A stretch of 64,000 nucleotides of DNA from Nitrosopumilus sp. (GTDB lineage Archaea > Thermoproteota > Nitrososphaeria > Nitrososphaerales > Nitrosopumilaceae): NCBI GenBank assembly GCA_965223425.1, contig OZ245003.1, positions 1,248,001 to 1,312,000 on the forward strand, written 5' to 3'. The notes beneath the pieces are model-generated. The model was not told where the DNA came from. It did not search any database and saw nothing but the letters and a program-made list of their open reading frames with translations. Both the position numbers and the translations under genes were made by a program. Positions 1 through 64,000 of the stretch are shown here, piece by piece. Every line of letters starts with the position of its first letter. Position 1 is the first letter of the stretch.

Positions 1-159
1 GACTATCTGCAAGGAAGAGTTCATTTTGCTTTACTTGATCAAATGAAGCTTATGACCACATCTGGAATGACACAAACCCAAATCAAAGAGACAATCATTG
101 CCAATGTGACTGAAATTATAAATAACTTTGATCCTCAAAAAGAGTCAAAAAACCCCTGA
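1..159 (+). CDS. 3' end of a hypothetical protein (partial, enters from the window edge)
   Basis: Frame 1 is open from base 1 (DYLQGRVHFALLDQMKLM...ESKNP) to TGA at 157-159. Confidence 0.6.
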   Translation, partial: DYLQGRVHFALLDQMKLMTTSGMTQTQIKETIIANVTEIINNFDPQKESKNP

Positions 160-291
160 TTCCATTTTCGTTGATTCTGCCATGATAATTTTGTGGCACT
201 TGCAATAGCAATTAGTATGCGGCATGTCGTTCTGATTTCTATATTTGCACTCTTTTGTATGCTCCATCATTGACATTTTTCAGGAATCCGC

Positions 292-684
292 TTATGCCTT
301 TGTTGGATCTCGGCTCAATATGTTCAGTACATGCTCTACAATCTGTTTTTGACCTCCGGCATGAAGATCAGTTCGCACCTCATCTGAACCCAAACTCACA
401 AAAATCAGGTTGCTATCCTCTAATGGGAATGTCATTCTTGTAATTTTTTCAAATGCTGCCACTGCATACAACCCCTTTCCGATTTTTGGACCTAGCTCCT
501 TTCTTCCTTTCCACGCACTTGCGGCTCTTTTGAGAGATGCCTCTGTTTCTTCTGGGGATAAATAATTTCTGACCCCCTCTCGATGGCTTGTGGCAAGTAT
601 GATTCCTTCATTATCTGTAACTATGCTATGTCTGATATTGGGATCTGATTCCATTATTCTCTTTAATAGATTCTCAAAATTCAT
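292..684 (-). CDS. Roadblock/profilin-like thaumarchaeal protein (DUF6659-like)
   Basis: MNFENLLKRIMESDPNIRHSIVTDNEG...IGKGLYAVAAFEKITRMTFPL; resembles the paralog at 58575..58961. Confidence 0.65.
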   Translation of the reverse strand: MNFENLLKRIMESDPNIRHSIVTDNEGIILATSHREGVRNYLSPEETEASLKRAASAWKGRKELGPKIGKGLYAVAAFEKITRMTFPLEDSNLIFVSLGSDEVRTDLHAGGQKQIVEHVLNILSRDPTKA

Positions 685-1089
685 CCAATATCCTACCACA
701 AAATATTACTTAAGAGATCCTAAAAACTTCAGATCTGATTTTTAATTAAAATAAAAAAATGTAAATCTAGAATGCCTGATTGGCGTTTCTTGATTTTACA
801 CCGGCAATTGAGGCTACATTAAGAGCTAAAATTTGGCATTTTATTCTTCTGAAACAAGCCAGGATAATCCAATTGCTTCTTCCCACATTGGTCGATAATC
901 GTTATCTTGCATATTTTGATCAAGTAAAGTTTCTATTTAATACAGGTGAATGATTCATCAGTATCAATGATGTGTACAAATTGGTAGTAATTCTTTATAT
1001 CGCATTTTAGCTATTTTTAGTACCCGACCATGTGGTGATGATTCAAAATTCATAATATTTTGAATCTCATCATTTTGATTTGGAATGTC

Positions 1090-1563
1090 TCAGGCATTTG
1101 CAGTTTTTTCATAAAAAAATTCTTGCTTTTTCAAATCCTTTTCAGAAATAATCCTGCACTTTCTCATAGGAACTAGTCTGGAAATTTGCTCGTATGTTTT
1201 CATATCTCTGACATCTGCAGCATATGCAATTTGTAATAATGGTGATTTTTCCTCAATCATTGGTTTTGCTTGCTCATACCCGCTGCTTTGCCTCATCCCA
1301 GTCCTGAATAATCCTACATGCTTGTCACTTTTTGATATTTGCGGATCCTGATAGCAACAAATCGCAAATTCATCATCATCTTTTTCAATAATTGTCAATC
1401 TGGTGAATTTATCACTCCAATCTTCTACTTGTCTTGCAATAGAGATTGCCTCTTTTTTATCTTCAAAAACTGTAGATACAACCAATCTGTCTTTTTCATA
1501 TGCCCACGAAATTCCAAAAAAATTCCTGTGCCAATCAATTTCAAATGACATGTGTCTTGTCAA
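1090..1563 (-). CDS. hypothetical protein
   Basis: 157-aa ORF with normal composition; no family recognised. Confidence 0.6.
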   Translation of the reverse strand: MTRHMSFEIDWHRNFFGISWAYEKDRLVVSTVFEDKKEAISIARQVEDWSDKFTRLTIIEKDDDEFAICCYQDPQISKSDKHVGLFRTGMRQSSGYEQAKPMIEEKSPLLQIAYAADVRDMKTYEQISRLVPMRKCRIISEKDLKKQEFFYEKTANA

Positions 1564-1649
1564 AAAATTCTCAAATTAATGCTTTCGAATTCTGTTTAGA
1601 TCCGTAATTTCAAAATTAATCTAATCTGTTTTCAAAGAAAAAATGGCGA

Positions 1650-1916
1650 CTAGCAGTGTTGACCACATTCACAATTTCGACCAAATACAAGATTGCGAAA
1701 GAATCCCCTCATACGATTTTCAGGTACCGATATGTGGGCATGACTATCCCCACCAATAACGGGTTTTTTCTTTCCAACAATTCTGAATAGTGAAATTCCT
1801 GTTTCAGCGCTAGTTCCTTTTAGTGCCCACGAACCGTTCTTCATAAGATATGGCTGTGGATTCACCATTGACACTTTTTTTCGTGCCTTGATATCATATG
1901 CCTGTATTGTTGACAT
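1650..1916 (-). CDS. DUF5679-like small basic protein (Cys-free variant)
   Basis: QAYDIKARKKVSMVNPQPYLMKNGSWALKGTSAETGISLFRIVG follows the AYCVKC...MKNGR.A.KG.CP.CG..MFRI pattern with the four Cys replaced. Confidence 0.6.
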   Translation of the reverse strand: MSTIQAYDIKARKKVSMVNPQPYLMKNGSWALKGTSAETGISLFRIVGKKKPVIGGDSHAHISVPENRMRGFFRNLVFGRNCECGQHC

Positions 1917-2217
1917 TGCCTCTAATTGAAAATTTTCTATTATTGATAAAGAGTAAATTTTTTGCAGTTTATAGCTGAAATTATTTCTTTTATCCCCACC
2001 TGAACATTAGTTTTATTTTTTTATTTCAATCAAACAAATGCTTAACCACAGTTTTTCACCACATTCATTTAACGAAATCATATTTCGTGCCTAGGTTTGT
2101 CATATCCTTTATAGTCTGAGTCCTGTAAAAAAAATTCGTTTACTCCTAATTTGCATGCTCTTCAAAGAAAATAATAACTATTGCTAGTGACAACAGGCTA
2201 AATGTTTAATTCTGCCT

Positions 2218-3439
2218 ATGATTTCATTTTGTAACATAGATCTAACTCTTCTATATTATGCCGTCCTTACAGCATTTGCAGTTTTAATGGGTGCTGTATG
2301 TGTGGAATGGGCAAGACTGATCCGGACTGCAAGAGAATCACAAAAACACCTCCCATCAATAGGTGACAGTGAAGAATCATCAAAACCCATGATATCTGTA
2401 ATAGTGCCTGCAAAGGACGAAGAAGAGTATGTTGGTAAATGTATAAGATCGTTACTGGAACAAAACTATGAAAATTATGAGATAATACTTGTTGATGACT
2501 ACTCTGATGACATGACCTGGAATATCATGGACTGTTTTACCAAGAAACACAAGAATGTGACGGCATTTAGCACAAAAAAACCTGCAGAGTGGATGGGAAA
2601 GACATGGGCATGTTCAGAAGGTGTCAAAAAAGCATCTGGAGATATTTTGTTGTTTACTGATGCAGACACATCGTATGAGCCGCACGCGTTAAGCAGAACA
2701 ATATCGTATATGGAATCACATGACCTTGACTGCCTCACACTCACACAAAGACTGAACATTCCAGAGATGTGGGTGCGTGCAACTCTGCCTGCAATCACTT
2801 CGTTTAAACTAGTTTATCCAGATGGGATAATCAGGTATTCTTCAAAAGCAATAAACGATGAAAAGAATTCAATGGGCGGCGTTAACGGATCATTTTTTAT
2901 GGTGAAAAGACCAGTCTATGAAAGTAGGCGGGTTTGAAAAGGTTAAACATTTCATAGTTGAAGACTGGGCCATTGGAAAGAACATAAAAAATGCCAAATA
3001 CAAGATGCGCCTTGTAAACGGTAGTGACATCCTAAGTGCACTGTGGGCGCGTGATCTTCCAACACTGAATAATGTGCTGAGCAGGCTTATGCTGCCTTTT
3101 GTAAAAAACGCAAAAACAAAGGGAATCAATTACGGTCTCGCTTTATTGTTCCTGCTCTTTTTACCATATCCACTAACAGTAATCTCACTTGTCTTACATT
3201 TAGGATATGGTGATTTTTTCTCACTTGCGTTACTAGCCATATCTGCAACTGCATCCTTGTTACACATGATCTCATATGGAATACAGGCAAAGATGTTTGG
3301 AATATCACTCAAAAAGATATTCCTAGCACCCTTGGGAGGATTTGTTGCATCAGTTGGTTTCCTAGATGGCTTGCGCGCAAAAAAGACTGTGTGACGGGGC
3401 CGTCAGATTTCATCAGAAGACATTACAATTAAATCATGA
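2218..3439 (+). pseudogene. Family 2 glycosyltransferase, frameshifted and nonsense-mutated
   Basis: ISVIVPAKDEE, LVDDYSDD, GKTWA, FTDAD and IVEDWAIG motifs are split over two frames at about 2918-2925 (VYE/KVGGF). The in-frame TGA at 3392 replaces the W of the typical C-terminal W(K/R)GR motif (gtg TGA cgg ggc cgt). Confidence 0.85.
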
Positions 3440-3725
3440 ATTATTTTGAAACTAGTTTAAAATCAAATAACATCAACTGAGTTAAAATTAATGAAAAAAA
3501 CATTAACAGAACGAGATAATTTCCTGCATCTGCATATACCAAATAATGTTGATTATCAATCAAACATACAAAAAACTTTGGTTTTTTTATTTTTTGCCGC
3601 ATTCACATTAAATGAAATCACGATGCCTTTTTGAATTTGTATTTAATCGCATACAGTACGTTATCAATGGGAATTCTCATGCAATCCTGCAGGCACAAAT
3701 ATGTAAATTCTGTTAAATGAATATG

Positions 3726-3824
3726 AGACCTTATGCGTAATCGATCAAACTAATATTGCTAGATGATTTTTACCTTAGTAAACCAATTTGATTTTGAATT
3801 CTTAGTCGATTACGCATAAGGTCT
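3726..3824. mobile_element. MITE (99 bp) related to the IS5/ISL2-like element at 55617..57226
   Basis: Perfect 19-bp TIR agaccttatgcgtaatcga (3726-3744 / 3806-3824), no ORF; the TIR resembles agacattatgcataattga of the IS end at 57206-57226. Confidence 0.75.
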
Positions 3825-3903
3825 ATGGTGGAAAGTGCTCATTAAATAAACAAATGTTTGAAACATGATCTAATTTCTTTTATATCTCAAGGCCCTACTA
3901 GTT

Positions 3904-3960
3904 ATGGCGCCTTCGTTTAGTGGTCTAGGCATGCTATAAACGACCACTACTCCAAGACGT
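3904..3960 (+). other. Candidate small structured RNA or 11-aa leader peptide
   Basis: TATA-like ttttatat at about 3878-3885; GC-richer 57 nt with competing stems tagtggtc/gaccacta and cgttta/taaacg; T-rich tract follows. Confidence 0.3.
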
Positions 3961-4113
3961 CTATTTCTCTTGTTTTTTAAATAATGCTTCTTCTGGAGTC
4001 TTTTCTTTGTTTGATTCCCAGTGCCAACTGTGATGTTTTTTCCAATGTCTGTCTAATTCATTTGTAGTTGGCTCTTTTCCAAGCGGTGTACCGCATAACT
4101 TGCACTGCTTCAT
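3961..4113 (-). CDS. Small C2H2-like zinc-binding protein (50 aa)
   Basis: MKQCKLCGTPLGKEPTTNELDRHWKKHHSWHWES...; below the ORF-track cutoff, translated by hand. Confidence 0.7.
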   Translation of the reverse strand: MKQCKLCGTPLGKEPTTNELDRHWKKHHSWHWESNKEKTPEEALFKKQEK

Positions 4114-4190
4114 TTTTTAGTTCTCCTGATTTTTTCTTTTTTGGTTTTAATGTCAGATGGCATTGTGCAGGAAAATTTTCATCATCGTCA

Positions 4191-4529
4191 TCATCCATTA
4201 TTTTCCCTCTTCTTTTTCTTAAATGACTTTGTTTTCTCTCTTTTTCTCTTTCTTTCCAAATCCATAATATGGTATGTTTGTCCTAACTCACACAGCTTCA
4301 TTTCTCCTGTAATTTCATCATGAACTGACTCTAGCGTTCCATCTGTTAGTAATTCTCCAACAATGCCCCAAGCATTACTTTCTGAAATTCCAAATTTGTA
4401 TGGTACTGTGGAAATTTTGGTAAAAAAACCGTTCCTTGAATTTCTGATGATAAATTCATGGATTTTTTGTTCTATTGTTAGTGTGGATCCTCTCTTCTTA
4501 AATTTCCTAAATGATTTTCTTTCTGACAA
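4191..4529 (-). CDS. hypothetical basic protein (possible wHTH)
   Basis: 112-aa Lys/Arg-rich ORF. Confidence 0.65.
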   Translation of the reverse strand: MSERKSFRKFKKRGSTLTIEQKIHEFIIRNSRNGFFTKISTVPYKFGISESNAWGIVGELLTDGTLESVHDEITGEMKLCELGQTYHIMDLERKRKREKTKSFKKKKRENNG

Positions 4530-5205
4530 TGTTTTTTTCCATCTTTTTTAATATTTTAGGTATGATAATTTTCTTCAGGCATGAAAAAAACAATTTTTTG
4601 TGATGATGATCTTGAACAATAATTAGTAGACATTGTTGAGTGCATTTTTTGTTGCAACACCATGTTTTGTATAACATCTTGCATGGTTTAACCTTTTACA
4701 AGATGTTACTTGATCTGTCTAAATAGATAGAAATGCTATTTTTAGCCATATCTGACAAAATATGTTCTAGATCTCTTCTAACGCATATTAAAAAGATGAA
4801 ACATATCTTAACTAGTTGGCATGCGTTGTGTACAACGGTTTATCATCCGTAAAAAAGAGCTAGATCTTTAATTCTGACATTTTAGAGCTAAAACCATTCC
4901 AAAAAAATTAGTGTTTTTCTAGCTGCTTTTGTAATGTTACAAGTGACTAGTCAATATTTTGTTATTTTCTGATATTCAACCAAAACAAAACTTTCTAGTT
5001 AAAAAATAATCATAATCTAATTCTGATTAGTCATTATCTCTGCCATGCCTCTGGACTTGTATCTCTAATTTGTTTATGATTTTTTTTTTTGAATTCTATA
5101 GATAATTCCTTTAGAGTAGATGTCAGAACACTCCATCAAGGCCGTTCTTGTGACTATCCTATGTCTTCTCAAAAAATACAATCAATCTGACAGGTCAGGC
5201 ACGAA

Positions 5206-5441
5206 TCACTTTACAAGTCCATTGTTATAATCGCTGATGAACTCTTTTTTTAATTGCAGCTTTTCTCAATATGCCCAAAAACAATCCGATTTTTAGTTTG
5301 TTATTCCCTGCAGGAACAGTAACTGCCGTGTCGACATTTCTTAGCGTAACATGACTGCCTTTTCTACTAGCTATGGAAAATTTTTTTTTTGAGCAAATAA
5401 TTTATCATTGTGTTTCCAGAAACACGTGGAACTTTTGTCAT
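5206..5441 (-). pseudogene. hicA: HicA-family mRNase toxin, frameshifted in an A10 run
   Basis: MTKVPRVSGNTMINYLLKKK / FSIASRKGSHVTLRNVDTAVTVP...LKIGLFLGILRKA carries the RKGSH motif; the frame breaks at the homopolymer 5381-5390; ATG overlaps the hicB stop (TAATG). Confidence 0.85.
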
Positions 5442-5656
5442 TATGTGTTTTGAATGACCAACGTGTTAAAATCATCTGTATTGCCGCTTTCCTCAGCTGC
5501 AAGTTCCATAGCTTCTTTTATGTTTTCCATAATTTCACCATATGTCTCGCCTTGTGAAAAAGCACTTAATTCATCACATTCTCCTATAAAGCCACCATCT
5601 ATTTTATCTGGAGTTATGACTACTGTGTATGTTTTTTTCTGGATTGTCGTACTCAT
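5441..5656 (-). CDS. hicB: HicB-family antitoxin
   Basis: YTVVITPDKIDGGFIGECDELSAFSQGETYGEIMENIKEAMEL, a HicB-like signature. Confidence 0.85.
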   Translation of the reverse strand: MSTTIQKKTYTVVITPDKIDGGFIGECDELSAFSQGETYGEIMENIKEAMELAAEESGNTDDFNTLVIQNT

Positions 5657-5672
5657 AACACAATTGTGTTAC

Positions 5673-5912
5673 CTAGAGTATTAAATTTATTCTAAGTTCT
5701 GGGCGTAAAGTAATCAACAATATGATAATTCCGATATTTTTTGATGCATTAACTCCCGACAGGATTGACGCAATCTTTTGTTCTTCTTCTAGATCCTCAG
5801 GAAAATGAATCTTAATGTGATTTAGAATGGCTTGGCTAATCTTTGGTTGTGCAGATACTTCAGCCAAAAGACGAATGTTTAGTCGGGATAAAAATCTGTA
5901 AAGATGATTCAA
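5673..5912 (-). pseudogene. Type I restriction-modification specificity subunit (HsdS) C-terminal remnant
   Basis: AQPKISQAILNHIKIHFP..LEEEQKIASILS matches the conserved HsdS repeat. Confidence 0.65.
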
Positions 5913-6115
5913 TTATTGGTTCCTGATTTAAGAAATTCCAATGTACATTCTGCAAGCTCCTTGCCATTATGTTTCTTAATTTGATGCTTACAATTGGGAC
6001 AGATTCCTGTTTCTTCCTCTGTAGTTTCATCCCCTACCTGTTTCATGCAACACTCCATTAATTCTGATGTTGAATGAGACTCCATTGCTAGTTTACACGT
6101 AGGACATTCTGTCAT
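5909..6115 (-). CDS. Small protein with two CxxC-x5-H-x7-C metal-binding repeats
   Basis: CPTCKLAMESHSTSELMEC and CPNCKHQIKKHNGKELAEC. Confidence 0.7.
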   Translation of the reverse strand: MTECPTCKLAMESHSTSELMECCMKQVGDETTEEETGICPNCKHQIKKHNGKELAECTLEFLKSGTNN

Positions 6116-6382
6116 GTTGTTCTATGTTTTATCAAAAAGTAATAGCTAATAAAATGTGATATGTGCGCATCTTCAATACTGTCTAGTTACTGGCAATTCT
6201 TATTTTACCAGACCATCGGCCACAGATAAATTGGTAACCAATGCCGAGTTGTGATTACCAAACCCCTTCAACCTGTGGCAATATTCTTTCTTCACAATTA
6301 CCGTTAAAATAAAAAAAGTACGTAAAAATTGATTCAAACATTCAAAAAATTCAATCCAGCCTGTATTCTATATTTTTGATAG

Positions 6383-7518
6383 TGTGGGATCCTAAAAGTA
6401 GTTCATCCCCCTGCTACTTGGTTTCATATTCCTCCCCTGTCTGCTCATCTACGACTATTTCCCCCTTTGGCGGCATCTTGCGCACAAAGGCCTGTGCAGG
6501 CGTTTCCCTCTGCTTTCTGTTCAGTGACATGTGGGGCCTGCGGTTGTTGTACCAGTCCATGAGCAGGTCCACCGGATCGCTTTTGCGCATCATGATTGCC
6601 ACAAACTCCGGAAGCTTGCGCTGTATCTCGCCGTGCAGGCGCTCCAGCTTTCCATTGGTTTGCGGGTGTCCTACTCCTGCAAGAATCTGTTTTATTCCAA
6701 GCTCGACTAGCCTTTTTTCAAACCTGCTTGCGCCCCCCTTGCCTTGGCCTCCTTTTCGTTTGCATAAAACTGCGAGCCGTGATCCGTCATGACTGCCGCA
6801 GGCTTGCCGTGGTTCCTTATGGCCTGATCCAGCACCCTGAGTGCGTTTTCTGTCGTGGCATTATCAAACATGCCGTATCCTGTCACGAACCTGGAGGCGT
6901 CGTCCTCGTAGCACAGGAACCACCTGCCGTCATCAAGCAGCTTGTAGTCAGTATGCCACAGGGAGTTTGAGTAGGTGCGCTCGTAGCGAACCCATCTTCG
7001 CTTTTTGCCCTTCCTTGACTCCTCTGATGCCATGTCTTCGTCCCTCAATATCCTGTGGATGGTGTTGTGGGGGATATTTATTCCGGTCTGATCCCTGACT
7101 GCATCTTGTATGTTTGCAGCACCCAGGTGCTCCTGACACCGTACGGCAAGGACTGCAGAATGCTCCCTGCGTCCTGGCATGCCGTTTTTGGGCCTTCCCA
7201 TCAGTGCAGGATGTGATATGTCCTGTATCGTGTGGTTTCTGTGCCTGGCCCACAGCTTTTGGACCCACCGTACTGACACTTTCATGGATTGGGCTATCTG
7301 GGAGTTGGCAAGACGGCCCTTTCTCTTTTCTTGCACTATCCATGTACCTGTGATTTCTTTAGTTTCATGTTGTTGGGGTGTTCCAAACTTGTGTATCTTC
7401 CTAGCCTTTTCTTCCAGACCCACACACCCTTGTTTCCTGTGACAGTAAGGTCGATGCGCCTGTTCTTTATCGACTTTACATACTCGGAGAAGGGGTGAAC
7501 TACTTTTTGTACAAGACA
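6383..7518 (-). mobile_element. IS481-family element with a frameshifted transposase (6414..7423)
   Basis: rve-type DDE motifs WHTDYK, EDDASRFV, MTDHGSQF and, in the shifted frame, HPQTNGKLER and YNNRRPH; TGT...ACA ends with 23-bp imperfect IRs sharing aaaagtagttca; GC higher than host; no TSD seen. Confidence 0.85.
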
Positions 7519-7570
7519 GGTAATATAAGCTCTAGAAAAGCACAATAAAGACTAATTTCTAAAAATATTA

Positions 7571-8743
7571 TTGAAATTTAATACTATAACATTTCAAAAT
7601 TTTGGCCCAATTAAAGAAGGAATTATTTCCAAAAATAAGATAATGATATTTTTTGGACCCAATAATTCTGGGAAATCATTAGTGTCAAGATTCATTCACT
7701 CATTAACATCTCATGATCTGCCAAAATTCCCTAGCAAAAGACCGTTTGTCCGTATGTCGAAAATTAGCAAGGAGGAGTGGTATGATGCATTTGGTTTCTA
7801 CATGTTAGAATATAGTGGAATTAAATATGATGCTGCTGTAACTTTTCGAAAAAATAAATGTATAATTGAAGCAAAAACTAATCAAAAATGTATTAAATTT
7901 GAATTTAGTAATAATTTAAAAAATTATCATCATAAAGTAAACACGTGGATGTTGTTTGATCGTTCTTATCGTTATGATTTACCAAAATCTAAAAATCGAA
8001 ACAGTGTTTATATTCCTGCTGCAAGAACTGGAACTTTACAATTTTTCACTATCATTACACAAATGAGAAGTAGGTTACTTAGTGAAATTTTACACACTCT
8101 TGGTGATACCAAACATTTTTCAACAGAAAAAACATCTGATAAAGATATTCGCAGATTTTTACGTTCATTAGGGCAATTTCCTGCTTATCTTGAAGAATTT
8201 TATGATTTAATTCTAGAAGCACAAACTCAGGGATTAGATGGTGAAATACGGGATTTAATTAAATCGATGTATGGTGGTGATTTGACTTTATATCCGTCAC
8301 GTGGATTACCTATTATTCATTATACTGATCCAATGGGATTTTCTACAGAAATTGAAAGAGCAGGATCAGGGGTTATTTCTTCTTTTCCTATATTATTGGG
8401 AGCAAATAAAGTTGCCACAAAAGGAACTCTGATTGTTGAAGAACCTGAAGCTCACATTGAGCCGTCAAAACAGCTAATCTTGATAGAGGACCTGTGTAGA
8501 ATATCTATTTCTAGAGGTAATACTTTATTGCTAACAACACACAGCGATTACATTATTAAAAAAATTCTTGCAATGATAAGTCAAGGAAAACTTAAAAATC
8601 AAGATGTAAGTTTATTCTTTTTTGAAAAACCTAAAGATAAATTTACTACAATAAAAAAGATAAAAATTGACAAAGAAGGTATTGCTGAACAACCAAATTT
8701 TCAAGATGCCTTAGACTCTCTTATATCTGACTTTTCAAAATAA
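7571..8743 (+). CDS. ABC-type (AAA_15/AAA_21-like) ATPase with a DUF3696-like C-terminus
   Basis: NFGPI, Walker A GPNNSGKS, YIPAAR, signature AGSG, Walker B IVEEPEAHIEP, H-loop TTHSDY. Confidence 0.9.
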   Translation: MKFNTITFQNFGPIKEGIISKNKIMIFFGPNNSGKSLVSRFIHSLTSHDLPKFPSKRPFVRMSKISKEEWYDAFGFYMLEYSGIKYDAAVTFRKNKCIIEAKTNQKCIKFEFSNNLKNYHHKVNTWMLFDRSYRYDLPKSKNRNSVYIPAARTGTLQFFTIITQMRSRLLSEILHTLGDTKHFSTEKTSDKDIRRFLRSLGQFPAYLEEFYDLILEAQTQGLDGEIRDLIKSMYGGDLTLYPSRGLPIIHYTDPMGFSTEIERAGSGVISSFPILLGANKVATKGTLIVEEPEAHIEPSKQLILIEDLCRISISRGNTLLLTTHSDYIIKKILAMISQGKLKNQDVSLFFFEKPKDKFTTIKKIKIDKEGIAEQPNFQDALDSLISDFSK

Positions 8744-8744
8744 A

Positions 8745-9308
8745 TTGATTACAAAACATAACTTGGTATTAATACTTGACACAAACGTCGTAGGAGATAT
8801 TATTGAACAAAGTATGCAAGATAATTACTATAATATATTTGATTTATGGCTAGGAACAATAATTAAGAAAATAACAAAAAATATTCCAAACAGAACCATT
8901 ACTTTTATTTTAAACAAGTCTATGATAAAAGATTACAAAACAGGATTGTCTAAACGTGGATTTCCAAAAATAGCTAAACCTATTGAACTTCTATTTGATA
9001 AATCACTAACAAATAAACAGAAACTTTCAAATTCAAAAAAAATTGAATTTATATTTCAAAAAATTTCTATGCATCACGTATCTGAAGAAACGAAAATTAA
9101 GGATAAATATGATCGAGTATTTTCAGATGTTACAAAATTTGCATTAGATTTTAGAAAATTTTCTGATAAATACATAATTTTAGCAACTAAAGATACTACT
9201 ACTTTTTCTGATTTAGAATCTATTTTTACGTCTAAACTGTATGCAAATGGTGGAAGATTATTATTAGTTAAAAGTCTTGAAAATTTAGAAAAAACTATAG
9301 AGTGTTAA
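8745..9308 (+). CDS. PIN-domain-like protein (putative nuclease)
   Basis: N-terminal LILDTNVV, later DKYDRVF and ILATKD acidic motifs; starts 1 bp after the ATPase stop. Confidence 0.6.
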   Translation: MITKHNLVLILDTNVVGDIIEQSMQDNYYNIFDLWLGTIIKKITKNIPNRTITFILNKSMIKDYKTGLSKRGFPKIAKPIELLFDKSLTNKQKLSNSKKIEFIFQKISMHHVSEETKIKDKYDRVFSDVTKFALDFRKFSDKYIILATKDTTTFSDLESIFTSKLYANGGRLLLVKSLENLEKTIEC

Positions 9309-9629
9309 AGGCAGATTGTAAAATAAAATTTTTACGCTGGTAAATCTCCAAGAATTTTTGAATGCCTGTTAAACTCAAGTGTTAGACATATCGGTAAGAA
9401 TAAACGGCTAATGGTGATAAAGCTGAATCTTCTTTCCAACAACTTAGTCGCTTCTTAATGCAACAAAAGAGCCGTGACATCATGGAAAGGCAAAGGTACA
9501 CAGACCGTTTGCACATTCATCACTTGATGGAATGATTGCAGCAGTGATAAAATTCTACAGGACATGTCACTTCAAGCTGGACACGATAAAATATATCCAA
9601 AGAAAGCAGTGGATTGCACTTTTTTATGA

Positions 9630-10040
9630 TCTGAAGTATAGGTCATACTAGCGACAAATCATTTGATGTTTTCTACTGAATCACCACAAACAATTTTTGA
9701 CACTAAAGGATACATAACTCCAGATAGATTTGAAGAATTTTACATTGACCAAAAAATATTGTTAGAACAAGAAAAACAACCAAGAGCAAAAACTACGTCA
9801 CTTGAGAATAAAATATCTAAGGAACAACTACAATACGACAAATATTATAAACAATATCAACATTATGATGGTAAATTCTTTCTAATAGTGAATACAAGAA
9901 AGCACAACAAGTACTTGCTCAATTAAATTCATCTGCTAAAAAAATCAATAAAATGACTGATCAGCAAAACCTGCCAATAGGAAAAATCAACAATACTGTC
10001 AATCAACTAAATTGCAAACCCAATTTTGAAGTTAATCTTA
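9630..10040 (+). pseudogene. Decayed matrixin-like metalloprotease C-terminal remnant
   Basis: GHTSDK../HLMFSTESPQTIFDTKGYITPDRFEEFY, a coiled coil and ...NQLNC resemble HLMYGTNPPIVDNFESMKYIVPASLDGSF...EMNC of 22867..24102; boundaries approximate. Confidence 0.55.
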
Positions 10041-10550
10041 GCTATCCAAATAATATGATAAATCCTATTACTGATGCCATTATTGAAATTCCCATCCATA
10101 CATAAAATTTGCCCATCATCACTAACTGTCAAATTCTACTAAAATTAATAGTTTGGAATTTGGAAAGCAAGCAAGTATGATATCTTTTTTGCATCGACTC
10201 TTTGGGAGTTACAGACAGATATCAAACCAGCAAACACCTTGCTTCCAATCTTTGTAATGCTCTATATTTTCAAAAATTCTTAAAATAAAACATGTCTTCA
10301 AATTTAACCAAAATGGGTTGAAAAAATGATCTATTTTTAATTCTGAGAAAAACCCAGCCTCAACTTCATGTTATGGATATGTGCTCAAACTGCACATGCA
10401 GCCTCTTTTAGCCTAGCCTGCTTATTGATTTTTGAATCCCGCTTTACTGCGTTCCTGCGCCTGCCTTAACTGACCATGCCTTGGAATTCAGATACTGCCA
10501 AACATCATTATTATAGCAAAAAATTTTTCAATTCTTAAAACTATCGAGTA

Positions 10551-10757
10551 TTGTTGATAATAATCTGTAAAGGAATTCAAAAAAATCGCAAATTTGAAAA
10601 ATGCACATTTCTTCATGATGGTAATTGGGGGGATGCTGAACTAGTTGAACATGAAAAATATCATAAATCTCTTGAAACTAGAAATTACTCTTGGCTGGGG
10701 TTTGATGCATCCCAGTCTCTTGGAAAATTTAGCGGACGTGATGGAAAGCGAACCTGA
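10551..10757 (+). CDS. hypothetical protein (Cys/His-containing)
   Basis: 68-aa ORF directly upstream of the DUF922-like gene. Confidence 0.6.
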   Translation: MLIIICKGIQKNRKFEKCTFLHDGNWGDAELVEHEKYHKSLETRNYSWLGFDASQSLGKFSGRDGKRT

Positions 10758-10783
10758 TCTCAATAATTTTATTCCCATAACGG

Positions 10784-11332
10784 ATGAAACAAAATATGGG
10801 CGAGAACAATGTTGTGGTTTGGTCAAAGAATTCTTTTCTTAAATGGTCTGATTTTCAAGCTGAATCAAACCCTGCAGTCTTTGAGGATTCTCATAGTGTA
10901 GTCAAATACAGGTACACTTGGACAGTTAATTCTGACGAAATAAAAAATCAAATTTTATTTTTTATTGAAAATATCCAACTTTCTGTAGAATTTCACCCTT
11001 TTTTGTCATGGGTTAGACCCTCACAGGCTGATGATAATTTGTTAAAGCATGAACAAGGACATTTTGATCTGGCAGAACTGGTTAAACGGGAAAACTTGAA
11101 ATCGATTCAAAATGAATTCTACGAAAAACGATTTCCGACAAGAGGTAAAAATGAGGAACAAAGAAAGCAATTTGCAAAAGAAGATTCGGGTAAAATGATT
11201 GGAAAAGAAATTGAAAAATTAGATGTGATTTTTTTGCAACAAAGTAAAAAATATGATGAAGAGACAAATTTTGGCCAAAATCTAGACAAACAATCAGAAT
11301 ATGACTCGGTCTTTGAAAAACTTAGACTGTAA
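10784..11332 (+). CDS. DUF922-family Zn-dependent peptidase-like protein
   Basis: LKWSDFQ, SWV, LLKHEQGHFDLAEL (HExxH), YDEETNFG motifs. Confidence 0.8.
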   Translation: MKQNMGENNVVVWSKNSFLKWSDFQAESNPAVFEDSHSVVKYRYTWTVNSDEIKNQILFFIENIQLSVEFHPFLSWVRPSQADDNLLKHEQGHFDLAELVKRENLKSIQNEFYEKRFPTRGKNEEQRKQFAKEDSGKMIGKEIEKLDVIFLQQSKKYDEETNFGQNLDKQSEYDSVFEKLRL

Positions 11333-11333
11333 A

Positions 11334-11612
11334 TTATTGTTTTTCAATAATTTTGTTTTCTGGAATTGAACTAATATAATTCACCAGGCTTCTATAATAT
11401 TTCAAATGAAAGCCCAAATCTCTTATTTCTGTTTGCTTTAACTCTTCTAACTCAGGTCCAAAATCCCTTCTGTCTGTTTGAATCTGGTTTAGTACACCTT
11501 CATTCACTTCAATCATGTGAAATAGACTGTGCAGCACTTCGCCTTTTGTGAGCGTGTTATCGCATGATTTTTTTAGCAACGTTTCAATCCAATCCATGTT
11601 TATTGAATTCAA
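11334..11612 (-). CDS. hypothetical protein
   Basis: 92-aa ORF; the true start may be MDWIET. Confidence 0.6.
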   Translation of the reverse strand: MNSINMDWIETLLKKSCDNTLTKGEVLHSLFHMIEVNEGVLNQIQTDRRDFGPELEELKQTEIRDLGFHLKYYRSLVNYISSIPENKIIEKQ

Positions 11613-11683
11613 AGTTGTTATATCCAGACCTGAATTTGATAAATTCTGACCTTTACTCTATTTTTTTTAGTTTAGGCTTACAA

Positions 11684-11815
11684 TTATTTTCTTGATGCCC
11701 GTTTTTTTCGGTTCATAATTTCCTTGTTTCTTTCTACATCTGAATGAACTTCTACATGTTCGTATAGCTGTTCTTTTGAATCAAACATCTGTTCACAGTA
11801 ATAACATTGATGCAT
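11684..11815 (-). CDS. Small C2H2 zinc-finger protein (43 aa)
   Basis: MHQCYYCEQMFDSKEQLYEHVEVHSD...; canonical CxxC-x3-F-x5-L-x2-H-x3-H. Confidence 0.75.
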   Translation of the reverse strand: MHQCYYCEQMFDSKEQLYEHVEVHSDVERNKEIMNRKKRASRK

Positions 11816-11837
11816 TTTATAATTACGTCAATCTTAG

Positions 11838-12030
11838 ATTAATTACTTTCTGTATTGGGTTCTGTGAAGTTATCGGGAGTTAACCCCTATAACTCGACTT
11901 TGACATATCGACTATTCGGATTACCGATGGTGTGCCGGATTCCGTCATCGCCGGCTCAAAAGTGCCGGACTGCGCTTCACATATGTCATCTCTACTGCCC
12001 CTAAACCTAGGGGGCAGCTTGCGTGATATG
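11838..12030 (-). ncRNA. Predicted TnpB omegaRNA (scaffold about 12030..11858 plus about 20-nt guide from flanking DNA)
   Basis: Stems CUGCCCC/GGGGCAG (11995-12017), UGACAUAU/AUAUGUCA (11981-11988 with 11901-11908), CCGGC/GCCGG (11951-11968), terminal hairpin 11868-11894; loop GGUUU can pair with the terminal GAACC; position matches the known tnpB 3'/right-end overlap. Confidence 0.6.
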
Positions 12031-13148
12031 TTGTTCATGGCAGCGACAATATCCCTGTCCATAAACAAACCGCAATTATTACACGACAGTTTACGATGCT
12101 GTTGCATGTCCTCTTGGAGTCTCTTTCCGCATTGCGGACACTGCGTGCTCGTGTTTCTTGGGTCTACTGTCTCGACTGGTGGGAGCCCGACCCATCGGGC
12201 TTTGTATTCTATTTGGCGTTGCAGCTCGTAGAATTGCCACCCGTTCAATCTGCGCCTGTACTTGTTGCCTTGACTGTTTCCTTTTCGGTACAATTTTCTT
12301 ATTCCTTTCAGGTTTTCCATGACGATTGCAGTCTTGTTTTTGACTGCGTTGTCTACTATATCCTTTGAGATTCTGTGGATGTACTGCCTTGCTCTGTCAG
12401 TCAGTCTTCTCTGTCTTTCCTTGCAGAACTGATTTTTCTTCCTGCGGTCATTTCTGTGGAAGCCTGCCCTGGCGTGTACTGTGTTCTCCTTTATGGATAA
12501 CAGTTTGTTTGTCTTGCAGACTGTCACCCCTTCCTTGTTCCCACACGTCACATTTCTTAGGTTTCTGTCTATTCCAACTTTCTTGGTGCACTCTATCTCT
12601 TGTACTTTTTTTGAAACACAAAGACTGATGTTGAGGGCAGTCAGTGAAAACGAGCGCACCGTCAGGGCGGGATCAGACAGGATTTTTTGGGTGTGATCGT
12701 TGAGTAAGATGTTGATTGGGTTATGCTTCTTGTATGGGATTGTTAGTAGTGCACCGTTGTGTTTTATGCCGTAACAGTTTGTCATAAAGGGATTTTTGAC
12801 TATTGGGTCTCTTATTCGGACACCTCGTTTGACTGATTGTTTTCTGTTTGATAATGTGCCTGCAGCTCTTGATATTGCACATATCTTGTATGACGATAAA
12901 ATGTCATAGTTACGCAATTCATGACAACATAACATGGACAGCCTCTTCATATCGTGAGTGTCTTCTTTCAACCCTATCTTGATGCAATGATTGGCCATCT
13001 TTGTGAATGTAGCCGCCATATCCATTAGGTCAGAGTTCGGCGCATATTTCTGTGATATTGGCTTTATCGCCTTCAGCGAATATCTTGCGGTTTGGAGGCT
13101 TGTACATTTTGGGAATTGACATGTAACTCCCGATAACTTCACAGAACC
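11858..13148 (-). mobile_element. Non-autonomous TIR-bounded element carrying only tnpB
   Basis: Perfect 25-bp TIR ggttctgtgaagttatcgggagtta (11858-11882 / 13124-13148); 8-bp direct repeat ctgtattg on both flanks (11850-11857, 13149-13156). Confidence 0.92.
11880..13142 (-). CDS. tnpB: RNA-guided endonuclease TnpB (IS200/IS605 OrfB family)
   Basis: RuvC-I VGIDRN, RuvC-II IVMENL, zinc ribbon CPQCG..CNNCG, RuvC-III MDRDIVAAMN, all catalytic residues present; the true start is probably internal (first ATG at 13025). Confidence 0.95.
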   Translation of the reverse strand: MKLSGVTCQFPKCTSLQTARYSLKAIKPISQKYAPNSDLMDMAATFTKMANHCIKIGLKEDTHDMKRLSMLCCHELRNYDILSSYKICAISRAAGTLSNRKQSVKRGVRIRDPIVKNPFMTNCYGIKHNGALLTIPYKKHNPINILLNDHTQKILSDPALTVRSFSLTALNISLCVSKKVQEIECTKKVGIDRNLRNVTCGNKEGVTVCKTNKLLSIKENTVHARAGFHRNDRRKKNQFCKERQRRLTDRARQYIHRISKDIVDNAVKNKTAIVMENLKGIRKLYRKGNSQGNKYRRRLNGWQFYELQRQIEYKARWVGLPPVETVDPRNTSTQCPQCGKRLQEDMQQHRKLSCNNCGLFMDRDIVAAMNNISRKLPPRFRGSRDDICEAQSGTFEPAMTESGTPSVIRIVDMSKSSYRG

Positions 13149-13190
13149 CTGTATTGTATGAAAAATTTGTTCCTGTATTCTGTTAAACGT

Positions 13191-13529
13191 TCATGAAGTT
13201 TCTAACTCAATTTCGAAATTACATATGGGCAGCTTGCCTGATTCGTTTTTGAACTGTTCTATTAGTTGAAGCTGACGCTCTTTTGGACTGCCTGTAAATT
13301 CTCTTTGGTATGATTGAGTTTTCTGCTTGCATTCATTTCCTTCAAAATTGGTATCTACATATTTTGTAAATATTTTTTCTAGATTATTTGATTCACCAAC
13401 ATATATTGCCTCTTTTTGTCTGTTGTATAATACGTATACTCCTGGAATTGGTTTAACGAATTTAGCGCTCTCGAGCCAAACCCTCATTTTATCATCAAGT
13501 AGCTGCTGCATACTTGAAGATATTTTCAC
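13191..13529 (-). CDS. GIY-YIG nuclease-like protein
   Basis: PGVYVLYN...IYVGESNNL motif. Confidence 0.8.
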   Translation of the reverse strand: MKISSSMQQLLDDKMRVWLESAKFVKPIPGVYVLYNRQKEAIYVGESNNLEKIFTKYVDTNFEGNECKQKTQSYQREFTGSPKERQLQLIEQFKNESGKLPICNFEIELETS

Positions 13530-13611
13530 TAGATATTAAACTTAGATTGCAAAAACTTTGATATTAGAAGAACCTTAATGCTTTTAATATTGAGAAAAAG
13601 GATGGTTAATC

Positions 13612-15291
13612 CTGTCTCTTTTAGAAAAATTTCCTGAGCCATTTACTCCTCGAGAAATTCAAAAAGAGATCATTGCAGAGATTGAAGAGAAGCTAAAGTC
13701 AGGATATAGAAAAATTATTTTGTGTGCCCCTACTGGAGTTGGCAAATCCTTAGTTGGGGCCACTGTTTCTAGGTATTTTGACAGCTCATTTACTGTTACT
13801 GCATCAAAGCATCTACAGGATCAATACATCAAAGACATTCCATTCCTTAAGCCAGTAAAAGGAAAACAAAACTTCCCTTGCCTTAAGCTGATGTCATCTG
13901 AAAAAGTTGAGAATGCTAGACGAGCTATGCGATGGGGATTAACCTGTGACAAAGGCCAATGCCAAGAACGGGCAATTAAAAATGGCAAAGAAATCGTTGA
14001 GATCTGTAAATTCAAACCGACAATTAAACAAGTTGAAGAAAACACCCATGATTCGCAATCCTGTCACTATTATTTACAAAAATATGATGCCCTTGCATCA
14101 AAACATTCTTTGTGGAACTATTACGCGTTTTTTCAAATTATGAAGTTTAACAAAAAGCTTTTTGGGGATTATCTTGATAAAAAAGTTTCAATTTTTGATG
14201 AGGCTCATAAAATTGAGGATCAAATCATCCAATTTATTGGATTTGATATTTTTAGTGGTCAAATAGATGAATGTAACCTAAATCCTGACAAGTATAATTT
14301 CACAGATTTAGATTCTATGATCCAACTAACTGATGACATCGCTTATTCATATGCCAAGAAAATTAGGGACATAAAAGAAAGCTCTGCGTTTGAAAACAAT
14401 CCTGATTATGAACTAATTACAAAATTAGAAAGGCGTTTTGATATGGCCGCCCAGGCAAAAATTGACATTTTATCAGACAAAGAAAATTTTATTGTAAATG
14501 ATCCTCTAAAAGATTTGAATGGGAATTTTAGAACTATTTCTATAAAACCTATCGATGTTTCAAAGTTTGCAAATACTTTTTTTGAAACCGAATATCAAAT
14601 TTTCATGTCTGCCACAATTGATAAATCAAGTTTTTGTGAAAATATGGGTTTGGAAAAAGAAGATGTTGCATTTGTTGATACTAAAAAATCCCCATTTCCG
14701 ATTGAACACAGAAAAATTGATCTTTTGAATATCCGACGTCTTAGCTATGGCTCAACTGAAGAAGATGAAATTGAAGCAATCAAAACAATTGATAGGATTT
14801 TAGATGAGCATTCAAATGAAAGGGGCCTGATTTTAACGTCTTCTGTTCCCCGATGTCAAAAAATTCTTCGGTATCTTTCCCCAAAAAATACTAAAAGAGT
14901 TAGAATTTGCCATAGTAAAAACAAAGATGGGAAAACACAAGATGAGATCATCTCTGAGCATGCCTCTGATCCTACCGGTGTTTTATTGTCGTCTTCGCTT
15001 TGGGAAGGAGTGGATTTGAAGGATGACTTGTCCAGATTTCAAATTGTTGCAAAAATACCTTATCCAAATTATACAGAAAAGAGAACCAAAGCAAAAATGG
15101 ACAAATTTCCCTTGTGGTATACGTCTCAGACTCTAACTAAATTGTTACAAGGGTTTGGCCGCTCAATTAGAAGTAATGATGATTGGGCCAGAACTTATGT
15201 CATAGATGCTGCCGTGAATAACGTATTTTTTAAAGCCCAGCAAATGATTCCAAAGGCGTACTATGATGTTTTAGGAATTGATAACCAGTAG
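13612..15291 (+). CDS. DinG/Rad3(XPD)-like ATP-dependent DNA helicase
   Basis: Q-motif PREIQ upstream of the track start, APTGVGKS, Cys cluster, DEAH, MSAT, WEGVD, QGFGRSIRSNDDW; frame is open from a CTG at 13612. Confidence 0.9.
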   Translation: MSLLEKFPEPFTPREIQKEIIAEIEEKLKSGYRKIILCAPTGVGKSLVGATVSRYFDSSFTVTASKHLQDQYIKDIPFLKPVKGKQNFPCLKLMSSEKVENARRAMRWGLTCDKGQCQERAIKNGKEIVEICKFKPTIKQVEENTHDSQSCHYYLQKYDALASKHSLWNYYAFFQIMKFNKKLFGDYLDKKVSIFDEAHKIEDQIIQFIGFDIFSGQIDECNLNPDKYNFTDLDSMIQLTDDIAYSYAKKIRDIKESSAFENNPDYELITKLERRFDMAAQAKIDILSDKENFIVNDPLKDLNGNFRTISIKPIDVSKFANTFFETEYQIFMSATIDKSSFCENMGLEKEDVAFVDTKKSPFPIEHRKIDLLNIRRLSYGSTEEDEIEAIKTIDRILDEHSNERGLILTSSVPRCQKILRYLSPKNTKRVRICHSKNKDGKTQDEIISEHASDPTGVLLSSSLWEGVDLKDDLSRFQIVAKIPYPNYTEKRTKAKMDKFPLWYTSQTLTKLLQGFGRSIRSNDDWARTYVIDAAVNNVFFKAQQMIPKAYYDVLGIDNQ

Positions 15292-15298
15292 GTTATTT

Positions 15299-15511
15299 TT
15301 ATGGGTTAAGGTTTTTGAAATCTAGACACTTTGAATCGTATTCGTTCAAGTATTGTTTACTGTTAATTTGCGGATCTTTTATGTAAATTTCACATGTTTC
15401 AGGATCTATGAGCTTGCCTCCGCCTGAATCATTCATAGCAAATTGTGCAACCAGAATTACCAAAAGAACAACTATCAAAATAACTGGTAACTTTTTTGAA
15501 GAAATATCCAC
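15299..15511 (-). CDS. hypothetical membrane-anchored protein
   Basis: N-terminal hydrophobic helix and a Cys pair. Confidence 0.65.
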   Translation of the reverse strand: MDISSKKLPVILIVVLLVILVAQFAMNDSGGGKLIDPETCEIYIKDPQINSKQYLNEYDSKCLDFKNLNP

Positions 15512-15718
15512 ACATTCTCCTTGATAATTTTGGACTTAAGGGTATTGTGGAATAAAGCCTGTAACATATAGCAGATTGCATAAAAAATAATACTTTTAAT
15601 GGAATTTCATACCTGTATTTTAAGAACTGAAAAACCCATTTTTAATCAAAAATCTGTAAATGGGAATTATCGTTCCAAATGTACCTAACACGAAAAACAT
15701 ATTTTTTCCAGTATAGTG

Positions 15719-15805
15719 CAGCTAAGCGAAATGATTAAGGAACACTCTCATGTGCAGAACCAAACCGCTGATCTGATCTCAGATTTGAGGCATTTCGCTT
15801 AGCTG
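15719..15805. mobile_element. MITE (87 bp) with ISH3-type ends
   Basis: Perfect 15-bp TIR cagctaagcgaaatg / catttcgcttagctg; the first 14 bp equal the IR at the end of the ISH3 element 61674..62750. Confidence 0.8.
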
Positions 15806-16020
15806 TAATAAAATTGATTCAAACTTTTACAGAATTTTTTATCATCTCCTTCTTTATCATCACAATTAGGAAGAATTGGATTAGTTACAAGCCAGAGGTG
15901 ATCTTCTGCTATACTAGCTATATTTCCAACAATGAAACCAACAATTAACACAACAATTGCAACTCCTATCGTTAACATATTTTCTATCATATTCTGAGTG
16001 ATTTTACCCTTAAAATCCAT
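15799..16020 (-). CDS. hypothetical single-pass membrane protein (stop lies in the MITE TIR)
   Basis: One TM helix and a Cys pair; the stop codon is supplied by the MITE. Confidence 0.45.
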   Translation of the reverse strand: MDFKGKITQNMIENMLTIGVAIVVLIVGFIVGNIASIAEDHLWLVTNPILPNCDDKEGDDKKFCKSLNQFYYS

Positions 16021-16216
16021 GCAATATGTGAGAATAGTCTATTTTGAGTCTATGACTAGTAATTCCTTTTGAGATTTTATTCCCAAAACCGATCAAAACA
16101 TGATTCAAAACATTCGCGTAGTTTAAATAATTAAATTCGTCATTGTGGTAAATGACTACTATCATTAAGATTTTTAGTTTTTCTTTTTTCAAAAAAGTAA
16201 TTGGAGATATCTCACA

Positions 16217-16924
16217 ATGAATCCAAAAGAAGAATTAATTTTAAAAATTTTATCTTCTGTAGACGTGATTCAAGGCAAAACCAAATTTATAAAAATTCTT
16301 CATTTTACTTGTAAATTATTTGAAGAACATCAAATAGAACCTCCATTTAAATTCAGACCAGATAATTTTGGAGTTTATTCCCCCGAGTTAGAACCCACAT
16401 TAGAAAATCTTGAAAGTAATAGATATGTTAAGATCACTCGCACTATATTTTCTAAAAGAAATGATTTATCTTTGTTGAATAGAAGTCATGCATTTCAAAA
16501 TGAGGATGTTCTAAAGTTAAGTCCCAAAATTGACCTCTTGGTACAAACATTGAATCCTTATTCATCTGATGAAGTTGTTGCAATTTCATATTATTTGTTT
16601 CCAGAAATGGCGGTAAATAGCCTGATTAAACCTAAAATTAATAAAAAAATTAATGAATTGTTTTCAATTTCAGATCCAGATTTTGAGGATTCTATGATGG
16701 AAAACCCATTGACTAGTCCTGTTTTTTCAGAAAGCAGAACCTTGTCCCCTCAGTTTAACGATCTTGATGTAAGAATGCGTATGATGAAATCCATTGGATT
16801 GGAAGAATTGCTGCCCATCATTCCTAATTCCATTGATAATTCTTCAGGGATTATTGCAAATGAGACTTTCATTTTAAAAAAATATGATTTTGAAAAGCTT
16901 CTAGGCGATGCCAGACGCAGATAA
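16217..16924 (+). CDS. Putative wHTH antitoxin (YwgA/SocA-like)
   Basis: IQGKTKFIKILHF...FKFRPDNFGVYSPEL resembles the G.TKLQK..F..Y.F....GP.S pattern; overlaps a PIN gene. Confidence 0.6.
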   Translation: MNPKEELILKILSSVDVIQGKTKFIKILHFTCKLFEEHQIEPPFKFRPDNFGVYSPELEPTLENLESNRYVKITRTIFSKRNDLSLLNRSHAFQNEDVLKLSPKIDLLVQTLNPYSSDEVVAISYYLFPEMAVNSLIKPKINKKINELFSISDPDFEDSMMENPLTSPVFSESRTLSPQFNDLDVRMRMMKSIGLEELLPIIPNSIDNSSGIIANETFILKKYDFEKLLGDARRR

Positions 16925-17433
16925 AGTCTATTTTGATACAATGCTGTATCTAAATAAATTTCAAGATCCTTACACTGTTAGACCTGAAGTAAATCATATG
17001 TTTAGTAGTGACATCTGGTGAATTTAGATTGGTAATTTCTCAAACCACTTTGATGGAAATTTATCATGTCTTGTGCCTACCTCTTGAAAAAGTACGTAAC
17101 TTTAAAGAAGCCTCTGCCATGATGGATGAAATTGATAAAGTCTATACTCGTATTCGTACTGCCAGGCTGTCTTTTCCAAATACTGAATTCCCAGACAATG
17201 AATTTAATGGTATTAATTCATGTGATATGATAAATTTTGTAGAACATGTTCTTGGCTCTTCCTTGATTGATTTTCATGGGAAAAAATTGCCTGGTTCTAT
17301 GGATTTTTTTCATGTAATGATTGCATTGAATCTTAATTGTACCAAATTTTTTACTGAAGATCGAGGTGTTCTTGGTTTAGAATCATATCAACAGAAAGGA
17401 AATCTGAAAATCATAAAACCGTACCGTCCTTAA
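16908..17433 (+). pseudogene. PIN-domain toxin, frameshifted
   Basis: MPDADKVYFDTMLYL in one frame; LVISQTTLME, MDFFHV, FFTED in another; break at about 17000-17008. Confidence 0.75.
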
Positions 17434-17527
17434 TATTCTACTTTTTGATTTAATTTGATACCTCTGGAAAGATCATAAAGTCAGGACTCTCAAAGAGTTG
17501 CTTGAAGAACTGTGTAGCGATTACAAA

Positions 17528-17674
17528 TTGTGGGATCTAAAATGGGCAAATCATCTCATCAGACAATATAAGAAACTTGATTCTGACATGCAACATATTG
17601 TAGACAATGTGCTTGCAGACATTGCATCCTCAGCAAACCCATCTAATTTGGAGTGTAATACAATTAGAACATGA
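17528..17674 (+). pseudogene. Truncated RelE/ParE-like toxin remnant
   Basis: WDLKWANHLIRQYKKLDSDMQHIVDNVLADIASSANP resembles a RelE N-terminus; preceded by an antitoxin-like tail (TLKELLEEL). Confidence 0.45.
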
Positions 17675-17873
17675 GAATCTTTTCTTATGAGCAACTTTTG
17701 CTCTGCACTATAATGCCACAAAACATCATGAAAATGCGGTTAACGGTATTTTTTTAGTAAACCTGTAGTAGATAACAGCAATTTGATATTATAATGTAAT
17801 TTCCTACCTGTTATCCCTAGAGATTATTTTAGATCGCGATCTATAAAGATTGTGGACAAATCGTTCACATCTT

Positions 17874-19547
17874 CTAGAGATTTGGACTGGTGACTGCGCC
17901 TTTTGCAGCAGAACCCACCAAGGTCGCATATTTTGCAAGAGCTCCTGATGTATAGTTAGGCTTGGGCGGACTCCACTGTTTTCTTCTACTTTCTAGCTCT
18001 CCTTCTGAAACATGAAGATTAATTGCGTTAGTCTCAGTGTCGATTGTTATTTCATCCCCATCTTTTACTAGTGCAATTGGTCCGCCGACATATGCCTCGG
18101 GGGCAACATGGCCTACCATAAACCCGCGAGTTCCTCCAGAAAATCGCCCATCTGTAACCATTGCCACTTTTTTACCCAAACCTTGGCCTACTAAGGCCGC
18201 TGTTGTGGCTAACATTTCTCTCATTCCTGGACCTCCCTTTGGCCCTTCATACCTGATTACTATTACGTGCCCATCGTCGATTTCTCCTTTTGATACTGCA
18301 TCAAATGCAAATTCTTCTCTATCAAACACTCTGGCCTTTCCGGTAAATTTTGCCATCTCTACCCCTGCTGTTTTTATTACTGCACCTTCCGGGGCTAAAC
18401 TTCCTTTGAGGATCACTGCAGTTCCAACTGTGTGTAATGGGTTTTCAATTGATCTTACAATGCTTTGCTCTATTTCGGGAATTTTTATTGAAACAAGATT
18501 TTCTTTAATTGTTTTGCCGGTGACTGTGACACAATTCTCATTTAGTAATCCTTTGTCTAATAATTTTTTCAACACAAATGGAATTCCGCCAACTTTATCA
18601 AGTGAATTCATTACATAGTTTCCGCCCGGTTTCATGTCTGCTAAATGTGGCGTTCTTTTTCTTATTCTCTCAAAATCATCATAACCCAAATCTATGTTTA
18701 CTTCATTTGCAAGTGCAAGCAAGTGTAGTATTCCATTTGTTGAACCTCCTACAGAATTTAACATTGTTATGGCATTCTCAAATGCTTCAAAGGATAAAAT
18801 TTCCTTGGGCCTTACATTCATCTCTAATAGTTTGGCGCATGCTACTCCTGTATCATATACCATTTTTTCTCGCCTGTCATCTTCTGCTGGCGGACTAGCG
18901 CTTCCTGGCAACGCTAGACCAATTGCTTCAGAAATAGATGCCATAGTATTTGCAGTGAACATGCCTCCACAAGATCCTGCGTTTGGACAAGCCGTGTTTT
19001 CAATATTTTTTAATGCTTCAAGGGTTAACTGGCCTGCATCATATGCTCCTACTGCTTCGTATACATCTACTATTGTTAATTCTTGACCATCAAGCATTCC
19101 CGGCATAATGGTTCCCCCATAAACAAATACTGATGGAATGTTTAGTCTCGCCATTGCCATCATTGTTCCAGGTAAGCTTTTGTCACAGCCGGCAATCCCG
19201 ACTAGTGCATCATATTGGTGAGCCCGAACCATTAACTCAATTGAATCTGCAATGACTTCTCGAGAAATTAATGATGATTTCATTCCTTCATGCCCCATTG
19301 CAATTCCATCACTTACTGCAATCGTTGAAAATTCTCTTGGCGTTGCACCAGTATCTGATACCCCTTCCTTAGCTTTTAGAGCTAATCCTGGAAGATGAAT
19401 ATTGCATGGCGTTGCTTCATTTCCTGTATGACAAACACCGATGAACTGTTTTGACAAGTCATCATCATCGAGTCCCATAGCTTTGTACATTGCTCTATGT
19501 GGTGCTCTGGCAGTCCCCTCCACAACATTCCTACTAGAAATTTCCAT
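17874..19547 (-). CDS. ilvD: Dihydroxy-acid dehydratase
   Basis: [59 protein letters not shown]. Confidence 0.98.
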
Positions 19548-19592
19548 AACGTGTGATTTTGCGTTTGCTATAATTTAGACTTTGTTGAACTA

Positions 19593-20189
19593 TCACTTGA
19601 TTATTTCTTGGCTGTCTAACTGTAACAAGTATGCGTCTATCTCCTCAGGCGTTTCTCCGCCATACAGAATCAATATTCTGTCATCCTCCATGATCTCATA
19701 GTCTCTAATATCTGAAACTACTTCTCCATTAATGAAGAATCTTAATGTATAGTCTTCTTGTGTACAGAAAGATTTCCCGTCTGGGAATACATAACATTGA
19801 TCATCAAGACCTATGTTTAATGTTTCAAACAAATATCCAAGTGTAACACCTGTGGCATGTTTGTGAATAGTGGTGCCATCCCTTCCCTCAAAATGAATCC
19901 AGCTTGATTTGATTTGGAAAGCTGGGCCATCAAAGGCAAACGTATCTCCAAAAATCTTCACTAAAATTGCCGCATGGTCATGTGCACTGCCTAACGCACC
20001 TGCGTTTTCTGGCCCTCCCGGAGCAGTCTCTGTTATGGTCGTAAACAGGAATGCCGAATACCCAACAATGACTGCTATTACTACAAAAACACCTACTGCA
20101 ATTAGGGTCTCTTTCCTTTTCTTAGCTGAATGTTTTGTGGCATAGTTTTCACGCTTTTGTTCACGCTCTCTTCTTTCTTTTCGTCCCAT
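19593..20189 (-). CDS. Membrane-anchored His-motif protein
   Basis: Basic N-terminus, one TM helix, HDHAA / WIHFE / TIHKH motifs. Confidence 0.75.
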   Translation of the reverse strand: MGRKERREREQKRENYATKHSAKKRKETLIAVGVFVVIAVIVGYSAFLFTTITETAPGGPENAGALGSAHDHAAILVKIFGDTFAFDGPAFQIKSSWIHFEGRDGTTIHKHATGVTLGYLFETLNIGLDDQCYVFPDGKSFCTQEDYTLRFFINGEVVSDIRDYEIMEDDRILILYGGETPEEIDAYLLQLDSQEIIK

Positions 20190-20256
20190 GAGATGAACTG
20201 ATTCTAAAATTTACCCTAATTAACCATTCGATAAAAACAATAAATAAAATCATAAA

Positions 20257-20676
20257 ATGCTAATCTCTATGAGCTGTCTTTTTTGCGATATTTTAAATGG
20301 AAACCAAAATGGGCATTTTCTATATGAAGATGATTCACATGTGGCCTTTTTAGATAAATATCCAATCGATGTTGGGCACAGTTTAGTAATTCCTAGAAAA
20401 CACCATGAAAAAATCACTGATATGCCTCCAGAAGATGTTGGAGGCATCTTTACAGTTATTCCAAAAATTGCAGCAGCAATTCTAAATGCAACAGGCGCTG
20501 ATGCATTTAGTATTGGTCAGAATAATGGAAGAGCAGCTAAACAAATCGTCCCGCATGTGCATATTCACATCATTCCAAGATACAACAGCAAAGGTACCGT
20601 GTGGACAAAGCGCCAAATCTCAAACGAAGGCGAACTTGCCGATCTTGCCAAAAAAATTCGCAGCTGTCTTACTTAG
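20257..20676 (+). CDS. HIT family hydrolase
   Basis: CLFCDI, GHSLVIPRKH, HVHIHIIPR histidine triad. Confidence 0.95.
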   Translation: MLISMSCLFCDILNGNQNGHFLYEDDSHVAFLDKYPIDVGHSLVIPRKHHEKITDMPPEDVGGIFTVIPKIAAAILNATGADAFSIGQNNGRAAKQIVPHVHIHIIPRYNSKGTVWTKRQISNEGELADLAKKIRSCLT

Positions 20677-21952
20677 CGTGACCGGGATTGTATCTTAGAA
20701 TCGCACCCATTTTTCCCAAACTTGTAAGCATGTTCCCATGTTCTGCACTTCCAGAAACCACTTCTAACTGGGAACCCGTTTTGGCTGCAAGCAATTCAAG
20801 ATAATCTACAATTTCCTGTTCGTTTGCCTCTACCTCCATTGCATTGCAGTTCGGGCATGGCTTGTTTGTATACTCTGTTTTTTTCGGAATTACTTGGGGC
20901 CGTTCCATGATTTCTTCTTGAGTGTGCTGGCATCTCTTGCATTTTCCTTCAACTCTGTGCAAATTTGTATTGTCTGCAATGATTAGCGTTTTAACAACAT
21001 TGTTTTTTAGATATTCAATAATTTCTTGTAATCCGTATGCGCCTTTTCCAGAGTGTGAGTTTATCTCTCTGAACAAATCCTCGACAAGTTTTTTTTCTTC
21101 TACCATTCTGAAACTAGATAAAAGATCTGCTGATTTTGAAAATGCCTCTCTGATTCCCTCTGCTCCCGAATACGAGGCATCGATTGTGTTTATTATCATG
21201 TCTTGTAATCTGTATTCTAAATAATTCCCGTTGATGAAATCTTCTTTTGTAGGCCCTGGTCCTGAGATTATCAGTCCTTTAATTGGATAAATGTCGATAA
21301 AGTACTCTCTTGTTGTTTCGGCAACTCGGTTAAAATAATATGTCAACTCCATCTCTCTGAGCTTTTGAAATCTTTTTGCAGATTGCCCCCCCTGCCTGTG
21401 TTTTCCAGCTACTCCCGAGCCTGTCTGGGACAGCACTTCGATTTTGTCCCCATGCAATAATCCCCAGCCGGCATCTTTTGCGTCAATTGCTAAAAACCCA
21501 ATCAGATTGTCGTCCTTTAGCATGTCCTTTAGAATGTCAACATGAAAATGATCATCACATCTGTACAGGTATTGGTTCAAGTCTTTTGGGGGGTCAATCT
21601 CCCAAACTTTTACAACCTCGCTTCCCAAAGGCCCCCCTTCTTCAGGGGGCAATGCTCCGCAAAACATTACCAGTCCTCTTTCTGGGGTTTTTTTGTATAG
21701 TTTTAGCCTCTGAACCACTTTTCCTAACGAATCAACTACATGCGTTCTGGTAAGATCTGATTTTATATTGTCTGCTGTTCCTTGCTCTTGTTGAAGCGCA
21801 TTGATAATTTCATGGAGTTGTTTTCCTTTTGGAATATACACAGTAATAAGCTCAGTTCCCCTGCCTGATTTTTGAGATAACTCCTCTAGAGTTTTTCTAA
21901 TCTTGTAAACTTTGACGGAATCCTGTTTTTCAACATCTATCTTCTTCCTCAT
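20669..21952 (-). CDS. prf1: Peptide chain release factor aRF1
   Basis: NIKS, YRCDDHF and GGQSAKRF motifs. Confidence 0.98.
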   Translation of the reverse strand: MRKKIDVEKQDSVKVYKIRKTLEELSQKSGRGTELITVYIPKGKQLHEIINALQQEQGTADNIKSDLTRTHVVDSLGKVVQRLKLYKKTPERGLVMFCGALPPEEGGPLGSEVVKVWEIDPPKDLNQYLYRCDDHFHVDILKDMLKDDNLIGFLAIDAKDAGWGLLHGDKIEVLSQTGSGVAGKHRQGGQSAKRFQKLREMELTYYFNRVAETTREYFIDIYPIKGLIISGPGPTKEDFINGNYLEYRLQDMIINTIDASYSGAEGIREAFSKSADLLSSFRMVEEKKLVEDLFREINSHSGKGAYGLQEIIEYLKNNVVKTLIIADNTNLHRVEGKCKRCQHTQEEIMERPQVIPKKTEYTNKPCPNCNAMEVEANEQEIVDYLELLAAKTGSQLEVVSGSAEHGNMLTSLGKMGAILRYNPGHAK

Positions 21953-22015
21953 TTGTGATCTCTCCTGATCATGCGAATATTAATTTTGATTGCTTTGGTT
22001 CTATTTTTCCTAAAA

Positions 22016-22660
22016 TTACAACTCATCAAATGCTTTTAGAAACACCTCTAGTGGTTGATTTCCCCTAATTTTGATAATTTTTTGATCATTAAAGACCAAA
22101 AATGACGGCGTTGCATCTATTCCCACTTCCTTTCCAAATTCATGAAGTGTGTTTACCCTGTTTTGATACTTGTGCTCATCCAAACAGGCATTAAATTTTG
22201 TCAGATCTAAATCTACGTTTACTGCAAACCTCTCTAATGACTCTCTTGTAATCCACCCTGTCCTTTCACCTCCCCAGTTTTTGTAAAGCTCATCATGGTA
22301 TTGCCAATATTCTCCTTGATCTTGTGCACAATAAGATGCCTCTGCTGCCAGTTTTGAATCCGGACCATTTAATGGAAAATCTTTGAAAACAAGTTTTACT
22401 TTCCCTGTTTTGATATAATCTTGGTTGATAACATCTAATGTGTCTTGATGAAATTTGTAACAAAACGTACATTGGTAATCCCCCCACTCTAAAATCGTAA
22501 TTTCTGCATCCGAATCGCCCAATATTGGTGAGCCATTGTCAATTAATTTTGAAACAGTTAACAATTTTGAATCATTCTCTGACTCGGGGTAAAATGCCAA
22601 AAACATTCCTGCGATAATTCCTATTGCCACAGGTATAACAAACAAGTATGCTCTTGTCAT
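22016..22660 (-). CDS. DsbA-family thioredoxin-fold protein
   Basis: EWGDYQCTFC, FKDFPL, GIDATPSF; start trimmed to MTRAYLF. Confidence 0.92.
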   Translation of the reverse strand: MTRAYLFVIPVAIGIIAGMFLAFYPESENDSKLLTVSKLIDNGSPILGDSDAEITILEWGDYQCTFCYKFHQDTLDVINQDYIKTGKVKLVFKDFPLNGPDSKLAAEASYCAQDQGEYWQYHDELYKNWGGERTGWITRESLERFAVNVDLDLTKFNACLDEHKYQNRVNTLHEFGKEVGIDATPSFLVFNDQKIIKIRGNQPLEVFLKAFDEL

Positions 22661-22780
22661 AAATTGGTGAAATTTGTTACGAGTATTAAATCTAGTATGT
22701 TGAGTAGAAACATGTTTGTGAACTATGATGAGAGGGTATTTTTGTATAAAACAATTACAGCTACCTAAGGAATTGGCCAA

Positions 22781-22872
22781 GATACAGCGTGTATCAACAA
22801 TTGGCCAAAGAATTAAAACCAACTGCAGCTCTTTTGAACATAGTTAAGATTGAGATACAACGTGTATCAATT
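22781..22872. repeat. Two palindromic GATACA-N3-TGTATC sites (third, degenerate copy at 24182-24204)
   Basis: 22781-22795 gatacaGCGtgtatc; 22854-22868 gatacaACGtgtatc; 22850-22872 matches 24182-24204 at 19/23 nt. Confidence 0.6.
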
Positions 22873-24102
22873 TTCATATGCATAACAATTCATCTCATCT
22901 ATTATGATACTCATGTCATCATGTATGATATTCATGTCCTTGATGAAAGAATTATGTATGTCAATTTGCTCGTTTAGTGATATTCGGATAACTTCTAATT
23001 CCTCATACAGTAGATTTAGAGCATTCCAGTACTGCGTACTTTGATTTGGAATATCATCATATTTTTCATATTCATCAACTAATTCATCATACTGTAATTG
23101 GACTGTCTGTATTTCTATATCACTGTGATCAGCAAAAATTTGTAACTCATCGTATTGTCTTTGTAACTCATCGTATTGTCTTTCTAATTCATCATACCCA
23201 ACAAACGATCCATCAAGTGAGGCAGGTACTATGTATTTCATAGATTCAAAATTATCTACGATTGGCGGGTTTGTCCCATACATTAAATGAGACTCGTCTA
23301 ATATGTGGTCAAAACCAAGAATATGCCCTATTTCATGTGAAACAGTATCCGAAATTCTATCTATGTTATACTGTACAAAATTATTTTTACAATCAAAAGC
23401 ACCCAACACAATAAAAATATCCCCCTTGCCATCAAAGCCATGAGTTTCTGCAAAGCCTACATAATCTCCGTCAAAATGGCTGCTATCTGCTATCACGTGC
23501 CAATGAATTAATAAATCTGCATTATTTTCAACTTGAATAAATTTTAAATCAGGATTAGACTCTTGCCATGCACTTATTCCTTTATACATTCCATGTTTGA
23601 CTATTTCTTGATTTGATACACTAGGTATCATATCATAAGAATATGTTATCTCTTGATTTGATACACTAGGTATCATATCATAAGAATATGTTATCTCTTG
23701 ATTTGATACACTAGGTATCATATCATAAGAATATGTTATCTCTTGATTTGATACACTAGGTATCATATCATAAGAATATGTTGTTTCTATTTCGTACTCC
23801 TCTGGTACGTATTTTTGTGATCCTGACTGTCTGACTGTTGTACTGTAAAAATTATCAGGCACTACAAAGCCTTCTGGTACGTATTTTTGTGATCCTGGCT
23901 GTTTGACATCATCTGAAAAAGATTGAACTTTCAGTATGCCATTATCAATTAACCATTCAATCACCATTCTGAAATCATCACTCCATAAACCAACAGTCGT
24001 CTTAACCCAATCTGGGATTAATTCATCTTGAGCGTTGACTGGAGTTACTACGATACTAGCCAAGAAGACTGCTAGAACAGAAAACAAGTAAACCAGATTC
24101 AA
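22867..24102 (-). CDS. Secreted matrixin (M10-like) zinc metalloprotease with internal repeats
   Basis: Signal peptide, IPDWVK..GLW thaumarchaeal surface domain, HEIGHILGFDH plus Met-turn LMY, C-terminal coiled coil. Confidence 0.9.
   Translation of the reverse strand: MNLVYLFSVLAVFLASIVVTPVNAQDELIPDWVKTTVGLWSDDFRMVIEWLIDNGILKVQSFSDDVKQPGSQKYVPEGFVVPDNFYSTTVRQSGSQKYVPEEYEIETTYSYDMIPSVSNQEITYSYDMIPSVSNQEITYSYDMIPSVSNQEITYSYDMIPSVSNQEIVKHGMYKGISAWQESNPDLKFIQVENNADLLIHWHVIADSSHFDGDYVGFAETHGFDGKGDIFIVLGAFDCKNNFVQYNIDRISDTVSHEIGHILGFDHILDESHLMYGTNPPIVDNFESMKYIVPASLDGSFVGYDELERQYDELQRQYDELQIFADHSDIEIQTVQLQYDELVDEYEKYDDIPNQSTQYWNALNLLYEELEVIRISLNEQIDIHNSFIKDMNIIHDDMSIIIDEMNCYAYEN
23606..23782. repeat. 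45-bp tandem repeat x4 (TYSYDMIPSVSNQEI)
   Basis: Identical unit tcttgatttgatacactaggtatcatatcataagaatatgttatc. Confidence 0.95.
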
Positions 24103-24277
24103 TAATCTTAGACTAGAACACTAGTGTATATACAATACCGTTAATTGATCTAGTGTAGGTCTACAGGCGCTATGGTCAACGTTGAGATACAGTGTGTGTT
24201 AATTCCCATGTGCAAGTCTACAGGAGCAGATCCAGTAGTAGTAGAGTCATGGAAGAAGAGGTTGGCGAATTAAAATA

Positions 24278-24709
24278 TCATTGTGCATGTATTTCTGTTC
24301 TATCTTTAATTCTGGTACGTACTATTTTGAGTTCATTTTTCAGCATTAGCTCTCTGTTGTACAATGATTCTATGCGTTGTCTAAGTAAGACTCTGTGTGT
24401 TCTCAGCGGTTGCGAGTCTGCAATTTTTTTACTCCTGTGACTAACTAATTTTTGCATAGAGTACACTATTGGACTGTTTAGGTTGATTTTGTATGTGGGG
24501 GATTTTCCAATGCTTCCTGACTGTTTAATCATATCATTGTGTTTTAGTTTAGAAACTTCTTTGAACGCAGTAGTTTTACTCATGCCAATTCCCTCAATTA
24601 ATTCAGGCACAGTAAAGTCATTTTTTGGGAATTGCATGAAAAATTCAATCATTCTCATACGTGGCGAGTCTCCATAAAGTGCAATGATTCCCGATTCTGC
24701 TTTGGACAC
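24278..24709 (-). CDS. Winged-helix transcriptional regulator
   Basis: YGDSPRMRMIEFF...FTVPELIEGIGMSKTTAF...IGKSPTYKIN. Confidence 0.8.
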   Translation of the reverse strand: MSKAESGIIALYGDSPRMRMIEFFMQFPKNDFTVPELIEGIGMSKTTAFKEVSKLKHNDMIKQSGSIGKSPTYKINLNSPIVYSMQKLVSHRSKKIADSQPLRTHRVLLRQRIESLYNRELMLKNELKIVRTRIKDRTEIHAQ

Positions 24710-24770
24710 ACTATATTTCCAAAGCCACGATACTTAAAGACTATCTAAGAATAGTATCATTTGAGTACTA

Positions 24771-25052
24771 TTGGTTAAAAGCACAATGACTGATACTGAA
24801 ATACAAGATACAGTTTTATTTTATTTGTGGCAAGAGGGTGCCTGGGGTGAGGCCTATACTAACTATGAAAAAATGCGAAGAAGACTGGGCATGGTAGTCA
24901 AAAACAATGGCAAAAATACAGACAAACAATTGAGAAAATTAGTCAGCGACAGGCTAGTTGAGAAAAAGAAACAGGGTCGTACTTATTCACTGAATCATCT
25001 TTATAGAAATACCATCGAGGAACGTCTTGTCAATGCAGATTTCCAAACTTAA
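24771..25052 (+). CDS. hypothetical winged-helix-like protein
   Basis: 93-aa basic ORF divergent from the regulator; LVEKKKQGRTYSLN wing-like. Confidence 0.6.
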   Translation: MVKSTMTDTEIQDTVLFYLWQEGAWGEAYTNYEKMRRRLGMVVKNNGKNTDKQLRKLVSDRLVEKKKQGRTYSLNHLYRNTIEERLVNADFQT

Positions 25053-25740
25053 TCAACACCATTTTGGGATGAGATGGTGGGTTTGTTTTTAATGTTCAGG
25101 ACAAATCATTTGCATTTTTAATATTTGATCTATGGAACATTCAGCGTATGCTTGATAATATTCTTGGGCTACAAAATGAATATCTAATTCTTCAATCACT
25201 TTGTTAACTTTTTCCTTCATATCCATTTTTAACTTTAGAACTGATATAGTTCTTTCAATAATAATTATATCTGAATTACGTTTGCTTCTAGTATCAATTG
25301 GATTTGTATACATACAACACAGAAGAAAACAAGATGTGATGCTCTGTTGTTATCCCGATGTCTAATTCCTTGACATAAAAAATCAAGAAATTAATATCCT
25401 GCCAGTTTAAGAGTAAACTACCTTTCATATCCCATATATGAATACAAAATCTCTCATGATCAGTTTTTTATGTGAGTTGTCAGATCGGTAAATCACTCAA
25501 ATGGCTACAATTGAACAAAACAGTAAGATCATCACAGTGATTTAACATGACATGCATGGAATTTTGCCTGTTTTGGATCTTGTTGAGAACAAATATCTGG
25601 AAAATGGTAAAATTATGTTACTAACAGATAGGGTCTATTTTTGTCAAGTACCCTCAATCTATAAATCGCGAGTCCATATTTGCTGAAAATTAATTATCAG
25701 ATGACATGTTGTCTAATCAACAGGATCCTGTAATTAAAAT

Positions 25741-27414
25741 ATGATGATGTCAAAGAAGATAAAGTTGAGAAAGACAAAAGCACTGCAAGTATCACTGAAT
25801 AAGGGCATGCAAACAATCCCTAAATCATACACTGGAATTTATTCGATGCACAAATACTGGTCTAAAAAACCCTTCAATATAGTTGACAAGTATATAGAAC
25901 AGTACACTGATGCAGGAGACATCGTTTTAGATACATTTTCAGGTTCTGGAATCAGCAACATAGAGGCAGTACTATTGGGCAGAAAAACTATCGGAATAGA
26001 CATTAATCCTATGTCCATTTTCATAATGCGGCAAACATTAGACAGAATAGAGCCTGAAAAAATAGAGAATGAGTTTTTAAAACTAAAGAAAAATATTCAG
26101 AAAAAAATTGATGTGTTATACAAGATCCAACGAGATGGGCTATCCTTTACTGGATCTCATTTCATCCATAAAAACGAAATACTAACTGAAATATGGTACA
26201 AGGACAAAAACGGCAAGAAAGTAATGGATGCTGCAAAACCAAGCGACCAAAGACTGTGCAGAACGTTCACATACAAAAACATCAAAAATAAATATCCTAA
26301 AAGAAAGCTAATCGCAAATTCGAGGATCAATGCAAAGGACGGCATGAGTGTACATGACTTGTTTACCCCTAGAAACACATTTGCCCTGTCGATTCTAATG
26401 CATGACATAAACAAGATTAGAAATCCAGAATTGAGGGATTTTTTTAAATTTTGTTTTACATCGTGTTTAGGTCAGGCAAGCAAGATGGTATTTGTTATCA
26501 ACAATCGTAAGAAAATGAAGAACAAGTACAACATGCCATCAAATAGAAAAGAAGTAGGCAGTTGGGTAATTGGCTACTGGATTCCAAAGGAGCATTTTGA
26601 GATAAACGCATGGAATTGTTTTGAAAGCAGATACAGCAAGATTCTCAAGGCCAAGACTCAATACAACGAATTAGATCATATAGTCAGCTATGCCAAGGAT
26701 TTTAGGGACTTAAAAAACAACAACGGTACTAGCAACAACATATTGTTGATTAACGATAGCTGTTATCGCGCACTGCAAAAAATACCCGATAATTCGATAG
26801 ACTATGTAATAACAGATCCGCCACATGGTGACAGACTGCCATACCTTGAGCTAAGCATGATGTGGAATGACTGGTTGGGATTTAGTGCAAACATGGATGA
26901 AGAACTAGTCATAAGCGATGCAAAAGCCCGGAACAAGACCGTATCTGAATACAGTAGTCTTCTCAGAAAAATACTCTATGAGATCAACCGAGTGTTAAGA
27001 CCCAACAAGCATTTTACATTAATGTTTAACAGCTACGATGATAGAACATGGAGAGATTTACAAGACATATTGTTTAATCTAGATTTTAGACTGACTAGTG
27101 TAGACACAATAGGCTATTCTGCATCATCTGTAGTACAGGATAGCAGAAATGGTGGATTAAAGACTGATTTTGCGCTTACCTTTAAAAAAATTAATGTTGC
27201 CAAGAAAACCAAACATACAATGAAGATGGCAGATAAAGAACTAATTGACAAGTTGATAGTAGACTATCTTAAGAAAAACGAGGATCATGCGATATATAAA
27301 ATACTAAACCATGTCATAACCTACATGATACAACATGCACTGATCTTTGACATATCTTCAATCATATCATCATTAACACTAAGTTACAATAATTGGTATC
27401 TAAAGGTACACTAG
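25741..27414 (+). CDS. Amino-type (m6A/m4C) DNA methyltransferase
   Basis: HKYWSKKP, VLDTFSGSG, GIDINP, catalytic TDPPH, RVLRP. Confidence 0.92.
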   Translation: MMMSKKIKLRKTKALQVSLNKGMQTIPKSYTGIYSMHKYWSKKPFNIVDKYIEQYTDAGDIVLDTFSGSGISNIEAVLLGRKTIGIDINPMSIFIMRQTLDRIEPEKIENEFLKLKKNIQKKIDVLYKIQRDGLSFTGSHFIHKNEILTEIWYKDKNGKKVMDAAKPSDQRLCRTFTYKNIKNKYPKRKLIANSRINAKDGMSVHDLFTPRNTFALSILMHDINKIRNPELRDFFKFCFTSCLGQASKMVFVINNRKKMKNKYNMPSNRKEVGSWVIGYWIPKEHFEINAWNCFESRYSKILKAKTQYNELDHIVSYAKDFRDLKNNNGTSNNILLINDSCYRALQKIPDNSIDYVITDPPHGDRLPYLELSMMWNDWLGFSANMDEELVISDAKARNKTVSEYSSLLRKILYEINRVLRPNKHFTLMFNSYDDRTWRDLQDILFNLDFRLTSVDTIGYSASSVVQDSRNGGLKTDFALTFKKINVAKKTKHTMKMADKELIDKLIVDYLKKNEDHAIYKILNHVITYMIQHALIFDISSIISSLTLSYNNWYLKVH

Positions 27415-27743
27415 CAGAATTTGATGGACTGTACAAAAAGGGTGATTTTACAACAATACTTGGCTTTGAAAACGGACTGAATTTTTTCAAGCTCCGATCA
27501 ATGTCAAGAAAAGACATACTTGAAAAATTCTGCAAAGAAAACAAGAAAGCTATTCCCAAAAAATCATTATTTGAGTTTGTTTTTAATGAGAATTTTGATG
27601 AATCCCTCTTTGATGTTTTTATTAAAAAGGAATACGATTCTGATGCGAATTCTAGGGCAGAACGAAAAACAAAGCTGTATCAAGAATTATACAAAATGGA
27701 CACGCTTGATTGGGGAGGACTGTACCAGAATGGTCTTGAAACT
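27393..27743 (+). pseudogene. Probable cognate restriction endonuclease, 3'-truncated at an IS5 end
   Basis: Overlaps the MTase stop; reads ...LYKMDTLDWGGLYQNGLE then runs into the TIR at 27744; function inferred mainly from context. Confidence 0.6.
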
Positions 27744-28020
27744 GGGGTTGTCGCCAAATTCGACCAAATGATCTAATTTTGTGATTTTTCACGCATATTG
27801 ATCAGGGAGGTGTGGGTTTCCCAATGATCTGTCATAAGAGACGTGATCAGTACTGGAAGTACTATCACGATGCCCACACCCGAGAACTGGATTTTCTCAC
27901 GTCCCATATAGTTTCTTTGATTGTGAAAAATCCGTGTCCCGTACATGCCAGAAGGTCTGGTGCGGGGCGCAAACCGGTACATGACAAAAACAAGCTTGCA
28001 TTTCTCTGCATACTCACGGT

Positions 28021-29461
28021 GTATGAGTTTAGGTAGCCACTAACACCTTTAACAGCTCATCCTGGATGTTCCTGCCCTGACTCTTCCATGTGTACATGCA
28101 GCTTGTCAATATGCTAAACATCCTCATTCCACGACTTGTGCGCAGTTGGCCTCTCACCTTGCGATGGAGTACGGGATCACGCAATGCACGTTCTGCCCTG
28201 TTGTTTGTCGGTTCCAAATCCGGATACTCCAAAAACGTAAACAGATTCAAGACAGCATTGTGCAGTTTGGTTCCAAATTTCTCATCTTTTTGCAGATACA
28301 TCTCACCGATTGCCGTGACTCGGCTTTCCAAGCGCTTGCGAATTTCTTTGACATCAGTTTTCACGCTTTTTGCATATTCAAACACGTCTAGCAGCTCAGC
28401 GTACAACGGTTCCAGGGATTTGTCCCTTGCCATGAATTTTGCCTCATAGAGTATGTGTGCCCAACAATGCTGCCGCTTCCCAAACTGTTTATACACCGCA
28501 TATCCATCAGAGGTTATTCTTGACCGTATGTTTGGAAAGTATATCTGCAGTACAACACCTGCACGTGATGGTGCCACAACAAAGCATGTCCTGTCTCTTG
28601 TGGATACGACCCACACGTACATCCTCTCCCCGTTCATTGGCATTACAGTCTCGTCAATGTTCTTTGGAACGTCGTTGTCCTGCACGCTTGCCTGTATCTC
28701 ACTGTACTGGGAATCCAGCTTGGAAGACGTTGCATCCAGTCCGTGCTGGATGGTTGCAGGACAAAACTGCGTACCGTATCTGGTGTTGATTATGTTTGTA
28801 ATTCCATCGATGCTCACCTTTGCGTTCCATAGAATTGCAATCTCTGAGAGCAGGTGCGGACCAAGCTCTGTATCTTTGATGGGTTTGGCATCTGTGACAT
28901 GACTGCAGTCACTGCAACGGGATCTAAAGTAGGTTTGATTTTCTGTGATGATCTGTGCCGGCTGCGAGTCAGTTACTAATTTTTGGCATATCTTTTCAAA
29001 TTTTAGGTTTGTAGAACCGCACTTGCACTTTGTGATCTTTTTTTCCACACTGCGATCTGCTTTTCTGCTGTGTGATGCGCCGACATGTCCCGGCTTCCGT
29101 CCGCGCTTTTGGCCTACTGCGGGGCCATCATCATTATTATTATTATTGTTGTTCTTTTTCCTCTCCCTTTGTTCCTTTTTTTGTCTCTTGTATTCCAGAG
29201 AGCGCATGGATGGCGGAGTATGCGGATTTTCATAATATGCCAGTCTTTTTCTCAAATCTGCAATTTCTAGATTCTGTTTGTCAATTGTCTGAACTAGTTC
29301 GTCGTTGCTCTTTTGTCTTTTTTTGTCGTTTGCAATCAGTCTTACTATTTCATCACGAAGAACCTTGACTTCAGAGTTCAATGAAGGAGGTCACGATTTG
29401 CGGATTTTAGATCTATTGATCAGAATAATTTGTCTATTTAATTAACCGCCTAAACTCATAC
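28021..29461 (-). mobile_element. IS66-family (single-ORF, ISBst12-like) element
   Basis: 13-bp TIR gtatgagtttagg / cctaaactcatac; 8-bp TSD ctcacggt (28013-28020, 29462-29469). Confidence 0.93.
28029..29381 (-). CDS. IS66-family transposase
   Basis: HTPPS, GRKPGH, IDET, SDGYAVY, QHCWAH, PTNNRAERALR. Confidence 0.95.
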   Translation of the reverse strand: MNSEVKVLRDEIVRLIANDKKRQKSNDELVQTIDKQNLEIADLRKRLAYYENPHTPPSMRSLEYKRQKKEQRERKKNNNNNNNDDGPAVGQKRGRKPGHVGASHSRKADRSVEKKITKCKCGSTNLKFEKICQKLVTDSQPAQIITENQTYFRSRCSDCSHVTDAKPIKDTELGPHLLSEIAILWNAKVSIDGITNIINTRYGTQFCPATIQHGLDATSSKLDSQYSEIQASVQDNDVPKNIDETVMPMNGERMYVWVVSTRDRTCFVVAPSRAGVVLQIYFPNIRSRITSDGYAVYKQFGKRQHCWAHILYEAKFMARDKSLEPLYAELLDVFEYAKSVKTDVKEIRKRLESRVTAIGEMYLQKDEKFGTKLHNAVLNLFTFLEYPDLEPTNNRAERALRDPVLHRKVRGQLRTSRGMRMFSILTSCMYTWKSQGRNIQDELLKVLVAT

Positions 29462-30264
29462 CTCACGGTGTGCCTTGACTTTACATTCAGGGACATGGAG
29501 AATCTTGCAGCTCTGCTGAGGATGCCGTGGAACGAACCCCTGCCGGATCACAGCACCATTGCCAGGTTCATGCAAAAGATTCCTGTTGCGTGGCTTGAGG
29601 ACACGGTTGCCGTCACGGCAGCATCGTGCCTTGCAGGATTTGACGTCTCTGATCTCACGCTGGCATCAGACAGCAGCGGCGTTGCCACTGACAGGTATGA
29701 AAGGGTGCAAAAAAAGGCCAGAAACAGGCACAACAGGAGGCAAAGCGTCAAAAAAAGTATCTGAAATGGCACGTGGCCTCGGTACTGGGCCTGCAGGTCA
29801 TACTCTCCTGCCGCATCACATCCAACAGGATGGCAGACACTACAGTCTTTGCCTCGCTGCTAAAGAAGATCAAAAAGACAGGCATTGCCTTTGCAGGCAG
29901 GTTCAACGCAGACAGGGGGTATGATTCTGATAGGAACTGCAGGCTTGTCTTTGGTGCCGGCATGACCCCGAACATAAAGCAGAGGGGCAATGCCGTGAAC
30001 AGAACAAAAAAGTTCAGGAAAAAGGCCGCAGGGCTGTTTGACGGGGAGATCTACAAAAAACGAGGCATGATAGAGGGAATATTTGGAGCAGAGGAGACAG
30101 AGGGCCACAGGTTGCTGTGCAGGTTCAGAAAGACATCCACAAGAAGGCGGTTTGGACTGTGCAAGACAATAGGATGGAACCTTGAGGTGCTAAACCGTCT
30201 AGAGTGCGCCGCAAGGCGAAATATTGTGGTGGTGGCAGCTTGATGTGAATTTGGCGACAACCCC

Positions 30265-30635
30265 ACGGAAAGCACTTTGTTACAATGCGCAACTTGCCTC
30301 CAGAAAAGAGATGGAAGCCCACTGACTTTGAGAACGAGCTGCTAGAGCAGGGCATCGGCCTGATAAACTCCAGGCCGTACCATCCTCAGACAAACGGCAA
30401 GCTGGAGAGGTTCTTCCAGGCGCTTGAGAAGGAGCTGGTTTACCGCAAGGGAGTGCAGGAGTATGTCGACTATTACAACGAGAGGCGGCTTCACTGGGCG
30501 TTGGATATTGACAACTATGAAAAGCCGCTTGAGGCGTTTCGCAACAAAACGGCTACCGAAGCGATCAGGAAAAGCAACCCAAAATGGATGGAAGAGGAGG
30601 CAGATGTTAGTGGAACCTAATTTTCATATAATACA
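30265..30635 (+). mobile_element. 3' fragment of an IS481-family element
   Basis: SRPYHPQTNGKLERFF, YYNERRLH; ends in ...ACA; 5' part missing at the IS5 TIR. Confidence 0.8.
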
Positions 30636-30673
30636 TAAATTCGTACAACATCCAAGAGCTTAAATATATTCAG

Positions 30674-30916
30674 ATGATGCTAATTTTCATGACTGAATCA
30701 AGACAGCTCAGTGTATCAAAAACCGGCATTTCTAAAACCGCATTATTGGCCTTAGCAATAGTTTTTGCAGCCGGATTATTTGTTGTAGCTTTTGACAATG
30801 GACACATTGTCAACATGGCATTTGGCGAGGATGGCATTAATCCCGGAATTGATCCTCTGGTAATCCATGAGTTTACTCATGACATGAGGCATGCTGCAGG
30901 ATTTCCTTGCCACTAG
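30674..30916 (+). CDS. cbtB: Cobalt transporter subunit CbtB
   Basis: One TM helix and C-terminal HEFTHDMRHAAGFPCH. Confidence 0.93.
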   Translation: MMLIFMTESRQLSVSKTGISKTALLALAIVFAAGLFVVAFDNGHIVNMAFGEDGINPGIDPLVIHEFTHDMRHAAGFPCH

Positions 30917-30928
30917 GAGTTTCGCACC

Positions 30929-31660
30929 ATGAAGGCATCTTATTTTATCGTAATTGTTTTACTCTCCGGCGCTTTTGCAGGTCTCATTCACGGCACCGTG
31001 AACTTTGCAATTGTGGAGCCTTATCTTGATCAAGCAATTGGAATTGAAAATCAAAACTTGTTCGAGTCCGGCGAAGAGCAAGACACTCCTGAATTTTGGG
31101 CCGAGTATGAGGGATATAGAATATGGCAAAAAAGTGGACAGATTCTTGCTGGTGTAATTCTGGGGGTTTCTCTAGGTTCATTATTTGGAATAGTATTTGC
31201 CCTGTCTAGAAACTCATTACCGGGAAACACTGATGTCAAAAAAGCACTTGTCTTGTCTGGGATTATGTGGTTTACATTGTATCTTGTTCCATTTCTCAAA
31301 TACCCTGCAAACCCTCCGACTGTAGGCGATGCTGATACTGTGGTGCTAAGGGCAGTCCTGTATCTGTCTTTCATTGCCATTTCTGGGTTTGGAGCAGTTG
31401 GATTTTACAAGCTGTCCAAGAAATTCAAAAGCAACAAAAAACTTGTCGCACTAATTGGCTATGGTGTTTTTATCTCTGTAGCCTTCTTTGCAATGCCGGA
31501 AAACCCCGATGAAATCACTGCCCCAATGGATCTGGTAAATGAATTTAGAACAATGTCTGTTCTTGGGGTCACTTCTTTTTGGGTCTCAATTGGAATCATT
31601 CTTGGTTCGTTTTGGAACCGTTTTATTTCTCATAAAGAAGCCACGCGGTCCTACCATTAA
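30929..31660 (+). CDS. cbtA: Cobalt transporter subunit CbtA
   Basis: EPYLDQAIGIE, PFLKYPANPPTVG; follows cbtB. Confidence 0.93.
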   Translation: MKASYFIVIVLLSGAFAGLIHGTVNFAIVEPYLDQAIGIENQNLFESGEEQDTPEFWAEYEGYRIWQKSGQILAGVILGVSLGSLFGIVFALSRNSLPGNTDVKKALVLSGIMWFTLYLVPFLKYPANPPTVGDADTVVLRAVLYLSFIAISGFGAVGFYKLSKKFKSNKKLVALIGYGVFISVAFFAMPENPDEITAPMDLVNEFRTMSVLGVTSFWVSIGIILGSFWNRFISHKEATRSYH

Positions 31661-31730
31661 CCATTCCAAGTCTCTAGAATGAGAATAAAAACACCTCGTT
31701 TAAATATACTGTATTATTTTTGATAACTGC

Positions 31731-32063
31731 ATGTCAAGACGATTAACTTTGCCGCAACTAAAAAAATATGATATCACTCAAAAAGTAATTGAAGCGCTTG
31801 CTGATTCTGAATCTCGGGCAATTTTGTTTTCTATAATTAAAAAAGGAAATACTGCCGCAGAATTGTCTGATAAACTCAAAATCCCTCTCAGTTCTGTATA
31901 CAAGAAACTAACAGATCTTGAAGAGCTTACACTAATCAAAGTTGAAAAATGGATGCTTTCTGATAAAGGGAGAAAATTCAAAGTTTATCGAAGTAGGATA
32001 AGCAAGGCCGACATCTCTATCAGAAAGCCTGATCCTGTCTTAACATTGGTACCTATCAAGTGA
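31731..32063 (+). CDS. ArsR-like winged-helix regulator
   Basis: SRAILFS...AAELSDKLKIPLSSVYKKL. Confidence 0.85.
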   Translation: MSRRLTLPQLKKYDITQKVIEALADSESRAILFSIIKKGNTAAELSDKLKIPLSSVYKKLTDLEELTLIKVEKWMLSDKGRKFKVYRSRISKADISIRKPDPVLTLVPIK

Positions 32064-32067
32064 TCCT

Positions 32068-32418
32068 ATGTCAAAGCCAAACATTGTTCAATTATCTGAA
32101 TTTGATATCACTCAGAAAATTATTGAGTCATTAAGCAATGTTTGTACTAGGGCCGTATTGTTTTCTGTTAAAAACGAATCAAAAGACGCAACTTTGATTG
32201 CCGATGAATTGAAAATTTCACTTTCAACTGTTTACAAAACACTGTCCACTTTGGAGGATCTTGCACTTGTTGAAATAAACAAGTATGTTATTTCATCTGA
32301 AGGCAAAAAGATCAAGCAGTACCGCAGTAGAATTGGCAAAGTCGAGATTACTTTGGAGGATCTAGAACCCCGTTTGAATTTGTATCCCAACCCCATTAAT
32401 CATAAATCAAACCCATAA
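32068..32418 (+). CDS. ArsR-like winged-helix regulator (tandem paralog)
   Basis: DITQKIIESL...IADELKISLSTVYKTL; similar to the preceding gene. Confidence 0.85.
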   Translation: MSKPNIVQLSEFDITQKIIESLSNVCTRAVLFSVKNESKDATLIADELKISLSTVYKTLSTLEDLALVEINKYVISSEGKKIKQYRSRIGKVEITLEDLEPRLNLYPNPINHKSNP

Positions 32419-32766
32419 TTTTTTGTATCAAAAAAAAAAAATTAATTACATTTTTTGACAATTCCCATATCTGAGACATTCGTGATTAGACTATGTGGAA
32501 AAAGTTCGTATCGATTTTAGAATGGTATGAATCAGTGTAGCAGAACCCACAACCAACTTGCAAAACAACCTACAAGTAGCCCAAAGTAGTGATTATGACC
32601 ATGATGGCTAGTTTGTAAAACATGTCATGATAAAAGACATTTTGTCTTTGGAAAAAGTTGACTAGCGGCAAACTTTGATGATGTTTCCATTCTATAGACT
32701 TGGAATGAATATTTAGAATGAAAATCTGGTTTAAATAACTTAGCTTCTCCTAAGATTTTCAGTAAT

Positions 32767-33855
32767 ATGAAACGACAAACAACTTTCGTATTGGTTGCCA
32801 TGACTGTAGCAGTTGGTGCTATGACAGTACCATTGACCCAAGACGTCCGGGCAGAAGGTTTGATTCCTGACTGGATTAAAGCAAATGCCGGGTGGTGGGC
32901 AAGTGGTTCTGTAGATGATGATACTTTTCTAAATGGTATTGCATACCTAATTGAAAATGACATCATTGATGTCTCGTCTGAATCAAAAACTATCGGTGTT
33001 GATACTCTCACAATTGGATTTATTCCGGTTGAAAAAGCCGATGAATTAACCCCGAAAGCCCAAGCACTAGAAAACTTCCTTGAAAATGAATTAGGCATCG
33101 AAGTTAAGGTAGTAGTCCCAACAAACTATGAAACCATAATTGAGGGAATGAGATTTGGCCACATTGATGCTGCATTTATGGATACAGGCCCTGCATGGAT
33201 TGCCCATCAGAGAACCGGCGCAGAAGCTGTATTGGCAGAACTTGTCAAAGGTAAGGTCAACTATCAAGCAACAGTATGGACATTAGCTGAAAATGATTCC
33301 ATTCAATCAATTGAAGATACTGTTGGTAAGAGGGTAGCTTTTACTAGCATTACTGGCTCATCGGGTTTTGTAAGGCCTATGGGAACTTTGGTTACTGACG
33401 GGCACGTAACTATTGAGGGTGATGACATAGTTGCATTGGAATCCGCATTGGCAAATAATTTTGAAAGTTATACTTTTGCAGGTGGCTACAAAGCAGCACT
33501 AGAATTGCTTCTAAATGGCAATGTTGATGCTGCATTTGGTTCAGACATTGCTCCTCAAAAATACCTTGGATTAGAAGATCAAGCAAAATTACGCCCGGTT
33601 ACAACTATTGGATCAGTGCCCTCTCATGTATTCATGGTGAGTGCTGATATGTCCGAATCTACCAAAAATGCCCTTGTATATTCCCTCATCAAACTAAACT
33701 ATGATGAGCATAACGTAATTTTGACAGATTTGTACGGTGCTGAAGCGCTAGTTCCAACCACCACTACTATGCATATTGGTGAATTTGGAGACTTTATTGA
33801 CACACTAACCGGACTTGATCAATTAATTCTTGACAAATACAACAAGAGCAAATAA
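32767..33855 (+). CDS. phnD: Phosphonate/phosphite ABC transporter substrate-binding protein
   Basis: LTIGFIP, PTNYETIIEGMRFGHIDAAF, TSITGSSGF; N-terminal IPDWIKANAGWW surface domain. Confidence 0.85.
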   Translation: MKRQTTFVLVAMTVAVGAMTVPLTQDVRAEGLIPDWIKANAGWWASGSVDDDTFLNGIAYLIENDIIDVSSESKTIGVDTLTIGFIPVEKADELTPKAQALENFLENELGIEVKVVVPTNYETIIEGMRFGHIDAAFMDTGPAWIAHQRTGAEAVLAELVKGKVNYQATVWTLAENDSIQSIEDTVGKRVAFTSITGSSGFVRPMGTLVTDGHVTIEGDDIVALESALANNFESYTFAGGYKAALELLLNGNVDAAFGSDIAPQKYLGLEDQAKLRPVTTIGSVPSHVFMVSADMSESTKNALVYSLIKLNYDEHNVILTDLYGAEALVPTTTTMHIGEFGDFIDTLTGLDQLILDKYNKSK

Positions 33856-33872
33856 AAACTGGAATTCTGAAA

Positions 33873-34703
33873 ATGAAACAAATTCAGATGACCAAAAATC
33901 CTTCTCTCTCCTCAATTTCTACAAAGAAAATTATCCAGATGAATGATGTTTGGACATCATATGATTCTAAAAATTTTGCATTAGAGGGAGTTAACATGTC
34001 AATTGATAGAGGGACAAACTATGCAATTGTTGGGCAGTCTGGTTCTGGAAAATCTACTTTGCTTAAATTAATGAATGGGATGATGATTCCTAGCAAAGGA
34101 ACAATCAAAATTGACTATGTGACCCCTAACATGAATGAGAAAAAATTCAAAACTATGATGCATACAATTGGTTATATACCTCAAAGTCTCGGTCTGGTGA
34201 AAAATGTCACAGTTTTGGAAAATACCCTGCTTGGTGCATTACCTAGACTAAGCAAGATACAGTCTTTATTCAAGCGGTTTCCAGAACATGAGATTCAAGA
34301 AGCCAAAAGAATTTTAAAACTAGTTGGCTTGGCTGGAAAAGAAAACAGAAAAGCCTACATGCTCAGTGGCGGTGAGAAGAGACGTGTCGCTATTGCTAGA
34401 GCTCTGATGCAAAAACCAACAATGTTGTTAGCTGATGAAATTGTTTCTGAGTTAGATTATGTTACTGCACATGATATCATGGACTTGATTGCAGATGCTC
34501 AAAAAAGAATGAATCTCACTGCTGTTATGGTTCATCATGATATGCAATTGGCCTTAGAATATGCAAACCGTGTTGCAGTTATCAAGGAGGGACAAAAAGT
34601 TCTAGAGATTGGCGTCGAGGGAGACAAGATAGTTGATTTTCAAACAGGGGATATGAGCACCGAAGAGATTCTGGAGATGTATGCTGATGAACCCCAAAAA
34701 TAA
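33873..34703 (+). CDS. phnC: Phosphonate ABC transporter ATP-binding protein
   Basis: GQSGSGKST, LSGGEKRRVAIARAL, LLADE. Confidence 0.88.
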   Translation: MKQIQMTKNPSLSSISTKKIIQMNDVWTSYDSKNFALEGVNMSIDRGTNYAIVGQSGSGKSTLLKLMNGMMIPSKGTIKIDYVTPNMNEKKFKTMMHTIGYIPQSLGLVKNVTVLENTLLGALPRLSKIQSLFKRFPEHEIQEAKRILKLVGLAGKENRKAYMLSGGEKRRVAIARALMQKPTMLLADEIVSELDYVTAHDIMDLIADAQKRMNLTAVMVHHDMQLALEYANRVAVIKEGQKVLEIGVEGDKIVDFQTGDMSTEEILEMYADEPQK

Positions 34704-35472
34704 TATCATAGTTGGAATAATTATTGCAGTAGTTGTGGCCGCATCATACAATGTTGATGCAAATCCTATCGAATTTGTCGAGGGATTGCCAAACCTTGCA
34801 ATTGTTGCTGAAGAAATGCTACTTGTGGAACCAAAGTATGTTCCAACAGCCCTTTGGGCAATGTTTGAAACTATCCAAATGGCCTTTATCGGAACAATAG
34901 TTGGGGTTGCCATTGCATTGCCACTAAGCATGCTTGCTGCACGAAACCTTAACAGCAAATATGTTTATGCCCCCATTCGTGCGCTGTTGGCAGCTATTCG
35001 TACATTCCCATCAATTTTGTGGGCAATTTTATTTGTAATTATGGTTGGGCTGGGCCCCTTTGCTGGAGTGCTGGCAATCATTATGTATACAATTGGATTT
35101 GTAGCAAAATTACAGTATGAGGCAATTGAAACAATTGACTCTGATCCTATGGACGCAGTTGGCTCCATTGGGGTTTCAAAATGGCAGTTGATTCGTTATG
35201 TCGTGATTCCAGAATCTGCATCTCATCTTCTTAGCCAGATGCTCTACATGTTTGATTATAACATTCGTCAAACTAGCATCCTAGGCTTGGTAGGCGCAGG
35301 CGGAATTGGCTTTTACATCATCAATTATATTAAATTCTTTGAATATGGAAAAGCGGCAATTTTCATGTTGGTGGTATTGGTCACTGTTTTGGTAATTGAC
35401 TGGATTAGTGTTAAGATTAGAGATAACTACATCATAAAATCCCAACACGGGATGGAAGTATCTGCAAAATAA
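34681..35472 (+). CDS. phnE: Phosphonate ABC transporter permease
   Basis: GLGPFAGVLAI, FDYNIRQTSILGLVGAGGIG. Confidence 0.92.
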   Translation: MLMNPKNNIIVGIIIAVVVAASYNVDANPIEFVEGLPNLAIVAEEMLLVEPKYVPTALWAMFETIQMAFIGTIVGVAIALPLSMLAARNLNSKYVYAPIRALLAAIRTFPSILWAILFVIMVGLGPFAGVLAIIMYTIGFVAKLQYEAIETIDSDPMDAVGSIGVSKWQLIRYVVIPESASHLLSQMLYMFDYNIRQTSILGLVGAGGIGFYIINYIKFFEYGKAAIFMLVVLVTVLVIDWISVKIRDNYIIKSQHGMEVSAK

Positions 35473-35474
35473 TC

Positions 35475-36509
35475 TCATGTTGTAATTTTGTCTATCTGAT
35501 TGGATTCTGTGGCTGTTTTTATCTCCCTGGCCATCCTTCTGCCCATACTCATAGGCTCGTTAAACAAGAGCGAATAGTATGGCGAACCATCCATGTAGAT
35601 GTTGGTTCCAGCAACAATTCTTGCAGAGAATTCAAACGATGTGAATTTTGCATTCTCATCATAAACTCCCTCAATACAAAACGGTCCATTCATACCTGGT
35701 GCAACAAGTCTCTTTGCAGCATTCACAAAGTTTTCTCCCATGCTGTATACTTCGTCTAAAAGTGACTCCCTTAAAACCAACGGACTGTTCCCAATCACGT
35801 TAAATGAAGGAACCTTTTTGCTTTTCATCTGTTGTTCTGATGGAATTCTGGCCAATCCCTCAATGTCTGATTCATGTCTTTGATCAACTCCAAAGAATTC
35901 TAATTCTCCCTTTAACGGCGAATAAAAGAATTGTAAATATGCTAAAACCCCTGCTGCATATTCTTGAATGTAAAGCGTCTCGTCGCTTGAAATAACCCCT
36001 TCTGAAATTAGCTGGTTTCTTTTTGTATTGTAATCATCCTTGTTTGCTGCCAAAAAGTAACCTTTTCCTCCAGCGGCTCCTTGTCTTTTTACAATTACCA
36101 ATTTGTTGATGTCTTTAGGATCTGACACTGGAGTTGGAATCGGAAGACTTGCTTCTCTCATGAGTTTTTCCTTCATCTCCCTATCTGACTCCCATCTTAG
36201 AATCCACTTGTTTCCAAAGATCGGGGTTTTGATAGATTCGATCTCTTCAGAGCTCATCTGTGCAATCAGCGTTCCATGCGGAATCAAAACTGCATTATTT
36301 TGTTCTAGTGCATCTTGGCATCTTTGATCTAGAACTTCTTTGAATGCATCAACCAAAATTAATTCATCAATAAACGGGAATCTTCGATATAGTTTTTCTC
36401 GTTTTTTTTCACAGACTAGCACCGTTGTTAGACCCTCGTCTTTTGCGCCTTTGAGAACCTGTAGTGCACAGTGAGAACCAAGGGTGGCAACTGCTGTCAT
36501 GCTAGTCAT
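35475..36509 (-). CDS. purP: Formate-dependent FAICAR synthetase PurP-family ATP-grasp protein
   Basis: ATLGSHCALQVLKGAKDEG, GNSPLVLRESLL, FEFSARIVAGTN. Confidence 0.92.
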   Translation of the reverse strand: MTSMTAVATLGSHCALQVLKGAKDEGLTTVLVCEKKREKLYRRFPFIDELILVDAFKEVLDQRCQDALEQNNAVLIPHGTLIAQMSSEEIESIKTPIFGNKWILRWESDREMKEKLMREASLPIPTPVSDPKDINKLVIVKRQGAAGGKGYFLAANKDDYNTKRNQLISEGVISSDETLYIQEYAAGVLAYLQFFYSPLKGELEFFGVDQRHESDIEGLARIPSEQQMKSKKVPSFNVIGNSPLVLRESLLDEVYSMGENFVNAAKRLVAPGMNGPFCIEGVYDENAKFTSFEFSARIVAGTNIYMDGSPYYSLLFNEPMSMGRRMAREIKTATESNQIDKITT

Positions 36510-36523
36510 TCTGGCACTGGACT

Positions 36524-36733
36524 TTATGAACTATGTGTGACTGCCACGTACTGAAATATCTCATCAATCAATTCCACGCTTAACTCTGATTTGATATCGT
36601 CGGGAATCACCTTTAGTATAAAATCATACATTGTTGTGTTTTCAGGAAGGTCATTTCTTTCTTGCAATAAAGAAAAAACAGCAATTCCGTTTGAGATGAT
36701 TGCTACCGTTTTTTCTTTGTCAGTAAGGGCCAT
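36524..36733 (-). CDS. hypothetical protein
   Basis: 69-aa ORF co-oriented upstream of purP. Confidence 0.65.
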   Translation of the reverse strand: MALTDKEKTVAIISNGIAVFSLLQERNDLPENTTMYDFILKVIPDDIKSELSVELIDEIFQYVAVTHSS

Positions 36734-36818
36734 TATTCTGTTGGGGAATGGCAGTAATTTAATCTAAATCCAGATAGTGAAAAATTAATTACACCATACA
36801 GATGAAATAAAGTGAATT

Positions 36819-38129
36819 ATGATAGAAACTGAGTTAGGAAATTTACGCAGATCCCATTATTCTGATGGAATTGACGCCTCTATGGATGGGGATCAAGTTA
36901 CAATCATGGGCTGGGTCTTGACAATTCGAGGACATGGCAACATCAGTTTTGCCACCATTCGTGACAAAAATGGCGACATTTCTGTTATAGCAAAAAAAGG
37001 AGATTGTCCAGATGACATTCGTGAAAAAATTTCTTCACTTAAAGCCCATTCATCTGTTGCTATCACTGGAAAAGTAAAGTCTTCTGAAAAAGCACCTACC
37101 GGATTTGAAATAGTTCCAGCAGAACTAAGAGTGTTTTCTGAGGTTGAAAAAATTCCGCCTTTTGAACCTACTGCAAAAACTGTCAAAAACATTGATACTA
37201 GGCTAGAGGTAAGGCCAATTGATCTTAGACGCAAATCGCTGCAGCATATCTTCAACACTCGAAGTTTGGTTTTAAAATCAATTAGAGATTATTTTAATGA
37301 ACAAGCATTTACTGAAATTAACACCCCAAAAATGATTGCAACAGCTACTGAAGGCGGGGCTGCACTGTTTGCAATATTTTACTACAATAAAGAAGCATTT
37401 CTGGCCCAAAGTCCGCAATTGTACAAAGAGCAATTAACAATGAGTTTTGAAAAAGTTTTTGAAATTGCACCTATTTTTAGGGCCGAGCCGTCAAGAACCA
37501 ACCGTCATTTGGCCGAGGCAATCTCTATTGATTTGGAGGAAGCCTTTGTTGATTATAATGATGTGATGGATAGAGTTGAAGAAATCATCAAGATTTCAAT
37601 TAAAGCAGTTAATGATTATGCAAAGGATAATCCCGATACCGAATTTGTAATCCCTGCCCTCCCTGAAACCATTCCACGACATTCTTACGATGAACTAGTT
37701 GACAAAATGCAAAAAGCTGGAGCAAAAACTGAATGGGGTGATGATTTGTACCCATCCAATCTTAAAAAAATCGGTCTTGAAGGCTTTTACTTTATCACTG
37801 ATTGGCCATTAGGTCCAAAGCCCTTCTATGTAAAAGACAGCAAATCAAACCCCAAAATTTCTGAGTCATTTGATTTGATGTTTGGGGATTTAGAATTGTC
37901 TTCGGGAAGTACCAGAATTGAAAAGCGAGATGAACTAGCTGAGAGAATGAAGAACAAGGGAATGAAGACTGATGCATTTGAGTATCATCTTGGAGCCTTT
38001 GATTATGGCGTTCCTCCTCATGCTGGATGCGGAATTGGTCTTGAGAGACTGATCATGGCATTAACTGGCACTGAAAACATACGAGACGTAACATTTTATC
38101 CAAGAGATGTTGACAGGTTAACACCTTAG
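36819..38129 (+). CDS. aspS: Aspartate--tRNA(Asp/Asn) ligase
   Basis: OB fold, LAQSPQLYK, FRAEPS, PPHAGCGIGLERL; precedes gatCAB. Confidence 0.97.
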   Translation: MIETELGNLRRSHYSDGIDASMDGDQVTIMGWVLTIRGHGNISFATIRDKNGDISVIAKKGDCPDDIREKISSLKAHSSVAITGKVKSSEKAPTGFEIVPAELRVFSEVEKIPPFEPTAKTVKNIDTRLEVRPIDLRRKSLQHIFNTRSLVLKSIRDYFNEQAFTEINTPKMIATATEGGAALFAIFYYNKEAFLAQSPQLYKEQLTMSFEKVFEIAPIFRAEPSRTNRHLAEAISIDLEEAFVDYNDVMDRVEEIIKISIKAVNDYAKDNPDTEFVIPALPETIPRHSYDELVDKMQKAGAKTEWGDDLYPSNLKKIGLEGFYFITDWPLGPKPFYVKDSKSNPKISESFDLMFGDLELSSGSTRIEKRDELAERMKNKGMKTDAFEYHLGAFDYGVPPHAGCGIGLERLIMALTGTENIRDVTFYPRDVDRLTP

Positions 38130-38138
38130 GTGTGGTAA

Positions 38139-38405
38139 ATGGTTACAGAGGAAGAAATCGAACACGTCTCAAAACTGATGAGAATAGAAGTTGACGATCA
38201 CAGGGAATACGTAGACAAAGTGCATACAATGATTGATTATTTTGATATTCTGGATTCTGCCGGCGTTGAAGATGAAGAAATCGCCATGCAAAGTATCCTG
38301 ATTTCGAATTTACGTGAAGACAAACACATTCCATTTGATGAAAAATTAATCGAAAAACTAAATCACTATAAAGGAACTTACATTCGAGCACCAAAGATGT
38401 CCTGA
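38139..38405 (+). CDS. gatC: Asp-tRNA(Asn)/Glu-tRNA(Gln) amidotransferase subunit C
   Basis: EEIEHVSKLMRI...LRED...YIRAPK; upstream of gatA. Confidence 0.88.
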   Translation: MVTEEEIEHVSKLMRIEVDDHREYVDKVHTMIDYFDILDSAGVEDEEIAMQSILISNLREDKHIPFDEKLIEKLNHYKGTYIRAPKMS

Positions 38406-39850
38406 TGAATCTCAAAATTTCTGCCCTAGATTATGTCCAAGAAGTGCAAAATGGAAATATTTCGGCTGAAGATTTTGTATCTTCCACTATTGAAAGGATC
38501 CACAACGTTGATGAAAAACTTCACGCATTTTTATCTGTAAATGATGGTGCTATTAATCAAGCAAAAGACATCGATAAGAAAATAAAATCAGGTGCCAAAG
38601 TTGGCTCTTGTTATGGAATGCCAGTTTCAATTAAAGACAACATGTGCATCAAGGGTAGCAAAACAACTTGTGCATCAAAAATGTTAGAAAATTTTATTGC
38701 GCCTTACGATGCAACTGTAATTTCAAAACTCAAAGCACAAGATGCAGTTTTTATCGGTAAGACAAACATGGATGAGTTTGCCATGGGTTTGACAACTGAG
38801 TTTAGCGCATTTGGTTCAAGTAAAAACCCTTGGAATACTGATTGCGTTCCGGGGGGCTCTTCTGGTGGAAGCGCTGTATCTGTTAGTGCCTTTGAATGTC
38901 TTGCGTCGCTTGGTTCTGATACTGGTGGTTCTGTTAGAAATCCTGCAAGCTTTTGTTCTACTGTTGGCCACAAACCAACCTATGGCTTGATTAGCAGGTA
39001 TGGCTTGGTCTCATACGCAAACAGCATTGAGCAGATTGGCCCATTGACCCGAACTGTAAAAGACGCTGCTTTCATGCTAAACTTGGTTGCTGGATTGGAT
39101 CCTAATGACAATACAACTGTAAACAACCACAATGAAGACTATCTTACCGGCATAGATTCTGGAATAGAAGGAAAAAAGATAGGAATTATCAAAGAAATGA
39201 TGGCTGAAGGTACTGATCCTACAGTGTTATCTGCAACCAACGATGCTATCTCAAAATTGGAGAGCCTTGGTGCTACATGCGAAGAAATTTCCTTGGAGAT
39301 GGTAAAGTATTCAGTTGCAGCATACTATACAATCACTGCTACTGAAGCGGGAAGTAATCTTGCAAGATACGATAATCTAAGATATGGGTATGAATTTCCA
39401 GTAGAGGGCTATGAGTTTAATTCTTACATTGAAAAAGCAAGAAAGAATTTTGGCCCTGAAGTTATACGTAGAATGATCATTGGGGGGTTTGTTCCATCTG
39501 CAGGCCATGCCGGAAAATATTTCCTCAAAGCACTTAAGGTGAAAAATAAACTCACAAAGGAAATCAATGAGGCATTTAAGAAATTTGATCTTTTGATTGC
39601 GCCTACTGTCCCAATTTTACCATTTAAGATAGGTGAAAAAATTGATGATCCTGTATCCATGTTTCTAATTGACATCAATACAGTAACTGCCAATCTTACA
39701 GGAAAGCCTGCAATCTCAGTTCCTTATGCTGTATCAAACGGACTGCCAATTGGAATCCAGCTGTTGGCCGACTCTATGCAAGATAAACTGCTACTCCAAG
39801 CAGCACATGCATTAGAACAGACTGTAAAACTACCGGAGGTTCCAATATGA
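38405..39850 (+). CDS. gatA: Amidotransferase subunit A
   Basis: Amidase signature GGSSGGSA, GSDTGGSVRNPASFC, SNLARYD. Confidence 0.97.
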   Translation: MNLKISALDYVQEVQNGNISAEDFVSSTIERIHNVDEKLHAFLSVNDGAINQAKDIDKKIKSGAKVGSCYGMPVSIKDNMCIKGSKTTCASKMLENFIAPYDATVISKLKAQDAVFIGKTNMDEFAMGLTTEFSAFGSSKNPWNTDCVPGGSSGGSAVSVSAFECLASLGSDTGGSVRNPASFCSTVGHKPTYGLISRYGLVSYANSIEQIGPLTRTVKDAAFMLNLVAGLDPNDNTTVNNHNEDYLTGIDSGIEGKKIGIIKEMMAEGTDPTVLSATNDAISKLESLGATCEEISLEMVKYSVAAYYTITATEAGSNLARYDNLRYGYEFPVEGYEFNSYIEKARKNFGPEVIRRMIIGGFVPSAGHAGKYFLKALKVKNKLTKEINEAFKKFDLLIAPTVPILPFKIGEKIDDPVSMFLIDINTVTANLTGKPAISVPYAVSNGLPIGIQLLADSMQDKLLLQAAHALEQTVKLPEVPI

Positions 39851-41253
39851 CCAAAATTGGTTTAGAAATTCACTGTCAACTGACAAATCTTGAAAGCAAA
39901 CTGTTCTGTTCCTGCAAGGCCAACTACCGCGGATTTGAGATTAATGAAAATATCTGTCCTGTTTGTATGGGGCTGCCCGGAAGTTTGCCTAGGTTAAACC
40001 AGGAGGCAGTAAAAAAAGCAACAATGATTGCCATGGCGCTTAATTGTAGTACTCCTGATAGAATTGCATTTTTTAGGAAAAATTATTTCTATCCTGATTT
40101 GCCAAAAAACTTCCAAATTACACAACTTGACATATATGGCGATACTAGCGTCGGTGGCCCAGGCTCTATACTGGTTGGAGATAAAAAAATTAACTTTACG
40201 AGGGTTCAGCTTGAAGAAGACCCTGGACGGCTCATTTATGAGGGAAGTTCTACTAAAAATCAAATTACGCTAGTTGATTACAATCGTGCAGGCACTCCAC
40301 TAGTTGAGATTGTCACAGAACCTGATTTTGAGAATCCAAAACAGGTAAGAGAATTTTTGAATATTTTGTCTGACTTGCTTGAAAATCTAGGGGTGTCTGA
40401 TCCTAGTCTGGAGGGCGCAATGAGGGCAGATGCTAACGTTTCAATTGAAGGGGGAAGAAAAGTTGAGATTAAAAATATTGGCTCGTTTCACGACTTGGAA
40501 AAAGCAGTACACTTTGAAATTACTAGACAAAAAAGCTTGCATTCTAGAGAAATTGAATTTGCACAAGAAACACGTCATTGGGATGATAAAAGAAAGGTTA
40601 CCATCCCCTCTCGTTCCAAAGAAGAAGCGCTTGATTATAGATATTTTCTGGAGGGCGATATTCCTTGGGTAACAATTGGTTCAGAGACCCAAGAAAAATT
40701 AAAATCAAAAATGCCTGAGAGCATTAGTTCAAAAAAAGAACGATATGTCTCAAAATACAATATGCCAGATCAAGTTGCTGATGTTTTGTCATCTGACAAG
40801 TTTTATTCTGATTTGTTTGACGAATCCCATACTGACTCGAATGCAAAAGAAATTGCAAACATCATAACAACTGATTTGATGGGTTTGGTGGATACTAGAG
40901 AAAAAAGAGAAGCGTCCAAAATCCTGCCTACGCATTTACGTGATTTAGCTGATTCAATCCAATCCGGAAAAATATCTAGGAATTCAGCTAAAAATGCTTT
41001 GTATGAAATTGTAAAGACTGGTAAGAATTTATCACAAGTAATGTCTGAATTAGATTTGGGAAACGTGTCTGATGAGTCAGAACTAATAAAAGTTATACAG
41101 GAAGTGATTTCTGAGGAGCCCCAAGCTGCAGGACAAGCAAAGTCAAATCCGCAAGCTATCAACTATTTGGTTGGTAAAGTAATGAAAAAGACAAAGGGAA
41201 AAGCAGATCCTAAACCCACTTTGAACCTGATGAAAAAAGAGATAGGGGTTTAA
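39847..41253 (+). CDS. gatB: Amidotransferase subunit B
   Basis: IGLEIHCQL, RKNYFYPDLPKNFQITQ, NRAGTPLVEIVTEPD. Confidence 0.98.
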   Translation: MTKIGLEIHCQLTNLESKLFCSCKANYRGFEINENICPVCMGLPGSLPRLNQEAVKKATMIAMALNCSTPDRIAFFRKNYFYPDLPKNFQITQLDIYGDTSVGGPGSILVGDKKINFTRVQLEEDPGRLIYEGSSTKNQITLVDYNRAGTPLVEIVTEPDFENPKQVREFLNILSDLLENLGVSDPSLEGAMRADANVSIEGGRKVEIKNIGSFHDLEKAVHFEITRQKSLHSREIEFAQETRHWDDKRKVTIPSRSKEEALDYRYFLEGDIPWVTIGSETQEKLKSKMPESISSKKERYVSKYNMPDQVADVLSSDKFYSDLFDESHTDSNAKEIANIITTDLMGLVDTREKREASKILPTHLRDLADSIQSGKISRNSAKNALYEIVKTGKNLSQVMSELDLGNVSDESELIKVIQEVISEEPQAAGQAKSNPQAINYLVGKVMKKTKGKADPKPTLNLMKKEIGV

Positions 41254-41516
41254 TGAAGGATCTTTCATTAGAAGACATTGAATTTATTAAAATTCTAGCC
41301 GTCTCTGATGCTGTTATCCTTCAGGAGGGCATGAATGATGCGACTCGGCGTAGACTCGACGAGCAAATAGGCGTGATCTTGCGTGAATATTACCTTGAAA
41401 ACACTACAAATACAGGAACCGATTGGAATGCCAAATTTATCAAAGCTGGAATAACTGAAGATGATGGACGTTCTGCAATTGCTTGTGCAAGACGCCTTGG
41501 CATAGATATCTCATAA
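41253..41516 (+). CDS. hypothetical protein
   Basis: 87-aa ORF translationally coupled to gatB. Confidence 0.7.
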   Translation: MKDLSLEDIEFIKILAVSDAVILQEGMNDATRRRLDEQIGVILREYYLENTTNTGTDWNAKFIKAGITEDDGRSAIACARRLGIDIS

Positions 41517-42020
41517 TAAGGCAAAAAATCTTTTTACGCTCTTTTTGTTTTTATAAATTGAATCTTGCCTAATTTTGAATTTGTCCCGACTCGAAAACAA
41601 ATCGAAGAATCAAACATTTACAAATTTATGCAAAAGCACAGCGTTTCATCAATCGAGGAATTATCCAGAAAAGCCAAAGAAAATTTAGAGTGGTTTTGGG
41701 AGTCCGTTGATCAAGATATTGGCGTTGTTTGGGATGCTCCCTATACAAAAACACTTGATGCAAGTGCAGGTCTTGCTTGGTCTAAATGGTTTGTCAATGG
41801 TAAGACAAACATCTACAAGTCTTCTGTTGAAAAATTTGTAAAAAAAAATCCACATAAAACAGCATATCATTTTATCTCCGAGGATGGAAAAACATCAAAG
41901 ATTTCTTATTCAGAACTAAATTCTAAAGTATCAAAACTTGCAAATGGCCTTAAATCTATCGGTGTAAAAAAAGGTGACGTTATTGCAATTTACTTGCCAA
42001 TGATTGAAGAATCTATTTTG

Positions 42021-43322
42021 CAGTAGTTGGGATTGTACATTTTGGATAGCCCAAACTGATCATTTTGAGAACAAAACACGATCAACCAGATCCAAATACA
42101 AGGCATGCTCACCCACCTTAACATGTACGAAAAAGATGGGCAAACACACCAACAGAATCAAGACATCAGGGGATTTAAAATCTTCCAGTCCGCACTGCAA
42201 CACCTGAACCTTGCCTTTGGCACAAGACACAACACGCTGTACTGCCTCAGGGATGCAGCGCACATGCTTCTGGTCATGGCCAGCTCCAACGGATACGCCA
42301 ACGGCGCGCGAGATCTCGGCTCTCCCGGCATCCGCATGCCGTCGGGCAGCTGGCTGCTCAAAAAGCTGCGCATCATAAAGCAGGACAAGATGAACCGCTT
42401 CTGCGACCAGATGATGCATGATACGGTCAACACGGCATGCCGCAGCATGAGGCGACGCATCAGCAACGAAACGGCAGTGGCTGCAATAGACAAGCACAAG
42501 ATTCCGCACCATGACAAAAACCCCGACCTCAAACACCTCATACAGTCAAAATACGAGTCAGGAACGTACAGGTTTGAGTCATACATGACATCCAAGATAG
42601 TGCAGGGCGGCAAGGAGGCCAACCTGTGCTTCAGTCCGGTCACCCGGGGTACATCCAACGGCGAATTCGTGCGTAAAACCATCAAAAAGTGCTCCAAGCT
42701 GCACCTTGGAATCAATCTTTACCTTCTTGACAGGGAGTTTTACGCAACAGACGTGATGCGGACTGTCAGATCGCTTCACAGGCATTTTATCATGCCGGCA
42801 AAAAAGAATGCCGGCATCAAGCGCGCCATTGTACAGCACGCCCAAGGAAAGCGCGGTGATGTCTCTAGGTACACCATAAAATCAGGCTCCGAAAAGTTCA
42901 CGTTCAACCTGGTTCTGATCAGGGATGACGCCGGGAAAAAAGACGGCACCATGTTTGACAGGTATCGCGCATTTGCAACGTCGCTGCCATGCGAGAATGA
43001 AAGGGACGTTGTCAAGTACATCCCAGAGCAGTACAAAAAACGTTGGGGAATTGAAACGGGGTACAGGTCTGCAAAGAGCGTACGCGCGCGCACTGCCAGC
43101 AGGAACCCCTCCGTACGGATGCTTTTGTTTGTCTTGTCACTGGTGATAAACAACATCTGGATAGGCCTGCGTCGCACGGTGGGCAGACAAAGATATCATG
43201 TGACACTTGCCGGTGTTTTAAACAGGATGATCCGCGTGTTTGCAGAATATGTGTATGCCAGGTGGCCACCGCCTACCGGGTGATTTGTGGGCTGTTTTGG
43301 AACGGTACAATCCCAACTACTG
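42021..43322 (+). mobile_element. ISH3-family (IS4-like) element
   Basis: Perfect 18-bp TIR cagtagttgggattgtac; 6-bp TSD attttg (42015-42020, 43323-43328). Confidence 0.95.
42105..43283 (+). CDS. ISH3-family transposase (intact)
   Basis: AAIDKH, LLDREFY, YKKRWGIETGYR. Confidence 0.93.
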   Translation: MLTHLNMYEKDGQTHQQNQDIRGFKIFQSALQHLNLAFGTRHNTLYCLRDAAHMLLVMASSNGYANGARDLGSPGIRMPSGSWLLKKLRIIKQDKMNRFCDQMMHDTVNTACRSMRRRISNETAVAAIDKHKIPHHDKNPDLKHLIQSKYESGTYRFESYMTSKIVQGGKEANLCFSPVTRGTSNGEFVRKTIKKCSKLHLGINLYLLDREFYATDVMRTVRSLHRHFIMPAKKNAGIKRAIVQHAQGKRGDVSRYTIKSGSEKFTFNLVLIRDDAGKKDGTMFDRYRAFATSLPCENERDVVKYIPEQYKKRWGIETGYRSAKSVRARTASRNPSVRMLLFVLSLVINNIWIGLRRTVGRQRYHVTLAGVLNRMIRVFAEYVYARWPPPTG

Positions 43323-44867
43323 ATTTTGGCAATTTTGGCGGCAGCAAAAATTGGTGCTGTTCAAACTGTGATTTTTTCTGGTTACAGTGCCGAATCCCTT
43401 CATATTCGGCTACAGGACTGCCAGGCCAAAATTTTATTTGTTACAGATGGGTTTCATCGAAAAGGAAAAGGGATATCTCATAAAAAAACTGTAGAGACCG
43501 CAATTGAAGATACCAAAATTGAAAAAACCGTTGTAGTTACATACAAGGGATTGGACAATTATGAGAAATCCAATAGTGTTGTATATTACAATGAATTAGT
43601 TTCAGCTCAACATGATCAGTGTGAAACTGAAATCATGGATTCCGAAGATCCCCTTTTTATTTTGTATACCTCGGGCACTATGGGTAAACCAAAGGGTGCA
43701 ATCCACACTCAGGGCGGTTTTTCTGTTTTTGCAGGCCATCAGGCTGCATATTTGATAGACATGCATGAAAATGACGTATTATTCTGGCCTGCTGATATTG
43801 GCTGGATTACTGGATTAGTATGGAATGTTTATGGTCTTTTGATAACGGGCGCCCGTGGAATAATTTATGACGGCGCAATTGACTTTCCAAATTTTGAGCG
43901 AATATGGCAGATATTGTCTGATTATCACGCAACTATTTTTGGGATTTCACCAACTGCAGTCAGATTGTTTAAAAAAAACAATGCTGAACCGTTGAAAAAA
44001 TATTCTTTGGACAGAATCAAAAACATTCCTACTACTGGCGAGCCCTTAGATGCTGATTCATGGTGGTGGCTGTTTGAAAAAGTTGGCAAGAAGAAAATTC
44101 CCATAATGAACTTATCAGGTGGCACTGAAATTGGAGGTGCAATGTTGTCTGTATTTCCTGGAATGAAACTAAAACCTTCCACCGTTGGAATTCCAGTACC
44201 TGGAATGAACCTAGACGTGATAGATGATGATGGAAATTCTGTAAAAAACAAAAACGGTTATCTGGTAATAAAATCCCCTTGGCCTGCCATGACCCGGGGA
44301 TTGCTAAATGACGACTCTCGCTATCTGGAAACATATTGGTCAAAATTTGACAATGTGTGGTTTCATGGCGATTATGTCTACGTTGATGAGGATGGCCTTT
44401 GGTATATGCAAGGACGGACAGATGACGTGATTAATGTCTCAGGTCATCGAATGAGCACTGCCGAACTAGAACACGCCGTCATCTCACACAAGAAAATATC
44501 TGATGCAGCATCAGTTGCTGTTCCTGATGATGTCACTGGCGAGGCCATAGTGATATTTTTTGTAACTGGTGATAAATCTGAAACTGATTTGGAATCTGAA
44601 ATATCTGATTATGTCTCTGAAAAAATTGGCAAAGTTGCAAGGCCTAAATTTGTTTTCCAAGTGCCTGATTTGCCAAAAACAAGAACAGGAAAAATCATCC
44701 GTCGATTATTAAGATCGAAATTGTTAGGTCAAAATCTAGGCGACCTATCCTCTCTTGAAAACCCTCAAATTTTAGACGAAGTCCCAAGATTAGGTTAACA
44801 ATAGCTAACTTGTTGATATTTACTATTTCACGCCTTGCTCTAAATTTTGTTATGATGATAGGCATCA

Positions 44868-46229
44868 TTGAGATTTGTAATTGACCAACAAGTAGAAGAC
44901 ATAGAGATGCCTGAGAATCTAAAGTTAAACACGTTTTTGCAGGAATTCCATTCTGACTGCCCCCATCCTGAATGTAGATTTGGGTTCTATGGATTTGCGT
45001 TTGGCCAGTCACCATTTCCAGTGCCTAGGCTAGTTCAAGAGGCCTTGATCAAAAATGCAGATAAAGGGGCATATGCTGCTGTACCTGGAATTCCAGAGCT
45101 GCGTCACGCTATCTCAAAATACAATAGACATTATTTTGGAATGGATGTTGCACCAGAGCGAATCTATGTTGGCCCGGGAACAAAAGAATTGATTTTCAAT
45201 CTTTTAGAGGTTTTACACGGTACTGTGATCCTGCCCACTCCTGCATGGCTGGGATATCTTCCACAAATTAGGTTCTTGGAAAAAAATTTTCATATGCTGC
45301 CAACTGGTGCAGGTAAAAAAATATCCCCTGATGATTTGAGGAAATTGGCATTACGGCTACACGACAGGCAAAAGATTCTGATTTTAAACAATCCACACAA
45401 TCCAACCGGACTGTTGTACAACCAGCTAGAATTAGAGGAAATTGCAGACGTTTGCAGAGAACAAAATATTGTCATAATCTCTGATGAGATTTATGCTCAA
45501 ACAACATATGATTTTTCAAAGTTTGCAAGCATGGGAAAAATTTATCCTGAGGGAGCGTTTGTTACAAACGGTCTGTCTAAATCACATGCCGCAGGTGGTT
45601 ACAGGTTAGGTTATGTAATTTTTCCACAACATGCTGTAGATCTTAAGGGACAATTCAAAAAAATTCTTGCAACTGAATACACTGCAGTATCTACCCCAAT
45701 TCAGCATGCCGCAGTTGCAGGGTTTGAAATTAGCAGGGAGATGGATGAGTATTTTGCCGTAACACGAGACATTCATCAAATGATGGGCGAATATACTTAC
45801 CATGCATTATCTGCAATTGAAGGAGTAAAAACAACAAAGCCTGATGCCACTTTTTATCTCTTAGCGGACTTTAATGCGCTTGCAACCGATTTACAAAAAG
45901 CCAAAATAAACACATCTCAAAAATTATCTGAATCTTTGATTGTCCACCCATACCATACGGCAATCGTGGATGGCAGCAGTCTTGTTTTGGAAAGAACTGA
46001 TTTTAGTGCAAGAATCGCATATGTTGATTATGACGGTGCCCAAGTTTATCAAAAATATCTTGATGAGAAGCCAGAATCACGTTTAGAACGAGTGGAATTT
46101 GTAAAAAACAATGCCCCAAAGGTTGTTGCAGGTATTGAAATGATTGGCAGGTTCTTTGAGAGTCTCCGAAAAAAAGACACTTTTAATAATTTACAAACTC
46201 AAAAGGGTTTGCTAGTCACTCCAAACTAA
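44868..46229 (+). CDS. PLP-dependent class I/II aminotransferase
   Basis: NNPHNPTG, ISDEIY, GLSKSHAAGGYRLGY. Confidence 0.93.
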   Translation: MRFVIDQQVEDIEMPENLKLNTFLQEFHSDCPHPECRFGFYGFAFGQSPFPVPRLVQEALIKNADKGAYAAVPGIPELRHAISKYNRHYFGMDVAPERIYVGPGTKELIFNLLEVLHGTVILPTPAWLGYLPQIRFLEKNFHMLPTGAGKKISPDDLRKLALRLHDRQKILILNNPHNPTGLLYNQLELEEIADVCREQNIVIISDEIYAQTTYDFSKFASMGKIYPEGAFVTNGLSKSHAAGGYRLGYVIFPQHAVDLKGQFKKILATEYTAVSTPIQHAAVAGFEISREMDEYFAVTRDIHQMMGEYTYHALSAIEGVKTTKPDATFYLLADFNALATDLQKAKINTSQKLSESLIVHPYHTAIVDGSSLVLERTDFSARIAYVDYDGAQVYQKYLDEKPESRLERVEFVKNNAPKVVAGIEMIGRFFESLRKKDTFNNLQTQKGLLVTPN

Positions 46230-46724
46230 TTTAATTTTAATTTAATCCTCTCATGCTCTTCCAAAGTTGTTTCCCCCCTACCCAAAATGGATGGAGAAAG
46301 ATGCCGATGACTAGCGGACCTACTTTCCGTATATTACGCCATGTCTTGATTACTGAACACTCTTTTATATATTAATTTGAGATTCATTGGAGCAAAGACA
46401 TGTGGTCACCACGTATTTTTTTAAACTTGGATGATATGATTTTAGATGATCCTGTATTTGTTAAATGATCAGAAAAGCCTCCAATATGAAATCACCAAAA
46501 TGTCAAGATCCAGTTGGCTTGGTACATTTTAAAAAACAGTTCGCATAACTGCAAAAAAATCCAAATTGTTTGCGATGCATCAAAGATGACATTTGCAAAA
46601 AAACCACTAGCAAACAAAGTCTGATGACGTTTTGTTGTAAGGCATATTTGAAATAATTAAAACCAGACGCATCTTTAATCCGGACATGTCAGTAAAGGGA
46701 AACAAAACAAGATTGATACCCTAA

Positions 46725-47948
46725 TCATTTCTTTTTTCTAATTTGCTGTACTACCATTGGTAAAAATGCACCCACATCAGATACAATTCCTAGTGCTTGC
46801 CATGTTCCTCTGTCCATAAGTTTTGTAACCGTTGGCTGATTAATGTCTACAGCAATCACTTTCACATTTGCTGGAAGCATATTTCCTGTTGCAATGGAAT
46901 GGAGCATAGTTGAAATCATGATGACCATATTTGCATCTTTTAGTACTTTCTTGTATTCACGTTGCGCTTGAACAACATCGGTAATTACGTCTGGCAATGG
47001 TCCGTCATCTCGAATTGAACCTGCCAACACAAATGGTATCTCGTTTTTTACACATTCGTACATTATTCCTTTTGTCAATTTCTTAGTTTTTACCATGTTG
47101 GCAATAGATCCTGCCTTGAATACTGCATTGACTGTATCCATGTGGTTTCGATGTCCATGATATGCCAATGTGGCATCATGAACATTCATTCCTAGTGAGG
47201 TACCGAGTGTGGCATATTCTATATCGTGAACTGCAAGCGCATTACCTGCCAACACCCCATGAACATAACCCAACTTGATTAGCTCAGATACAGCATCATC
47301 TGCTCCTGTGTGTACTATTGCTGGACCTCCAACAATTACAATTTTTCCACCATTCTTTTTTGTGTTATAGATGTCTTCTGCTACTTTTTTGGCAATATGC
47401 TGGGTTGGTCTTTCACTTGAGCTTGAACTTCCCATGAATTCAAACACATTGACCCCTTCTCGTGGACGCTCAGGTGGAATAATCTTGACTCCTTTTTCTC
47501 CCACTACTATTTGGTCTCCTCTTTTCACATCCCTTACAGGCACACAGAATGCTTTACTTCCCTTTACAACTATACATTTGTCCATCATCATATTTTCCAC
47601 CTGAACCCACTTTCCTCTGTGAAAAACTTGTGTGTGGTTGTTTGTTGTACTGTAAAAATTATCAGGCATTACAAAGTTTTTTATGGATTTTTTTAATACA
47701 ACCTCTTTTTGGATTTTAGATACTGCCCCTTCTCGATAAATTGTTTCAAGAATCTCATCCAGATGTTTTTGGTTTTTTCCATTAACAAGCAATCTTGCGT
47801 AGGATTGATCTTTTTTTCTTCTGCCAATGTTGATTTCTTGTACCTGAAATTCTCCTTTTAGATCCATTATTTTATCAAAGATCTTAGTCAAAATCAAAGA
47901 ATCAATTATGTGGCCACTAACTTCGATCTCTTGAGAATATTTGATCAT
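46725..47948 (-). CDS. TIGR00300 / LOR-SDH family protein (ornithine cyclodeaminase-like)
   Basis: GHIIDS, PDNFYSTTN, GNALAVHDIE, LAGSIRDDGPLPD, LHSIATGNMLP. Confidence 0.9.
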   Translation of the reverse strand: MIKYSQEIEVSGHIIDSLILTKIFDKIMDLKGEFQVQEINIGRRKKDQSYARLLVNGKNQKHLDEILETIYREGAVSKIQKEVVLKKSIKNFVMPDNFYSTTNNHTQVFHRGKWVQVENMMMDKCIVVKGSKAFCVPVRDVKRGDQIVVGEKGVKIIPPERPREGVNVFEFMGSSSSSERPTQHIAKKVAEDIYNTKKNGGKIVIVGGPAIVHTGADDAVSELIKLGYVHGVLAGNALAVHDIEYATLGTSLGMNVHDATLAYHGHRNHMDTVNAVFKAGSIANMVKTKKLTKGIMYECVKNEIPFVLAGSIRDDGPLPDVITDVVQAQREYKKVLKDANMVIMISTMLHSIATGNMLPANVKVIAVDINQPTVTKLMDRGTWQALGIVSDVGAFLPMVVQQIRKKK

Positions 47949-48005
47949 TTTATTACCTCTACGTTCTGATAACTAAATCTTTACGTTTTGTTTTCAGGCT
48001 AAAAT

Positions 48006-48353
48006 CTAGACTGGGAGTATAACCTTGCCTTCAAATTTTGCAATGTTGTCAGCCTCAAATGCTTTCTCCAAGTTTTCCTTTTGCTGCTTTGTCACTCCCT
48101 GAACTATCGTTTTTGAAGAGCCGGTTTTGTCAACCAATGCAAGAATATACCCACTGTTGTCTGTCAATACAAAACCGGCCGATTCATCTACAAATGCATA
48201 AAGATTTTCTTCTCCCACAGGCTCCCATATCTCTGATTTATTGTCAGTCAAGGCTAATGCGGGCATTGCCTTACCATCAGTCAATTTATTGAGATACTCC
48301 CTTGCCTCAGCAACTCTTTTTTGGCCTAATTTTAAAGCCTGAAAATACTGCAT
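48006..48353 (-). CDS. hypothetical protein
   Basis: 115-aa ORF. Confidence 0.7.
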   Translation of the reverse strand: MQYFQALKLGQKRVAEAREYLNKLTDGKAMPALALTDNKSEIWEPVGEENLYAFVDESAGFVLTDNSGYILALVDKTGSSKTIVQGVTKQQKENLEKAFEADNIAKFEGKVILPV

Positions 48354-48430
48354 GTTTCACAAATAATGAGTTTATTATAAAAAGAATATCTCTTCAAAAG
48401 ACTGTTATAGAATCCGCGATTTTTTTAATT

Positions 48431-48730
48431 ATGCCTCTGACAAACAACATGATAATCAAGCTAAATGAGATAACTACTATGGTTGAGGATAAAGCAAGGA
48501 TATCCGAATCAGAAATAAATGAAATAAAGTCTATTTTTAAGGCTCTGGTTGAGAATGGAGAAAGATACGATGTGGATGAAATTGAATTTTGGTTTGAAAA
48601 TGAAGGCAGCTGGGTTACTAGAGAACCAAGAATCAGAATTGCCAATCTTTCTAATTACATTCAAGATAAATATCAACAAACAGCTCATCTGAGAATTCTT
48701 TCTGGCGATGACTGTGGTTGTGATGACTAG
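48431..48730 (+). CDS. hypothetical protein
   Basis: Start trimmed to MPLTNNM to avoid overlap with the divergent gene. Confidence 0.65.
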   Translation: MPLTNNMIIKLNEITTMVEDKARISESEINEIKSIFKALVENGERYDVDEIEFWFENEGSWVTREPRIRIANLSNYIQDKYQQTAHLRILSGDDCGCDD

Positions 48731-48948
48731 GCTTTAAGCTGTTCTAACAGCCTTCCAACAATTTTTGCATTTTCTGTCCTTTCGTTAATAATTTCTTCAA
48801 GACGAGTTTCATTTCTATCTTTTGAAACTATCTGAAAATACTCTTCATCCAAGTCGTTATTTGCTTGTAATCTCTTAATTACTTCAAATAAGATTCCTAT
48901 TACTTGTTTTTGTGCATCTATTAATTCGTCTTTGCTTCTCTCAGACAT
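48727..48948 (-). CDS. hypothetical protein
   Basis: 73-aa helical ORF downstream of the HD gene. Confidence 0.65.
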   Translation of the reverse strand: MSERSKDELIDAQKQVIGILFEVIKRLQANNDLDEEYFQIVSKDRNETRLEEIINERTENAKIVGRLLEQLKA

Positions 48949-48954
48949 CCTTGT

Positions 48955-49485
48955 TTATTCCTCAATAATCTTTTCAAGCAGCTCTTTTAGTCTCGGATCA
49001 CTAATTTCTGTTTTTGCAGATGTAAAAAAAGATTCTAATTTCTCTTTTGAGTACCCGTCGTTTTGATATATTTTGGCCTGAAGTGCCATCTCTAGTTTGT
49101 CGATTTGACGAACAATTTTTGATTCTAAAGAAGTGTTTTCTTGATATTCTTGCCAAATTTGTAAATATTGCAACTTTATTAAATTTGGTAGATTTTTAAC
49201 AATCTCATCAAATGCCTCATTTTCCAATTTTATTTTTTCATTCTTGCCTAGTTGTTCTGGTGTATAATCCCCAATTTTTGATTCAGCTAAATCGTGTAAT
49301 AACGCCATTTTAAGAATTTTTTCAGAATCGCAACCTTCTAAGTCTGATATGACCATGCTAATTACTGCCATTGAATAGGAATGGTCTGCAACTGATTCAG
49401 GATTATTTAATGATAGTTTATCCATCCATCCTTGCCTTGGTATTTTTTTTAGGTTTGCTGCAGTTTTGAGAAAATCTAAATCCAT
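48955..49485 (-). CDS. HD-domain phosphohydrolase (YfbR/HDDC2-like)
   Basis: LKKIPRQGW, ESVADHS, ALLHDLAE, DKLEM. Confidence 0.92.
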   Translation of the reverse strand: MDLDFLKTAANLKKIPRQGWMDKLSLNNPESVADHSYSMAVISMVISDLEGCDSEKILKMALLHDLAESKIGDYTPEQLGKNEKIKLENEAFDEIVKNLPNLIKLQYLQIWQEYQENTSLESKIVRQIDKLEMALQAKIYQNDGYSKEKLESFFTSAKTEISDPRLKELLEKIIEE

Positions 49486-49576
49486 ATTATTGTTATTTTT
49501 ATGATGTTTTCTATTAATGAATTTTCATGTTATGTGTTTGCAAACAACATATAGTTGACTTTATCATAATAGCCTG

Positions 49577-50113
49577 ATGAGGATTTACACTAAGACAGGT
49601 GATGACGGAAACACCGGTTTGCAAGGAAATTTCAGAATAGCAAAATCCCATCCAAGAATTATATCATATGGCACTGTAGATGAGGCAAATGCTGCATTAG
49701 GCGTGGCACTTGTAAACACATTGGATGAGGACGTGACAACTGTTTTGCGCGATATTCAAAATGAGCTGTTTCTGGTTGGAGCCGACCTCTCAAACCCAGA
49801 TCTAAATGATACAAAAAATAGAGTTACTTTGGATATGGTTACAAAACTGGAGAAATACATTGACAAATTTGAATCTGAACTTCCGCCCTTGAAAAATTTC
49901 ATTTTACCTGGCGGAGATATTGCTGCATCCCAAATACACCATGTTAGAACCATTGTTCGTAGAGCCGAAACTCAAGTCGTTCAGTTGAGTGAAAACGACG
50001 AAATCAACTCAAACTGCATAAAATACCTCAATAGGCTATCTGATTTGTTTTTTGTAATTGGTCGTTTGATCAATAAGCGAAAAGGCACAGATGATGTTCT
50101 ATGGAAGATCTAA
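49577..50113 (+). CDS. ATP:cob(I)alamin adenosyltransferase, PduO type
   Basis: IYTKTGDDG, GTVDEAN, FILPGG, RTIVRRAE, YLNRLSDLFF. Confidence 0.95.
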   Translation: MRIYTKTGDDGNTGLQGNFRIAKSHPRIISYGTVDEANAALGVALVNTLDEDVTTVLRDIQNELFLVGADLSNPDLNDTKNRVTLDMVTKLEKYIDKFESELPPLKNFILPGGDIAASQIHHVRTIVRRAETQVVQLSENDEINSNCIKYLNRLSDLFFVIGRLINKRKGTDDVLWKI

Positions 50114-50150
50114 AGTTTGAACTTATCTTGTTTCAAAAATTAGAATAAAA

Positions 50151-50630
50151 ATCAACGGTGAGCAGAATTATTTGTTTGCAAGTATGGATGATGATGCAGG
50201 ATACTGGCTGGCTAGTGATAGTGCAGACAACAGGTTCCAGCACAATGCAGACAATCTGCCATCCATGACAAAACTACGGGCTGGAAAGAATCCAAGAAAT
50301 TTCACCACTGACGGTTTTTTTTATCTTACATGAAATCCTCCAAGAAGGTTTTTGGAAAAAAAATCAATCATGTCAGACACATTCATCTCAAAGGTTATGT
50401 GAATAACAACAAAATGGAGAGGCTGAGCGGTAAAATTCTAGATCGTGAAAAGGTTTTCAATGGATTAAAGAAGATGGATGCGGCAATACTTGATGGATGA
50501 AAGTTTATTACAATTTCATTAAAAAACACGGTTCATTAAAGGGCAGACCCCTGCAGAGGCCTCGCTTGTTGAGGTAGATGGGGTTAACAAGTGGAAAGCT
50601 ATCACCCAAAACGCTTTACTTAACAAAGAT
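50151..50630 (+). pseudogene. IS6-like DDE transposase remnant (C-terminal half, several frameshifts)
   Basis: NYLFASMDDD, TDG, RHIHLKG, NNNKMERL, YYNFIKKH, TPAEA fragments across frames. Confidence 0.7.
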
Positions 50631-50802
50631 TTATCTTGGAACTTTTATGGGTTTTTTTTAAATTAACATCAAAGTCTGTTCTTCCTTACTGCCTTCCTAT
50701 CAATCCTCAATTAGGATAAACAAGTCTCTCATCGGGTGATATACGTCATCATCCGTCTACGACGAAAGGAGGAAACTTTCAATTTTGAGGGCATAGTCTA
50801 GA

Positions 50803-50911
50803 GTGGACAAGGCGTTCAGATTCGCAGCTGTAAGATCGTGTGAATTTCTGACATCAATGCAAATAGAGGAAAACAGGTGGACAAGGCGTTCAGATTCGCA
50901 GCTGTAAGATC
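50803..50911. repeat. Repeat-spacer-repeat unit (35-bp perfect repeats, 39-bp spacer); CRISPR-like, orphan
   Basis: gtggacaaggcgttcagattcgcagctgtaagatc at 50803-50837 and 50877-50911. Confidence 0.85.
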
Positions 50912-51027
50912 AGGGTTTAAATTCTTCTCTCACCATTCCATAGAAGATCCATATTCTAGGTCACCAAGACACACCAGAACCATGTAAGACAAGCTTTAAT
51001 TCCTCAATCAAATCCATTTTTCTAAGT

Positions 51028-51101
51028 GCCGTGGTAGCTCAGCCTGGGAGAGCACTCGGCTGAAGACCGGGCTGTCGCGCGTTCAAATCCCGCCCGCGGC
51101 A
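51028..51101 (+). tRNA. tRNA-Phe(GAA)
   Basis: Cloverleaf GCCGTGG/CCGCGGC, D arm GCTC/GAGC, anticodon CTCGG-CTGAAGA-CCGGG, T loop TTCAAAT. Confidence 0.95.
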
Positions 51102-51420
51102 CTTGTTTTATTTCTTGTAATCACAAAAATTGGATTGCCTGTTCAAACGAACAGGTAATTTCTTTTCCATATTATGAATCAAAAGCCTTCTGCTAAATCA
51201 TTTTGACCAGAACGCTTTTTGATCTGCACATCCAACTTTGAACCAGTAACCACAGCGACGGATAAGGCCTTGCAGTACATGCCAGAAACGTACAGAAGTT
51301 TATCGCACGCATCCCTGACATACTCGTCATACGTCTGTCCTCGGCCACGCCGAGACTTGGTGCCATAGAACAATACGGGCATTAGAAAAAGCAAGACATG
51401 CTGGTATCAAGTGTTACGTA

Positions 51421-52546
51421 GTGAATTGGATTAACAATCGCTCACAAAACAGACAACATTATTCAACCACAAGATCTAGATCCCAGTGTATGGCAGAATC
51501 CGCATGAAATACAACGATTCTGCAATACCGGCAGACAAAAGATTCCTGTCCGGCGTCTCCAGTGTGCGCCTGCGCAGCATGCAAAAAAAGGAGACAGATC
51601 CCAGGGCCGCAGCAAGGCTGCTGGCATATGCCATGCGCAAGGAGGGCATGTCCATACGCCGGATATGCATGGCCCTCAACAGGTCATATTCCACAGTACG
51701 GGGCTGGCTTGTGCGCGCCGCACAGCTTGGCACCTACGGCAGGTACGACATCAAAAACAAAGGCGCGCCAAACAAGCTCGATCCGGAACAGACAAAGCAG
51801 CTGCGCGCAGACCTGCTGGCAGGCCCGCGCAGTTGCGGGTTCGAGTCCGGAGTGTGGACGGCACCGCTGCTGGCCGTACACATCAGAAAAAAGTTCGGCG
51901 TGCAGTATGCCACTGTCAGCATATATGACATACTGCACAGGATGGGCTTTTCGTGCAGAAAGCCGCGTCCAAAGCACCCAAGTCAGCCTCAGAATCAGAG
52001 AAAAAAGAGTTTAAAAAAAAGCAGGGGAGATAATCCGGAGCCATCCAGACCATACGGTGATTACAGTTGATGAGGCCTCCTTTATCATTGGGTGGAATAC
52101 CAAGAACGGGTGGTACCTCAAGGGCAAGCCCGTCACCACTCCAGTCAGCCTGTCGCGCAAAAGGTTCTACTCGTTTGGGGCGCTGTACGACGGCGGCTTT
52201 GACTGCAGGTTCTATGCCAAGGCCAACAGCTACAGCTTTGTGGACATGCTCGGACACCTGCATCTCAAGCACGGCAAGATCATCGTCTTTCTTGATAACG
52301 CATCATACCACAAGTCAAAGATGGTCAATGATTTTGTCGACTCGTATGACGGCGACATAGTCCTTGTTTACTTGCCCGTGTACACCCCGGAGCTGAATAC
52401 CACGGAGGGGCAGTGGAGGCTGTTAAGAAGGGCCACTGCAAACGTGATGTATGAAAGCACAAAGGTGATGAAGGAATCCATATGGACAATGCTGGATAGA
52501 CGTGAGGTCAAGATAACAAGAATGAGCGGTTATTTATCCTAGTCAC
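51421..52546 (+). mobile_element. IS630-family element with a two-ORF transposase (51486..52542)
   Basis: Imperfect TIR gtgaattggatta / ttatcctagtcac flanked by TA; HTH ORF plus DDE ORF (VDEAS, LDNASYH, YTPELNTTE); slippery tttaaaaaaaag at about 52010 and an apparent extra 1-bp loss near 51980. Confidence 0.88.
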
Positions 52547-52725
52547 TACGGCACCTTCGAGTACGTGCGCCGTACGCTTTCTGAATGCCTAAGAACAGCA
52601 AACCGAACTTGATGTGATAAGGTAATATGTCAGCAGAAAGCTTGTCGTTACAGCAGACTTGATTCACACTATATGAGGGCATTTTGAGTAATTCCTAGTG
52701 TTTACTTTAGGTGTTCAGAAATTCA

Positions 52726-53364
52726 CTAATTCACAATAATTTTTCGCATAGGAACAGAGCCAAAATCATTTAGTTTTCTATCCTTTCCCTTATGTTTGAC
52801 TTTACGGTAATTAATTTTCTTGTCATCAAACAACCAGTTTTGAACTGCAACATATGCATTTTCTTCAAACAGTATGCAATCTTCCTTGGCATATTTTGAC
52901 ATTCTAGTACATAGATTCACTGGAATGCCATAAACATCGTCTTCAGTGTTTGTTCTAATCTTCCAAAGTGTTCCAGATGCAATAGTAACCTTTGTTCGTA
53001 TTCCATCCCCGTGTTTTTTCAGATTTCTTATTACTTTGATTGCACATTCACATGCAAGTCCTGATCCTTTGAATGTGACCAATATTGCATCTCCAAGTTC
53101 TTTGATAGCAATTCCATTGTTTCTTTCTACAATATTACGGCAGATTTTGTTATGCAATAGCATTTTAGTTATTGCCGCAATAGGATCACACCTCATCAAT
53201 TTTGTTGATCCTTTTAAATCAAAATGAGCTACGCTGAAAGTCTTTCTTTGTTTCTTAGAAAATTTCTTCTTGGTTTTAAGATTAGCAACAAATTTTTTTG
53301 CCTTAACAATTTCATCTTTGCAAGTACAACTACTAGAACAAGTACATTTCTTTTTGGATTGCAT
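52726..53364 (-). CDS. Class III adenylate/guanylate cyclase domain protein with a Cys-rich basic N-terminus
   Basis: HFDLKGST, IKELGDAILVTF, DVYGIPVNLCTRM; N-terminal CTCSSSCTC. Confidence 0.88.
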   Translation of the reverse strand: MQSKKKCTCSSSCTCKDEIVKAKKFVANLKTKKKFSKKQRKTFSVAHFDLKGSTKLMRCDPIAAITKMLLHNKICRNIVERNNGIAIKELGDAILVTFKGSGLACECAIKVIRNLKKHGDGIRTKVTIASGTLWKIRTNTEDDVYGIPVNLCTRMSKYAKEDCILFEENAYVAVQNWLFDDKKINYRKVKHKGKDRKLNDFGSVPMRKIIVN

Positions 53365-53368
53365 TTCT

Positions 53369-53656
53369 TTATGCTGACTTTGGTAAGAGATCTATTTGAA
53401 CTCCAAGAGGAGTTTTTAATTTGACTAAATTTTTTATATTTGCAAGATCTCCTTGAATGGCAAGAGAGTACACTTTAAGATCTTTATTATCACAACCACG
53501 TAGATCTGGTTGGTGATTAATTAGACCCTTTTCTTTTATTGGAGTGCCATCAATAATAATATCAAAATTAGAAGAACATTTCCTAATTTTGTTTACAGCA
53601 ATTTTAACATTAGATTCATTATAACCAGTAAATGCTAATTGAATTTGTTTTTGCAT
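53369..53656 (-). CDS. Small protein resembling a divergent ribosomal protein uS10 fold
   Basis: MQKQIQLAFTGYNESNVKIAVNKIRKCSSNFDIIIDGTPI...LANIKNLVKLKTPLGVQIDLL; TTTAAA box about 30 bp upstream; 4 bp gap before the cyclase. Confidence 0.55.
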   Translation of the reverse strand: MQKQIQLAFTGYNESNVKIAVNKIRKCSSNFDIIIDGTPIKEKGLINHQPDLRGCDNKDLKVYSLAIQGDLANIKNLVKLKTPLGVQIDLLPKSA

Positions 53657-53803
53657 TGTATCTTTCACACTTTTATTTTTGATATGTTTAAAGGTAACTA
53701 TTTGGATTTGTGGAGTTGTGTGGGATTTATTTGTAACAATTCGGATTTCTGGAGTGAATTTTGGGGTGCCGAAAGAGATAAAGATCACGGCTAGAACACA
53801 CAT

Positions 53804-55294
53804 GTGATGCCGGCGGAGTTTGATCCTACCCGCGTAGACTGGGACAACCAAGACACAAACTATCTCTTTAAGCATTTCAAATCAGTGTTTGATCAGGAGA
53901 GAAGAGAGAGAAGGTCGTTGGAAGAAAAAGTCAAGCATCAAGGCGACACAATCAAGCAGCAAAATGACACAATCAGGCAGCTGGAAGAAGAGAACAGGCA
54001 GCTAAGGACAGGATCCACAACCCAAAAGCCGGCCAGGAAGGCAAGAAGCTACAATGTGAGAAAATTCAAGGAATATCCGCGGCCAAAAAGCGACAAAAAT
54101 ACCGGGATGCGCGGCAGGGAACAGAAGACTGACATCCCAGTCACAGACCACAGGGACGCAGACATTTCATATTGTCCCGGATGCGGTCTCAGACTTGCAG
54201 ACAGCAGTGGTACCTATTACGACCGCGACATAACAGACATACAGGACGGCAGGGCGCGCCGCATCAGATGGAGCGTGGCGCGCCGCTACTGCAGGAACTG
54301 TAAAACGTCACACTCCGCACGCATACCCGGCACCCTGTCCGGCTCTCAGTATGGAATCACGATAATCTCCCAGGTAGTGCTGATGCGCTGCATGGGAATA
54401 CCGTTTGAAAAGATAACCGACCTATTTGACATGATACACGGGATACAAATCCCGGGTTCAACGCTGGTCTCCATGTGCGAAAAGGCGGCATGCCAGATGA
54501 GGCCAGTCTACGACGGACTGCTTGCAGGGATGATTCACAGGGCCCGTGCCATATGCGGGGACGAGACCGGATGGTTTCTCAACGGACTGCATTACTGGGT
54601 ATGGGTTCTAGTCTCCGCACACGGCGTGATATACCACATATCATCGACGCGCAGCAAGCAGGTGGCAGAGGCACTGGCAGGTGAGTTTGACGGAACTGTA
54701 GTATCAGACTCGTATCTGGCATGGAGTGACGTAGGCCTGCTGCACCAAAAGTGCCTGCTGCACTATTTCAGGGACATGTACAAGACCCTGGAGGAGAACG
54801 GCAGTAACGAGTTTGCCACATTCTTCAGGAGACTGCACGGCATACTCAGGAATGCCATAGACGCACGGGAAAAGTACGACAGTAATGCGGTTCCAGCAGA
54901 CGTCACACAAAGGCTGCAGGACAGGATAGACGCGCTGGCACGGCAGTCATACGACGATGCGGACTGCCGGAGGTACGCAAAAAGGCTCAAAAGGGAGGGG
55001 GATCAGCTGCTGACGTTTCTGGAGCGCGACGTGGAATACCACAACAACAAAAGCGAGAGGGCCCTGAGGATGTTTGCCACCATGCGCAAGGCCAGCTACG
55101 GCAACAGGTCCGAGAAGGGCATATACATCACAGAGACGCTGGCAAGCATATACGCCACATGCAGGATGCGCGGTGCAAACCCGTACAATTTTATCCTGGA
55201 ATACCTTGAGGGCGGCGGCAGCAGCAGAACCGACGGGATTCCCATGGCCTGTCCGGACAAAACTGCGGCAGTCAAAAAGTGTGTCTGTGCCTAA
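53804..55294 (+). CDS. IS66-family transposase (intact)
   Basis: Coiled coil, CPGCG..CRNC, GDETGW, VSDSY, HQKCLLH, HNNKSERALR. Confidence 0.95.
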   Translation: MMPAEFDPTRVDWDNQDTNYLFKHFKSVFDQERRERRSLEEKVKHQGDTIKQQNDTIRQLEEENRQLRTGSTTQKPARKARSYNVRKFKEYPRPKSDKNTGMRGREQKTDIPVTDHRDADISYCPGCGLRLADSSGTYYDRDITDIQDGRARRIRWSVARRYCRNCKTSHSARIPGTLSGSQYGITIISQVVLMRCMGIPFEKITDLFDMIHGIQIPGSTLVSMCEKAACQMRPVYDGLLAGMIHRARAICGDETGWFLNGLHYWVWVLVSAHGVIYHISSTRSKQVAEALAGEFDGTVVSDSYLAWSDVGLLHQKCLLHYFRDMYKTLEENGSNEFATFFRRLHGILRNAIDAREKYDSNAVPADVTQRLQDRIDALARQSYDDADCRRYAKRLKREGDQLLTFLERDVEYHNNKSERALRMFATMRKASYGNRSEKGIYITETLASIYATCRMRGANPYNFILEYLEGGGSSRTDGIPMACPDKTAAVKKCVCA

Positions 55295-55384
55295 AACGCC
55301 GCAACATCGCGCACACATGTATGGGGCTGAGCGGCGTTTTTGCCGATTTTGAACTGTCACGGTATAACGGGGCGTGATTTGTCT

Positions 55385-55494
55385 GTCAAAATAAATCCCA
55401 CACAACTCCACAAATCCGAATTAACGTTCTTGTCCTTTCTGACCTCTTTGCCACATGGTCAAAATAAATCCCACACAACTCCACAAATCCGAAT
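55385..55494. repeat. Repeat-spacer-repeat (37-bp perfect repeats, 36-bp spacer) in the IS66 right end
   Basis: gtcaaaataaatcccacacaactccacaaatccgaat at 55385-55421 and 55458-55494. Confidence 0.9.
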
Positions 55495-55616
55495 AGTTAC
55501 ATTTATTTTGACAGACAAATCACGCCCCGTTATATCGTGACAGTTCAAAATCGGCAAAAACGCCATCCAGCCCCATACCATGTGTTGATGTTGCGGCGTT
55601 TTAAGCACAGACACAT

Positions 55617-57226
55617 TAGACATTATGCACAATTAACATTATAAAATTTTTTGGCATTTCAGAACAAAATAGACATTAGACTTTATGAACAATTGAATCG
55701 TCAAAATTTTTCCGAAAGATTTAGATCCATTTTGATCGCCGCAACAGGTATGGAATCTCCAGAACAGACGATACGCAGACTGCAAAAAGAGCTCAAGCAG
55801 AAGGACAGAGCAATCAAGCAGAAGGACAGAGCAATCAAGCAGAAGGACAGAACAATCAAGCAGAAGGACAGAACAATCAGCAAGCACAACAAGATCATCG
55901 GCTCACTTCGCGAGCAGCTAAGACTTGAAGACAGCCTGTGGAACGTAACCGGAGATGCAGACCGCTTAGAGACTGAGACGGCACTGCTGCACATCAGGGA
56001 GGTGATCCACGGCATACTGCACAACAGCGCAAAGCTTGCGGGAATTACCTCGTATGACCTTGACCAGTTTGACTACACCTGCAACGACTTTGTGGTAGAG
56101 TCAAAGAGGCACAGCAAAGACGCGCCGCTCTTTTCAGAGGACGAAACACCGGATCCAGGAAACCGCTGCCTGCCTGGCCGCAGGTCCGTCCTGCTGCTTG
56201 CGCTGTTCCGCAGGCGCTCAAACGTGACACAGGACGCCCTGGGAGTGCTGTTTGATGTTGACCAGTCCACCGTGTGCAGGTACCTCAAGTTTGCAGATTC
56301 CGTGCTGGCAGGGATCCTGCCTACTGCAGACAGGATGACCCGTCTGGTAAAAAAGGCCGAGACATCAGAGCAGCTAGAGCAGCTAATGCCGGACAGAACC
56401 ATCATAATTGACGGCACCGAGGCGGTGCCAAGGCAGCGTCCGCAGGACAGGGATAAAAGAAAAGACACGTACTCTGGCAAAAAGAAGCGCTTTACGATTA
56501 ACACCACCATAACAACAAACAGGGCAGGGCCTGATACCTGCAGCAGGCAGGTCCTTTGAGGGCGGGACGCACGACCTTACCATGATAAGAGAGGATCCGA
56601 TAGACTTTGGCAAGTGGTCTGAATCCATGATGTACAAAAAAGACACCCCGGAAAAGGACAGGATACGGGTACTTGTAGACAAGGGATACCAGGGATGCCA
56701 ATCACTACGCGGGAATAGCACTTGAGATGCCGGAAAAAAAGAAGCCACGGGCGGAGCTGACACAGCAACAAAAGGACTCCAACAAAAGGATCAGTGCCAA
56801 GAGGGTAAAGGTGGAGCACTCCATTGGAAGAATAAAGCAGTGGGCAAGGATGACAGACCCGTACGACGGCACGGTAGAGGAGTTTCACGAGGAGCTGGTT
56901 GTGTGTACCGGCCTTGCGAACTTTGGTTTGCTGTGGGATGCAAAAAGAAAGCGGCCGTCACTTGATTGTTGATGTATGATACGGGGTGCATGATGCACTG
57001 GAATGGTGCGCACACGTGCGCTTGAATTCTCCCGGATCTGTTGAGTGATCGTATATTTTGTGCCAGACGGGGTTATTTTTTGGACCTGTCTTTGCATCTT
57101 GATGGCTTGCGCCGTAGAAAAAAAAATTTGACGTCATTTACAGAGGGGCTGATAGCAGAGGGAGAAAATCCCGATGGCTTGCGCCGTAGAAAAAAAATTT
57201 GACTGGTCAATTATGCATAATGTCTA
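55617..57226 (+). mobile_element. IS5-family ISL2-like (HTH_Tnp_4/DDE_Tnp_4) element with a frameshifted transposase (55750..56972)
   Basis: 21-bp imperfect TIR tagacattatgca(c/t)aatt(a/g)ac; FDVDQSTVCR, IIDGTE, YSGKKK, DKGYQG, RVKVEHSIGRIK; 21-bp tandem repeat (IKQKDR) at 55793-55879. Confidence 0.88.
57101..57203. repeat. Repeat-spacer-repeat (32/31-bp repeats, 40-bp spacer) just inside the IS5 right TIR
   Basis: gatggcttgcgccgtag(a9/a8)tttgac at 57101-57132 and 57173-57203. Confidence 0.88.
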
Positions 57227-57338
57227 GTATGTCATGATTTGACATACTGGACTAAATGATCGCAATTAGGCTTATTTTATAAAAAAATCATTCTACATAA
57301 TCTTTAAAAGTTACCATGACTTTTGATTTTCGACATTC

Positions 57339-57644
57339 ATGGCTAGAAAAAAAGCTGGAAAAAAGGTTGTAAAAAAGACTGGAAAAAAGGTTGTAAAAAA
57401 GACTGTAAAAAAAGCTGGAAAAAAGGTTGTAAAAAAATCACCTACAAAGAAAACGACAGATAAAACAACAAAGAGTAAAACCGCCAAATCAAAAAAGACA
57501 AAAAATAAAAAAATAAAGGATGAGCCCTTTGATGACATGAGTATTGTTATAGTCGATGATGATATTGAAATTGACCAAGAAAAGGTTAACGAAGAAAGAA
57601 GGGCATACCTAGAAGAAGCAAGATCTCAAGAGGCATCTGACTAA
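57339..57644 (+). CDS. Lys-rich histone-H1-like low-complexity protein with an acidic tail
   Basis: KK(A/T)GKKVVKK repeats followed by an acidic C-terminus. Confidence 0.75.
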   Translation: MARKKAGKKVVKKTGKKVVKKTVKKAGKKVVKKSPTKKTTDKTTKSKTAKSKKTKNKKIKDEPFDDMSIVIVDDDIEIDQEKVNEERRAYLEEARSQEASD

Positions 57645-57676
57645 ATCTTTATCAAATCCGACTACATACACTACTC

Positions 57677-57916
57677 ATGCGTGCATTATGTTTAATCATG
57701 GTAAAACCGGGAAAGATTGATTCTGTTGTTCAAATTTTAAAGAAAAAGCGTAAGGTCATAAAACAGATAATGGTAGTCACAGGAAGAGCAGACATTAGTG
57801 TAATTTTACAAGGAAATATTGACGAGCTTAACAATATGGTGATTGATTTTAAAAAAATAAAAGATATTGTTGCTACTGAAACACTAATTGAAGTAGAGGT
57901 GAATCTGGGTTGGTAA
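57677..57916 (+). CDS. Lrp/AsnC ligand-binding-domain protein
   Basis: MRALCLIMVKPGK...VTGRADI...IVATETLI. Confidence 0.85.
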   Translation: MRALCLIMVKPGKIDSVVQILKKKRKVIKQIMVVTGRADISVILQGNIDELNNMVIDFKKIKDIVATETLIEVEVNLGW

Positions 57917-58128
57917 GGGCCATAATTTTGGTAAAATCTCCAAAAAAACTCATAGCTGCACGGCTTCGGAGAATTACGTCGATCTCAGATTCCTTTCCAA
58001 CAAGTGGGCAATTTGATGCAGTTGCAATAGTTGATGTTGAACAATTGGTTCAAATTAAAGAAATTGCCAATCAAATCCAAAAAATTAATGGCGTGGAAAG
58101 GACTGAAACTATGATTGAAGTTCAATGA
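57910..58128 (+). CDS. Lrp/AsnC ligand-binding-domain protein
   Basis: TSGQFDAVA...INGVERTETMI. Confidence 0.85.
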   Translation: MVRAIILVKSPKKLIAARLRRITSISDSFPTSGQFDAVAIVDVEQLVQIKEIANQIQKINGVERTETMIEVQ

Positions 58129-58164
58129 CAATGGATTTTTAAAGAACTTCAAGATAGATCTGAT

Positions 58165-58578
58165 ATGAACATCAAAAAGGTGGGAAATGTAATTTTAGCA
58201 GTTAAAGATATAGACAGATCTCTTCAGTTTTACCATGAAATTATTGGTCTTCCAATTAAAAATCAAAGACGGGCATGGATTGACCTGGGAACATCGGGCG
58301 CTTTGTTGAGCTTGCATCCTGCATCATTAACTGCACAACATATTGGCAGTTCAATCGAAAATGGAATAACTATTGGATTTCTTGTAGGGGATGTAAAATC
58401 TGCAGTGGAAGAACTACGAGAAAAAGGCGTTACAATTTATCGAGATATAGTAGATAGAGATGCAGGAAAAAATGCAGTTATTTTGGATCCTGATGAATAT
58501 TTGATTTCTTTGTTTGAACCAAACTTTGATGACAGTGCGCAACAAACAGGCGGATATCAAGGATTTACCCCAGCCTAA
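58165..58578 (+). CDS. VOC/glyoxalase family protein
   Basis: LAVKDIDRSLQFYHEIIGL, FLVGDV, LDPD. Confidence 0.9.
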   Translation: MNIKKVGNVILAVKDIDRSLQFYHEIIGLPIKNQRRAWIDLGTSGALLSLHPASLTAQHIGSSIENGITIGFLVGDVKSAVEELREKGVTIYRDIVDRDAGKNAVILDPDEYLISLFEPNFDDSAQQTGGYQGFTPA

Positions 58579-58961
58579 ATTTTCTTTTTGATCAACTTTA
58601 TAATTTCTTCAATATTTTTTTCTTTTTTGCTTAGTGAAATATAGTAAGTTATGTCTTTTTTTTGTAAAAGCACAATCGTTATTTCATGATGTTGTAAAAT
58701 TACATACTCCAATTTCCCAACAGTGCTTGCAGTATTTTTTCTTAACGACATTAAAGTTGAAATTATAAAAAACTCATTTTTTACTTGTTCTGATTTTAGT
58801 AATGGTTTTAGAGCAGGCCTGACTATTCCTGTCAATGTTCTCCCATATTCATTTATGATTCCGGCATATCTGATATTGCTTGATATTTTTAAAATATTTT
58901 GGCATTGCTGCCTGTATTTTATAACCATACTTTTCCATTTGTCTGCAGGTGTTTTTACCAC
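58575..58961 (-). CDS. Roadblock/profilin-like protein (DUF6659-like)
   Basis: CQNILKISSNIRYAGIINEYGR...VGKLEYVIL. Confidence 0.7.
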   Translation of the reverse strand: MVKTPADKWKSMVIKYRQQCQNILKISSNIRYAGIINEYGRTLTGIVRPALKPLLKSEQVKNEFFIISTLMSLRKNTASTVGKLEYVILQHHEITIVLLQKKDITYYISLSKKEKNIEEIIKLIKKKI

Positions 58962-59021
58962 AATAAAAATTGGTTTAAGAATTAATAAAGATTCTGGCCA
59001 TCACTAATCCATGATTTAAAA

Positions 59022-59450
59022 TTATTTTAAGCTAGATTTGCTTGTGTTTTCTTTTTCTAGTTTTTTCTTTAGTTTCAAATTCTCTTTTAACAATTTATCA
59101 TTTTCAGTTTGAAGTGTCTCAACAGAATTTTGTCTGTTGTATAACGGATGTCCCGGAGGAATAATTGTAGAATTCATTGATAGCAATCCTGATGCATACT
59201 GTTGATACATTTGTTGAAAACCCTGAAGTTTTTGATTGATAGATGAGACTTCTTGTGAAAACTGCTCTTTCATTGGATTTTCATATATTTTGAACATTGG
59301 ATGTGTTAACCCCGGCGGCAATCTTGGAAACTGCAACGCAAGATGTGGGATGTTTGGGTTTAATCCATAGATGTCTTGTAGGTGCTTTATTGCTAAATTA
59401 TCCATAAAAATGGTTCCATATCTGGTATATTTCTGCGTTACCTTAGGCAT
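59022..59450 (-). CDS. hypothetical protein
   Basis: IPPGHPL motif and C-terminal coiled coil. Confidence 0.6.
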   Translation of the reverse strand: MPKVTQKYTRYGTIFMDNLAIKHLQDIYGLNPNIPHLALQFPRLPPGLTHPMFKIYENPMKEQFSQEVSSINQKLQGFQQMYQQYASGLLSMNSTIIPPGHPLYNRQNSVETLQTENDKLLKENLKLKKKLEKENTSKSSLK

Positions 59451-59543
59451 TTGATATACTGTTTAGTGAAACTCTAGTCATTTTAACTCAATTTGAGCTG
59501 ATCGCAGATCCTTATAGATTCCAGATTTTGATCGCTGGTACAC

Positions 59544-59690
59544 ATGGCCAGATCAGAAAAAATATGTCTCAAATGTAAAAAAGACATTAAAGAAAAAGAG
59601 CTTTATAAGATTGTAATTTATGTTGTTCAAGAAAAATTTACTGAACACCACTATGAACACGTTGAATGTCCCAGCAAATTCACAATCTAA
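59544..59690 (+). CDS. Small CxxC/HxxC zinc-binding protein (48 aa)
   Basis: MARSEKICLKCKKDI...YEHVECPSKFTI; translated by hand. Confidence 0.65.
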   Translation: MARSEKICLKCKKDIKEKELYKIVIYVVQEKFTEHHYEHVECPSKFTI

Positions 59691-59697
59691 CTCAATT

Positions 59698-60525
59698 CTA
59701 TTTTGAAGTTGTGCTGCCATCATTATGTTCAAACACTTTGTAAATTTCCCCAGTCAGTCTAGAGCGATATTTCCATTCATCGCTTTTCCAAACAATTCGA
59801 GTGAATTCTTTTTGCAAGTTGGGGTGTAGTCTGTCATACACGTCACTTCCAATTAAAATCTGATTTGGTTTTGCCATGTTTTGAATTTTTGCTGCAATGT
59901 TCATTGCCGGACCCATTAAATCCACATGAGAGTGTTCCAAATCTGCACCATATCTTACTACAATGTTTTGTCCAAAATCGACTCCAATCTTTACCATTAA
60001 ATCTGGATAATCATATTGATTCAGAATTGGATTGATTCCTTTTTGAATTATCGAGATCATAGATTTTGCACAGTTCACTGCTCTGTCTGCTATTGCCGTC
60101 TTGTTTTCTTCGGCAATAAAATAGCCAATTACTGCATCTCCTACAAATTTTAACACATAACCTTGATGCTGTCTGATGACTGAGGCCATCTCTTGTGAAA
60201 AGGAACTAACAATTATTGCGATTCTTTCTGCAGGCATTTCTAATGTCATTGTAGTGGAACCAACCAAATCCACATAAAGTACAACCATTTCTAACTTGGA
60301 AAATACGTTCTTTCTTAGATATTGATCAGACTCGTCAACTATCCCTGAATACTCGTAGCCCTTTTTGAGAGCTCCCCAAACTCGCTTCTGAGTTTTTAAA
60401 ATCATCGAATCAGAGTCTAATGACTGCTTTTCACTTTTGTCAAGAGGAACATCTGCCACTTTATGTCCGTGTGGTGTTTTTGGTGATTCTGATGTGCTGT
60501 ATGAATCACTCTTATTTTCAGTCAT
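59698..60525 (-). CDS. Class III adenylate/guanylate cyclase
   Basis: LYVDLVGST, LKFVGDAV, KIGVDFG, DLMGPAMNIAAKIQ. Confidence 0.92.
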   Translation of the reverse strand: MTENKSDSYSTSESPKTPHGHKVADVPLDKSEKQSLDSDSMILKTQKRVWGALKKGYEYSGIVDESDQYLRKNVFSKLEMVVLYVDLVGSTTMTLEMPAERIAIIVSSFSQEMASVIRQHQGYVLKFVGDAVIGYFIAEENKTAIADRAVNCAKSMISIIQKGINPILNQYDYPDLMVKIGVDFGQNIVVRYGADLEHSHVDLMGPAMNIAAKIQNMAKPNQILIGSDVYDRLHPNLQKEFTRIVWKSDEWKYRSRLTGEIYKVFEHNDGSTTSK

Positions 60526-60532
60526 TTTTTCC

Positions 60533-60655
60533 TTATTCTAATGGGAAATCGATCCCACAATGATGGCATTTTCCTCTGGTTCCCTTGTATTTTTCATCAT
60601 AATATTCAGTGATTTTCGTATTACAGCTATTGCAAAAAATTTTAGATTTCTCCAT
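60533..60655 (-). CDS. Small zinc-ribbon protein (40 aa)
   Basis: MEKSKIFCNSCNTK...GKCHHCGIDFPLE; directly upstream of the cyclase. Confidence 0.65.
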   Translation of the reverse strand: MEKSKIFCNSCNTKITEYYDEKYKGTRGKCHHCGIDFPLE

Positions 60656-60726
60656 GCCTAGAATTATGATTTTACATATTTAGATATTGATGAAGGTTTA
60701 AGGCGCACAGGAATTTGCTATTTCTT

Positions 60727-61566
60727 GTGCGATTAGGTACACGATCTCCAAACGAGTTCATTCAGGAATTAAATCAAAAAAACGAGCGTATTCAAAAATC
60801 GTTTCTCACAAATATGACCGATCTGACAAAAATGGTTGAGATCAAAGTAATGATGGGAGATTCTACTATAACCGAACAGAAAACTTTTGATCCAAAACAG
60901 ATAACTGATTATTTCCAAAAAATCAACAATCATCTTAAAGACTGGTCTTTACAAGACGTATCAATTTCTAATAATGAAGACGTTAGAAGAATTTTTACAA
61001 AATTTGAGATAATGGAAGGAAACTATACGCTGTCGGGCCACTTGTCCATACAGTTTCATGTGTTGCTGTATTACAAGCCAACCCAGCGTGTATTGGACTG
61101 CCAAAAAGAATTGTCAGAGATTGTTGATTTAACAAAAAATAACGAACGGCAAATTTCAGAGAACGGTGATCAATTTGTTTTAAACAAACTAAAAGAGATT
61201 GGATGCAAAGATTTTGATCACCAAAAGTTATTTGAGATGTTTTATGAAAATGACGAATTTAGAGAAAAAATTTATGCTGAAATTGAAAAAGATGCAGGAG
61301 TAGATTTTCAAGAATTGTCACAAAAAAAGACAAAATTATTTAACGAACTTGACTCACTTTTAGTTGAAACTTATCAAACAACGCCCACACTGATTGATGA
61401 TGCGAAATTAGTTACCGGTGAAGAAGGTTGCTTATGCATGTTTGACTTGGAATTTGTTAAAAATAAAAACAGGGAAGGATTGTTTGATCCAAGAAAAATA
61501 TCTGATTCGGTAAAAGAAGGTATTTTAAAAAAATTAGATGAATTTGAGAAGATAATTAATCTGTAA
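60727..61566 (+). CDS. hypothetical protein
   Basis: About 280-aa ORF, likely GTG start MRLGTRSP. Confidence 0.75.
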   Translation: MRLGTRSPNEFIQELNQKNERIQKSFLTNMTDLTKMVEIKVMMGDSTITEQKTFDPKQITDYFQKINNHLKDWSLQDVSISNNEDVRRIFTKFEIMEGNYTLSGHLSIQFHVLLYYKPTQRVLDCQKELSEIVDLTKNNERQISENGDQFVLNKLKEIGCKDFDHQKLFEMFYENDEFREKIYAEIEKDAGVDFQELSQKKTKLFNELDSLLVETYQTTPTLIDDAKLVTGEEGCLCMFDLEFVKNKNREGLFDPRKISDSVKEGILKKLDEFEKIINL

Positions 61567-61673
61567 ACTAAAACCAAAGAATCGGAAAATGAGATTTTTT
61601 CTCAAATGGGAGTTCCGATCCTTTGATGTATTTTGAACGTCATATTTGAACTATTTAGGCATTCCTACAAGTT

Positions 61674-62750
61674 CAGCTACACGAAATGTGCCCCAAGCCT
61701 GAGATCATGTAGGCGGTTTGGACTGGCGTATGGGAAGTGATTCCAGCTGCACCCTAAACGTCAGCATGGTCATGGCACTCTGCCTTTCAGTGCCATCAGA
61801 AAGCATTGCCCTGACAATCACCCATTCATTGTACAACCTTCTTGGGCATCAGAGTCTTTGGCCTTTTTCCTGTCAGTTATTATCATGGAATATTCAGCAG
61901 CAGAACCCAGGTTGTTTTCAATTACGTTCCCTGAGATTTTCCTTCTCTTCCCCTGTGCAAACTCTCGCAGGGCTGCCACTACGTTGTACGTATTCTTGCA
62001 CGGCATCAGAAACTTTACGTTGTTTTCCTGCAGCTTGTTTATCGCATCAACTGAGAAGAACTCACGGTCAAGCAACACCAGATGTGTCCTGATGCCCCCA
62101 TCCCTGCCATGGTTTTGAGGACGGCATCCACGTAATCAGGCACGGATTCAAGCATCTTCAGGTATGATGCGGCAAGAACGATACGCATCTTGTCATTTAC
62201 GCACTGGACTCATGTAACGCTCAAGTATTTGGTTCCGTTCTTGTATTTGGAACGTGTCAGCTCCGCCCCCGGTACCCTGTCATAGCGCGGTATGAGGTGC
62301 ATGTCAATTGCCATGCCCAGTCCTTTTTTTGGAAACCTGCCCAGTCTTTTGAGGGTTTCAAGATGCCTTGCTATCTGGCCTTCAAGCGTGTGCTGTATTG
62401 CATCCTGCTCATCCCTTGATTGCAGATGCAATCCACCTGTCAGACGGTGTGTTGCAGCGTTTGCGCCTTTGCGCATCTGCTACAGAAGAATCATGGTGGC
62501 AGCCTTTAGCATGCCGCAGTTCAGATCATCTGATCCAAACGTTGCGCTGTACCTGTCTGATGTGTTGGCGCATGCAAGCATGTTTTTGGCGCCGTCTGCA
62601 ACATCTTCATATATGCGTGGATTGTTTAGCAGTTTGCGGCCCTGTCTGGTTTTTTGTCTAAGCAACAGAAATCATGGGGTCGTACCCTCATTGATCTGTT
62701 TGCATTTTGTAGCCGATTTGGCCTGAATTAGAGCAGATTTCGCTTAGCTG
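61674..62750 (-). mobile_element. Degenerate ISH3-family element
   Basis: IR cagcta(ca/ag)cgaaat, 5-bp TSD aagtt (61669-61673, 62751-62755); transposase fragments AIDMHLIPRYD and LLDREFFS with frameshifts and an apparent 3' deletion. Confidence 0.88.
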
Positions 62751-62832
62751 AAGTTTACGCATAAAATTTGACTAGAAATACAATTTTTGTATAGAAGAAG
62801 TCAAATACAGCATGTAACTAGCAACATTTCCA

Positions 62833-64000
62833 ATGAATCCATCATATGATGAAATAGTAAAAGCAAGCAAGATGCGAGGGGGTGAGATAAAAAAAATCCC
62901 ATTAATACGCTCTACAACATTTAGTGACCTTACAGGCTCTGATGTTTACCTAAAAGCAGAGTTTCGACAAAGAACAGGCTCATTTAAAATTCGTGGGGCA
63001 TACTACAAGATAAAGTCATTATCTGATGAGGACAAAAAACATGGGGTTGTTGCAGCATCTGCAGGTAATCATGCTCAGGGTGTTGCGTTTGCATCTTTGC
63101 TAGAAAAAATTTCTTGTACTATTGTTATGCCAAAAAACGCATCACCTGCAAAAGTAGCAGCAACTAAAGGATATGGGGCAAATGTTGTACTGGAAGGGAC
63201 AAACTATGATGAATCGTATGCTAAAGCAAAAGAAATTGCTAAGGATGCTGGAGCCACTTTAATCCACGCATTTGATGACCCCCAAATCATAGCGGCACAA
63301 GGAGTAATTGGGTTTGAAATTTTAGAAGATTTGCCAGACGTGGATGAAATTTATCTCCCAATCGGTGGCGGAGGTTTGGCAGCAGGAATATTAATTGCAG
63401 TAAAAGAAAAAAATCCAAACATAACAGTCGTGGGCGTTCAATCAAACTCTTTCCCGTCCATGTACGAGTCCGTAAAACAAAATTCGTTAACCTCTGCTGG
63501 AGGTGGACGAACAATAGCAGATGGTATTTCTGTAAAAAATCCGGGGCAGTTAACGTTTGAGATAATCAACAAATTGATAGACAAAATTGTTCTTGTTGAT
63601 GATGCTGAAATTGCAAAGGCGATGTTTCTATTAATGGAGAGAATGAAATTTGTTGTAGAGCCTGCCGGAGCCGCAAGTTTGGCCTATCTAATTTCAAAAA
63701 AACCTGCGCCTGGAAAAAAGATAGTTGCGATACTAGCAGGGGGAAACGTTGACATGTATCTTTTAGGGCAGATTGTAGATAAGGGGTTAGCAGCAATGGG
63801 ACGTTTACTTAAAATCTCAGTATTGTTGACTGATAGACCAGGTACATTCAGGGATATCATCGATGAGATAGCCATGGCTAATGCAAACATCATAGAAGTA
63901 ATACATGATAGGCTTAGTTCAGACATCAACGCAGGTTCAGCCAGAGTTACCCTTAGTCTTGAAACCCAAGGAAAAGAACAGTCAAACCAGCTAATTGAAT
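62833..64000 (+). CDS. ilvA: Threonine ammonia-lyase with C-terminal ACT domain (runs off the window)
   Basis: LKAEFRQRTGSFKIRGA, ASAGNHAQG, IHAFDD, PIGGGGL, IADGI, VVEPAGA; absent from the ORF track because there is no stop in the window. Confidence 0.93.
   Translation, partial: MNPSYDEIVKASKMRGGEIKKIPLIRSTTFSDLTGSDVYLKAEFRQRTGSFKIRGAYYKIKSLSDEDKKHGVVAASAGNHAQGVAFASLLEKISCTIVMPKNASPAKVAATKGYGANVVLEGTNYDESYAKAKEIAKDAGATLIHAFDDPQIIAAQGVIGFEILEDLPDVDEIYLPIGGGGLAAGILIAVKEKNPNITVVGVQSNSFPSMYESVKQNSLTSAGGGRTIADGISVKNPGQLTFEIINKLIDKIVLVDDAEIAKAMFLLMERMKFVVEPAGAASLAYLISKKPAPGKKIVAILAGGNVDMYLLGQIVDKGLAAMGRLLKISVLLTDRPGTFRDIIDEIAMANANIIEVIHDRLSSDINAGSARVTLSLETQGKEQSNQLIE

Follow-up and report, generated by a model that had tools for sequence, protein, structure and literature searches.

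The element described here lies in a 64,000-nt window of Nitrosopumilus DNA (the window being the whole stretch that was analysed), and is probably a non-autonomous transposon that has IS6-type ends and carries nothing but a TnpB nuclease together with the predicted guide RNA (omegaRNA) of that nuclease. In TnpB systems that have been described with a Y1 or serine transposase, the partner transposase picks the TAM, such that nuclease and transposase agree by design. The family of the window element has a DDE-type partner, a non-specific 8-bp duplication and motif-free siblings, yet every RNA-bearing copy lies behind a T-A/G motif in one orientation, a pattern suggesting that either the survival of insertions or their placement is determined by the nuclease. 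The arrangement would represent either an efficient insertion filter, in essence the gene drive, or the means of retention, of a non-excising transposon, or a role of the nuclease in site choice. Both possibilities bear on the benefit of TnpB to DDE transposons and on the first coupling of RNA-guided nucleases to transposition, and the compact nature of the system (1.3 kb, one protein of ~400 aa), with its many natural guide/target pairs, makes it readily testable.

The inverted repeats of the element are of the IS6 type, begin with GGTTCTGT and are perfect over 25 bp, and the flank of the window copy reads TTTTCATA followed directly by CAATACAG (see table). No DDE transposase is encoded in the element, tnpB being its one ORF, and because an IS6-type transposase of its own is missing, the element is classed as a non-autonomous derivative rather than as an IS6 insertion sequence. 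An IS6-type transposase from another locus of the genome serves as the DDE partner: IS6-type transposase genes (Pfam DDE_Tnp_IS240) are found elsewhere in both of the genomes that were scanned, and a sister genome possesses one complete IS of 1970 bp, the first 18 repeat bases of which are common with one tnpB subfamily.

Table. Features of the tnpB element, with coordinates given throughout as positions in the 64,000-nt window; the element and its features lie on the minus strand. A1 is the alignment of homologous element ends described in the text.
Feature	Position	Strand	Basis or remark
Whole non-autonomous element, 1291 bp, IS6-type ends, sole gene tnpB	11858..13148	-	Boundaries from ~14 same-genome copies
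Left terminal inverted repeat, 25 bp, GGTTCTGTGAAGTTATCGGGAGTTA	13124..13148	-	First 8 bases are the IS6/IS26 consensus GGTTCTGTTGCAAA given in PMC6807381
Right terminal inverted repeat, 25 bp, TAACTCCCGATAACTTCACAGAACC	11858..11882	-	Contains tnpB stop and 3' arm of terminal hairpin
Target duplication, left copy, 8 bp, CAATACAG	13149..13156	-	
Target duplication, right copy, 8 bp, CAATACAG; predicted guide nt 1-8	11850..11857	-	Guide role proposed from position of TAM-like motif
TAM-like motif, ATA in window copy (TTG/TTA in most copies)	13157..13159	-	Directly 5' of duplication
Predicted 20-nt guide template, CAATACAGAAAGTAATTAAT, first 20 nt past element; true length may differ	11838..11857	-	Putative
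tnpB ORF, 420 codons from a GTG inside left repeat, true start uncertain	11880..13142	-	Pfam Cas12f1-like_TNB
Predicted omegaRNA scaffold, ~160 nt, overlapping tnpB 3' end	11858..12017	-	Covariation on A1
Stem 1, CUGCCCC (12017-12011)/GGGGCAG (12001-11995), conserved loop CUAGGUUUA	11995..12017	-	6/7 pairs changed on both sides
Stem-1 loop bases GGUUU	12007-12003	-	Kept in 43/46 ends
Long-range stem UGACAUAU (11988-11981)/AUAUGUCA (11908-11901)	11901..11988	-	Covariation on A1
CCGGC (11968-11964)/GCCGG (11955-11951), enclosed by long-range stem	11968-11951	-	
CGGA/UCCG, enclosed by long-range stem	11944-11917	-	
Terminal hairpin; 5' arm after conserved GUCAAA, 3' arm formed by inner right repeat	11864..11898	-	Folding and arm-complementarity tests
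Unpaired 3' tail AGAACC; GAACC proposed partner of loop GGUUU	11858..11863	-	Free in most folds

The tnpB product matches Pfam Cas12f1-like_TNB (PF07282; E = 5.3e-20), and Cas12f and TnpB chains of the PDB match it over the region of RuvC-II, the zinc finger and RuvC-III, in alignments that span the E and D motifs and CxxC...CxxC. Of 45 full-length copies from two genomes, 41 retain an ORF that is 380 aa or longer, and 38 retain all three motif patterns. The first-pass annotation had placed the tnpB stop inside the terminal repeat, and TAA at 11882-11880 indeed supplies the opening three bases of the right repeat. A TTG at -11 was rejected as a start codon, because its frame is not that of the tnpB GTG and reads into TGA.

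The element is present in about 14 copies at different sites in the window genome, with 8-bp duplications, and at 27 loci in a second genome; the duplication was found in 38 copies across the two genomes when at least seven of eight bases were required to match. At orthologous empty sites, identified for copies other than that of the window, the duplicated 8 bp is present once and is preceded by TTA or TTG. Thus, the motif is a property of the target and was not imported by the element. Relatives in other genera, with 42-63% protein identity, retain GGTTCTGT...ACAGAACC ends and 8-bp duplications, and the persistence of the same architecture down to 42% protein identity rules out chance nesting of tnpB inside an IS. 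TnpB and ends of this type have therefore been joined for long and throughout the family, consistent with the view in the first-pass annotation that the association of scaffold and repeat is not accidental. A protein scan of a metagenome collection gave 49 pattern matches and 0 confirmed, a 20-nt scaffold pattern gave a single match in the same collection, within an unrelated coding region, and no empty-site junctions were reported in the contigs of one RNA-library run (X11, 0.08 of the words) and three other sequencing runs. A contig that extends from the right end into a different flank is given no weight, as contigs do not resolve RNA ends or levels.

Like IS200/IS605 TnpB systems, such as ISDra2 and the tnpB-only IS1341 group, the window element has a TnpB with RuvC and a zinc finger and a predicted structured RNA extending from the tnpB 3' end to the right end; in the IS200/IS605 case, the scaffold ends 3' in a pseudoknot, flanking DNA supplies the guide, and a T-rich TAM lies 5' of the element (PMC13565253). 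IS200/IS605 elements, however, possess neither terminal inverted repeats nor a target duplication, and their Y1 TnpA both mobilises them and selects the TAM itself (PMC13565253). The window element differs from IS200/IS605 (IS1341 group) in its perfect 25-bp IS6-type repeats and 8-bp duplications, in duplicated bases that would constitute guide positions 1-8, and in having no known TAM-reading partner.

TnpB in repeat-ended transposons is already known from DDE-linked TnpBs and from Fanzors, and the window element is a further variant. In DDE-linked branches, for example IS630, TnpB lies within symmetrical inverted terminal repeats, as in the window element, with the tnpB 3' end less than 250 bp from an end, and solo TnpBs are flanked by ends that resemble those of transposase-bearing relatives (PMC10691335, Altae-Tran et al. 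2023). The main text of PMC10691335 names only IS630 as a DDE partner, and a later review lists ISL2, IS630 and IS1031 (PMC13565253). The passages of PMC10691335 that were consulted mention neither IS6-type ends nor Thaumarchaeota, nor a TAM that precedes an 8-bp duplication without sequence specificity. Among the papers listed by a literature search, in which the term 'IS6' also matches IS605 and IS607, none describes a TnpB association with IS6, Thaumarchaeota or Nitrosopumilus. Fanzors are RNA-guided TnpB relatives that reside in cut-and-paste transposons bounded by inverted repeats and target duplications; the RNA runs through the transposon end, the sequence-specific 5' duplication (TA or TTAA) contributes to the TAM, and the 3' duplication belongs to the RNA scaffold (PMC13565253). 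In the window element, by contrast, the motif lies upstream of the duplication and the duplication is a putative part of the guide; because the sequence of the duplication varies in the family, it cannot be the TAM. The GGTTCTG repeat start and the 8-bp duplication are those of IS6/IS26 (PMC6807381), and are shared with archaeal IS6-like elements, as is the DDE_Tnp_IS240-type transposase found in the same genomes; unlike IS6/IS26, the window element has no transposase, and no cargo except tnpB. Archaeal IS6-like members may form a separate family (PMC6807381).

The bases immediately upstream of the duplication, on the tnpB 5' side, are T at -2 and A or G at -1 (mostly TTG or TTA) in 48/48 duplication-bearing copies from 12 genomes, namely 38/38 copies in two fully scanned genomes and 10/10 elements from 10 other genomes. 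A logo of these bases, which had been suggested in the first-pass annotation as a check, accordingly consists of a strict motif tied to orientation. T-A/G occurs at a background rate of 0.13-0.157, and on the other (right) side of the element it is found in 6/37 cases, which rules out a symmetric target preference. The duplications have no common sequence among copies. Thirteen IS6-type elements without the RNA carry the motif on 5/26 sides (Fisher p = 1.6e-12), six transposase-bearing IS6-type elements carry it on 1/12 sides, and the bias is likewise absent from RNA-less short elements of the same genomes. Five short elements that consist of the RNA region only (208-497 bp) keep the rule. A reading of T-A/G as a transcription-start mark fed by a flanking TATA box was rejected, as TATA-like words are scattered upstream of 37 sites (13 matches) with no favoured distance.

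From its position and strictness, we infer that the T-A/G motif would be the TAM, which is presumably similar to the T-rich TAMs and PAMs of TnpB and Cas12f. The strict part of the motif comprises only two bases, which is short for a TAM. Earlier claims about the site are in line with these observations. The TAM had been placed within TTCATA, where the window copy carries ATA, a minor variant of the motif; the guide had been proposed to start with the duplication, and the TAM-like motif abuts the duplication as such a guide would require; and the filled site had been proposed to be immune, which fits with a final ACC of the element that differs from the motif.

The last ~160 nt of the element form a conserved, covarying RNA-like structure that appears to reach the element end, a conclusion supported by folding and by the comparison of homologous ends. 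All the stems described at first pass (CUGCCCC/GGGGCAG, UGACAUAU/AUAUGUCA, CCGGC/GCCGG and the terminal hairpin AGUUAU-A-GGGG-UUAA-CUCC-CG-AUAACU) are present on the minus strand, and RNAfold of 11858-12030 recovers them at -54.8 kcal/mol (z = -2.59), with 3/200 shuffles folding as well, a modest result for one sequence. The covariation check over homologous ends that had been proposed was run on an alignment (A1) of 46 such ends, with 500 shuffles and slid alignments as controls. In A1, 95.4% of cells are paired and 16/31 pairs have changed on both sides (123 cells), a level of pairing and covariation reached by 0/500 shuffles; the slid controls gave at most 23 both-side-changed cells. The covariation is spread over four helices, of which helices 3, 4 and 5 account for 3, 5 and 1 both-side-changed pairs, respectively, and the both-side changes of stem 1 are compensatory although they are non-synonymous in tnpB codons. 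The suggestion that the repeat doubles as part of an omegaRNA-like 3' scaffold is supported by these data, the repeat being part of the conserved RNA-like structure. A search of Rfam in E-value mode over 11500-13500 gave no omegaRNA family, and a single chance match to a lncRNA (E = 0.3).

A terminal hairpin whose 3' arm is the repeat is found in most subfamilies although their inner repeats differ, and leaves AGAACC free. The upstream arm shows closer complementarity to its own repeat than do shuffled arms, with p < 0.05 in 11/21 representatives and a Fisher combined p of 4e-8, whereas the test is not significant in the remaining 10/21; in one representative, L111 (p = 0.71), a run of seven Ts precedes the repeat and could stop archaeal transcription. 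Cognate duplexes of arm and repeat are more stable than swapped ones (-9.36 vs -8.03 kcal/mol), but at a marginal permutation p of 0.035, the test being weak because ATAACTT is common to many subfamilies. That seven-T run between scaffold and repeat, and the long AU-rich linkers of some subfamilies, would be accommodated if the RNA stopped before or at the terminal hairpin, the hairpin then serving to form the 3' end of the tnpB transcript or to stabilise that transcript, and the guide being something other than the flank, as might be the case for a TnpB clade recruited to another role; domesticated TnpBs do exist (PMC10705468). Such an RNA is highly unlikely, as it leaves unexplained a TAM-like motif that exactly abuts the duplication, a conserved free AGAACC beside a complementary loop, and a multi-copy mobile state with site-specific flanks.

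The pairing of that loop and tail, GGUUU with GAACC, had been proposed as a pseudoknot closing the scaffold. The candidate pairing is compatible with the homologous ends, with 97.7% of cells able to pair, and four variants of the terminal five bases are all compatible with their own loops (for example GGCUC/GAGCC and UGUUC/GAACA), some of the changes being wobble-compatible. The covariation that had been predicted is, however, limited to two compensatory events versus three uncompensated lineages. Uncompensated combinations include GAUUU/GAACC in L079, L112 and L121, and UGUUC/GAACC in L222 and L231, the ends and duplication of L222 being perfect.

A mechanism can be proposed in which transcription of the RNA would continue across the right repeat, the last hairpin would be made of inner-repeat sequence, and the terminal GAACC would pair with the stem-1 loop. 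The guide would then be flanking DNA, consisting of the 8-bp duplication and the following ~8-12 nt, and the target of the RNP would be the TTR motif, the duplication and downstream sequence, a combination unique to the empty site. As this target would be intact in the empty site alone, the filled site would escape: the right junction would be preceded by ACC, and the left junction would offer a match of only 8 nt.

How a DDE transposase comes to be next to a TAM could be explained by selection after insertion, the tentatively favoured source of TAM adjacency, although with somewhat less than an even chance of being correct. IS6-type insertion itself would not be TAM-specific; chance landings behind a TAM would gain either TnpB-driven copying into empty alleles or protection from loss, and TAM-adjacent insertions alone would rise to the frequency at which assemblies capture them. 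Counting against selection, Nitrosopumilus is to our knowledge not highly polyploid, and RNA-less IS6-type elements persist without the motif, yet 0/48 RNA-bearing copies are without it. Moreover, IS6/IS26 elements move by a copy-in route (PMC6807381), as known for bacterial members only, and copy-in movement would leave no excised donor to restore.

Over selection, a more direct role of the nuclease is the less probable: that a TnpB-omegaRNA complex at the right end reads the TAM and dictates the site and orientation of DDE transposase insertion is rather unlikely. The complex would bind the target TAM and position the right-end 3'-OH for IS6-type strand transfer directly 3' of the TAM, with the guide having no role in site choice and the bias being present from insertion onward. 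The strict motif (48/48) coincides exactly with the top-strand position to which the right end is joined, nothing is seen at the symmetric position, where the left end attacks (6/37), and sibling elements without the RNA are without bias (5/26 sides). As the repeats are identical over 25 bp, the asymmetry must stem from a feature that only the right end has, which is also the end that encodes the RNA, and with motif-less IS6-type elements persisting, a pure survival filter would need great strength to leave 0/48 exceptions. Against this, an adaptor gene is neither fused nor adjacent, there being one ORF in the element, the short RNA-only elements would require TnpB in trans at the transpososome, and we know of no case of transposase recruitment by TnpB. 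Type V-K CRISPR-associated transposons use Cas12k, a relative of TnpB and Cas12, to choose the insertion site of a DDE transposon, a likeness that applies only to TAM-directed insertion; unlike them, the window element has no TniQ/TnsC-like adaptor, its nuclease motifs are intact, and it inserts at the TAM itself, not tens of bp past a guide match. If true, TAM-directed insertion would be a natural precursor of CRISPR-associated transposition, one that is independent of the guide and has a competent nuclease. A milder version would make TnpB an absolute filter, a copy-in transposon becoming fixed only when TAM-adjacent. Young copies, which could show a bias at time zero, are absent (nearest-neighbour identity between copies is at most 99.47%), and because none are closer than 99.5%, insertion bias and later selection are inseparable.

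An intrinsic, asymmetric preference of the transposase on these particular ends would dispense with TnpB and its RNA in site choice and retention alike, the palindrome at the right end then being a DNA-level site for transposase binding or regulation. Each right end does contain its own repeat a second time, inverted and imperfect, and this second copy could bind transposase and make the ends unequal, and archaeal IS6-like elements are mechanistically unstudied according to PMC6807381. Nevertheless, such a preference is very unlikely, because the hairpins hold G-U pairs that would be mismatched if the hairpin were DNA or were read on the opposite strand, and because complete IS6-type elements (1/12 sides for those bearing a transposase) and RNA-less short elements of the same genomes show no bias. 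The motif also resembles what we take to be the T-rich TAMs and PAMs of TnpB and Cas12f, and 41/45 tnpB ORFs are intact.

The product of the element's only gene was identified as TnpB by the Pfam family Cas12f1-like_TNB (E = 5.3e-20), and its RuvC-II glutamate, CxxC...CxxC zinc finger and RuvC-III aspartate align with those of Cas12f and TnpB structures (phmmer against PDB chains). Because the IS200/IS605 family lacks both terminal repeats and a duplication, an element that has both fails the defining features of that family, nor, lacking a transposase, is it an IS6 insertion sequence proper. Its repeat begins with GGTTCTGT, the same eight bases with which the IS6/IS26 consensus GGTTCTGTTGCAAA opens, and duplications in that family are 8 bp long (PMC6807381). 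No transposase gene lies within the element and IS6-type transposases are encoded elsewhere in the genome (Pfam DDE_Tnp_IS240, E = 1.8e-11); it therefore counts as a non-autonomous derivative that an IS6-type transposase presumably moves in trans. Many other elements ending in GGTTCTGT, large and miniature, reside in the same genome, and the sister genome (OZ240211.1) contains a 1970-bp insertion sequence whose 26-bp repeats are perfect; it has an 8-bp duplication, encodes an intact ~390-aa transposase, and has its first 18 repeat bases in common with one tnpB subfamily. The architecture of the element is well supported; its function is inferred.

DDE-transposase-linked TnpBs have been described with inverted terminal repeats and with tnpB ending no more than 250 bp from one of the element's ends; their solo copies have ends common to transposase-bearing relatives (Altae-Tran et al. 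2023, PMC10691335). IS630 is the sole family named in the main text of that paper; a review from 2026 names ISL2, IS630 and IS1031, and describes the OMEGA-DDE transposase association as generally weak (PMC13565253). In the main-text literature covered, IS6-type ends, Thaumarchaeota and a motif preceding a non-specific duplication were not found.

Features of the element and its RNA-only derivatives (C1, coordinates in the window's genome; G320, coordinates in the sister genome)
Feature	Coordinates	Strand	Description
Whole element	window 11858-13148	-	1291 bp
Left 25-bp terminal inverted repeat GGTTCTGTGAAGTTATCGGGAGTTA	window 13148-13124	-	perfect
Right 25-bp terminal inverted repeat	window 11882-11858	-	perfect; complement of left
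8-bp direct repeat CAATACAG flanking element	window 13156-13149 and 11857-11850	-	
tnpB ORF	window 11880-13142	-	420 codons from GTG inside left repeat; sole long ORF
Miniature RNA-only derivative	C1:1199933-1200276		both repeats and scaffold, tnpB lost
Miniature RNA-only derivatives	G320:143852-144348, 803351-803738, 870887-871264, 1385894-1386101		sister genome; both repeats and scaffold, tnpB lost

The window's genome (2.64 Mb, two contigs) contains ~14 full-length or near full-length copies of the element together with fragments, and most copies have an 8-bp duplication of their own. Oppositely oriented tnpB copies at C1:1325308-1326598 (+) and C1:1451399-1452689 (-) have exchanged duplications (TAGAAACT and TTATGTTA), consistent with recombination between the two having inverted ~126 kb. 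A scan of a genome collection yielded 30 loci, 27 of them in the 2.21-Mb Nitrosopumilus sp. assembly OZ240211.1, at 66-92% protein identity, and this entire sister genome was scanned jointly with the window's genome. Of 401 genomes sampled within the family, 7 have a DNA match to the scaffold. Protein relatives at E <= 1e-20 occur in 66 of 401 sampled from the class, a tally that includes four genomes flagged as unpublished, none of which any conclusion here depends on. Across the two genomes an ORF of at least 380 aa is kept in 41 of 45 full-length copies, 38 of which also keep three RuvC-like motif patterns (crude in-house patterns); the highest identity between any two copies is 99.47%.

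The two copies at C1:654737-656024 and C1:783913-785206 start with ACGTCTGTG in place of GGTTCTGTG and have ~40 nt of upstream flank in common; either the left end is chimeric or both lie within a larger repeat. Those at C1:594234-596770 and C1:2292571-2294969 are each interrupted by an additional insertion of ~1.1-1.25 kb. Just upstream of the insertion in the window, outside the element, lies an ORF of 112 aa whose product has a GIY-YIG nuclease domain (window 13191-13529, minus strand; Pfam E = 4.9e-05). Also inside the window, a fragment at ~50136-50627 (C1:1298136-1298627) is related to the IS6-type transposase (43% identity over 173 aa, tblastn). A 6853-bp element that lies beyond the window and is bounded by IS6-type repeats and the duplication CATTATTC (C1:1201385-1208237; locus L021 1886-8738) contains, nested, two IS630-like genes (DDE_3), an IS110 fragment, an IS4/IS5-like DDE gene and a methylase-HNH fragment. 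A 2983-bp IS6-type element (C1:915423-918405; duplication CAATAGAG) carries an intact transposase and a second ORF with a DPPF motif that, judged by eye, resembles a passenger DNA methyltransferase gene.

The two fully scanned genomes contain 57 RNA-bearing elements with an identifiable left end, 37 of which have a duplication matching at no fewer than seven of eight bases; a 208-bp scaffold-bearing element found by nhmmer brings the set to 38. In all 38, the bases that immediately precede the duplication on the tnpB 5' side are T at -2 and A or G at -1, the triplets being TTG (16), TTA (13), ATA (5), ATG (3) and CTA (1). At -3, 28 of the 37 tabulated copies have T and 8 have A. The preferred context may reach past three bases, since the A+T content of the twelve bases ahead of the duplication is 70-100%. 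The first base of the duplication itself is C in 14/37 copies. At the mirror position on the other side T-A/G occurs in only 6/37, the background being 0.13-0.146 genome-wide and 0.157 in the same flanks, and a symmetric target preference was tested and rejected, as were a promoter and an in-frame start codon. The left-junction motif remains in 16 of 20 copies that have lost the duplication. The motif is also present in each of ten more elements with duplications, one from each of ten further genomes, with protein identity as low as 43% (TTG and TTA three times each, CTA twice, ATG and GTA once each), and in a survey of 23 loci (8 with ends and duplication, 6 with ends alone, 9 with no ends found) it was present at 4 of the 6 with ends alone. 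Empty orthologous sites of several insertions in the other genome contain a single copy of the 8 bp preceded by TTA or TTG, as in CTTA|TTATAGAT|TCAATGC and ATTTA|CGAGATTG; thus the motif is a property of the target. The inspection of bases upstream of the duplication that the first-pass annotation had proposed gave the most telling result, a strict motif in 48/48 copies with duplication from 12 genomes.

Thirteen IS6-type elements with repeats and duplications and no scaffold, both transposase-bearing and miniature (ten in one genome, three in the other), have T-A/G on 5 of 26 sides (Fisher p = 1.6e-12 versus 38/38). The motif thus goes with the RNA and not with IS6-type insertion as such. All five miniature derivatives (208-497 bp) have intact duplications preceded by TTG or TTA. 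They resemble hitchhikers that carry the guide RNA alone and would depend on TnpB supplied in trans.

The TAM of known TnpB and Cas12 systems lies directly against the target, and as the motif abuts the duplication on its 5' side, the target would begin with the duplication. The guide, as a copy of the DNA beyond the right end, would hence also begin with it. Motif placement is thereby in agreement with the earlier prediction of a guide starting with the duplication, and the TAM predicted to lie within TTCATA has its counterpart in the ATA of the window copy. At the filled right junction the preceding bases are ACC, never the motif, and the left junction has only an 8-base guide match, so that self-cleavage would not be expected. 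In Fanzors, the 5' duplication lies within the TAM and the 3' duplication within the scaffold (PMC13565253).

The strict one-sided motif poses a question answerable by experiment, namely how a DDE-type element comes to lie behind a TAM, and two readings of it survive. Insertion may be unbiased, with only TAM-adjacent copies gaining TnpB-driven copying into empty alleles or protection from loss, which would also account for RNA-bearing elements outnumbering their siblings, 38 versus 13. Such a filter is plausible, if somewhat short of probable; against it stand the copy-in movement of IS6/IS26 elements without excision (PMC6807381), the persistence of RNA-less siblings without the motif, and exceptions numbering 0/48. 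The motif coincides with the very phosphate to which the right end becomes joined, while the site attacked by the left end, whose repeat is identical, has no such bias. A TnpB-RNA complex that is bound at the right end, reads the TAM and directs insertion could account for this; the scheme, without precedent and with no adaptor gene, seems rather unlikely. The copies, none of them closer than 99.5% to another, fit either reading.

The stems named in the first-pass annotation are all present on the minus strand and were recovered by RNAfold, which folds the element 3' end at -54.8 kcal/mol (z = -2.59; 3/200 shuffles equally stable). A MAFFT alignment of 46 distinct ends contains a block common to all subfamilies, from ...CAARCUG... 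to GUCAAAGUC, followed by a tail of variable length and then the repeat. When these helices and an additional CGGA/UCCG helix were scored, 95.4% of 1411 cells paired (shuffled mean 87.3%), two-sided changes were found in 16 of 31 pairs (123 cells), and none of 500 shuffles matched any of five measures; a control with the 3' partners slid gave 30-44% pairing and at most 23 two-sided-change cells. Stem 1 changes from CUGCCCC/GGGGCAG to CUGUCCC/GGGAUAG and CUGUCUC/GAGAUAG, with GCGUGG/CCAUGC in distant relatives, and because these changes alter the encoded amino acids, they point to selection on the RNA. Rfam holds no family matching the 3' structure.

The right repeat opens with TAA, the tnpB stop codon. 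When the tail (GUCAAAGUC through the terminal base) was folded for each distinct subfamily, the bases directly after GUCAAA paired in most with the inner right repeat, apical inserts of 0-70 nt separated the two hairpin arms, and the final six bases, AGAACC, stayed unpaired. This design is kept despite widely differing inner repeats (GAAGUUAUCGGGAG, CAAGUUAUAGGCACC, UUGGGUUAACGGGUG, GUAAUCUUCGGGUG, UUGCAUUCACGAGUGG and others), and it includes several G-U pairs, whose bases would not match at the DNA level or on the complementary strand. With the repeat fixed and the upstream arm mononucleotide-shuffled in 21 representatives, the real arm bound the repeat better in 11 (p < 0.05), the significance of the Fisher combined p, 4e-8, being overstated because the representatives are related; the remaining 10 were non-significant, among them the end L111 (p = 0.71), with a seven-T run before the repeat. 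Arm and repeat swaps among 14 subfamilies were marginal (p = 0.035). The central idea that the repeat belongs to the RNA thus has support in most of the family, though not in all of it.

Prokaryotic omegaRNAs close a pseudoknot with the RNA 3' end (PMC13565253). In the close family the loop GGUUU and terminal GAACC proposed to pair are near-invariant (GAUUU in three ends), and the loop of distant relatives, GGUUC, is the perfect complement of GAACC. In an alignment including more distant relatives, 97.7% of 215 pseudoknot cells pair and 2 of 5 pairs have two-sided changes, with four variants of the terminal five bases each compatible with their own loop (GGCUC/GAGCC, GGCUC/GGGCC, GGUUC/GAGCC and UGUUC/GAACA). 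Uncompensated combinations are UGUUC/GAACC (L222, which has the look of an intact mobile copy, and L231) and GAUUU/GAACC (L079, L112 and L121), so that the pairing is compatible with limited positive covariation, short of proof. L225 and L229, from two genomes of another family of the class, are apparently orthologous old copies with decayed left ends, in which the terminal bases have changed (GAGCC, GGGCC) together with a matching change in the loop (GGCUC); both may have become immobile while still keeping the RNA fold.

Follow-up and report, generated by a model that had tools for sequence, protein, structure and literature searches.

A tnpB element of Nitrosopumilus with IS6-type inverted ends, probably mobilised in trans and with a predicted guide that starts in the target duplication

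We analysed a 64,000-nucleotide stretch of DNA from Nitrosopumilus sp. (contig OZ245003.1; here called the window), in which a single tnpB gene lies between two inverted ends and an 8-bp target duplication. In our assessment this is probably a non-autonomous IS6-type element that carries an OMEGA module, whose guide would begin with the duplicated sequence, whose target-adjacent motif (TAM) would be TTR and whose nuclease would cut empty alleles. The features concerned are as follows.

11838–11857, minus strand: predicted guide template, the first ~20 nt past the tnpB-3′ end (8-bp duplication plus 12 nt of flank)
11850–11857, no strand: target-site duplication, left copy (CTGTATTG)
11858–11882, no strand: terminal inverted repeat on the tnpB-3′ side (the right end when read along the gene), where contigs break
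11858–11901, minus strand: terminal RNA hairpin predicted by folding, in which the post-scaffold segment pairs with the inner inverted repeat and AGAACC is unpaired 3′
11896–12018, minus strand: conserved structured RNA predicted with RNAalifold (omega-RNA scaffold), overlapping the last ~60 tnpB codons
11880–13142, minus strand: tnpB ORF, 420 aa from GTG at 13142, with coding conserved from ~13076 and an ATG at 13025
13124–13148, no strand: terminal inverted repeat on the tnpB-5′ side (the left end when read along the gene), containing the GTG start of the long ORF
13149–13156, no strand: target-site duplication, right copy (CTGTATTG)
13157–13159, minus strand: position of the TAM-like triplet, ATA in the window copy and TTR in the family consensus
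50136–50627, plus strand: IS6-like DDE transposase gene remnant (tblastn), unlinked to the tnpB element

The element (11858–13148, 1291 bp) has perfect inverted ends of 25 nt each, with the 8-bp duplication outside them. The arms 11857–11882 and 13124–13149 showed 100% complementarity; an inverted end of 26 nt was rejected, pair 26 being a chance match between the last and the first base of the duplication, and other copies begin GGTTCTG. Searching the window for the 25-mer at up to 3 mismatches revealed no sites beyond the two ends, and 100 shuffles yielded 0 matches. Metagenome contigs from three runs switch to differing flanks precisely at 11857/11858 and at 13148, which provides independent support for the element boundaries. 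The description of the IS200/IS605 elements (IS1341 group), with no TIRs, no TSD and subterminal hairpins, does not fit this family. The earlier note had described an element filled end to end by one tnpB ORF, with perfect 25-bp TIRs, an exact 8-bp TSD and no transposase inside, and all of this was borne out: the ORF runs from 11880 to 13142, CTGTATTG stands on both sides and the element holds no transposase gene.

Judged by its sequence, the gene product is TnpB, of the OMEGA RNA-guided nuclease family. It scored 71.8 bits against Pfam PF07282 (cut-off 26.3) and 115.3 against NCBIfam guided_TnpB NF040570 (cut-off 100), and its PDB matches were Cas12f and TnpB. D153, E237 and D325, together with the zinc-ribbon residues C296, C299, C315 and C318 (numbering from the ATG at 13025), are invariant across 11 homologues at 45–100% identity, in agreement with the intact RuvC D/E/D residues and zinc ribbon noticed earlier; the E and the last D align with Cas12f motifs. 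The frame is open in 10 of 10 near-identical genomic copies, and dN/dS over codons 1–320 was 0.34. The ATG at 13025 was rejected as the start because protein-level conservation extends ~20 codons further upstream. The GTG start lies within one inverted end, and the TAA stop sits on the inner margin of the opposite one. Members of the host-genome family have CTG in place of the usual TTG start, and their TATA-like box is changed; the GTG in the inverted end is their sole in-frame start, so expression of tnpB may depend on the flank. Copies in another genome retain an internal TATA-like box and the TTG start. A protein search of a plasmid collection returned just generic TnpBs (<35% identity), uninformative on linkage to IS6, and viral contigs searched with the TnpB protein alignment gave no match.

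The family is mobile, as indicated by its many copies with mutually different 8-bp duplications. The host genome contains ~13 full-length copies (2 with nested ISs), a 344-bp derivative and fragments. Together with the 28 usable loci out of 30 in three other Nitrosopumilus/Thaumarchaeota assemblies, the host-genome copies make up a set of 41 elements from four assemblies and several diverged subfamilies. The tnpB gene is present in 40 of them, the remaining one being the 344-bp derivative, which retains the 3′ RNA-coding part. Exact 8-bp duplications flank 25 of the 41, and 3 more match at 7 of 8 positions; all the sequences differ. A matching duplication is missing in 13 copies, one pair of them owing to reciprocal exchange (two copies have swapped flanks). 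Such absences are compatible with cointegrate-forming (copy-in) transposition and are not specific for it. An alignment of empty alleles from relatives, proposed in the earlier note, revealed one in G007, which is uninterrupted at the insertion point with flanks about 78–80% identical. None of the metagenome contigs joins both flanks, and no empty allele was seen there; a single joint in X6, from 11879 to 13127 (side 22), was too short for interpretation. The host-genome copies are 95.7–98.9% alike, so the family may be inactive in the host genome.

Mobilisation of the tnpB element in trans by an IS6-like DDE transposase is well supported by sequence comparison, because its ends are common to IS6-like transposase elements and a full IS6-like DDE gene was found at none of 56 tnpB loci, flanks of 1.5–2.5 kb included; IS6-like DDE sequence occurred at one of them, as a short fragment (L065). 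With only tnpB and a predicted guide-RNA scaffold between IS6-like ends, the element must borrow a transposase. IS6-like DDE transposase elements with GGTTCTGT... ends are present in the same genomes, and this end family, with 8-bp duplications, also delimits gene-less MITEs. The transposases (~345–400 aa, with an N-terminal zinc-binding extension) matched Pfam PF13610 at 44.7 and 52.6 bits (cut-off 27) and covered the whole NCBIfam IS6 profile NF033587 at 111–122 bits, just under its curated cut-off of 125. An intact 1970-bp IS6-like element (L079:893-2862) with 29-nt perfect ends and an exact duplication is identical in its terminal bases (18/18) to tnpB subfamily L060 from the same genome. 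Another tnpB subfamily (1781136/2433495) has 29 of 30 terminal bases in common with the IS6-like element G000:C1:793017, and the first bases of the main tnpB family are identical (19/19) to those of the GGTACATGA family, which consists of a truncated DDE gene and 141-bp MITEs. The host IS6-like genes at 917264-918337, 793072-793977 and 2470410-2470880 were searched for a second inverted end; none was found, and they therefore look one-ended or decayed.

The earlier note had likewise proposed a non-autonomous tnpB element on DDE ends, moved in trans, a proposal upheld by the varied duplications and by the transposase-bearing elements that share its ends. Of its two further expectations, additional copies of the TIR with duplications of their own were found; an autonomous partner with the same TIR was not, as no IS6-like element found in the host genome combines two intact ends with an exact match to the main-family end sequence. 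The IS6-like remnant to which it had drawn attention is real and, as stated there, unlinked: 50136–50627 shows 43% identity (tblastn) to residues 189–355 of an intact-looking genomic IS6-like ORF, its ORFs are broken and no GGTTCTGT end lies nearby.

A structured omega-RNA is predicted to overlap the 3′ end of tnpB. RNAalifold analysis of 15 sequences gave 33 predicted pairs in 11896–12018, 9 of them with compensatory changes, and synonymous divergence in this part of the gene was 0.013 versus 0.063 elsewhere; dN/dS in the tail is ~1.1, with low dS. An Rfam scan of 11600–13400 returned no meaningful family. The conserved scaffold ends in ...GTCAAAGTC, and the 12–20 nt that follow vary among subfamilies. 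In canonical omega-RNAs the guide directly abuts the scaffold, whereas here the conserved scaffold stops 35–110 nt short of the element end. A terminal hairpin of the predicted omega-RNA (11858–11901; MFE −12.2 kcal/mol, z = −2.58) appears to take in the inner half of the inverted end. This arrangement recurs in 8 of 10 subfamily representatives with differing repeat sequences (folds read by eye), with clear statistical support (z ≤ −2.5) for only 5 of the 10. The cognate duplex between this ‘anti-repeat’ and the end ranks first in 4 of 10, a mixed outcome that was set aside because overlapping windows in short-linker families confound it. A candidate pseudoknot between GTGAAG of the scaffold and CTTCAC of the end was dropped after inspection of the alignment, as other subfamilies do not keep the pairing. 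An RNA-library contig runs from the element into the flank at 11857, with DNA carry-over possible. Depth of the RNA-library contigs on the element is higher over 11826–12053; since parts of one gene cannot be ranked by contig depth and the library may hold DNA, this is no evidence of expression.

Of the 41 elements, 29 have TTR and 38 have xTR immediately ahead of the duplication at the end that holds the tnpB 5′ part. The mirror position had TTR in 3 of 41, and the genome background is 4.1%. Control elements of the same end family but without tnpB had TTR in 1 of 14 orientations (7 elements, a small set). Among 11 distant homologues, taken from published genomes only, 10 have T at −2 and 10 have R at −1. 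The motif is sharp, lies at exactly −3 to −1 and is one-sided; the flank shows a mild A/T enrichment at −12 to −6. Because TTR directly precedes the duplication at the opposite end, we infer that the guide template is 11838–11857. An unoccupied site would then read as a TAM followed by a guide match.

We propose that the element holds a complete OMEGA module, consisting of tnpB and its omega-RNA scaffold, set between a pair of 25-nt IS6-like inverted ends. An IS6-like DDE transposase encoded at another locus would insert it and in doing so duplicate 8 bp of the target. The omega-RNA would be transcribed across the 3′ portion of tnpB; in this RNA the right inverted end would pair by its inner half with the adjoining ‘anti-repeat’ segment, and the transcript would continue into the flank, where the guide would begin with the duplicated 8 bp. 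With TTR before the duplication on the other side, an empty site would offer both TAM and guide match, and both occupied junctions would escape. TnpB would cut empty alleles, which would favour copying-in or retention of the element. The TTR bias may reflect target choice, or else an ability to spread and persist that is limited to such insertions. As described in the relevant part of the IS6/IS26 review (PMC7986276), these elements form cointegrates and do not excise, which leaves no obvious role for ‘restorative homing’; a drive-like role is conjecture.

Other readings of the same data were weighed. It is unlikely that TnpB is a mere passenger or acts elsewhere, with TTR and the AT-rich flank reflecting transposase preference or host-promoter selection instead of a TAM. 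The altered TATA-like box and TTG-to-CTG change in the host family, a sole start (GTG in the inverted end) whose expression may need the flank, and the mild A/T-richness at −12 to −6 all speak for such a reading. A motif that is confined to −3 to −1 on one side does not, however, and copies from the other genome, which kept the internal TATA-like box and TTG start, have it to an equal degree; moreover, tnpB-less elements with the same end family are at background and the nuclease residues are invariant. A guide that is internal and fixed, with the variable post-scaffold segment targeting IS6-type ends, its own or those of competitors, seems distinctly improbable. The 12–20 nt after ...GTCAAAGTC are guide-like in differing by subfamily and are complementary to the inverted end, but the G-U pairs and bulges in this complementarity (tails inspected) suit an RNA hairpin, not a DNA target. 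In folds read by eye, 8 of 10 representatives have the segment paired in an intramolecular stem, and the TTR motif in the flank would be left unexplained.

We give very little credence to the idea that TnpB itself inserts, with the inverted ends and duplication as its products. The element does lack a transposase and its TAM-like motif does adjoin the duplication, but tnpB-less elements and IS6-like DDE elements have these ends and 8-bp duplications too, and in the studied IS605/IS607 systems TnpB is dispensable for transposition. Bao and Jurka, in the part of their paper that deals with this point, likewise consider it dispensable (PMC3627910). The earlier note had named, as the outcome that would overturn its proposal, an IS200/IS605-type tnpB element nested by chance in a MITE. 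MITEs with related ends are indeed present in the genome, but nesting is extremely improbable: sequence of the tnpB element spans end to end in 41 of 41 elements, across several diverged subfamilies and four assemblies, no copy of the end pair is without tnpB sequence, and neither room nor signal for IS605-type ends was seen.

The preferred reading, an IS6-type element carrying an OMEGA module, belongs to a general kind that is already published. The passages of Altae-Tran et al. (2023, PNAS; PMC10691335) on DDE-associated TnpBs describe six branches (DDE-1 to DDE-6) bounded by inverted terminal repeats, together with lone TnpBs that share those ends and were inferred to be mobilised in trans; the novelty claimed in the earlier note was therefore overstated. 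As far as these passages go, what is new here is an archaeal family in Nitrososphaeria with an IS6-like partner. As in those branches, tnpB lies within an inverted-repeat transposon, its 3′ end near the transposon end. The only DDE partner named in those passages is IS630, and the corresponding passage of a 2026 review (PMC13565253) lists ISL2, IS630 and IS1031; the IS6-like partner is named in neither. In those branches at least some members have a DDE gene no more than 1 kb from tnpB, in contrast to 0 of 56 loci here apart from the fragment; with no DDE gene beside tnpB in the family, an adjacency criterion would not flag this clade.

Elements of the IS1341 group and IS200/IS605 resemble the present one in having a single tnpB, an omega-RNA over its 3′ end, non-autonomy and a short motif beside the left end, able to act as a TAM in those elements and a candidate TAM here. 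As the sections on their ends describe them (PMC13565253; PMC3627910), they lack inverted ends and target duplications and are moved by the Y1 HUH TnpA, unlike the window element with its 25-nt inverted ends and 8-bp duplications. IS6/IS26 elements share the 8-bp duplications, short near-perfect inverted ends, IS6-like partner transposases and many copies without a matching duplication. The portions of the IS6/IS26 review bearing on such derivatives (PMC7986276) list two MITEs and one passenger-carrying IS (ISDsp3), none with tnpB, and make no mention of Thaumarchaeota; compared with the transposases treated there, the partners here are longer and have the N-terminal extension. Fanzors in eukaryotic TIR transposons offer a parallel, a TnpB-family nuclease captured by target-duplicating DDE transposons (relevant passages of PMC3627910 and PMC13565253). 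Their duplication takes part in target recognition, according to the review's passage on Fanzors (PMC13565253). Fanzors are, however, eukaryotic or viral, reside in other superfamilies and have a fixed short duplication as the motif, whereas in the present family the duplication varies and the motif stands outside. Literature searches for TnpB with Nitrosopumilus or Thaumarchae*, and for TnpB, IS6 and DDE jointly (titles and abstracts), found nothing relevant.

The role of TnpB-family nucleases in DDE transposons, whether prokaryotic or, as Fanzors, eukaryotic, is unsettled, and the 2026 review, where it takes up cut-and-paste elements, sees little gain for them (PMC13565253). The present family, from an ammonia-oxidising archaeon, shows unusually clearly how the proposed target rule suits a target-duplicating transposon. 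It supplies dozens of independent insertions in which a clean motif adjoins the duplication on one side only, an RNA scaffold that would incorporate the transposon end, and intact candidate partner transposases in one genome. Three ideas are thus directly testable: a TAM with a duplication-first guide, mobilisation in trans by IS6-like transposases, and selective persistence of TAM-adjacent insertions. It also indicates that censuses that need a transposase gene beside tnpB can miss DDE-borne TnpB clades. We tentatively advance a broader proposal, which we place somewhat short of an even chance: that a Nitrososphaeria TnpB clade lives solely on borrowed IS6-type ends and switches between its partners' variants; that at each switch the ‘anti-repeat’ is re-tuned and the end folded into the omega-RNA; that the guide is duplication-first with a TTR TAM outside; and that cutting of empty alleles decides which DDE insertions persist. 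If this is true, the clade would be a natural prokaryotic model for the role of TnpB and Fanzor nucleases in target-duplicating transposons.

An inverted-repeat search of the window delimited a single tnpB unit, whose features are listed here with those of two related copies from the host genome.

Features of the tnpB element and of two truncated copies (window coordinates unless stated)
11858-13148: tnpB element, 1291 bp
11858-11882 and 13124-13148: inverted arms, 25 nt, perfectly complementary
11880-13142, minus strand: tnpB, a single ORF that fills the element
11896-12018, minus strand: predicted omega-RNA (TnpB guide RNA) scaffold, from the consensus structure of 15 tails
654737-656024 and 783913-785206 (host-genome coordinates): copies with a truncated end, having one flank in common

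The element is flanked on either side by the 8-bp target duplication CTGTATTG. The repeat finder gave inverted ends of 26 nt, the 26th pair being a coincidence of the last and first bases of the duplication; because other copies show that the element starts at GGTTCTG, the end was taken as 25 nt. No further site for the 25-mer end, with up to three mismatches allowed, was found in the 64-kb window, and none in 100 shuffles. By its sequence the ORF product is a TnpB, scoring 71.8 bits against Pfam PF07282 (cut-off 26.3) and 115.3 bits against NCBIfam guided_TnpB (cut-off 100), with Cas12f and TnpB as its nearest solved relatives. Residues D153, E237 and D325 (numbered from the ATG at 13025) and four zinc-ribbon cysteines were invariant among 11 homologues of 45–100% identity; the catalytic site is intact and TnpB of this family is under purifying selection. 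The element holds no transposase gene. The repeat search and the copies described below confirmed the unit reported in the earlier note: 1291 bp, perfect 25-bp ends, an exact 8-bp duplication and tnpB as its sole gene.

The window spans positions 1248001-1312000 of contig C1 in the host genome (G000; 2.64 Mb in two contigs, 41% GC). This genome carries ten copies of full length: eight measure 1291 bp and are 95.7–98.9% identical to one another, and two have a truncated end. It also has two diverged variants (1290 and 1328 bp), two tnpB copies into which other insertion sequences have inserted, a derivative of 344 bp with an internal deletion, and further fragments. A search of other genomes, one per species, yielded 30 related loci: 27 in one Nitrosopumilus MAG (OZ240211.1), one each in CBDBLO010000002.1 and JAPPIP010000026.1, and one further partial locus. 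For analysis in gene orientation we assembled 41 elements, 13 from the host genome and 28 of the 30 related loci, leaving out L054 (left end not found), L068 (partial) and the two truncated host copies. The 8-bp duplication was exact in 25 of the 41, matched at 7/8 positions in three and was absent in 13; the sequences were all different. Contigs from three metagenome runs part from the window sequence at exactly 11857/11858 and 13148, running into different flanks there, and in the congeneric genome G007 both flanks (~78–80% identical) are adjacent, with no element between them. The earlier note had proposed looking for more copies with their own duplications and for an empty allele in relatives; both were found, and the window element is a real multi-copy mobile element.

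Several copies merit separate description (coordinates on contig C1 of G000). Two oppositely oriented copies, L003 (1325308-1326598) and L008 (1451399-1452689), both among the 13 elements without a duplication, have swapped duplications (TAACATAA and AGTTTCTA); the exchanged flanks indicate recombination between copies, producing a ~125-kb inversion. The 344-bp derivative (L018, 1199933-1200276) retains both ends and the omega-RNA region without tnpB, has an exact duplication, GGATAATT, preceded by TTG, and is by sequence a guide-RNA-only miniature element. The inserts in the two interrupted copies (594883-596147 in L014/L015; 2292745-2293849 in L010/L017) belong to IS families present elsewhere in the genome at ~99% identity, with 55 and 18 blastn hits respectively, partly fragments; judged from its ORF, the latter looks IS630-like. 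The genome is very IS-rich, and the tnpB family is older than these nested families. An ORF adjoining the IS6-like remnant in the window (51486-52070, plus strand) is similar to the N-terminal part of the high-copy IS nested in the tnpB copy at 594234-596770, with which it shares the motif KKETDPR; it probably represents a further copy or a fragment of this IS.

Ends of the IS257 type start GGTTCTG. A search of the host genome for a 16-nt end motif, tolerating up to three mismatches, returned 85 sites, and ends were paired genome-wide with a looser motif. Elements of the same end family without tnpB include MITEs (gene-less miniature elements) of 141, 333 and 718 bp and units of 6853 and 9059 bp, all with exact 8-bp duplications, and units of 4085 and 3348 bp with 7/8 duplications and DDE genes inside. 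The 6853-bp (C1:1201385-1208237, duplication CATTATTC) and 9059-bp (C1:1892824-1901882, GGAGTTCT) units are either compound, cargo-carrying IS6-type transposons or IS6-like elements enlarged by insertions within them. DDE proteins of the end-sharing elements scored above the cut-off for Pfam DDE_Tnp_IS240 and matched the whole NCBIfam 'IS6 family transposase' profile at 111–122 bits, just below its cut-off of 125. These IS6-like transposases (L031, L032 and L038 in the host genome, L079 in OZ240211.1) are ~345–400 aa long, with an extra N-terminal zinc-binding region that weakly matches IS1/IS1595-type and IS256-type zinc models, and may represent a distinct archaeal IS6 subgroup.

An intact-looking autonomous element of 1970 bp (L079:893-2862) has perfect ends of 29 nt and an exact duplication, and begins with the same 18 bases as tnpB subfamily L060 from the same genome. 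The diverged host variants and the IS6-like element at 793017 agree at 29 of their 30 terminal bases, and over its first 19 bases the main family is identical to the ends of a family represented by a truncated DDE gene at 2470372 and the 141-bp MITEs. Among 56 tnpB loci with 1.5–2.5 kb of flank, no DDE sequence was found beyond one short fragment; the tnpB gene is always alone, without a transposase. These shared ends support movement of a non-autonomous tnpB element in trans by a DDE transposase, as the earlier note had proposed. The IS6 family, in the text of PMC7986276 available to us, has 8-bp repeats and short inverted ends, with two MITEs and one passenger-carrying member the only ones listed.

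Among 301 genomes sampled across Nitrososphaeria, 63 had a TnpB match at E ≤ 1e-15. We inspected 26 loci in other genomes (43–64% identity, mostly other genera); three are from unpublished genomes and counts are given on the remaining 23. GGTTCTGT-type ends were present on both sides in 11 of the 23 and exact 8-bp duplications in six; with the unpublished genomes counted in, the both-ends figure is 13/26 and rests on genomes G252 and G157. A GTGTAATCT-type end was found with TnpB proteins whose identity to the query is 80% in one case and 53% in another. Such recurrence of end variants across the TnpB tree suggests end swapping.

On the tnpB-5' side, the triplet that immediately precedes the duplication was biased: T at −3 in 32 of the 41 elements, T at −2 in 38, and G or A at −1 in 39. 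TTR was found in 29/41 and xTR in 38/41, against a genome background for TTR of 4.1% (binomial p ~3e-31), while the mirror position, just past the duplication at the opposite end, had the motif in 3/41. Among seven elements of this end family that lack tnpB and have good duplications, scored by inspection, the motif was present in 1 of 14 orientations (Fisher p = 7e-5). Distant homologues had T at −2 and R at −1 in 10/11 each; the window copy has ATA, not TTR. Geometrically, an unoccupied site reads TTR, duplication, right flank. RNA leaving the right (tnpB-3') end would start with the duplication and right flank, and the empty site would therefore consist of a target-adjacent motif (TAM) and a guide match, the same geometry as in the available text of Altae-Tran et al. 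(2023; PMC10691335). In an occupied site, the right junction is preceded by ACC and the guide match at the left junction ends after 8 nt.

The final ~180 nt of tnpB are much more conserved than the remainder. Among the eight 1291-bp copies, codons 1–320 gave dN/dS 0.34 with dS 0.063, and codons 321–381 dN/dS 1.1 with dS 0.013, a pattern of constraint at the nucleotide, not the protein, level. The consensus structure of 15 tails from different subfamilies has 33 pairs, nine with compensatory double changes. The conserved scaffold stops at GTCAAAGTC and is followed by a variable stretch and the 25-nt end. In the predicted folds of eight out of 10 subfamily representatives, read by eye, the inner half of the inverted end is base-paired with the segment directly following the scaffold, although end sequences differ among them, and the last six bases, AGAACC, are left unpaired; folding z-scores were ≤ −2.5 in 5/10. 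A transposon end folded into the omega-RNA, as these models predict, would be a useful addition.

Protein-level conservation extends ~20 codons upstream of the ATG at 13025 and includes the motif L-x-A-I-K-S-I-x-Q. Other subfamilies have TTG, GTG or ATG 2–4 codons before this motif and a TATA-like AAATAT ~25–28 nt upstream. In the host family (window 13076-13142, minus strand) CTG replaces the usual TTG, the TATA-like box has changed and an upstream stop is missing; the sole in-frame start is GTG at 13142, within the inverted end, and all ten near-identical copies keep an open frame. For this genome, then, the earlier note was right to describe an element filled end to end by tnpB, and the gene's expression may depend on the flank.

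We propose that IS6-like DDE transposases would mobilise the element in trans, that the omega-RNA would read through into the flank, that TTR would be the TAM, and that empty alleles would be cut, leading to copying-in or retention of the element. The TTR enrichment could arise because only TTR-adjacent insertions spread and persist, or from target choice. Since IS6 elements, in the available text of PMC7986276, are copy-in/cointegrate formers, a drive-like role of TnpB, which we put forward as conjecture, would fit better than repair after excision.

In the available text of Altae-Tran et al. (2023; PMC10691335), DDE-associated TnpB branches have inverted terminal repeats, several are regularly mobilised, and lone TnpBs with near-identical ends are apparently mobilised in trans; the Nitrososphaeria clade may already be their DDE-5. 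The sole DDE partner named there is IS630, and the available text of a 2026 review (PMC13565253) gives ISL2, IS630 and IS1031, in contrast to the IS6-like partner here. Our literature search found no text linking TnpB to IS6-type elements or to Thaumarchaeota. The kind of element that the earlier note described was thus already published; what is added here is the IS6-like partner, a transposon end predicted to form part of the omega-RNA fold, and the TTR motif next to the duplication.

Follow-up and report, generated by a model that had tools for sequence, protein, structure and literature searches.

Within the stretch of archaeal DNA analysed here (the window, 64,000 nucleotides), three units that each comprise a short segment, an insert of CRISPR-spacer size and a second copy of the segment are located downstream of transposase genes. 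The question raised by this locus is whether such units are working parts of insertion sequences (ISs), artefacts or chance rearrangements, or traces of CRISPR adaptation outside of an array, all of which had been listed as alternatives in a first-pass annotation of the same DNA. As described below, we judge it very probable that the resident type I-B Cas1-Cas2 integrase (with Cas4) left the three units behind as ‘neo-CRISPR’ scars when it inserted spacers off target.

Three units in the tails of insertion sequences

A repeat search recovered all three units with the positions and sizes initially proposed, and sequence comparison likewise confirmed that their repeats bear no similarity to each other. 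Unit 1 is formed by an exact direct repeat of 35 nt that starts with GT (50803-50837 and 50877-50911, a spacing of 74), wherein the two copies flank a 39-nt insert (50838-50876) that is unique in the genome. The repeat itself occurs at only these two places in the whole genome. The unit is carried by an 871-bp segment on the forward strand (50115-50985) that also includes the degraded remnant of an IS6-like transposase and is absent from relatives, such that the equivalents of window positions 50114 and 50986 are directly joined in three of them (G007, G009 and G003). The designation ‘IS6-like’ is weak. The 40-aa transposase remnant has no Pfam match, a paralogue with 78% identity reaches 24.2 bits against DDE_Tnp_IS240 (under the cut-off of 27), and the region 50146-50631 has 73-78% identity to a paralogue whose own match to an IS240-type DDE domain is weak. 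No empty site was found for unit 1, with its repeat being absent from the collections of genome contigs and metagenome contigs searched.

Unit 2 resides inside the right end of an IS66-family element of the single-ORF type (53694-55500, forward strand), which is bounded by terminal inverted repeats and whose ORF (53804-55294) matches Pfam DDE_Tnp_IS66 with an E value of 1.4e-31. A subterminal segment of 37 nt, again starting with GT, is found at 55385-55421 without the last 6 nt of the IS. It is followed by a 36-nt insert that is unique in the genome (55422-55457) and by an exact second copy (55458-55494, spacing 73) that continues into the true IS66 terminus at 55495-55500. The same six terminal bases end all seven other IS66 copies in the genome, and seven of the eight IS66 right ends exhibit the empty site, in which the segment occurs once and the insert is lacking. 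Adjacent to the element is an inverted partial copy of its right end (55501-55615, reverse strand), which is the reverse complement of 55280-55396 (inverted repeats of 78 nt at 95% and 29 nt at 97%). Together, the two form a long palindrome with unit 2 at its apex. A contig of sequencing run X1, at single-copy depth (849), covers 55535-55718. The earlier description of the flanking DNA as hairpin-rich is apt for unit 2 only, whose restored site folds with a z-score of -4.0, versus 0.0 for unit 1.

Unit 3 is located just inside the right inverted repeat of an IS5-type element (55617-57226, forward strand), the gene of which is split into two ORFs (55651-56559 and 56727-56972) that both match Pfam DDE_Tnp_4. 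Its repeat spans 33 nt at 91% identity (57096-57128 and 57168-57200, spacing 72), with exact cores at 57101-57132 and 57173-57203, and the unit takes the form 37 + 35 + 36 nt when two mismatches are allowed. From this search and from comparison of the right ends of six IS copies, the first copy is placed at 57096-57132 (37 nt, or 36 nt in the IS copy at C1:532092; its reverse complement starts with GT), the insert at 57133-57167 (35 nt), and the second copy, with two mismatches to the first, at 57168-57203, after which the terminal inverted repeat is intact. Three of the six IS5-like right ends are empty, lacking the insert and carrying the segment only once.

Comparison of IS copies, which the first-pass annotation had recommended, thus yielded empty ends for both elements, and it also revealed that the unit 3 insert is common to the filled IS5-like copies. 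The insert is found at 94-95% identity at C1:532128 and C1:252386, where it measures 37 nt and carries point differences. An invariant spacer belonging to the element had been named in advance as a sign against integration, and this is literally what unit 3 displays; it would nevertheless be explained if integration took place once and the marked IS subsequently transposed. Specifically, the unit would have been written once into the element, inside its terminal repeat, and the still-mobile element would then have carried it to three places.

The units could alternatively be functional IS parts, either guide-RNA mini-arrays or scaffolds for a trans-acting RNA-guided nuclease or recombinase, or reiterated transposase-binding sites. 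This proposal draws on the location of all three units in the 3′ tails of ISs, on the overlap between the unit 2 repeat and the IS66 terminal inverted repeat, and on the retention of unit 3 in three IS copies with the terminal repeat intact. However, only one of eight IS66 copies and three of six IS5-like ends carry a unit, the repeat is different in every unit, and Rfam searches over 50000-58000 returned nothing but tRNA-Phe. Omega RNAs (TnpB and IscB) and bridge RNAs (IS110) are conserved in every copy of their elements and are paired with TnpB, IscB or IS110 recombinases. The present units resemble them in occupying non-coding DNA at a transposon end, downstream of a transposase gene, but they accompany DDE transposases (IS66 and IS5/DDE_Tnp_4) of which most copies have no unit. 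Considering also the genome-wide evidence given below, we regard a function within the IS as highly improbable. Subterminal transposase-binding repeats, considered as a candidate in their own right, were rejected on the basis of the seven IS66 and three IS5-like copies that have a single segment and no insert.

A genome-wide class of units

A scan of the whole genome identified 31 copy-insert-copy units in the chromosome, 29 of them independent. In their general form, a target segment of approximately 35-39 nt is duplicated around an insert of 33-39 nt, with a period of 71-77 nt (72 in eleven units, 73 in six, 74 in six, 71 in three, 75 in two and 77 in one). In units whose borders are defined by an empty site, the duplicated segment measures 36-38 nt and the insert 34-37 nt. 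Each unit is different in sequence, and none has more than two repeats. When exact repeats of at least 24 nt at a fixed offset, which chance would not be expected to produce, were collected, 16 of the 34 pairs with offsets of 40-200 that are not multiples of 3 were found at 71, 73 or 74 (binomial p 1.7e-16). Given this concentration, and given that every unit differs in sequence, we consider the pairs to be a class rather than a coincidence.

One additional representative is present in the window (23801-23907; 35 + 37 + 35 nt, period 72). It lies in frame inside an ORF on the reverse strand (22867-24102), whose protein product has a 12-aa duplication around 12 new residues. The source (‘protospacer’) of its insert is found on the forward strand at 47643-47676, as a 34-nt match with 97% identity (33/34).

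The genome-wide set also bears on the earlier statement that each focal unit is downstream of a different transposase. Pfam matches uphold the IS66 and IS5-type genes. The link to transposases is largely incidental and does not explain the units. Multi-copy DNA is found beside 17 of the 29 units and beside 189 of 600 random positions (31.5%), and this roughly two-fold enrichment is in keeping with a functional IS part; against such a role, 12 of the 29 have no multi-copy flank, several are within ordinary genes, and the inserts elsewhere are mostly random pieces of the same chromosome.

In our judgement, artefacts of assembly or sequencing are similarly improbable as an explanation, and so are chance rearrangements, for example through replication slippage or by two partial IS ends coming to lie on either side of old flanking DNA. 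What speaks for them is that no contig of the four sequencing runs spans any unit, that IS fragments meet in an odd palindromic junction at unit 2, and that the reverse complement of the unit 2 insert appears by eye to be in frame with an ORF beyond the left IS end. However, a separate ATG is available to that ORF at 53656, the insert was not found in 120 family genomes, and one integration event explains both odd borders of the unit. Furthermore, contigs from two studies break exactly as a duplicated 35-mer predicts: contigs of runs X1 and X3 end at 50832 and an X1 contig resumes at 50882, because a 35-nt sequence that is present twice breaks an assembly graph whose word length we take to be 31. 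Unit 3 exists in three diverged copies, and neither the in-frame bias within genes nor the constant duplication of 36-38 nt is a trait of assembly errors or slippage. Finally, the same scan detected neither an array nor any unit in a 1.56-Mb genome of the same genus, for which 18 units would be expected at the density of the present genome (G000).

A complete type I-B system in the same chromosome

The absence of cas genes reported by the first-pass annotation is correct for the window but not for the genome, which has a complete type I-B locus, with cas4, cas2 and cas1 intact beside an array and accompanied by cas7, cas5, cas3 and cas6. Cas1 (208.6 bits), Cas2 (46 bits) and Cas4 (82.7 bits) all score over their cut-offs and have no stops. 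The array, CRISPR1, is composed of 74 repeats of 36 nt and 73 spacers of 34-38 nt, with periods of 70-74, and its near end is 52-58 kb from the three focal units. The target duplications of these units (35, 37 and 36-37 nt) approximate the length of the resident repeat, and their inserts (39, 36 and 35-37 nt) compare well with the resident spacers. This array-matching geometry, together with the empty sites and the chromosome-derived inserts seen genome-wide, supports integration of the neo-CRISPR type, as does the lack of units in the array-free genome of the same genus, and we infer that Cas1-Cas2 is the responsible enzyme.

Functional CRISPR arrays or mini-arrays were considered and rejected. 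The unit repeats are unrelated to each other and, apart from a weak likeness at one end described below, to those of CRISPR1 and CRISPR2; they have no Rfam match, and there are only two copies per unit.

The mean period of the units is 72.9, compared with 71.3 in the array (1.6 nt longer, p 8e-7), and several inserts have 1-5 unmatched letters at one end; therefore, the units are not exact copies of array events. The slightly longer period, the lack of an observed PAM and a second Cas1-family match at C1:1379849-1380046 might indicate a different integrase with a long staggered cut, for example a casposase-like Cas1 homologue or the product of this second partial cas1 match. We consider such an enzyme very unlikely. 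The second match, in a frame of 131 aa, extends only from model position 218 to 283, the target duplications made by casposons measure about 14-15 bp, and the insert lengths of 33-38 nt equal those of array spacers. Moreover, a genome with a Cas1-family ORF but no array (G012) has no units.

Most inserts derive from the same chromosome

Near-full-length chromosomal sources elsewhere were found for 17 of the 29 inserts, 15 of them with 94-100% identity across 33-38 nt and the other two more weakly. None of the 73 CRISPR1 spacers has a chromosomal match (Fisher p 5e-12). For the three focal inserts, the protospacer search suggested by the first-pass annotation found no source in the genome, in IMG/VR viral contigs (by exact cores), in phage records or, for units 1 and 2, in the 120 family genomes, with the exception of one chance-level match for unit 1 (E 0.6). 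The flanks of the 14 single-copy sources exhibit by eye no consistent triplet or clear PAM, although cas4 is present. No targets of CRISPR1 spacers, from which a reference PAM might be read, were found either.

Empty sites, site preference and signs of selection

Empty sites were identified for seven of the 26 other independent units, six through paralogues and one through homologues. Five units could be aligned with 35, 20, 9, 3 and 1 empty paralogues, some of which are 100% identical in the flanks, whereas the two empty paralogues of the unit at 280165 are only 72-75% identical. In the case resolved through homologues, an insertion of 25 aa in a helicase is missing from 108 of 108 full-length homologues.

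Eleven of the 29 units, including all three focal ones, have GT at one end of the duplicated segment, versus a background of 10.5% (p 1e-4), and this end of the sites bears a weak similarity to one terminus of the CRISPR1 repeat (p 0.008-0.03). The period is a multiple of 3 in 13 of the 29 units but in only 17 of 73 cases in the array (p 0.03). Among six units in which a frame of at least 800 nt remains open, five have a period of 72 or 75, and the sixth, with a period of 74, is in an IS. We interpret this in-frame bias as a sign of selection on unit survival.

Proposed mechanism

The established mechanism of Cas1-Cas2 can be applied to these units by inference. The integrase, loaded with a prespacer of about 34-38 nt, would make two staggered attacks on the target that are spaced by a repeat-length ruler (here 36-38 nt, versus the canonical 36), and gap repair would duplicate the segment between the cuts, thereby generating a copy-insert-copy product with a period of 71-77 nt. 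In a true array, the leader and repeat guide this reaction. Elsewhere, it would proceed at low frequency and with little sequence preference beyond a GT at one of the cuts and a slight similarity to one repeat end. The resulting repeats would be arbitrary sequences that escape Cas6 processing, and the units are presumably not expressed and inert. Because they would be inert, self-derived inserts could be tolerated in the units and not in a real array. Selection would then act as a filter, such that frame-shifting units persist in ISs, pseudogenes and non-coding DNA, and almost all of those within intact genes preserve the frame. This filter, together with the fact that about one third of the genome is repeated DNA, would account for the three units being met in transposon tails.

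Relation to known systems

The mechanism is already known from the laboratory. Nivala, Shipman and Church (2018, Nat Microbiol 3:310) reportedly described neo-CRISPR formation in a laboratory strain of E. coli that overproduced type I-E Cas1-Cas2, wherein rare events were detected by deep sequencing. The units described herein share with those products a spacer-sized insert, a flanking duplication of roughly repeat length and a site outside the array; in E. coli, the maker is the adaptation integrase. They differ in that a wild-type archaeon, equipped with a type I-B system, carries 29 independent units in its assembled chromosome, mostly with identifiable self sources, some in frame in genes and one spread by an IS. 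For natural genomes, a paper citing that work mentions only ‘circumstantial evidence’ in two other species. Our literature search found no report of a wild genome with this many units.

Off-target integration at non-CRISPR sites with limited sequence guidance has been observed in vitro for Pyrococcus furiosus (PMC6698737) and Sulfolobus islandicus (PMC9456107), and the authors suggest that such insertions might be harmful in vivo or act as seeds of new loci. Those were test-tube products on plasmids or oligonucleotides, whereas the present units are in a chromosome. The stem-loop preference described for S. islandicus Cas1 is not general among our sites (mean fold z -0.20, p 0.32), with a strong hairpin at unit 2 only. 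Canonical arrays and the mini-arrays or solitary repeat units of viruses and mobile elements (for example, PMC6858448) have the same repeat-spacer-repeat arrangement with repeats of 35-37 nt and spacers of 35-39 nt. However, the repeats of mini-arrays fall into a recognisable CRISPR family and can be processed by the Cas proteins of the host, and ours are arbitrary local sequences with a maximum of two repeats.

Distribution along the chromosome

Eight of the 29 units (p 0.0015) and five of the 14 single-copy sources (p 0.003) lie 50 kb or less from one of the two arrays, versus 8% expected, as judged by a post hoc test. We find it reasonably probable that the chromosome is a natural record of the misses of the CRISPR adaptation integrase, with at least 29 independent off-target integrations, mostly of the cell’s own DNA, that cluster around the two arrays and have survived at harmless positions. 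If so, mis-integration by Cas1-Cas2 is a real mutational force in the wild. Proteins would gain in-frame segments of 24-25 residues, transposons would become marked and then spread the mark, and there would be a continual supply of repeat-spacer-repeat seeds from which new arrays could arise. In run X1, a low-depth variant hints at integration that is still ongoing. Six units are found within a single 24-kb stretch, possibly a mobile element, whose genes have no Pfam matches.

CRISPR-sized units form a genome-wide class

The first-pass annotation had singled out three units in the window, each composed of a duplicated target segment (the 'repeat'), an insert (the 'spacer') and a second copy of the segment, and all three are found where it placed them. 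Unit 1 (35 + 39 + 35 nt) occupies 50803-50911, unit 2 (37 + 36 + 37 nt) occupies 55385-55494 and unit 3 (32 + 40 + 31 nt) occupies 57101-57203, the last becoming 37 + 35 + 36 nt at 57096-57203 when two mismatches are allowed. The repeats were said to be dissimilar, and we likewise see no relation among the three sequences. They are best described as belonging to a set of off-target spacer integrations that arose naturally across the genome.

This class emerged from a scan of both contigs of the genome for exact direct repeats of at least 24 nt at every offset from 30 to 200, with the two CRISPR arrays left out. Matches at offsets that are multiples of three are mostly coding tandem repeats. 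At the other offsets, 16 of 34 pairs fall at 71, 73 or 74, with no more than one pair at each other offset (binomial P = 1.7e-16). Removal of low-complexity cases left 34 rows at offsets 66-80, from which three were dropped: two parts of a 63/66-nt coding tandem repeat (C1:1628505 and C1:1628617, with C1 denoting the contig that holds the window) and a row at C1:1429891 with period 69 and a 23-nt repeat, whose 46-nt middle and flanks match C1:1700566. The 31 remaining units reduce to 29 independent ones, given that a unit borne by an IS5-type element has two extra copies and is counted once.

All units are located on C1, and every sequence is different. The duplicated segment measures 34-39 nt in most of them, and the periods of the 29 units (72 in 11, 73 in six, 74 in six, 71 in three, 75 in two and 77 in one) are on average 1.6 nt above those of the resident array. 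A fourth unit is present in the window at 23801-23907 (35 + 37 + 35 nt, period 72), in frame within an ORF on the reverse strand (22867-24102), where 12 residues occur twice, separated by 12 new ones. The insert of this unit is copied from 47643-47676, a stretch of 34 nt that is 24 kb away in the window. By eye, a HEIGH zinc-protease-type motif can be read in this ORF.

The resident adaptation machinery

The resident array, CRISPR1, begins ~52 kb beyond unit 3 and carries 74 repeats of 36 nt at periods of 70 (22 times), 71 (21), 72 (17), 73 (11) and 74 (2), so that its spacers are 34-38 nt long. Beside it are cas4, cas2 and cas1, followed after cas1 by a 557-aa ORF with no family match, a Csh2-like cas7, cas5b, cas3 and cas6; the locus is of type I-B. 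The inspection of the genome for cas1, cas2, cas4 and spacer length that had been proposed with the first-pass annotation reveals intact adaptation genes and a spacer length near that of the focal inserts. When the whole CRISPR1 array was compared with phage records for its PAM, no match was obtained. A second small array, CRISPR2 (C1:1682473), has seven 36-nt repeats and spacers of 35-38 nt, and a lone, slightly shortened CRISPR2 repeat is located 53 kb from it at C1:1629292 on the reverse strand.

Inserts derive largely from the same chromosome

Inserts of 17 of the 29 units match another place in the same chromosome, 15 of them over 33-38 nt at 94-100% identity and the other two weakly (30 nt at 90% and 23 nt at 96%). 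These sources are single-copy in 14 cases and reside in IS families in three. By comparison, the 73 CRISPR1 spacers show no match of more than 19 nt in their own genome, the longest exact run being 17 nt, and this difference (17/29 versus 0/73, Fisher P = 5e-12) shows the strength with which real arrays are purged of self spacers. Sampling of self DNA by the adaptation complex would be expected to leave self inserts. Self spacers would be lethal or purged in a working array, and would be harmless where no Cas protein recognises the 'repeats'.

The flanks of the 14 single-copy sources exhibit no consistent triplet (PAM), and in several inserts 1-5 letters at one end have no counterpart in the source. 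Four of these sources fall within 32 kb at C1:141995-174134 (141995, 148241, 162991 and 174134), a region that may be favoured for prespacer capture. The genome itself yielded no source for any of the three focal inserts, and an exact search of viral contigs with the insert cores gave no match either. With up to three mismatches allowed, the complete inserts of units 1 and 2 were found, among 120 family genomes, exclusively in the genome that holds the window. In a blastn comparison with 50,697 phage records, the inserts of units 2 and 3 had no match and that of unit 1 had a single one at chance level (E = 0.6).

Empty sites, reading frames and a control genome

Several units occupy a single filled copy that has empty paralogues, in which the segment is present once and without an insert. 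There are 35 such paralogues for C1:2466835 (some with flanks that are 100% identical), 20 for C1:105005, nine for C1:1565093, three for C1:275655 and one for C1:1951927. In a 1112-aa SNF2/PLD-type helicase, the unit at C1:2401614 accounts for 25 extra residues, of which 13 are new and 12 stem from the duplication that encloses them. The stretch between two conserved anchors spans 36 residues in this protein, whereas it spans 3-13 in 108 of 108 full-length homologues.

Periods that are multiples of three are found in 13 of the 29 units versus 17 of 73 in the array (P = 0.03). Five of the six units with an open frame of at least 800 nt have a period of 72 or 75, and the sixth, with a period of 74, is in an IS gene; periods of 71, 73 and 74 occur mostly in IS elements, pseudogenes and intergenic spacers. 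We consider this pattern to carry signs of selection, not of error.

The same scan of a 1.56-Mb contig from another genome of the genus (G012) revealed no array and no unit, where 18 units would be expected at the density observed in the genome that holds the window (Poisson P(0) = 1.5e-8). Leaving aside offsets that are multiples of three, the sole match in this contig is an 85-nt tandem repeat; short-period coding repeats account for the matches at 72 and 78. A Cas1-family ORF (344 aa, 98.6 bits) in the control contig, at G012:C1:886493-887311 on the reverse strand, may be a casposase.

Relationship to insertion sequences

Each focal unit follows a different transposase gene, and one proposal was that the units are guide RNAs borne by IS elements. 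However, the units are not fixed transposon parts, being absent from seven of eight IS66 right ends and three of six IS5-type right ends. In the seven IS66 ends, a single 37-nt segment runs directly to the six-base terminus. The segment is doubled only in the window copy of IS66 (53694-55500), with the first copy ending 6 nt before the terminus and the second reading into it, and the borders of unit 2 are what would result from a 36-nt insertion and a 37-nt duplication inside an intact IS66 end. Another candidate origin for the unit 2 insert, older flanking DNA from the beginning of the ORF on the left of IS66, was considered and rejected: relatives lack the insert, the ORF possesses a start of its own, and a single integration accounts for both borders.

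Unit 3 resides in an IS5-type element with a split gene (55617-57226). Of the six right ends in the genome that match its repeat, three are doubled with the same insert (94-95% identity) and three are single and lack the insert; the copy at C1:532092 has a 37-nt insert between 36-nt repeats that differ at one position. The terminal inverted repeat of the element lies outside unit 3, and the sequences point to one event, after which the marked element would have moved on by transposition.

The association with transposases noted in the first-pass annotation reflects where scars survive. A 300-nt flank present in three or more copies is found for 17 of the 29 units versus 189 of 600 random positions (Fisher P = 0.003), which places the multi-copy background at 31.5%. 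Three units behind transposases are unremarkable because the genome is so rich in IS elements. It measures 2.64 Mb in two contigs, compared with 1.2-2.2 Mb for relatives in the genus, and one of its IS families has at least 35 near-identical copies.

Site choice and clustering

One end of the duplicated segment begins with GT in 11 of the 29 units, including all three focal ones, against a background of 10.5% (P = 1e-4), and GT also opens the CRISPR1 repeat, read in either orientation. Over its first 6-12 nt, that end of the segment is slightly more like one end of the CRISPR1 repeat than expected by chance (P = 0.008-0.03); over the full length, likeness to this repeat is at background level (11.7 versus 11.3 matches). 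The suggestion that the units occupy hairpin-rich DNA is borne out for unit 2, which occupies the apex of a long palindrome (z = -4.0), but does not extend to the sites in general (mean z = -0.20, P = 0.32).

A distance of no more than 50 kb from either array is seen for eight of the 29 units and five of the 14 single-copy sources, against an expected 8% (P = 0.0015 and 0.003, tested post hoc). Six of these units, along with two or three sources, are confined to one 24-kb stretch (C1:1706815-1730910) that is 24 kb from CRISPR2. This stretch carries large ORFs without a Pfam match, except for a weak ArdC-like N-terminal domain, and is perhaps an integrated mobile element.

Evidence from read contigs

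Contigs from two public sequencing runs bear on whether the units are artefacts of assembly. A contig ends at 50832, within unit 1, in both run X1 (depth about 800-890) and run X3 from another study (depth 2.9), and in X1 assembly resumes with a contig from 50882; such a gap is where a graph of 31-letter words would break if the 35-mer occurs in two contexts. None of the run contigs spans a whole unit. An X1 contig at single-copy depth covers the junction of an inverted IS66 fragment (55501-55615) with the IS5-type element.

One X1 contig of low depth (22.5 versus about 800) joins 56303 to 56272 with 39 other letters between them. The joint would be a unit of period 71 inside an IS5-type gene, and we treat it as a lead, not as evidence. 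The doubled form is absent from the assembly, and the variant could be either a polymorphic recent unit or DNA of another organism in the sample. By eye, the 39 letters look like the CRISPR2 repeat in reverse complement.

Interpretation and significance

The first-pass annotation had offered three explanations for the units, and that of off-target integration by Cas1-Cas2 is supported by their geometry, the genome-wide class, the self sources, the empty sites and the cas machinery. Guide RNAs carried by IS elements and coincidental rearrangement or assembly artefact are not supported, and on membership tests the units are neither functional arrays nor mini-arrays nor IS-borne guide RNAs.

Events termed 'neo-CRISPR' reportedly arise in E. 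coli with overproduced Cas1-Cas2 (Nivala et al. 2018). The units match the anatomy of these products, and they differ from the E. coli case in belonging to a type I-B system in an archaeon with no engineering. A paper citing Nivala et al. 2018 describes the evidence outside E. coli as circumstantial and as concerning two species. The listings and few passages covered by our literature searches included no natural genome reported to carry units of this sort in large number. The kind of event is the same as in E. coli, in a different system and on a scale that those listings and passages did not show.

Most demonstrations of off-target spacer integration come from E. coli with overproduced Cas1-Cas2 and from test-tube work. 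The present genome offers about thirty dated and mapped events, with many sources known and several empty-site controls. The units display the integrase ruler on non-CRISPR DNA (36-38 nt) and a weak GT preference, and a possible local bias near arrays is visible. They also provide a warning for annotation, as two-repeat units beside transposases may pass for mini-arrays or guide RNAs, both with CRISPR finders and with readers of raw sequence.

Other features near the focal units

The focal units are embedded in a pile of mobile DNA on an AT-rich host background. Unit 1 and a decayed IS6-like gene share an 871-bp segment (50115-50985) that is absent in three relatives, where 50114 directly joins 50986, and it is followed by a tRNA-Phe gene and then an IS630-like element. 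Relatives keep just the tRNA-Phe side of the unit 1 locus. No empty site was found for unit 1 among paralogues in the genome, and a search with the 29-nt repeat core gave no match in the genome contig or metagenome contig collections.

The IS66 element is directly upstream of two paired reverse-strand genes, one coding for a 212-aa cyclase-like protein (52726-53364; adenylate/guanylate-cyclase catalytic domain PF00211, E = 1.4e-6) and the other a 95-aa ORF with no family match (53369-53656). This pair could be a small defence-type operon. At the opposite end, the IS66 right end and its 115-nt inverted fragment form a palindrome (55280-55615) that had arms of ~117 nt and a 31-nt centre before the addition of the 73-nt unit, and that is ended at 55616 by the IS5-type element. 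Tandem repeats of 21 nt (7 aa) with similar sequence are present in the 5' parts of both the IS5-type (55772-55897) and IS66 (53931-53993) transposase genes, and related 63-nt periods are found by TRF elsewhere in the genome.

Follow-up and report, generated by a model that had tools for sequence, protein, structure and literature searches.

A probable scar of off-target spacer integration in an archaeal IS66 end, and a genome-wide family of similar units

Off-target spacer integration has been proposed as a birth route of new CRISPR arrays, and CRISPR repeats themselves have been proposed to derive from the target duplications or terminal repeats of casposons, whose target duplication measures ~14-15 bp. 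In work by Nivala, Shipman and Church (Nat Microbiol 2018), non-canonical integration by the Cas1-Cas2 of E. coli type I-E reportedly gave rise to 'neo-CRISPR' loci. Insertion sequences of the IS66 family, as described in ISfinder, have ends of the form GTAA...TTAC and produce an 8-bp target duplication. According to the published reports, most of the documentation of off-target integration comes from E. coli cells over-producing Cas1-Cas2 and from in vitro work (10.1101/148544, PMC7054753, PMC6698737, PMC6546382), and the evidence for it in nature is circumstantial and comes from two other species only (10.1101/148544). For Pyrococcus furiosus Cas1-Cas2, off-target insertion has been described in vitro at non-CRISPR, repeat-like sites, with a role for the first base of the repeat, G, at the leader-repeat junction (PMC6698737). 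In our literature search we found no natural genome reported to have many off-target spacer integrations.

The window analysed here, a stretch of 64,000 nucleotides from a Nitrosopumilus sp. genome, contains an intact IS66 element with 73 extra bp in its right end (Table 1). These 73 bp very probably stem from the off-target (ectopic) integration of a spacer by the host type I-B Cas1-Cas2 with Cas4, and would be a natural 'neo-CRISPR' unit: a repeat-length duplication encloses a spacer-length insert at a junction-like site, the empty site is found in other copies of the element, and the genome carries the adaptation genes.

Table 1. Positions of the IS66 element, its repeat-insert-repeat unit, the sibling end and similar units in the window
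Feature	Position	Strand	Remark
IS66-family insertion sequence	53733..55500	+	1768 bp including the 73-bp extra unit; ends GTAAC...GTTAC
8-bp target duplication ATTTATTT, left copy	53725..53732	.	identical 8 bases at 55501-55508
8-bp target duplication ATTTATTT, right copy	55501..55508	.	from sequence and sibling alignment
Transposase gene, 496 aa	53804..55294	+	Pfam DDE_Tnp_IS66 (PF03050), E = 1.4e-31, residues 181-439
10-bp hairpin AAAACGCCGC ... GCGGCGTTTT, then T-run	55293..55340	+	directly after the transposase stop
CT dinucleotide before the duplication	55383..55384	+	same two bases precede the outermost A1 repeat
Neo-repeat 1 (37-nt duplication, first copy)	55385..55421	+	100% identity to second copy
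Insert, 36 nt, spacer length	55422..55457	+	unique in the genome
Neo-repeat 2 (37-nt duplication, second copy)	55458..55494	+	with 55495-55500, the canonical IS66 end
Inverted truncated sibling IS66 right end, inner part	55509..55616	-	single 37-mer, no insert
Same sibling right end, outer part (terminal 39 bp)	53694..53732	-	split off by the intact IS66 insertion
IS5-like neighbour element	55610-57233		Pfam HTH_Tnp_4 and DDE_Tnp_4 on its ORFs
Unit near right end of IS5-like element	57096..57200	+	33-36-nt duplication, 30/33 identical; older
Unit, exact 35-nt duplication, 39-nt insert	50803..50911	+	from window direct repeats
Unit, 37-nt duplication, 35-nt insert, period 72	23799..23907	-	in frame in a 417-aa matrixin-like ORF

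The element was assigned to the IS66 family by its IS66-family DDE transposase, its inverted repeats beginning with GTAA (53733-53755 and 55478-55500, from a repeat search of the window) and its 8-bp target duplication. It differs from the family in having a single ORF, without the accessory tnpA and tnpB, and in the 73-bp unit, which is not a family feature and which none of the 8 other right ends carries. Contig C1 carries six other full-length copies at ~96% identity and one interrupted copy, and the copies compared were 92-98% identical. When the two sibling parts were joined (55509-55616 to 53694-53732), they formed one IS66 right end, as judged from the inverted repeats of the window and from alignment, with an 8-bp overlap of ATTTATTT in the IS66-end alignment, and what lies between them is the intact IS66 with its 8-bp target duplication. 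The original prediction, made from the window alone, that this inverted sibling end has a lone 37-mer and no spacer was borne out by the same inverted repeats and alignment. It had also described conserved stems upstream of the unit, which was confirmed in part: the 10-bp hairpin after the transposase stop was found in all IS66 copies, with a shorter stem in the sibling, and it is the sole helix (55293-55302/55331-55340) common to the minimum-energy and centroid folds of the IS66 end. The region as a whole (55288-55500) folded no better than shuffled sequences (z = 0.28), and an Rfam scan of 53000-58000 (E up to 1) gave no family matches.

Within the right end, the 37-mer is present in exactly two copies in its direct-repeat family, with a start-to-start distance of 73 nt, and the terminal six bases AGTTAC (55495-55500) come after the second copy only; these coordinates agree with the earlier description of a repeat-spacer-repeat overlapping all but the last 6 bp of the right inverted repeat. 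Alignment of all IS66 right ends, which had been suggested as a check, placed the insert in the window copy alone (1/9 ends). The other eight of eight right ends in the genome have a single 37-mer and no insert, which indicates that the window copy gained it, and since its closest right ends (those of the sibling remnant and of the copy that terminates at C1:1757718) are also insert-free, one gain is more parsimonious than several losses. Spacer acquisition and recombinational loss had both been offered as explanations; acquisition was favoured by the eight insert-free ends, the cas module and the unit dimensions. The 36-nt insert, described earlier as not found elsewhere in the window, proved unique across the 2.64-Mb genome (no second full-length match, next best 14 nt), and was found neither in viral, metagenome and genome contig collections by exact match nor in 150 other genomes of the genus with up to 3 mismatches. 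The outermost 43 bp of the IS66 end are unaltered, so mobility is possibly retained, and the window copy may still be mobile.

It is extremely unlikely that the unit is a by-product of transposition, in which a tandem or nested IS66 end would have captured 36 nt of former flank by end-in-end insertion and subsequent deletion. The surroundings are full of nested IS fragments, and the position of the window IS66 in the end of its sibling shows that the element does insert into ends of its own kind; yet the inner 37-mer lacks the terminal AGTTAC expected of a real IS end, the IS66 duplications here are 8 bp and not 37 bp long, the genome has no second occurrence of the insert, and identical geometry is found at IS-free sites, unique genes included. 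The incomplete first copy and the unique insert also dispose of the idea, raised beforehand as a possible refutation of acquisition, that the insert is host DNA left from the flank of an earlier end-in-end insertion. The probability of an assembly artefact is, in our judgement, negligible. The unit lies in a multi-copy element, where assemblers err, but a contig from a public sequencing run (X2, Logan), possibly of the same sample as the assembly, spans 55392-55494 without differences, 18 units elsewhere are exact duplications in unique DNA, and a second genome (G087) has the same class of units. Logan contigs of two further runs (X5 and X6) had little or no cover beyond 55421.

Off-target integration by the resident system was assessed from the cas genes and arrays of the genome. 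The type I-B cas4, cas2 and cas1 genes are intact and directly adjoin array A1 (Cas1, 331 aa, E = 6.8e-64), and are followed by an ORF without Pfam match (putative cas8b), cas7, cas5, cas3 and cas6b; the Cas1 matches of the genome, at C1:1363612 and C1:1379849, both lie outside the window. Array A1 has 74 repeats of 36 nt and 73 spacers of 34-38 nt, array A2 has 36-nt repeats and 6 spacers of 35-38 nt, and the dimensions of the IS66 unit (37-bp duplication, 36-nt insert) fit these repeat and spacer lengths, the insert having no relation to the sequence that is duplicated. The IS66 site, CT/GTCAAAATAAAT (slash, junction), was compared with the junction between the A1 flank and the outermost repeat, CT/GTCTAAAAGAAAT, and over the 15-nt junction motif (CTGTCAAAATAAAT versus CTGTCTAAAAGAAAT) 13/15 positions match, with one substitution and one deletion; only 85 matches to this motif within two edits occur on C1 (both strands, outside A1). 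Which end of A1 is the leader was presumed from the way the repeat ends (ATTGAAAC). After its first ~13 nt, which it shares with the A1 repeat, the neo-repeat is related to neither resident repeat, and the ATTGAAAC/ATTGAAGC 3' end of genuine repeats is absent from it. Since the ATTGAAAC 3' handle is missing, processing into crRNA is not expected, and the IS66 unit is, to judge by its sequence, most likely inert.

The same departures from the resident repeats, past nucleotide 13 and at the 3' end, count against a functional one-spacer mini-CRISPR array serving inter-element conflict on IS66, as virus-borne mini-arrays do, and we consider such an array very unlikely. Its geometry would be correct (repeat-spacer-repeat), the unit lies downstream of the transposase gene in the same direction, and mobile elements are known to carry mini-arrays (PMC6858448); against this, the unit is present in only one of nine IS66 right ends, no target of the insert was found (exact matches in three collections; up to 3 mismatches in 150 genomes of the genus), the neo-repeat gave no match in Rfam (E up to 1), not even to a CRISPR repeat family, and 27 sister units lie in random genes and intergenic DNA. 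Two formal assignments were rejected: a functional CRISPR array, with no recognised repeat family and no mobile-element target (collections by exact match only), and a casposon, with no element-encoded Cas1 and the IS66 transposase as the only long ORF. A casposon terminal-repeat origin of CRISPR repeats, cited in the original prediction, is not needed to explain the IS66 unit.

In an off-target integration, a prespacer of ~36 nt would be captured, and one of its 3' ends would attack the top strand at CT/GTCAAAATAAAT in the IS66 right end, a target mimicking the A1 flank-repeat junction CT/GTCTAAAAGAAAT. The second 3' end would attack the bottom strand 37 bp, or one repeat-length, away, as if measured by a ruler, and gap repair would then duplicate the 37 bp on either side of the insert. 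We infer from the sequence features above that the IS66 unit was made by Cas1-Cas2 catalysis.

The acquisition reading was widened by a genome-wide search, in which the IS66 event turned out to be one of ~28 scattered chromosomal units and not special to IS66. Non-tandem direct repeats of at least 26 nt were scanned at periods of 40-140 nt outside both CRISPR arrays, and 33/85 matches fell at 71-75 nt, with 0-5 at any other period, a pile-up that excludes chance. The isolated repeat-insert-repeat units (the IS66 unit and ~27 elsewhere) are of unrelated sequence and have a period of 71-75 nt in all but one case (77 nt). Their duplications range from 33 to 39 nt and are not fixed at 36, with exact duplications of at least 34 nt in 18 units, and they lie in random genes and intergenic DNA, including sites without any IS. 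Six further units are in multi-copy DNA with empty paralogues (20, 3, 1, 1, 9 and 35, respectively), their duplicated segments measuring 36-39 bp. One unit is in frame in the gene of a 1117-aa PLD-SNF2 helicase; in the same-genus homologue, the duplicated PKPEKLGEKTLT has only one counterpart and the 13-aa insert has none. Inside the window, the unit of the IS5-like neighbour is also present in the copies at C1:252317 and C1:532092 (three copies in total) and missing from those at C1:1752828, 1966078 and 2260337. The insert of the unit at 23799 is a 33/34 copy of window positions 47643-47676; relatives' homologues of its matrixin-like ORF were 30-35% identical and gave no alignment across the insertion.

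Sites were compared with the ends of the genuine repeat, which has GT at both ends. A GT start at one end was found at 14/28 sites, versus a null of 10.4% (p = 1.7e-7). Over their first 12 nt taken together, the sites were not significantly similar to the repeat ends (p = 0.11); nothing stands out except the GT start and a few close mimics. No internal repeat motifs could be demonstrated at the unit sites. Repeated DNA held 10/30 unit copies versus 21.6% of the contig (p = 0.09), giving no evidence of IS elements as preferred targets. Ten of the 28 targets are at most 90 kb away from an array (p = 0.004; post hoc).

Inserts copying the host chromosome elsewhere accounted for 17/28, of which 15 matched over at least 28 nt at 93% identity or more. 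Among genuine spacers, self matches numbered 1/73 in A1 and 0/6 in A2 (1/79 in total), a difference that is expected if ectopic units escape autoimmune selection. Of the 13 single-locus sources, six are no more than 62 kb from an array (post hoc) and four no more than 30 kb from the sole orc1/cdc6 gene (p = 2e-4; post hoc). A search for a PAM in the flanks of the 15 mapped self sources, in both senses, gave no consistent motif, though cas4 is intact; the 5' flank of the sole self-matching genuine spacer is TAT. In the relative G087, whose Cas1 is 61% identical, ~7 isolated units were found, two of them with exact self sources, and their period (69-73) accompanies an array period of 70-75 (mode 71); the corresponding values in the window genome are 71-75 for units and 70-74 for arrays. 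A Cas1-negative relative (one genome, 0.8 of 1.36 Mb scanned) gave no clear units and one doubtful match.

These results bear on a hitherto undescribed, CRISPR-independent process that copies short stretches of genomic DNA with a long target duplication, always adding ~72 nt, which we regard as unlikely. The missing PAM at the 15 mapped sources, the predominance of self DNA among inserts, and the narrow sum of duplication and insert (71-75 nt, one 77 nt) in spite of variable 33-39-nt duplications would all suit such a process. Ambiguous boundaries would by themselves make duplication and insert length seem to compensate each other, however, and the process would have to account for unit dimensions that track the resident arrays in two genomes, the intact cas1, cas2 and cas4 adjoining an array, the GT start common to sites and repeat, the IS66 site mimicking the flank-repeat junction, the clustering of targets and sources near arrays, and the lack of a clear unit in 0.8 Mb of the Cas1-negative relative.

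Off-target integration by the host module remains our explanation of the IS66 unit. A broader proposal, to which we give slightly less credence than to its opposite, is that, in nature, this archaeal lineage's type I-B adaptation module is imprecise as a rule and has left dozens of neutral 'fossil spacers' on the chromosome. If so, units unable to guide interference would preserve the unselected output of naive adaptation, a record that genuine arrays would lose through autoimmunity, and this output would consist mostly of self DNA, preferentially from near the replication origin and the arrays. Units in transposon ends could then spread by transposition, as with the three copies of the IS5-like element's unit, providing a natural route for repeat-spacer-repeat seeds to arise and spread on transposon ends. 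The genome supplies ~28 events, along with empty sites and mapped self sources, a rule for site choice (GT start, junction mimicry) and a unit that an IS has spread. Such natural data make three things testable: the recognition preferences of an archaeal type I-B integrase, the DNA that naive adaptation samples prior to selection, and the possible role of transposon ends as seeds of new repeats. For annotation, this cautions against taking every isolated repeat-spacer-repeat unit for a functional mini-array, and a 24-25-aa insertion found in frame in a protein of such a genome may have been left by the integrase.

Among known systems, casposons are similar in that a transposon end is involved and a Cas1-family integrase makes a direct duplication, but the IS66 element has no cas1, it encodes an IS66-family DDE transposase, and the duplication is 37 bp. 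Viral and mobile-element mini-arrays share the one-spacer repeat-spacer-repeat on a mobile element; they have genuine host CRISPR repeats and target rival elements (PMC6858448, PMC11656645), whereas the 'repeat' here is IS66's own end sequence, in one IS66 copy only. The P. furiosus system is alike in its archaeal integrase and repeat-like non-CRISPR sites, and differs in using plasmid substrates and purified proteins, compared with the fixed chromosomal scars here (PMC6698737). Closest are the E. coli neo-CRISPR loci, which reportedly also have a spacer-sized insert, a repeat-length duplication and a chromosomal site outside arrays, with a site choice resembling the leader-repeat junction. 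The E. coli events came from over-produced Cas1-Cas2 of type I-E, whereas those reported here are natural and belong to an archaeal type I-B system with 36-nt repeats, number ~28 in one genome, are mostly self-derived, and include one unit that was copied by IS transposition.

The intact IS66-family element of the window has a single ORF (496 aa), which encodes a DDE_Tnp_IS66 domain (E = 1.4e-31). The element sits within the right end of a truncated sibling of opposite orientation, whose pieces (55509-55616 and 53694-53732), aligned to intact ends, share exactly the 8 target-duplication bases; an IS5-like element stands in place of the rest of the sibling. Near the right end, two copies of a 37-mer enclose 36 nt that have no second occurrence in the genome, and the normal IS66 terminus corresponds to the second 37-mer plus AGTTAC. 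The repeat-spacer-repeat of the original prediction proved correct at every coordinate, for the 37-mers, the insert, the AGTTAC end and the sibling pieces.

Other copies were located by BLAST over the whole genome: six elements are full-length (1689 nt aligned, 96.2–96.4% identity) and a seventh is interrupted. When all copies were aligned, these seven right ends and the sibling remnant were each found to have one 37-mer, then directly AGTTAC and unrelated flanks, and the two ends that resemble the window copy most, those of the sibling and of the element terminating at C1:1757718, have no insert either (C1 and C2 are contigs of the genome; the window is C1:1248001-1312000). Because both 37-mers have the window copy's own variant bases, the duplication arose within the lineage of that copy. 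Between spacer acquisition and loss by recombination, both raised at the outset, acquisition is favoured by these eight of eight ends with one 37-mer and no insert. A single gain in the window copy is the parsimonious history, and the 73-bp unit, judged by this alignment, is not an IS66 feature.

The proposal of conserved stems in this end stood in part: a hairpin just downstream of the stop codon (55293-55340) is kept in every IS66 copy and looks like a transcript-end structure, but the other stems were weak, with folding of the end region not better than shuffles (z = 0.28) and no Rfam family match. Neither analysis gave evidence of a structured RNA, or of a role of the stems in the insertion event. 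In the N-terminal part of the neighbouring IS5-like transposase, 21-nt tandem repeats (55772-55897) encode KQKDR(A/T)I heptads, and a weaker motif of this type lies within the IS66 transposase (53931-53993).

Coordinates of the IS66 element, isolated units and resident CRISPR arrays (window positions unless C1 is given)
Feature	Position	Description
IS66-family element	53733-55500	ends GTAAC...GTTAC
IS66 inverted repeats	53733-53755 and 55478-55500	
IS66 target duplication	53725-53732 and 55501-55508	8 bp, ATTTATTT
37-mer near IS66 right end	55385-55421 and 55458-55494	two copies, no mismatch
Unit	23799-23907	37-nt duplication, 35-nt insert; in frame in 417-aa matrixin-like ORF 22870-24120, minus strand
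Unit	50803-50911	exact 35-nt duplication, 39-nt insert
Older unit	57096-57200	near right end of IS5-like element 55610-57233; copies 30/33 identical
Unit	C1:105005	20 empty paralogues, segment 36 bp
Unit	C1:275652	3 empty paralogues, segment 37 bp
Unit	C1:280165	1 empty paralogue, segment 37 bp
Unit	C1:1341502	1 empty paralogue, segment 39 bp
Unit	C1:1565091	9 empty paralogues, segment 37-38 bp
Unit	C1:2466831	35 empty paralogues, segment 38 bp
Array A1	C1:1357299-1362540	74 repeats of 36 nt, 73 spacers of 34-38 nt
Array A2	C1:1682473-1682944	7 repeats of 36 nt, 6 spacers of 35-38 nt

Isolated repeat-insert-repeat units were sought genome-wide by a scan for direct repeats (≥26 nt, ≤2 mismatches per 26-nt window, periods 40–140 nt), with both arrays and short-period tandem DNA left out. 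This gave 85 matches, of which 3, 15, 6, 7 and 2 fell at periods 71, 72, 73, 74 and 75, and 0–5 at any other period. From the 36 matches at periods 69–78, six coding tandem repeats were removed (C1:1104350, 1552041, 1552053, 1552325, 1708750 and 1736864), leaving 30 unit copies that represent 28 independent events, three copies being in one IS5-like family. Eighteen units have exact duplications of 34–39 nt, and the others, with 1–4 mismatches, are presumably older. The duplicated sequences of different units are unrelated, a third repeat occurs in none, and C2 (123,097 bp, 46.9% G+C versus 41.2% for C1) contains no unit. Five units lie within 25 kb (C1:1706813-1731016), 24–48 kb from array A2, and two of these have sources in the same region (C1:1715003 and C1:1715723), which may be an integrated element or otherwise permissive island.

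For six further units, all in multi-copy DNA, there are empty paralogues, which carry the duplicated segment once with the two flanks joined across it. The older unit of the IS5-like element is common to the copies at C1:252317 and C1:532092, and three further copies (C1:1752828, 1966078 and 2260337) have the empty site; the unit seems to have spread by transposition. Where the period of a unit is a multiple of three, long open frames (260, 437, 417, 301 and 1117 codons) continue through it, which fits tolerated in-frame insertions. For the 1117-aa PLD-SNF2 helicase, to which unit C1:2401611 adds 25 in-frame codons, the best same-genus homologue (from genome G015, its N-terminal part 47% identical) shows a single counterpart of the duplicated PKPEKLGEKTLT and none of the 13-aa insert between the copies. 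The insert in the matrixin-like ORF is a 33/34 copy of window 47643-47676, 24 kb away. No source was found for the insert of the unit at 50803-50911; upstream of this unit, a degraded sequence weakly resembles, at the DNA level, the 3' region of the IS66 transposase.

Array A1 is adjoined by cas4, cas2 and cas1, followed by a 557-aa ORF (putative cas8b, no Pfam match), cas7, cas5, cas3 and cas6b, which is a type I-B layout. The A1 repeat has ATTGAAAC at its end when read on the minus strand, and by the type I-B repeat rule applied to this end the leader presumably lies on the cas4 side. Near the intact operon and among IS copies, L004 (a stretch of C1) has a second cas1 truncated to 125 aa of its C-terminal part (L004:17318-17695, C1:1379717-1380094) and a truncated extra cas6b (L004:2087-2530); both seem to be left over from a second CRISPR-cas locus or a rearranged one.

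The inserts match another place in the host chromosome in 17 of 28 events (15 over 28–37 nt at 93–100%, two weaker), several of the sources being IS copies, versus 1/73 genuine spacers in A1 and 0/6 in A2; this contrast is a prediction of off-target integration, since self spacers are purged from working arrays by autoimmunity and are harmless between unprocessable repeats. The single self-matching spacer (C1:1362329, only a few units into A1 from its cas4 side) matches C1:198216-198249 exactly (34/34), with TAT as the 5' flank of the target. Source lengths (33–39 nt) are those of genuine spacers, and no PAM emerged from the 15 mapped sources. The IS66 insert is one of the 11 without a source, none having been found in its own genome, in viral, metagenome and genome contig collections (exact match) or in 150 other genomes of the genus (≤3 mismatches).

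In E. coli, naive adaptation preferentially samples DNA near the array and replication landmarks. Here, 10 of 28 targets are no more than 90 kb from an array (14.5% expected, p = 0.004, post hoc), the IS66 unit being 54 kb from A1. Six of the 13 single-locus sources are within 62 kb of an array (post hoc), and four more (C1:141995-174134) are ≤30 kb from the only orc1/cdc6 gene (C1:149165-149425; p = 2e-4, post hoc); these clusters look like hot spots of naive adaptation, subject to the post hoc nature of the test.

At the sites themselves, a GT start on one strand was found in 14/28 (10.4% under the null, p = 1.7e-7), as at both ends of the genuine repeat. Overall similarity to the repeat ends over 12 nt was not significant (p = 0.11), with 8/12 matches reached by 4/28 sites versus 2.6% of random sites. 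One deletion and one substitution separate the IS66 site, CT followed by GTCAAAATAAAT, from the A1 flank-repeat junction, CT followed by GTCTAAAAGAAAT; a match this close occurs at no more than 85 positions of C1 (both strands, A1 excluded), IS66 right ends included. This site is the clearest case of junction likeness, and the near-match would account for the IS66 end as a target. There was no evidence of a preference for IS elements as such (10/30 unit copies in repeated DNA versus 21.6% of the contig, p = 0.09).

Cas1 was found in 23/60 other genomes of the genus, the closest proteins being 61–67% identical. The relative G087 (Cas1 61% identical; all of its 1.70 Mb covered) has an array of period 70–75 (mode 71) and about seven isolated units of period 69–73, two with exact self sources (35/35 and 34/34 nt). 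It also has an orphan two-repeat unit far from its cas genes (G087:C1:43914-44022), whose 37-nt repeat, ending in GATTGAAAC, is predicted to be a true CRISPR-type repeat different from that of the main array. As a single, partial control, 0.8 of 1.36 Mb of the Cas1-negative genome G010 was scanned and held no clear unit: its two period-72 matches proved to be tandem repeats in lysine-rich coding sequence, and a 31-nt pair with a period of 70 was doubtful.

Ectopic type I-B spacer integration at a junction-mimicking site in the IS66 end is the best, and a very probable, explanation of the unit, which in itself is probably functionless. Counted against this reading are the lack of a PAM, the variable duplication length (33–39 nt) and the missing source of the IS66 insert. 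The main rival, considered unlikely, is a process unrelated to CRISPR integration; unit dimensions, the site rule, location and the relatives all support a tie to the resident system. The mechanism inferred here is the same as in the non-canonical spacer integration ('neo-CRISPR') of the E. coli type I-E system, reportedly described by Nivala, Shipman and Church (2018). It is likewise that of off-target integration by P. furiosus Cas1-Cas2, which was observed in vitro (PMC6698737). Natural neo-CRISPR evidence is called circumstantial and limited to two other species in a citing preprint (10.1101/148544), and the full-text literature, supplements and subscription journals aside, yielded no report of many natural events per genome and none in this archaeal group. 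The IS66 unit is a well-documented natural case of an event whose kind was already known, and it is of value because this genome preserves an unusually rich set of natural traces of off-target integrase activity, to which the unit belongs.
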